The position numbers and the translations under genes were made by a program. A stretch of 13,280 nt of DNA. Source: an uncultured archaeon (GTDB taxonomy: Archaea; Iainarchaeota; Iainarchaeia; Iainarchaeales; 0-14-0-20-30-16). The notes beneath the pieces are model-generated. The model ran no database searches. It was given only the letters and a program-made list of their open reading frames with translations, and was not told where the DNA came from. Shown piece after piece: positions 1-13,280 of this stretch (its first letter is position 1; the number at the start of each line of letters is the position of its first letter). The DNA is taken from contig CAZMCX010000006.1 of NCBI GenBank assembly GCA_964565125.1, forward strand, positions 1-13,280. The letters are read 5' to 3'.

Positions 1-12
1 AAAATATTTATA
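1..12 (+). promoter_or_regulatory. putative archaeal TATA box for the first pilin-like gene
   Basis: AAAATATTTATA lies about 25-30 nt upstream of the ATGs at 30 and 36. This spacing fits archaeal short-leader or leaderless promoters. The background is AT-rich, so specificity is low. Confidence 0.3.
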
Positions 13-29
13 CTACCTTAACATATTTT

Positions 30-227
30 ATGCATATGATTAGTTTTATAAAAGATAACAAAGGACAGTTGTCAGCAGAATTAATTATAATTCTGGCAGC
101 ATTGATTGCAATAGCAGCAATTGTTATAACCCAATTAACAAAAACTACAAATAAGGCTTCTGAAAAAATTGATGCAAAAACAGAAGACATCTTCAATGAT
201 ATTGATAACGTGGGAGATTATAACTAG
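30..227 (+). CDS. small type IV pilin-like protein with class III signal peptide (candidate major pilin)
   Basis: MHMISFIKDNKG|QLSAELIIILAALIAIAAIVI: a short polar leader ends in KG. It is followed by the QxSxE motif of the archaeal 'class III signal peptide' family and a hydrophobic helix of about 22 aa. The mature part is only about 53 aa. Confidence 0.8.
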   Translation: MHMISFIKDNKGQLSAELIIILAALIAIAAIVITQLTKTTNKASEKIDAKTEDIFNDIDNVGDYN

Positions 228-618
228 AATTAAGAAACATGGACAGCTATCAATTGAATTTTTAATTATTCTACTTGTTACTGTTGTGGTAATTTCACTA
301 TTCTTTCCAATTGTTTCAAAAATTTATGATTATACCACAACTACCTTTGACTTGGCAAATATAAAACGGGCAACAAATGAAATGAAAAATATTTGCTTTT
401 TGGGGGATGGAAGTAATTTGGAAATTAAGCTTGTGTTAAACAAAGAATGGGATCTAGAGGCTGATGGAAATAAGATTGTTTGGAGTTCAGAATATTCAAA
501 AAAGAATTATGAAGATTCTATTTGTTTTTATGCTTCCGAAAAAATAAAAAAAGGAAAACATAACCTTGTTTTAGAAAAATCTGGGCCTATTAGCTTAGTC
601 ATAGAAAACAGTGATTGA
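196..618 (+). CDS. type IV pilin-like protein with class III signal peptide
   Basis: MILITWEIITRIKKHG|QLSIEFLIILLVTVVVISLFF has the QxSxE motif with Glu at +5. I prefer the ATG at 196 over the track start at 169, which overlaps the upstream gene by 59 nt. There are exactly two Cys (NICF, SICF) in the C-terminal domain. Confidence 0.75.
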   Translation: MILITWEIITRIKKHGQLSIEFLIILLVTVVVISLFFPIVSKIYDYTTTTFDLANIKRATNEMKNICFLGDGSNLEIKLVLNKEWDLEADGNKIVWSSEYSKKNYEDSICFYASEKIKKGKHNLVLEKSGPISLVIENSD

Positions 619-936
619 AACTTGCTTTTTTTCAAGGCCTTCAAAAAAGATTTCTGATGTTTTTACTATTTTATTTTTGCCTTGCTTTTCGTTTGAAATA
701 CAATCAGAATTTACACAGTATTCGTATCCAAAGTTTTCAAAAAAAGAGTTTAGAATTTCTGCAGAAATAGGAACATGAGAATAAGAGTTCACACGCAGGA
801 CATCATTTGCTTTTTGTAAGGCAAAAACAAAAGAATAATCTTTGCCGGAATAGTTGAAAAATAGAGCCCCAAAAAGTAGAAGAAATACAAGACCAATAAT
901 TATTTCTATAATCCAAAAATATCCTTTTTTAGTCAG
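595..936 (-). CDS. pilin-like protein whose signal peptide and hydrophobic helix lie upstream of the first canonical start (track ORF 595..792)
   Basis: The same frame is open from 942 down to 595 and reads SFLTKKG|YFWIIEIIIGLVFLLLFGALFFNYSGKDYSF...RV(GTG at 792)NSYSH. There is no ATG, GTG or TTG between the in-frame TGA (943-945) and the hydrophobic segment; CTG at 934-936 is the only near-cognate codon. Two Cys are present (YCVNSDC). Confidence 0.45.
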   Translation of the reverse strand: MTKKGYFWIIEIIIGLVFLLLFGALFFNYSGKDYSFVFALQKANDVLRVNSYSHVPISAEILNSFFENFGYEYCVNSDCISNEKQGKNKIVKTSEIFFEGLEKKQVSITVFYD

Positions 937-1276
937 AAAAGATCACCAACTTTAATTCTGCTTTATCTGTATAAACCAATCGAAGTAGGGACATATTTTT
1001 CAGGAGGCCTGTGGCCTCAAGATTGTTTTCCCCTACTTGAAGTTTGTTCGCCATTATTCTTTTTTCCAAGATATTTTTTTCTGCAAATCCGATCCCTTTT
1101 TCATTGTGTTTTGTTACAGCGATTTCGGAATATACCAAAGCAAGTAAAGTTTTGTCTGTTTTTATTGACATTAAATACATTCCAGAAAAGAATAAGAAAA
1201 TAAAAAGCACAAAAAAGAGCATTAAGAATAATGCGGAAAGAGCGAATGACCCTTTAGTTATATTTTGGTTCTGCAT
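929..1276 (-). CDS. pilin-like protein with class III-type signal peptide
   Basis: MQNQNITKG|SFALSALFLMLFFVLFIFLFF. An alternative start at 1312 would add MKTVLFSKRRIC. The gene overlaps the upstream gene's end (1254) and its stop abuts the next ORF. Confidence 0.6.
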   Translation of the reverse strand: MQNQNITKGSFALSALFLMLFFVLFIFLFFSGMYLMSIKTDKTLLALVYSEIAVTKHNEKGIGFAEKNILEKRIMANKLQVGENNLEATGLLKNMSLLRLVYTDKAELKLVIFSD

Positions 1277-1511
1277 ACATATCCTCCTTTTTGAAAAAAG
1301 AACAGTCTTCATTTACCTCAAAATAATTGTAATTTAGACTATTAGAAATTTTACAGTATTGTACATCAATTTTAGAAAAAATAGCATTTGCTTTTGAATT
1401 TATAAATTCATAATCTAAATTAGTTATTAAAATTGCAAAAAGAGAAACTATTGCCAAAAAAATTATTAAAAATTCCATTGTGATTTGGCCTTTAAACAAT
1501 AACTTGTCCAC
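1254..1511 (-). CDS. type IV pilin-like protein with class III signal peptide
   Basis: MDKLLFKG|QITMEFLIIFLAIVSLFAILI has Gln at +1 and Glu at +5. Two Cys (QYCK...EDCS) are spaced about 20 aa apart. The start overlaps the upstream gene's end by 20 nt. Confidence 0.75.
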   Translation of the reverse strand: MDKLLFKGQITMEFLIIFLAIVSLFAILITNLDYEFINSKANAIFSKIDVQYCKISNSLNYNYFEVNEDCSFFKKEDMYAEPKYN

Positions 1512-1944
1512 TATAAACCGCCCCCTGGATTATTAAAACTTTTTTGTCTTTGTTTTCAAGAGTATTCAAAAAAACATATTGATAATTTATGTAGTCTACA
1601 AATTCGACAGAAACTACTTCTATTAATAGTTCAGTTTTAAAATTAGAAACGTCAAAATTTTCTGATGCAAGATATACCCGAATTATTCTGTCACAAGTCA
1701 GTTTTAATGCTTGCCTATTTTGTGTTATAAGCAAGCCCTTTTTTATTGTATTTTCAATAAAAAACGAAACATTGTTTTCAAGAACTGTTTGTTCGGTAAT
1801 GATATTAGAATATTCAACATAATCTTCAACTAGTTTTTGTTCTTTGTAAGAATTATGTGAATAAACAAAGAACAAGGTTAATAGAATTAAAAAAGCAAGA
1901 ATTACAAAATACAATACAAAAAATCCTTTATTCAAGATAATCAA
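1492..1944 (-). CDS. pilin-like protein (minor pilin candidate)
   Basis: MIILNKG|FFVLYFVILAFLILLTLFFV: a KG site followed by a long hydrophobic helix. The start overlaps the stop of the upstream 271-aa gene by 17 nt. Confidence 0.6.
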   Translation of the reverse strand: MIILNKGFFVLYFVILAFLILLTLFFVYSHNSYKEQKLVEDYVEYSNIITEQTVLENNVSFFIENTIKKGLLITQNRQALKLTCDRIIRVYLASENFDVSNFKTELLIEVVSVEFVDYINYQYVFLNTLENKDKKVLIIQGAVYSGQVIV

Positions 1945-2743
1945 AGCTTACATCATTAAATGAGTACCGTTTTGTTCTTATTGTTAAGTTCTTTGGAGAG
2001 TATTCAGACCAGATATCTTTTTCATAGCCCAAATAGTCATTATAATTTTCAGAATTTACTAAATCTATTATTAAAACTCTTTTTTTATGCCTTGTTAACA
2101 CAAATGCATGCCTTGAAAAATCACTTAATTCGACGACATAAACTTTTGTATCATTTCCGCCAAGAGCAATTAAAATAGAACAAACAAGAATAGACAAATC
2201 AAATACATCCCCCGCACTTGCTTCAATTATATCTTTGGGAGCAAGCCAATATTTATTTGATAAGTTTAGATCAGTAATTGTGTAATTTTTTTGCAAATAA
2301 TCATAAAGATTTTTTATTGCAACTAAATAGTCGTTTTCATAATCATAACTTTCCGGCATTATTTCCTGCTTTATACTTAAAACACTCAAATCATTAGGTA
2401 AAACAAGTTTTTTTAGATCTTCCAACCCAAAACTTTGCTCAGGCAGATATTTGTTTATTATTGCTTTTAAAAGTTTATTTTGGATTCCATAATTTTTGTT
2501 TTGGTCTTCATTTTCTTTTAATGCTTCTTTCAAAGTATTTAATTCGTGACGTAATTTTGCAGGATTATTCTGTTGAATGAATTTGACTTTTTCTTTAAGT
2601 ACAAGAATTTCTTTTTCGTATTTTTCTTTTTTTGCAGAATTATTTGTTCTTTTTATTAGATCTTCTGTTTCGGTTATTTTTTTCCAAAGTCTCTGCTCTT
2701 GCTCAAAGAGGGGCAGGTCACTGGGGAGTATTTTTTCAAGCAT
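1928..2743 (-). CDS. cytoplasmic coiled-coil protein with C-terminal transglutaminase-like fold lacking the catalytic Cys
   Basis: There is no signal peptide or TM segment. The N-terminal ~110 aa are Lys/Glu-rich and heptad-like. The C-terminal AGDVFDLSILVCSILIALG...RHAFVL...LIIDL aligns by eye to the transglutaminase-like core G-x-C-x-D-F-A...A-L-G ... H-A-W-V ... D. Val180 (codon 2204-2206) sits at the Cys position, while His212 and Asp227 are retained. Confidence 0.5.
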   Translation of the reverse strand: MLEKILPSDLPLFEQEQRLWKKITETEDLIKRTNNSAKKEKYEKEILVLKEKVKFIQQNNPAKLRHELNTLKEALKENEDQNKNYGIQNKLLKAIINKYLPEQSFGLEDLKKLVLPNDLSVLSIKQEIMPESYDYENDYLVAIKNLYDYLQKNYTITDLNLSNKYWLAPKDIIEASAGDVFDLSILVCSILIALGGNDTKVYVVELSDFSRHAFVLTRHKKRVLIIDLVNSENYNDYLGYEKDIWSEYSPKNLTIRTKRYSFNDVSFDYLE

Positions 2744-2760
2744 TATAAAATATTATGTAG

Positions 2761-2786
2761 AAAGGTATATAAGTTTATATATAAAG
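2761..2786. promoter_or_regulatory. divergent promoter region with two TATA-like boxes
   Basis: TTTATATATAAAG (2774-2786) is about 25 nt upstream of ATG 2805 on the plus strand. TTATATA on the minus strand (2765-2771) is about 25 nt upstream of the minus-strand start at 2743. Confidence 0.35.
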
Positions 2787-2804
2787 CACATAAATTAAGA
2801 TAAT

Positions 2805-3248
2805 ATGCGAATACTTATTACAGGGGTTCCAGGAACTGGGAAAACAACAATTGCAAAAGAACTTTCAAAAGAATTAAAGATACAAGTATATAATATCAAA
2901 AAATTCACAAAGGCAAAGAATGTTAACATTACTAGCTTAAAACAAAGGACTAAAAAAGAATTTAAAGACAAAAAAGACTGGATTTTGGAGGGGCACATCT
3001 TTTGCGAATATAAAACAAACGCTAATTTTGTTTTCTTATTTGACCTTAGCGAAATTAAATTAAGAGAAATTTATAAAAAGAGGAAATATTTGCCTGTAAA
3101 AATAGAAGAAAACATTTTTTGTAAAAATATTAACTATTTTGAAAAGAAACTAAATAAATTTTACAAAAGAGTGTACAAACTAGAGACAAGCAAAGACATT
3201 AAAAAAAATATAAAAGAAATAAAAAGAATATTACAAAAAGAGAAATAG
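2805..3248 (+). CDS. Fap7/AK6-type P-loop nucleoside kinase/NTPase
   Basis: MRILITGVPGTGKTTIAKELSKEL gives a Walker A motif at the extreme N-terminus. The short 147-aa length and the ILEGH motif match the VLDGH motif of archaeal Fap7-like adenylate kinases. Confidence 0.7.
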   Translation: MRILITGVPGTGKTTIAKELSKELKIQVYNIKKFTKAKNVNITSLKQRTKKEFKDKKDWILEGHIFCEYKTNANFVFLFDLSEIKLREIYKKRKYLPVKIEENIFCKNINYFEKKLNKFYKRVYKLETSKDIKKNIKEIKRILQKEK

Positions 3249-3302
3249 GACACCCCTACGCTTTAACCTTAACCACCGCAGGCTCTTTTCACTATCCGTT
3301 AT

Positions 3303-4505
3303 TTATAAGAAAAATTGGTAGTAAATAAAAATTGCCAATAGCACAATTATTATAAAACCAATAATATACAAGGTATAACTATCCACTGATTCTGAGAAAT
3401 AAAATTCTGCACAGTTTAGTTTTTTGATGTTTTCATTAAAGTACATTTCTCCACAAACCTTTTTTGTGTCAAAGTTATCAAAAGAATATTTAAATTCGAG
3501 TTCGTTTATGGCTTTACTAGCCATTGTTATATTATTGTTCATTATTTCCTTATCATCAACTTTTACAAGCAAATTAAACTCTTTCACTTCTGAAGATTTA
3601 TTATAACAGCCAACAGTAATTTCTGCTTTTTCTTTTAAACTATATTCTACTTTACTTATGCTCATTTCACAATCTATGTCATCAAGATAGTTTTTTGCAT
3701 TTACGATTATTGGATTAGATAATTCAACAAATTTGTAATTATCATAAGTATATTCAACTCTTGCAGGAGGAATCAAAAAGTATTTGTCTGTTTTTGATTT
3801 GAAATAATAAGTAATATTTACTGGATTAGTTGTATCTGCCAATCCAATATATGACACTATTCCACCAAGCATTTTTATTTCTGTGTTAACATCAAAGTGG
3901 TTATAAGTTAAGGTAACATTTGCAGGAATATAGCCCTCATTCTCTAATGCTAAACCAACCTTTACTGTTTCGTCAACCAAAAACAATGTTTTCTCTAAAG
4001 ATTTCGAAAAATCTCCTTTTCCAGAGAAGTAAGGCATTTTAAAAGACCCTATTTTTGAACCCGGAAGCATTTCTAATTCATAAACTGAGCCAGAAACATA
4101 CCCGCAGATTTTTAGTTGCAATACATTTTGATCTCTATAATTTTCTAAAAATACAATTGTTCTTCCATTCTGGAAATCTTTAAACTCCAATGTTTCTTTC
4201 ATAAAATATCCTGAAAGCGCCTTATACTTTACTAATTCGTCATTGATATATAACTGCAGATTGCTTTGACTCTCGATTTCTGGAGTAAACTTAATGTATA
4301 GATCTAAAACAAGAATACCTTCATTTGCCTTTAAAAAAGAGTATTTTTCGGGGGAAATATCAAAAGTACTACACAGATTATTAGATTCAAGGGTCGTTTT
4401 AAATGAATTAGAATCAGATAATGCATACGACTGCCCAATCAATTCGGAGAACGACAGAGGCAATAAGCACAAAAATAATATAAAAAATAACACTTTAGTG
4501 AACAT
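3303..4505 (-). CDS. secreted, C-terminally membrane-anchored surface protein (possible beta-sandwich adhesin)
   Basis: A Sec-type signal peptide is present (MFTKVLFFILFLCLLPLSFS|E). A single C-terminal TM follows (YTLYIIGFIIIVLLAIFIYYQFFL). Segments such as TVKVGLALENEGYIPANVTLTY and AEITVGCYNKSSEVKEFNLLVKVDDKEI resemble CARDB-like beta-sandwich strands. Confidence 0.6.
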   Translation of the reverse strand: MFTKVLFFILFLCLLPLSFSELIGQSYALSDSNSFKTTLESNNLCSTFDISPEKYSFLKANEGILVLDLYIKFTPEIESQSNLQLYINDELVKYKALSGYFMKETLEFKDFQNGRTIVFLENYRDQNVLQLKICGYVSGSVYELEMLPGSKIGSFKMPYFSGKGDFSKSLEKTLFLVDETVKVGLALENEGYIPANVTLTYNHFDVNTEIKMLGGIVSYIGLADTTNPVNITYYFKSKTDKYFLIPPARVEYTYDNYKFVELSNPIIVNAKNYLDDIDCEMSISKVEYSLKEKAEITVGCYNKSSEVKEFNLLVKVDDKEIMNNNITMASKAINELEFKYSFDNFDTKKVCGEMYFNENIKKLNCAEFYFSESVDSYTLYIIGFIIIVLLAIFIYYQFFL

Positions 4506-4526
4506 AATATAAATACAGAAACAATG

Positions 4527-4536
4527 TTTTTATATC
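4527..4536. promoter_or_regulatory. single central TATA element shared by two divergent genes
   Basis: TTTTATAT (4528-4535) is centred at 4531.5. That is exactly midway between the minus-strand start (4505) and the plus-strand start (4558), 26.5 nt from each. Confidence 0.35.
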
Positions 4537-4557
4537 TTTTCACATAAAACATATATA

Positions 4558-4902
4558 ATGGCCTACAAAAAGTCGAAAAGATCTAATTTTCAAGAAGTTG
4601 CGAGGGAAAGAATAAATTACCTTCTAAAACTAGTAAATACTGCCAAGGATCCTGTTTTTGCATCTAATTGTGCAAAGCTCATTTCAAAGCTATGTTTAAA
4701 GCACAATATAAGGCTTGAGAAAGATGAAAAAGTTTTTTGTAAATCTTGTTTTTCATGCTTTTCCATAGAAAAGCCAAAAATAAGGATAAAAACCATTAAG
4801 AAACATGGCCAAGAATACCTTCAAAAGAGAATAACATGCATTAAATGCATAAAAACTACTACTAGAAACTATAAAAAAATAAAAAAGAAGAATATGGGCT
4901 AA
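4558..4902 (+). CDS. rnp4: RNase P protein component 4 (Rpp21/Rpr2 family)
   Basis: VARERINYLLKLV is the N-terminal helix motif (compare IAKERIDILFSLA in Pyrococcus Rpp21). A zinc ribbon follows: FCKSCFSCF...IRIK...ITCIKCIKTTTRNY, i.e. CxxC ... CxxC. The protein is basic and 114 aa long. Confidence 0.8.
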   Translation: MAYKKSKRSNFQEVARERINYLLKLVNTAKDPVFASNCAKLISKLCLKHNIRLEKDEKVFCKSCFSCFSIEKPKIRIKTIKKHGQEYLQKRITCIKCIKTTTRNYKKIKKKNMG

Positions 4903-4917
4903 AACAGGCCCTTTGCC

Positions 4918-7900
4918 CTACTTGTTCTTAGGAAATAGTAAGAACAATGCAACCAATATCAATATTATTATTAACGGTGTCATAAACCCAGATGGCAAGA
5001 AGCTACTTGAGCCAGCTGCTGCTGATCCTGTTACAGGCATAATTGGCACTGTTGCTGCTTTTACTGTACTTGTAGTTGTTTGTTCGCCAACGCCCCAGAA
5101 CTTAGATAAAACAACTACTAACACTGCAAGGATAGCAACAGGTATTCCTATTCCCATTCCAAAGCCAATAACTTTGCTAAAAGTTCCACCGCTTGCTGCT
5201 TTTTCTGCACCGCCTTTTTTCTCTTCTTTTTTCTCTTTATCTTCCAGGGCCTTTTTTATCGCCTTGTCTAGATCCTTTTTGGTAAGTTCGCCGTCTTCAC
5301 GCTCGCCAGGTTCTCGTGGAGGCCTTCTTCCATCTTCGCCTTCTTCACCATGGCCTCTCTCGCCCATTTCTACATTCTGTTCATTATGATTACCATATAC
5401 GGGAGGCCAACCACCTGGACCACCAGGCCCATATCCGCCCGGACCATACCCGCCTGGGCCCCAGCCACCCGGGCCACCACCAGCACCGTTTTTAGTAATA
5501 AGTTCTCTTAGTTCATTTATTTGGGCTTGGATTATGTCTGTATCTTCTTTTGTTGCCCCACTTTGAACTAAGGTATCAAGATTTCCTTCCATTCTGGTTA
5601 ATCTGCCATTTAATTCTTCTTGTATTACTCTTCTTAATATATCAGCGATAGCCTGATTATTTGCATCAAGCTTTCCGCCCAATTCATCAAGACGATCAGC
5701 AATAAGTTTAAATGCTTCTCCAATACCTTCAATCCTCTCTTCTTCGCCTTCTGCACGCTCTTCTAATTGCACCCTTAGATCTTCAACTATTTCCTTTATT
5801 TCTTTATCTGTTTCTGTTCCTTTTCCAATTTCATCCAATACTTCAAGAATTTCATCTCTACTATCATCTATCTTCTTATCTAAGTCAGTTAATTTTTTGC
5901 CAAGATCTTCATGCATTTCAGACAACACTGTCAAAACATCTTCTCTACTTTGAACTGTCATTTCTGTAAGATCATCCATCTTCTGGCTCAGCTTATCAAC
6001 AAATTTAGGGTCAAGATCTTTGATTTTTTCAATTACTTTTTCTGCGGCTTTTTGAATTTCTTCCACAGTTAACTCAAGCGCGGCATCAGTATCACCACTA
6101 AGTTTTTCAATACTTTCTTTAACAACTTTATCAAAATGCTCTAATGATAAAAAGTGGCCTTCTAATAAACCCAGGTTCTGTAAAACTTTTGTAGTGTTCT
6201 CGTCAAGAGATTTTACTCTTCTATCTATTTCAAATAAACGGGCATCAAAGATTGTACTCATTGAATCCATTAATTCAAGTTTTGATGTTTCTGCATCTTC
6301 TTTCATAATCTTTAAAGTACCCATTATTTCTTCATGTTGTTCTTTTGAACCTAATTGTTGACTGTTAAGCAGATCATTCAATCTAGTCAACTCTTTGGGA
6401 ACTGTATCTAGATTTTTTACACCCTCAATAATAATATCTTTAATTCCTTTTGTTACTGTTTCTAAATCTGAAATTTGTTGCCTTGTAAGTTTTCCTTCAG
6501 TCTCTATTGTTTTGTCAAATTGTTCTAAGAATTTATTCATTTGATCGGATATCACTTCTATGCCACTAACCACAGTTCTTGACAAATTTTCATCCAAAGC
6601 ATGCACTTGGTTTTTTAAGTCTTCTAAAACAGTTTTTACCTCAGCCACGCTTTTATCCAGATTATTCATTTTTGATCTTGTTAGCTCGGTTATTGCCTTT
6701 TGTAAATCAATTATTTTTCCCAAAACACCTCTATTTGCTCTTACTTCTTCACGAACTCTTTCGATTCTTCTTATCATATCCCTTGGGTCAAGCCCTACTC
6801 TCTCGCCTCTACCTGTTTTTTTTGCAGCCTCAAATTCTTTTTTTGCGAGCTCTTCTTCTCTTCTTACCGCATCTTCAGCAATTGCTTCAGGAGTTGGAGC
6901 AGATAATAATTTTTGTTCAGGACGAGTTCCAGCAGTTAATAATTTTCGTGCTTCCGCAGGGGGCAACATTTTTACGCTTCTGCGGCCTTCAGTGCCAGAT
7001 AATAAATTTGTTTGTAGACCTTGATAATGCCTTAGTCTGTCTTCTAAATATTTAAATGCTGCATCAGGTCCTTCGTTTTCAAAAAATTCTCTAAATCTCG
7101 TATCTTCAATCCTCAAAAGTCTTTCAGCTTCTTTGGGCCCAAACTTATCAACTAAATTTTCTAATTTTCTAACTAACACCAAATATTTTTTCTCTTTATC
7201 TGGACCAAAAACTACTTTTCTTGCCCTTGTTTCCCTAGCTAATTCTAATCTCTGGCCCTCGGTTGATTGTTTAGGGGTAAGTCTTACAACAAGGCCAGTT
7301 ATTCTGTCAGTATACTTTCGTAATTCATTATAAAGACCTTTAACATATCGCACATCAAGCATTTTTGGCCTGCCAAGCAGTTGAAGCCTTCTTGTTGTAT
7401 CAGACATAAATTCTTCAATTTGCATTTTTAGTTGACCCAATGCTTGCCTTTTTTCATCCATGCTTCTTTTACTATTACCTATTTCCATCATAGTTCGTTC
7501 TAATTTTACAGGTAGAAATTTTGACATTTCGTCCAACAGTTTTGCATTCCTATCGGGTTCTTTCATTAATTCGAAAAATCTTTCAAACATAAATTTTGGC
7601 GGCTCTTTGTCCCACTTTTCTTGCATTACTTTTAAAGATGCCTGTTCAGAAGACTTTACTTGTTTTGTAACTACCCCCCTTGCTCTTGCGGATATCACAT
7701 CTCTTAACCTATCAAGTTCAACTGCTTGATCTTTTGACATTTCTCTAACTCTTGTTTTCATTATTATATCTATTTTTCTGGTTAATTCAACAAGTAAGTT
7801 ATTACCTTCCGCAGACACGCCTTTAGATTTTATAAAAAGGAATTCTTGTTTAATTTCATCTAATACTTCTCCGATATTTTTTTGTCCAGTTTTTACTCGT

Positions 7901-8430
7901 TCCATTTGTACTCTCGAAAGTTCTCTCTGTCTTTCTATTTTTTGCGGACTTTCCGTTCTTACGCCCTTTGCCTGTTCCAAAGACATTTTTCTACTTCTTT
8001 CCAAATCCGCAGCACGTCTTGAGCTTATTAGGTCTTTAATTTTATTTGCTGTTTCTTCTAAGACTCTTAATTGCTTCGCAAATACTTCTTTTTTGCCTTT
8101 TTTTGCTTTATTGTATTTTTTAGAAAGCCCTTTAAGTTTTTCAGCAACTCTAGAATATTCTTTATTTAAATCAGAAACAGACAATCGTTCAAGTTTTGTG
8201 TGGTATGTGTCTATACTTGTTCTGGCCTTCACTGCTTTTTTTATAATTCGTGGGCTTACTCTTTCAATACCTTTTCTAATCCCAAAACGACCTTTGGCTT
8301 CAAGCCCTTTCTTAGCAAAGCCTTCTCTTTCTTTGCCAATTTTTTTTTCAGGCTTAACAATGGATCCCTGGTCTCTTGCTCTTTTTTCCATAGCAGCTCT
8401 TTCAACAGCAACATTTCTCCTTATAGCCAT
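4918..8430 (-). CDS. giant (~1170 aa) coiled-coil protein with a basic N-terminal half, acidic C-terminal half, GPGG[Y/W] repeat and C-terminal two-TM hairpin; family unknown
   Basis: This is one uninterrupted ORF. I prefer the ATG at 8430 to the GTG at 8439 (MAIRRNVAVERAAMEK). There is no signal peptide. The C-terminus carries VIGFGMGIGIPVAILAVLVVVLS and TPLIIILILVALFLLF, flanked by Lys residues. No Walker A/B motifs were seen. Confidence 0.85.
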   Translation of the reverse strand: MAIRRNVAVERAAMEKRARDQGSIVKPEKKIGKEREGFAKKGLEAKGRFGIRKGIERVSPRIIKKAVKARTSIDTYHTKLERLSVSDLNKEYSRVAEKLKGLSKKYNKAKKGKKEVFAKQLRVLEETANKIKDLISSRRAADLERSRKMSLEQAKGVRTESPQKIERQRELSRVQMERVKTGQKNIGEVLDEIKQEFLFIKSKGVSAEGNNLLVELTRKIDIIMKTRVREMSKDQAVELDRLRDVISARARGVVTKQVKSSEQASLKVMQEKWDKEPPKFMFERFFELMKEPDRNAKLLDEMSKFLPVKLERTMMEIGNSKRSMDEKRQALGQLKMQIEEFMSDTTRRLQLLGRPKMLDVRYVKGLYNELRKYTDRITGLVVRLTPKQSTEGQRLELARETRARKVVFGPDKEKKYLVLVRKLENLVDKFGPKEAERLLRIEDTRFREFFENEGPDAAFKYLEDRLRHYQGLQTNLLSGTEGRRSVKMLPPAEARKLLTAGTRPEQKLLSAPTPEAIAEDAVRREEELAKKEFEAAKKTGRGERVGLDPRDMIRRIERVREEVRANRGVLGKIIDLQKAITELTRSKMNNLDKSVAEVKTVLEDLKNQVHALDENLSRTVVSGIEVISDQMNKFLEQFDKTIETEGKLTRQQISDLETVTKGIKDIIIEGVKNLDTVPKELTRLNDLLNSQQLGSKEQHEEIMGTLKIMKEDAETSKLELMDSMSTIFDARLFEIDRRVKSLDENTTKVLQNLGLLEGHFLSLEHFDKVVKESIEKLSGDTDAALELTVEEIQKAAEKVIEKIKDLDPKFVDKLSQKMDDLTEMTVQSREDVLTVLSEMHEDLGKKLTDLDKKIDDSRDEILEVLDEIGKGTETDKEIKEIVEDLRVQLEERAEGEEERIEGIGEAFKLIADRLDELGGKLDANNQAIADILRRVIQEELNGRLTRMEGNLDTLVQSGATKEDTDIIQAQINELRELITKNGAGGGPGGWGPGGYGPGGYGPGGPGGWPPVYGNHNEQNVEMGERGHGEEGEDGRRPPREPGEREDGELTKKDLDKAIKKALEDKEKKEEKKGGAEKAASGGTFSKVIGFGMGIGIPVAILAVLVVVLSKFWGVGEQTTTSTVKAATVPIMPVTGSAAAGSSSFLPSGFMTPLIIILILVALFLLFPKNK
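5401..5487 (-). repeat. in-frame Gly/Pro/aromatic tandem repeat (about 15-nt period) encoding GAGGGPGGWGPGGYGPGGYGPGGPGGWPP
   Basis: The plus strand reads ggaccaccaggccca tatccgcccggacca tacccgcctgggccc cagccacccgggcca. This is the highest-GC stretch in the window and encodes pentapeptide units GPGG[W/Y]. Confidence 0.85.
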
Positions 8431-8440
8431 AACACACACC

Positions 8441-8459
8441 CTATATAAATATATATTTT
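8441..8459 (-). promoter_or_regulatory. possible internal TATA box ahead of the giant gene
   Basis: The minus strand reads AAAATATATATTTATATAG about 12-29 nt upstream of ATG 8430, within the 48-nt spacer after the upstream stop (8479-8481). The two genes may equally be co-transcribed. Confidence 0.3.
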
Positions 8460-8478
8460 GTTATCTTTTTATTCCTTT

Positions 8479-9084
8479 CTAAAAATGATTTCTACTTTCG
8501 TACTTAGATCCTGACGATCCAAGTATAAACAAAATTCCCAACAAAACGATCGCAAATATTAGCATTTCCCCATTGCCTTTACTTGACAGAACATCTTTAG
8601 TTACAAAAAACAACAAAGCAAACATTATAACAACAAAAAAGCCAAGCCTCATATTGCTATTTGACAATAAATTAGTCAAAATCCCGTGCTTGTGTTCATG
8701 GCCCGAAACAAAAGATTCTCTCCCCCTATATTCTTCAAGCCCTTCATTAGATTCCTCGCCCGCAAAAGGATTTGTTTTATCTGTTTCTTTTCTTTTTTTT
8801 TCGTTTTCATCTTCCATTTTATTATAATTTGGCTCTTTCTTTTTTGATTTTGGGGATTTATCTAACTCCTCATCTGTTTGCTTATCTGTTTTTACTTTTA
8901 GTTTTTTAATAAGTGTAAAAAATTCGTTTTTTTCTAAATCTCCATTTTGATATGCTTTTTTTATTTCTTTTTCAATAACTCGGGGTGGGTCATTCTCTTT
9001 TTTTACCCGCTCTAAAAATTGGGCATATTTACTTCTTGGCCTTGGTGTTTTTGCCCTTAATTTTCTTCCAGATTCAAAAACCAT
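8479..9084 (-). CDS. small charged cytoplasmic protein with C-terminal two-TM hairpin; unknown function
   Basis: The N-terminal 140 aa are Lys/Glu-rich (RKLRAKTPRPRSKYAQFLERVKKEN...). A possible SHOCT-like helix pair is present (IKKAYQNGDLEKNEFFTLIKKLK). Two TM helices follow: LGFFVVIMFALLFFVT and MLIFAIVLLGILFILG. Confidence 0.65.
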   Translation of the reverse strand: MVFESGRKLRAKTPRPRSKYAQFLERVKKENDPPRVIEKEIKKAYQNGDLEKNEFFTLIKKLKVKTDKQTDEELDKSPKSKKKEPNYNKMEDENEKKRKETDKTNPFAGEESNEGLEEYRGRESFVSGHEHKHGILTNLLSNSNMRLGFFVVIMFALLFFVTKDVLSSKGNGEMLIFAIVLLGILFILGSSGSKYESRNHF

Positions 9085-9116
9085 ATAAACTACCTACAAA
9101 ATATTTTACTACAATC

Positions 9117-9130
9117 AATTATATAAAAAG
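9117..9130 (+). promoter_or_regulatory. putative TATA box for the XPD gene
   Basis: AATTATATAAAAAG is centred about 27 nt upstream of ATG 9152, in the 67-bp divergent spacer. Confidence 0.35.
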
Positions 9131-9151
9131 AGTATATTTATATATGTATCC

Positions 9152-10960
9152 ATGACAAAAATTTACTTTCGGCACGACAACTACAGGGAAGAGCAAAATA
9201 CTCTTGTAAAAGACATCGCAAAAGTCTTACAAGAAAACAAGACTGGGTTGTTCGAAGCGCCCACAGGGCTAGGAAAAACAGATGCGGCTCTTGCAACTGC
9301 AATTTCTTATACTGAAAAAAAAACTATTTTCTTTGTTACTCCAAAAACTTCACAACACAAAATTGCTCTAGATGTTGTCAAAGGTTTAAACCGGAAATAT
9401 TCTCTTGATCTAAAAGCAGTAAACATACTCGGTAAGCAAAAAATGTGCTCAGAAATTCCGCTTATGAACAATGCGCGCGGATTTTATGAATTCTGCGAAA
9501 GCAAAATAAGAAGCAATAATTGCCCCGCATATAAAAATTTTAAAAATAAAAGTTATAACAAAAATATATTTCTGGAAAATGAATTAAGTGCAGAAGATAT
9601 TCTTGAATTTGGAATTGGAAACAAAGTTTGCCCTTATGAATTAGCAATTGAGCTATCAAAAAAAGCAAATATAATAATTTGCGATTATAATTATCTTTTC
9701 AACAGCAAGATCAGGGAAGCATTTTTTCAAAAAACTGGAAAAGAATTGGGAGACAGCATAATAATTGTAGATGAGGCACACAATTTGGCGGATAGAATCA
9801 GGTCGAATTCATTTTATGTCTTGAATAAAAAAATGATTTTACAGGCAATAAAAGAAGCGGACAGTATTGACAATAAAGAATTTTGGGAATTATCCGACAA
9901 ATTAAGAAAAGTTTCAGAACTTTTTAAAGAAAAATACAAAGACAAAGAATTTTTGGTAGACAAAGATTTGTTCAAAGACATTTTACTAAAATTTGAGGAA
10001 CTTCCAGACTTGGAAACTGAACATTTGAAAGAAATTGCAAAAAAAACAAAAAGCGGAGAATTAATCCTGCCATACGTTTATTCTTTTTTCTCAAATTGGT
10101 TTGAAAACCACAAATCAATTATTAGATTTTTCAAAACAGAAAATGAAAAAGATTATAATTTAGTTTTAAAATATTTAGATCCATCTTTTGTAACAAAAAC
10201 TGTTTTTGAAAATGCAAATTCTGCAATCTTAATGTCGGGAACTCTTTCACCGTTCAAAATGTATGTTGATATTCTTGGACTACCAAAAGATACCCTTTGT
10301 TTTAAATACAACAGCCCGTTTCCAAAAGAAAATAAATTGGTAATGTATGATGATTCTTTTAGCACAAAATATGAATTAAGAAATAGCCATGATTTGGAAG
10401 AAATAAGCAGTAAAATTGCAACTATAATAAACAATATTTCCGGGAATGTTGCTGTATTTTTGCCGTCACATAGACAAGCATCAGAGTTTTATAACTCACT
10501 TACAAGAAAGACAGCAAAAAAGATTTACCTGCAAGACAAAAATGCACAAAAATCAAAAAAGATTGTAGAAGATTTCAAAAAATCACGGGGATTAGGGTCC
10601 GTACTTGTGGGCGTCCTTGGCGGCTCATTTTCAGAGGGTTTAGATTTCCCTGGAGAAGAGCTCGTAGGGGTTTTCATCTTAGGAATTCCATTTCCAGAAC
10701 CAACATTAGAAATTAAGGAATTAATAAAATATTATGATGAAAGATTTGCAAATGGCTGGAATTATGGATATACATATCCAACAATTTCAAAAGTTGTGCA
10801 GGCAACAGGAAGAGTAATAAGAACATACACAGACAGAGGATTTGTTGTATTAATAGATCAAAGATATACTTGGAAGAAATATTCTAATTTGTTACCTGAT
10901 GATTTGAGACCAAACACTTTAATGTCAAGTAAGTTAATTGAAAGCTTTTTCAATAATTAG
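9152..10960 (+). CDS. xpd: XPD/Rad3-family 5'-3' DNA helicase with 4Fe-4S cluster domain
   Basis: Walker A is EAPTGLGKTDAAL and the DEAH box is IIVDEAHNL. Four Cys lie between them (KMCSE, EFCES, NNCPA, KVCPYE), as in the XPD Fe-S domain. The C-terminal motif VI is QATGRVIRTYTDRGFVVLIDQRY. At 602 aa the length is typical of archaeal XPD. Confidence 0.88.
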   Translation: MTKIYFRHDNYREEQNTLVKDIAKVLQENKTGLFEAPTGLGKTDAALATAISYTEKKTIFFVTPKTSQHKIALDVVKGLNRKYSLDLKAVNILGKQKMCSEIPLMNNARGFYEFCESKIRSNNCPAYKNFKNKSYNKNIFLENELSAEDILEFGIGNKVCPYELAIELSKKANIIICDYNYLFNSKIREAFFQKTGKELGDSIIIVDEAHNLADRIRSNSFYVLNKKMILQAIKEADSIDNKEFWELSDKLRKVSELFKEKYKDKEFLVDKDLFKDILLKFEELPDLETEHLKEIAKKTKSGELILPYVYSFFSNWFENHKSIIRFFKTENEKDYNLVLKYLDPSFVTKTVFENANSAILMSGTLSPFKMYVDILGLPKDTLCFKYNSPFPKENKLVMYDDSFSTKYELRNSHDLEEISSKIATIINNISGNVAVFLPSHRQASEFYNSLTRKTAKKIYLQDKNAQKSKKIVEDFKKSRGLGSVLVGVLGGSFSEGLDFPGEELVGVFILGIPFPEPTLEIKELIKYYDERFANGWNYGYTYPTISKVVQATGRVIRTYTDRGFVVLIDQRYTWKKYSNLLPDDLRPNTLMSSKLIESFFNN

Positions 10961-11388
10961 TCAAATTTTATTTTTTTCTTTAAGATATTTTTCAACCACA
11001 ATTCTTAAATTTTTTGCATCTAAAAGCAGATTATTCACTATCTGTTTATCGATTCGTTTGTAATTATATTGCAGTTCTTCTCTAGCTATTCGATAAGTTT
11101 GGCCTGTTCGCCCATAATAATTTAAATCTCCATCAAAATAATCAATTAAATATTGGAAGATACAAAAATGGCTTCTTTCACGAAGATTGTTTGCATATAA
11201 CACAGCACGAGCATAGCGCATATATTCCAAATAGCCCACAACTAACACTGAATCCATTTCACCTAAGTCATAAATTTTTTTGCTTGACCAATAAACTCAT
11301 CGCCAGCGATCAATTCTTTTTCTAATATTTCTTTACTAATAATTGCTGGTTGAACCAATTTTTTGTCTACACAGGTATCAAATTTCAT
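10961..11388 (-). pseudogene. HEPN-domain toxin partner of the upstream MNT, split by a frameshift at an A7 run (pseudogene, homopolymer error, or programmed -1 frameshift)
   Basis: Fragment 1 (11388->11263) reads MKFDTCVDKKLVQPAIISKEILEKELIAGDEFIGQAKKFMT*. Fragment 2 (11257->10961) reads MDSVLVVGYLEYMRYARAVLYANNLRERSHF... A -1 shift at the A7 run (11275-11281) joins them as ...GQAKKIYDLGEMDSVLVVGYLEY... The joined ~140-aa product has a HEPN-like helical pattern. Its ATG overlaps the MNT stop as ATGA (11385-11388). Confidence 0.55.
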
Positions 11389-11963
11389 AAATCTTCACCG
11401 TAAATTTTTACGCCGTTTTTTACTTCTTTTAGGTAAGCAGAGTTATAATTTTTTCTATAGTCAAGCGAGGAATATATTACCAATTGGATCTCTCTGTCAG
11501 GAATTGCTTTTGAAAAGAGATCTAAAAGTTTTGTATAGTCTTTTGTTTTTTCTTTATTAAGGAGCAATACAAAGATATCAACGTCGCTTTTTTTATCAAA
11601 GTTCCCTTTAGCACAACTACCATATAAATACACTGAAATAACTCTGTTTTCAAAATTTTCAAAAGCGTTTTCTGTTTCCTTTGAAATTAAAGAATATGGG
11701 AATATTAACTTTTTTAACTGAATAATCAAATTATTTTCTTCATTTATTTGATAAAGGTGGCTCTTTCCAATAATTTCTTTTTCCAGCAAGCCATCTTCTA
11801 AAAAAGATTTACAACAAAGTTCTGCAGAACGAGGAGCAATATTGTTCTTACGGGCAAGTTCATTAAGAGAAAATTTTTCTCCAGTATGTGCAATTAGAAA
11901 AAATAAAAGATTAATTCCCACATAATTTTTGAAATTAGTTATCATATAATTAATTATATACAT
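11385..11963 (-). CDS. winged-HTH fused to a minimal nucleotidyltransferase (MNT) domain, antitoxin-type
   Basis: The N-terminus FSLNELARKNNIAPRSAELCCKSFLEDGLLEKEIIGKSHLYQIN looks like a wHTH. The NTase signature is VYLYGSCAKGNFDKKSDVDIFVLL (GS-x-A-x-G...D-x-D). The true start may be the second Met at 11945. Confidence 0.8.
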   Translation of the reverse strand: MYIINYMITNFKNYVGINLLFFLIAHTGEKFSLNELARKNNIAPRSAELCCKSFLEDGLLEKEIIGKSHLYQINEENNLIIQLKKLIFPYSLISKETENAFENFENRVISVYLYGSCAKGNFDKKSDVDIFVLLLNKEKTKDYTKLLDLFSKAIPDREIQLVIYSSLDYRKNYNSAYLKEVKNGVKIYGEDL

Positions 11964-11994
11964 ATATCTTTAAAAATATGATGTTAAGGGGGAT

Positions 11995-12372
11995 CTAAGG
12001 AAAAAACCTGTTGCCATATAAGTCAAAAACAGCAATAGGATCATTTGGTCTTTTTTTCAGCATCCCTTTTGTAAATCCAGCCAACACTTTCGGATCCCAA
12101 TGCATAACTTGGACTGCATATAGTTTTTGATCAGGGTTTAAACGACCCCAATTATAATCTAGATGCCCGCTATGTTCGTATTTTTTTCTACCATACAATT
12201 GTTCCCAAAACAAATCTTGTCTTTCGGTCCTTTTTTCGGTTCTAAGTCTTTTTTGTTCTGCGACTTTACTCCCAGAATAGTCAGTTACATTCATATCATA
12301 ACTTGTCATTTCGTGCCTATCACTTGGCGTAAATGGTTTTTTAGTTGGTCGTGGTTCTCTTACTTTATGCAT
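11995..12372 (-). CDS. hypothetical protein, 125 aa, soluble, basic N-terminus, Trp/His/Tyr-rich C-terminal half
   Basis: This is a clean ORF with short spacers to its neighbours on the same strand. I recognise no motif (…LFWEQLYGRKKYEHSGHLDYNWGRLNPDQKLYAVQVMHWDPKVLAGF…). There is no TM segment or signal peptide. Confidence 0.6.
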   Translation of the reverse strand: MHKVREPRPTKKPFTPSDRHEMTSYDMNVTDYSGSKVAEQKRLRTEKRTERQDLFWEQLYGRKKYEHSGHLDYNWGRLNPDQKLYAVQVMHWDPKVLAGFTKGMLKKRPNDPIAVFDLYGNRFFP

Positions 12373-12408
12373 AATATAAAAAGAGTTAATTTATTTTTAA
12401 TTATTTCT

Positions 12409-13221
12409 TTACAAAACAAGCACAGATAAAATAACCCCAAACAGCAAGAAGGGGCCGAAAACTGGGAGGTTTCTGTAAACTATGACTTCTGCTACTTTGC
12501 TTTCTTTTAGTTTTGCCAGCAACTTTTTATCAAACAGTTTTGTGCCGGATTTGCCCAAGCATTGCATATCCACAACATCATCTTCTAGAATTTTATCAAC
12601 TTTTACTTTATGTGAAAAATCCAAATAAAAGTATTTCTGGAAAAGCAATACAAACAGGCAGACAAACAATAAAAGGGCCGCAAAAATAGAAATTTCAACT
12701 CGATATGTAATAGTCAAGAAAAAGCCGCTTGCAAGGCCAACTAATAATGCTGCAAAGAAGTATAAAATTGTTTTTGGAATTCCTGCATCCAAATAATATT
12801 TTTTTGAAAAGAAAGAGTAAAAGAATTTAAATCCGAAAAACAAACCAGCAGATGCAGCGGCAACAAAAAATACAGGCAAAATAAATACAAATTTGCCAGA
12901 CATTGGAATAAGTAAGCAAAGGCCCATAAAATATTTTATATCTCCACCGCCAATTTTTCCGTACCTATAAAGTGGATAAAAAATAACAAAAATTGCTGCA
13001 GCAGAAATAAGCCCAATATACCACGAACTCTTAAACGGAAGCAGAATAATTCCCATAATAATCATAGGATAAGTTATCCAGTCATAAATATAGGTTGTTT
13101 TATAATCAAAATATGCAGCAAGAGATGAAAAGAAAACAGTTAATCCAATTGAGATAAGCATAACTATATCCATTTCTTCACAACCACAATATCTGTCAAA
13201 GCTTTGTACACCTTTTTTCAT
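12409..13221 (-). CDS. A24-family aspartic prepilin/preflagellin peptidase (PibD/EppA/FlaK-like)
   Basis: The protein is polytopic. The first catalytic-Asp region is AAYFDYKTTYIYDWITYP and the second motif is KIGGGDIKYFMGLCLL (GxGD). A soluble insert of about 55 aa (DFSHKVKVDKILEDDVVDMQCLGKSG...VIVYRNLP) precedes the last TM. The start could instead be at 13173 (MDIVMLIS). Confidence 0.85.
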   Translation of the reverse strand: MKKGVQSFDRYCGCEEMDIVMLISIGLTVFFSSLAAYFDYKTTYIYDWITYPMIIMGIILLPFKSSWYIGLISAAAIFVIFYPLYRYGKIGGGDIKYFMGLCLLIPMSGKFVFILPVFFVAAASAGLFFGFKFFYSFFSKKYYLDAGIPKTILYFFAALLVGLASGFFLTITYRVEISIFAALLLFVCLFVLLFQKYFYLDFSHKVKVDKILEDDVVDMQCLGKSGTKLFDKKLLAKLKESKVAEVIVYRNLPVFGPFLLFGVILSVLVL

Positions 13222-13280
13222 AAGATTTTATTTGTCTTTTCTTCACACATTTTTTTTACTTGATTAAAACAGGTTCTTTT

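Follow-up and report, generated by a model that had tools for sequence, protein, structure and literature searches.

Comparison with Known Systems

Golgins such as giantin and golgin-84, the tail-anchored long coiled-coil tethers of eukaryotes, have a single transmembrane (TM) segment and canonical heptads. Gene B of the window (the whole 13,280-nt stretch of archaeal DNA analyzed here) encodes a protein that might be seen as analogous: it has no signal peptide, about 1,000 or more cytoplasmic and mostly helical residues, and an anchor at the extreme C terminus. The distal end of the golgins captures a partner, and the same could be proposed for B. However, the anchor of B is a two-helix hairpin with a conserved loop, B comes with an obligate neighboring partner gene (gene A), and PDB sequence, structure, and profile searches give no sequence or fold match between B and golgin-type tethers.

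KASH-domain nesprins (LINC) offer a second possible analogy, as they combine a giant cytoplasmic helical rod with a C-terminal TM segment and, after it, a short conserved extracytoplasmic peptide of about 30 to 40 aa that is comparable to the loop of B. In contrast to the nesprins, B returns through a second, near-invariant TM helix; no SUN-like partner is known, there is no homology, and Pfam detects no spectrin repeats in B.

The archaeal PGF-CTERM and PEF-CTERM signals share with B a C-terminal arrangement in which a motif is followed by a hydrophobic helix and then by a basic tail. PGF-CTERM glycoproteins have a Ser/Thr-rich stretch just before the signal, as does B. However, B lacks a signal peptide, is cytoplasmic in its bulk, occurs in one copy per locus, and scores below the cutoff. 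CdvA is, like B, an archaeal membrane-associated helical protein; it also recruits ESCRT and binds membrane and DNA. B has neither its PRC barrel nor its ESCRT-III-binding tail, and CdvA is not known to have a TM hairpin. ZorA of the Zorya system is membrane-anchored, with a long cytoplasmic helical tail, but B lacks a MotA/ExbB channel domain and is not accompanied by ZorB, ZorC, or ZorD neighbors; the PADLOC ZorA matches on B residues 768 to 958 are weak (16 to 17 bits) and reflect coiled-coil similarity only.

The product of gene A, in turn, may be compared with SHOCT proteins, which combine a short amphipathic bi-helical motif, L..AY..G.I...E(F/Y)..L...L, with TM segments; the motif is C-terminal in those proteins but N-terminal to the TM segments in A. 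A role in anchoring or assembling proteins or complexes at the inner face of the membrane has been proposed for SHOCT-like domains (PMC11237479; PMC3581485).

Gene B and Its Product

The product of gene B is a presumably almost wholly cytoplasmic protein of 1170 residues, held in the membrane by a strongly conserved C-terminal two-helix anchor. Its features are as follows.

4918..8430, minus strand: gene B coding sequence, ATG at 8430, stop codon at 4918 to 4920 (ORF list and translation)
8218..8430, minus strand: basic Lys/Arg/Gly-rich N-terminal tail, residues 1 to 71, predicted disordered, highly conserved
6991..8217, minus strand: basic all-alpha multi-helix domain, residues 72 to 480 (AlphaFold sub-model)
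6787..6990, minus strand: Pro/charged linker between the basic and acidic parts, residues 481 to 548, poorly conserved
5476..6786, minus strand: acidic amphipathic-helix region with x-L-D-x landmarks, residues 549 to 985 (charge, AlphaFold, periodicity)
5401..5475, minus strand: GPGG[W/Y] low-complexity block, residues 986 to 1010, within GGGPGGWGPGGYGPGGYGPGGPGGWPP at residues 984 to 1010 (sequence)
5176..5400, minus strand: charged disordered spacer, residues 1011 to 1085 (composition, AlphaFold)
5098..5166, minus strand: TM1, residues 1089 to 1111, with a Gly-rich start GxGxGIP and the end LSK (hydropathy, alignment A2)
4987..5097, minus strand: Ser/Thr/Ala-rich loop, residues 1112 to 1148, motif V-P-x-x-P-V-x-G (alignment A2)
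4921..4986, minus strand: TM2 and basic tail MTPLIIILILVALFLLFPKNK, residues 1149 to 1170, near-invariant family signature

If read from a GTG codon, the ORF spans 4918..8439. Translation from the conserved start, the ATG at 8430, yields 1170 aa beginning with MAIRR; since all B orthologs, including P0001 to P0004, have the same Met start, the original assignment to 4918-8430 is right. Residues are numbered in this form, and the 1173-aa GTG translation runs 3 residues higher. The ORF is a real gene and not a chance one: its 1170 codons are open in DNA of ~29% GC, and dN/dS against the L001 locus is 0.26 overall (dS ~1), with blocks at 0.07 to 0.14. Orthologs are 35 to 65% identical (65%, 49%, and 37% among them). 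An assembly chimera, which the preliminary description had kept in mind should homologs be absent, is refuted by the existence of such homologs, as B is found again on independent assemblies and contigs.

Residues 1 to 587 have a pI of 10.14 and a net charge of +49, and the AlphaFold models of this part are all-alpha, in line with the Lys/Arg-rich, helical N-terminal ~590 aa described earlier. The N-terminal tail, with a pLDDT of <50 at residues 1 to 13 and 15 to 71, bears a net charge of +7 per 50 aa; nearly every one of residues 32 to 77 is the same in P0002. The sub-model of residues 72 to 480 (mean pLDDT 76.4, pTM 0.34) contains ~16 helices, mostly of 12 to 46 residues, and finds no Foldseek match in the PDB or BFVD (best E values, 0.75 and 0.038). 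The basic half is thus predicted to be a multi-helix domain rather than one long coiled coil. In the linker that follows, pLDDT is low at residues 475 to 518 and 535 to 547, and identity to P0002 is 35%, with indels.

The acidic half (residues 588 to 985; pI 4.54, net charge −38) is modeled as helices of 16 to 58 residues, broken by Gly/Pro, at a pLDDT of about 45 to 78, which agrees with the ~430 aa of acidic helices first described. All nine x-L-D-x landmarks listed there are found, plus one extra. LD dipeptides are modestly enriched (10 observed versus 5.0 expected, P = 0.017; with polar flanks, P about 0.001) and irregularly spaced. The degenerate helical repeats that they had suggested are not borne out, as self-BLAST and hhalign of sub-blocks detect no internal repeats in B. 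Hydrophobic periodicity peaks at 3.55 to 3.67 instead of a clean 3.5, and profile matches in this region are sub-threshold and of coiled-coil type only (Baculo_PEP_C, FlaC_arch, Apolipoprotein, tape measure, ZorA tail). The giant coiled coil originally envisaged is only partly apt: given the ~16 helices of the basic half and the interrupted helices of the acidic half, one long rod is no more probable than helical bundles.

The GPGG[W/Y] block, recognized from the outset and now placed at residues 984 to 1010, is carried by the four close orthologs only and is 96% identical to that of P0002 (dN/dS 0.015 at dS 1.26). The hyper-charged spacer noted after it consists of an acidic Gly/Glu/Arg/Pro part (pI 4.6) and a Lys/Glu part; every family member has such Lys/Glu-rich sequence ahead of TM1. 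AlphaFold predicts the leash formed by these segments as disordered and the protein as all-alpha, although the full-length model is poor (pLDDT 53.7, pTM 0.25).

The only 19-aa windows with a Kyte-Doolittle mean of >1.6 lie within residues 1083 to 1116 and 1141 to 1170 (1086 to 1119 and 1144 to 1173 in the 1173-aa GTG numbering), so that no hydrophobic N-terminal window, and hence no signal peptide or N-terminal TM segment, is seen, as reported before. The C-terminal hairpin with its Ser/Thr/Ala loop and flanking Lys, also part of the preliminary description, is the best-conserved part of the family. The AlphaFold helix in TM1 covers residues 1096 to 1110, and TM2 spans about 1149 to 1166; the protein ends in PKNK, and Lys is also found before TM1. 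The loop, ~37 aa in B and 34 to 41 aa across the family, has Pro and Gly invariant in 9 members (P60, G63, and G76 of A2). Residues 1149 to 1170 are 100% identical to those of P0002.

The absence of a signal peptide and the highly charged N-terminal part of 1085 residues argue for an N-in topology with >1000 aa in the cytoplasm, which appears to be the only reasonable reading. The placement proposed earlier stands on this ground, but the positive-inside rule then invoked for it is weak support by itself. Two Lys are found within the last 3 to 5 residues in all 9 members; however, the loop bears 2 or 3 Lys/Arg, and a conserved Lys/Arg directly follows TM1, so that the hairpin may not be fully spanning.

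The B Family

No significant match to a characterized family is found for B in Pfam, NCBIfam, PHROGs, PADLOC, PDB sequences, or Foldseek searches (PDB, viral), just as no family could be named at first sight, and for this reason its role as a membrane-tethered scaffold can only be inferred. An exhaustive phmmer search of 1.84 billion proteins returns 11 matches, 4 of them full-length; the module is found in only 2 GTDB species genomes and 5 metagenome loci. P0006, P0007, P0008, P0010, and P0012 align to B residues ~1033 to 1168 only, that is, the same C-terminal anchor ends otherwise unrelated helical proteins of 630 to 760 aa, and the repeats upstream in P0006 are unrelated to B. The anchors of the close and distant groups match in hhalign with a probability of 99.5% (E = 9e-23). 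Of the 13 invariant columns of alignment A2 (9 members), the last 19 residues (TM2 and tail) account for 10, and the last helix and tail, PLIIxLILxxLFLLFPKK, are nearly invariant across the family. These alignments establish the hairpin as a modular anchor, whose upstream cytoplasmic part has been swapped, or has diverged past recognition, between lineages. The four close orthologs, P0007, and P0012 keep the basic/acidic polarity, which is less clear-cut in P0006 and P0010; each of the eight proteins compared is basic over its N-terminal ~100 aa.

P0002 carries the name "Candidatus ainarchaeum sp.," and a near-identical copy of the 201-aa neighbor (same 90%-identity cluster) is named "Candidatus Diapherotrites archaeon." These names point to a DPANN host, consistent with the small archaeon presumed earlier.

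Gene A and the A-B Cassette

The partner gene and the spacer that separates it from B have the following features.

8479..9084, minus strand: gene A, 201-aa partner with a basic N terminus, SHOCT-like helix, charged linker, and C-terminal TM hairpin (alignment A3)
8890..8976, minus strand: SHOCT-like helix IEKEIKKAYQNGDLEKNEFFTLIKKLKVK, A residues 37 to 65, pattern conserved in A3
8509..8649, minus strand: TM hairpin with a short loop, A residues 146 to 192 (alignment A3)
8431..8478, minus strand: A-B intergenic spacer of 48 nt, with TATA-like TTTATATA and SD-like GGTG upstream of the ATG of B

A homolog of gene A of ~200 aa lies directly upstream of B, on the same strand, at 9/9 loci (the window, L001, L004, L010, L006, L008, L007, L014, and the P0029 contig), which answers the earlier question of its conservation beside B; TATA-like and SD-like elements precede B in all eight loci with DNA. 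By this comparison, A and B make up a conserved two-gene cassette, evidently restricted to a narrow low-GC DPANN group (Diapherotrites/Iainarchaeum-like). Neither protein has a signal peptide, and in both, a large and highly charged N-terminal part leads up to a hydrophobic two-helix hairpin at the C terminus. Most of the invariant A3 columns are in the hairpin of A (R146, F150, V151, L157, L158, T162, I187, and G192). Homology of this hairpin to that of B is ruled out (hhalign probability, 4.5%). The SHOCT assignment of A is a weak one, coming from a single low-scoring Pfam match (1/6 members, E = 0.0019).

Possible Functions

The best explanation, offered tentatively, is that A and B form a lineage-restricted, membrane-anchored cytoplasmic tether or scaffold. 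Both would insert N-in/C-in, and their hairpins might assemble in the membrane as a fixed A-B or higher-order anchor; the contact is suggested solely by the adjacency of the genes and the co-conservation of the hairpins. From this anchor, B would send about 1085 residues into the cytoplasm: nearest the membrane a flexible leash (Lys/Glu spacer, acidic spacer, and GPGG[W/Y] block), beyond it an acidic helical-bundle or coiled-coil rod, and outermost a basic multi-helix head ending in the conserved Lys/Arg/Gly tail. Judging from charge alone, the head might dock a polyanionic cytoplasmic partner, preferably nucleic acid (nucleoid DNA or ribosomal/ribonucleoprotein RNA), alternatively anionic lipid or the acidic rod of a neighboring B. 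Profile searches detect no known nucleic-acid-binding domain in B. The SHOCT-like helix of A could add membrane-proximal assembly. With B anchored and its head docked, the pair would tether the membrane to the cytoplasm or serve as a cortical scaffold. The nucleic-acid binding, pairing of the halves, and parts in division or cell contact suggested at first are conjectural.

B might instead be a self-assembling cortical cytoskeleton or division scaffold that shapes or divides the cell, with a function like that of CdvA or the bacterial coiled-coil-rich proteins. It would polymerize under the membrane, for example, by head-to-tail pairing of its basic and acidic halves or by way of coiled coils. 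Its long amphipathic helices and the nearly balanced opposite charges (+49 and −38), kept in the close orthologs, would suit such a polymer, but the polarity is not kept in all distant members, and the variability of the rod speaks against a conserved lattice. The distant ortholog P0006 reaches the Pfam CdvA coiled-coil cutoff (PF18822) with its repeats summed (30.4 bits versus 30), and FlaC_arch and coronavirus HR1-type coiled coils (E = 0.0019) are matched weakly; however, P0006 has no stretch that passes the CdvA threshold by itself, B itself has no CdvA match and lacks the CdvA elements named above, and division genes are absent nearby. This makes a cytoskeletal role unlikely.

It is quite unlikely that TM2 and the basic tail are a sortase-type C-terminal sorting signal (for an archaeosortase, exosortase, or rhombosortase). 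Once TM1 had put the Ser/Thr loop outside, the signal would be recognized and TM2 cut off by a dedicated enzyme, and mature B would be anchored by TM1 and a modified, possibly lipid-bearing C terminus. The extreme C terminus does have the tripartite layout (a small-residue/Pro motif, PSGFMTP or GSINP, then the hydrophobic helix and the basic tail), with Ser/Thr-rich sequence directly upstream, and its near-invariance in otherwise unrelated proteins is as expected of a recognition signal, but invariant hydrophobic residues such as those in TM2 are atypical of sorting signals. The PEF-CTERM matches (16.3 bits for B and 15.4 bits) fall below the 23-bit cutoff and lie mainly over the hydrophobic helix, not the signature motif; PGF-CTERM and GlyGly-CTERM give no match even at E up to 10. 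Known sorting signals tag many paralogous substrates per genome, and known sortase substrates are secreted with N-terminal signal peptides, whereas every confirmed occurrence here is a positional ortholog of B, one per locus, in only 2 GTDB genomes, and the bulk of B is cytoplasmic.

An envelope connector with LINC/KASH-like logic, in which the presumably external V-P-x-x-P-V-x-G loop would bind an envelope component or a neighboring cell and mechanically couple the surface to the rod, seems improbable. The loop motif is kept throughout the family, but the loop is short, has no recognizable binding domain, and, in B, contains no N-glycosylation sequons. Envelope-type neighbors occur. Close-group loci encode, two genes off, a conserved protein of 400 aa that has a signal-like N terminus and a C-terminal TM segment, and distant-group cassettes are flanked by genes for a polytopic membrane protein and for a 119-aa protein of TM-plus-OB-like type. 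The pilin-like genes and prepilin peptidase of the window can be listed on the same side. However, the envelope-type neighbors are not the same in both locus groups.

A mobile-element or defense protein (phage tape-measure-like or with a Zorya ZorA-like tail) can be dismissed almost entirely, as the weak matches to a PHROG tape measure (E = 5e-4, 18.8 bits), phrog_3590 (E = 3.5e-5), PADLOC ZorA2 (E = 4e-4, 17 bits), and, for P0006, LmuB (E = 1.5e-7) all lie in helical sequence and are cross-matches of the kind typical of coiled coils, the module is on no viral contig, Foldseek against BFVD gives nothing at E ≤ 0.001, B has no MotA/ExbB domain, ATPase, or Walker A motif, and housekeeping synteny is stable in all loci.

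Genomic Neighborhood

The cassette lies among housekeeping genes (XPD, Rpr2, SRP54, tRNA synthetases, TopA, MutS/L, and L15e), and none of the neighbors is a mobile or defense gene. The window also holds pilin-like genes and a prepilin peptidase. The only further neighbor common to both locus groups is the following gene.

4558..4902, plus strand: Rpr2-like RNase P protein gene, convergent with B, 37 to 47% identical to genes in L006, L008, and L014

PF04032 is found in the Rpr2-like genes of L006 and L008, weakly in the latter.

Gene B and its product

The longest open reading frame in the window (4918 to 8439, reverse strand) begins with GTG. An ATG at position 8430, three codons downstream, is the start in all relatives (MAIRR, MAVRR, or MAVVRR), so gene B encodes 1,170 amino acids, and the coordinates 4918 to 8430 assigned to it in the preliminary description are exact. 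The hydropathy scan was numbered from the GTG and therefore runs 3 higher than the 1,170-residue numbering used here.

Genes A and B and the segments of the B protein
8479-9084, reverse strand: gene A, 201 aa
4918-8430, reverse strand: gene B, 1,170 aa
B residues 1-587: basic half, pI 10.14, net charge +49
B residues 588-985: acidic half, pI 4.54, net charge -38
B residues 984-1010: low-complexity block GGGPGGWGPGGYGPGGYGPGGPGGWPP, read from the sequence
B residues 1011-1085: charged spacer, an acidic part followed by a Lys/Glu-rich part
B residues ~1089-1111: transmembrane helix TM1
B residues 1112-1148: Ser/Thr/Ala-rich loop
B residues ~1149-1166: transmembrane helix TM2, with PKNK at the C-terminal end

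Hydropathy, per-half pI and charge, and inspection of the sequence bear out all six points previously read from the translation: the missing signal peptide, the basic and acidic parts, the GPGG block, the charged spacer, and the C-terminal hairpin. There is no N-terminal signal peptide and no hydrophobic segment before residue 1086 in the hydropathy scan; hydrophobic 19-residue windows lie only within the C-terminal ~90 residues, where AlphaFold predicts helices at 1096 to 1110 and 1150 to 1165. Charged residues make up 36% of the protein, and a sequence scan finds neither Cys nor a Walker A motif.

The GC content of the window is about 27 to 32%, except over gene B, where it is 31 to 49% with a strong purine bias on the coding strand. 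The Gly, Pro, Glu, and Arg codons of B explain both the GC content of up to 0.49 at positions 5001 to 5500 (versus ~0.29 for the genome) and a spurious 158-aa antisense reading frame (4913 to 5389, forward strand). At positions 5075 to 5100 (B residues ~1110 to 1118, the junction of TM1 and the loop), the window reads SKFWGVGEQTTT, versus SKIFGGGQTTTT in the near-identical loci L003 and L009. The window-specific FWGVGEQ does not result from a frameshift, since it is an equal-length tight cluster of substitutions; it may reflect variation between strains or a local error in the assembly.

Orthologs and selection

Copies of gene B that are 99% identical occur on independent assemblies from ENA and JGI (protein P0001 on locus L003, and locus L009). 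Its orthologs P0002, P0003, and P0004/P0014 are about 62 to 65%, 49%, and 37% identical to it (alignment A4) and come from an NCBI MAG named "Candidatus ainarchaeum sp.," a JGI contig, and an "uncultured archaeon" MAG, respectively. A near-identical copy of the gene A product, from the same 90%-identity cluster, is named "Candidatus Diapherotrites archaeon," which identifies the source as a DPANN archaeon. In comparison with the Iainarchaeum ortholog, B has an overall dN/dS of 0.26 at a dS of about 1; the most constrained blocks are residues 1 to 155 (0.14), 276 to 375 (0.08), and 711 to 775 (0.07), and TM2 is 100% identical. The independent assemblies, the orthologs, and the purifying selection rule out assembly chimerism, a concern raised at the outset, and exclude an artefact as the explanation of B.

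Identity between the window and the Iainarchaeum genome is 80 to 93% for the flanking genes, about 62 to 65% for B, and 70% for A; thus, A and B evolve faster than their surroundings, in a mosaic fashion. The GPGG[W/Y] block (window positions 5401 to 5475), a silk- or elastin-like pentapeptide, is of low complexity yet under very strong purifying selection, with a dN/dS of 0.015 at a dS of 1.26 against the cassette locus L001. It is missing from the distant family members.

Searches for known families

Pfam, NCBIfam, PHROGs, and PADLOC searches with the whole B protein, its three thirds, its C-terminal 30 to 98 residues, and its orthologs return nothing but sub-threshold coiled-coil-type matches; those on the acidic helical region are FlaC_arch, Baculo_PEP_C, Apolipoprotein, Dynamin_M, tape-measure PHROGs, and the ZorA tail. 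Against PDB sequences, neither the single B sequence nor the profiles A3, A4, and A5 give anything better than E = 3e-4, and the matches to HPt, coronavirus HR1/HR2, and designed helical proteins are regarded as compositional. We read the alignment of coronavirus S2 HR1/HR2 fusion-core constructs with residues 540 to 657 (E = 0.0019) as a resemblance to a polar-core coiled coil. Literature searches on membrane coiled-coil proteins of DPANN and Diapherotrites turn up no account of the B family, and tRNA, Rfam, and tandem-repeat scans of the window reveal nothing relevant. Judged by sequence and predicted fold, the family is without characterized relatives, and the initial statement that no family could be named for it stands.

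In particular, no profile match assigns B to any of the four characterized groups considered in the preliminary description. In SMC/Rad50-like proteins, an antiparallel coiled coil is flanked by the N- and C-terminal halves of an ABC ATPase head, with its Walker A, Walker B, and signature motifs; B lacks Walker A and any SMC, Rad50, or AAA domain in Pfam and NCBIfam, and MukB from the PDB matches it only at a Foldseek E value of >1. Methyl-accepting chemotaxis proteins have the hairpin coiled coil MCPsignal (PF00015), usually with an N-terminal transmembrane sensor and a HAMP domain; neither MCPsignal nor HAMP is detected on the acidic half even at E values of up to 10, and the transmembrane segments of B are C-terminal. 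S-layer and other secreted surface proteins have a signal peptide and an extracellular bulk; B has no signal segment and no S-layer domains and is 36% charged. A phage tail tape-measure protein would be matched by a profile over most of its length and would lie in a viral or prophage tail-gene module. In B, phrog_167 (E = 5e-4, 18.8 bits) covers the helical region only, the neighbors are housekeeping genes, no viral contig carries the module, and Foldseek against BFVD finds nothing at E ≤ 0.001. The archaellum proteins FlaC/D/E are likewise rejected: FlaC_arch scores 21.6 bits on residues 589 to 637, below the gathering score of 27.8, and no arl/fla genes of an archaellum operon adjoin B.

Predicted fold of the two halves

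The AlphaFold model of full-length B is poor (mean pLDDT 53.7, pTM 0.25). It is all alpha-helical except in the GPGG block, the charged leash, and the N-terminal tail, which is disordered. Modeled alone, residues 58 to 482 (pLDDT 76.4) form about 16 helices, mostly of 12 to 46 residues; this model shows the basic part as a predicted multi-helix domain, not one long coiled coil, although with a pTM of 0.34 the arrangement of the helices is either elongated or uncertain.

In the acidic half, LD dipeptides had been taken as landmarks of degenerate helical repeats. They are only modestly enriched (10 versus 5.0 expected, P = 0.017; P about 0.001 with polar flanks) and irregularly spaced, and no internal repeats are detectable in B by self-BLAST or by hhalign of six sub-blocks. 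The 101-aa repeat of P0006, a distant family member, does not match the B family in hhalign either (probability ≤ 7%). Hydrophobic periodicity is strong and centers on 3.55 to 3.67, not 3.5, and the predicted helices (16 to 58 residues) have Gly or Pro between them. Because of this periodicity, the broken helices, and the lack of repeats, the acidic half is read as a set of amphipathic helices, which might pack as antiparallel bundles or as segmented coiled coils. Its earlier description as heptad-like thus holds for the helicity and strong periodicity but not for the period itself; similarly, the term coiled coil may suit the acidic half, if segmented, but not the basic part.

The B family and its shared C-terminal anchor

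An exhaustive phmmer search of 1.84 billion representative proteins with B yields 11 matches at E ≤ 0.001, four of which are full-length orthologs. P0006, P0007, P0008, P0010, and P0012 (135 to 759 aa) match B residues ~1033 to 1168 only; P0005, P0009, and P0011 were rejected as low-complexity artefacts. B thus has homologs, four full-length and five sharing the anchor alone. The nine aligned C termini (alignment A2) consist of a Lys/Glu-rich spacer, an aromatic- and Gly-rich TM1, a loop of 34 to 41 residues with the motif V-P-x-x-P-V-x-G, and a last helix with the consensus (I/M)(N/T)PLII(I/V)LILxxLFLLFPK(x)K. The last 19 residues contain 10 of the 13 columns that are invariant, and profile-profile comparison connects the anchors of the close and distant groups with a probability of 99.5% (E = 9e-23).

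Upstream of the anchor, the distant proteins are unlike B; P0006, for example, has four 101-aa repeats. A basic N-terminal region of ~100 residues is found in all eight of the eight members compared; the basic-then-acidic polarity is kept in the four close orthologs, P0007, and P0012 and is blurred in P0006 and P0010. Scans with back-translated patterns find the module in only 2 GTDB species genomes and 5 metagenome loci, all from the same clade, and in no viral contigs; every confirmed match of the TM2 pattern is a B ortholog itself. A word-index search with the C-terminal profile added little (2 proteins).

Hydropathy, the AlphaFold helices, and the basic C-terminal tail place B among the tail- or hairpin-anchored cytoplasmic membrane proteins, with a predicted orientation; this class is topological rather than a homology family and is characterized by the lack of a signal peptide, C-terminal anchors, and a cytoplasmic N-terminal bulk. 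Long helical cytoplasmic proteins with a C-terminal anchor are, as a general kind, already known from other domains of life. What is new here is that divergent rods share one hairpin anchor, that a hairpin partner is obligate, and that the family is confined to a small DPANN clade.

The A-B cassette

Gene A lies on the same strand as B, 48 nt upstream of it, and a homolog sits directly upstream of B in every one of the nine loci compared (the window, L001, L004, L010, L006, L008, L007, L014, and the P0029 contig), so the suggested conservation of this 201-aa gene with B is confirmed. Its product has a basic N terminus with Pro-flanked Lys/Arg, a SHOCT-like amphipathic helix, a charged linker, and a conserved short-loop transmembrane hairpin (alignment A3); just one family member matches Pfam SHOCT (E = 0.0019). 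The hairpins of A and B are not paralogs (hhalign probability 4.5%). The A family is as rare as B, with 6 clusters, and a word-index search with its profile gave 6 proteins. One of its members, the 206-aa P0028 from JGI, is labeled "magnesium-transporting ATPase (P-type)" in its source record, apparently by mis-annotation.

We define a new cassette family by a B protein with TM1, the V-P-x-x-P-V-x-G loop, and P-L-I-I-x-L-I-L-x-x-L-F-L-L-F-P-K-(x)-K at its end and by an A homolog with the hairpin R..FFV...LLFFVTK...LIF.IV..G..FI.G directly upstream; alignments A2 and A3 and the synteny in nine loci place the window locus in it. All loci with DNA have a Shine-Dalgarno-like GGTG/GAGG 7 to 10 nt before the ATG of B and also a TATA-like element, an arrangement compatible with co-transcription or an internal promoter.

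Proposed topology and function

Several features of B are established: it has the architecture given above and no signal peptide, its anchor is modular and near-invariant, its neighbor A is obligate, and it is under purifying selection. Both A and B would insert with their N and C termini inside, because the 1,085-residue, 36%-charged N-terminal part of B is not plausibly exported without a signal. Since the hydrophobic residues of TM2 are invariant, this helix may be a specific intramembrane interface, with the hairpin of A as the most economical candidate partner. Beyond the anchor, the B chain would run outward through a disordered leash and an acidic helical rod to a basic head. Conservation of the disordered Lys/Arg/Gly tail of the head suggests a specific polyanionic partner, with nucleic acid (nucleoid or ribosome) favored; such binding would make the A-B pair a membrane tether or scaffold. 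The proposed architecture and topology of B are very probable, and the ligand and function, a polyanion-binding tether or scaffold, are doubtful. The whole statement, an A-B membrane-anchored tether or scaffold with this architecture, topology, ligand, and function, is tentative, at somewhat below even confidence.

A self-assembling cortical or division scaffold is an unlikely alternative. The balanced opposite charges of B would suit it, as would the borderline score of P0006, which alone reaches the CdvA coiled-coil domain PF18822 (30.4 bits against a cut-off of 30, with no single stretch passing). However, B itself does not share this score: CdvA combines a PRC-barrel N-terminal domain, PF18822, and a C-terminal ESCRT-III-binding peptide, and B matches neither PF18822 nor PRC. 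The tripartite layout and invariance of its C terminus recall a sortase-type C-terminal signal, but the curated models, which require a C-terminal domain above the TIGR cut-off including the PGF or PEF signature, fail on B: PEF-CTERM scores 16.3 and 15.4 bits, below the cut-off of 23, chiefly on the hydrophobic helix, and PGF-CTERM gives no match at E ≤ 10. Archaeosortase substrates, extracellular when mature, have a signal peptide, and their genomes encode a cognate archaeosortase and several proteins bearing the same signal; B has no signal peptide, and with one occurrence of its C-terminal pattern per locus this reading is quite improbable. An envelope connector acting through the conserved loop lacks a conserved external partner and is very improbable. 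A viral or defence origin is effectively excluded by the gene context, Foldseek against BFVD, PHROGs, PADLOC, and the viral-contig scan.

In its widest form, the tether reading would make A and B an unrecognized prokaryotic membrane-tethering system. An invariant hairpin anchor formed by the two proteins would carry an exchangeable, lineage-specific cytoplasmic rod, whose basic head would keep the nucleoid or the ribosomes attached to the membrane in the ultra-small cells of DPANN archaea. Although made of unrelated parts, the system would then be the functional counterpart of the tail-anchored tethers or LINC/KASH connectors of eukaryotes; we give this version little credence.

DPANN archaea have tiny cells and reduced genomes, and to our knowledge their cell biology is almost uncharacterized. 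The cassette is conserved, constrained, and set among housekeeping genes, and B is among the largest proteins in these genomes; hence, the cassette probably has a structural role on which the cell depends. The contrast between a near-invariant anchor and a freely diverging cytoplasmic rod offers a concrete experimental handle, and a tether, if real, would show how a minimal archaeal cell organizes its cytoplasm relative to the membrane. Being confined to a handful of MAGs, the cassette is of limited general importance; for the cell biology of DPANN archaea it is a solid lead, with a predicted function.

Neighboring genes

Convergent with B, a 114-aa Cys-rich protein (4558 to 4902, forward strand) has no significant Pfam match itself and is 37 to 47% identical to the products of genes in L006, L008, and L014, among which PF04032 (Rpr2, RNase P subunit) is matched in L006 and, weakly, in L008. 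This Rpr2-like gene is the sole neighbor besides A common to the close and distant loci. The other neighbors are housekeeping genes (XPD, SRP54, tRNA synthetases, TopA, Elp3, MutS/L, and L15e). A 400-aa protein (3303 to 4505, reverse strand) with a signal-peptide-like N terminus and a C-terminal transmembrane segment has no Pfam or NCBIfam match; it is 85% conserved in L001, lies near the cassette in L004 and L010, and is missing in the distant group.

The distant cassettes are flanked by two further conserved genes, neither with an above-threshold Pfam match, whose products could belong to the same system.

Genes flanking the distant cassettes
L006 6488-7048, L008 6578-7297, L007 393-1109: polytopic membrane protein, 186-239 aa, motif NQSIIIDE, divergent from A
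L006 10147-10506, L008 9908-10267, L014 2727-3086: 119-aa protein, N-terminal transmembrane segment, weak OB-fold signature

Small pilin-like genes and a prepilin peptidase (Peptidase_A24, E = 3e-15) at 169 to 1944 and 12409 to 13221, with a weak ComGD-like match and weak Class_IIIsignal matches on the L003 orthologs, suggest that a type IV pilus-like surface apparatus may be encoded around the cassette. A 192-aa minimal nucleotidyltransferase (Polbeta/NTP_transf_2; 11385 to 11963, reverse strand) is of a kind whose genes, in a housekeeping context, are typical of DPANN (PMC6393860). It is accompanied by a 125-aa basic protein without a family (11995 to 12372, reverse strand), in a slightly GC-richer stretch. 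Finally, a 271-aa protein (1928 to 2743, reverse strand), 93% conserved in L001, has weak transglutaminase-like and CEP76 peptidase-like matches (E = 5e-4, below cut-off) and may be a cysteine-protease-fold protein.
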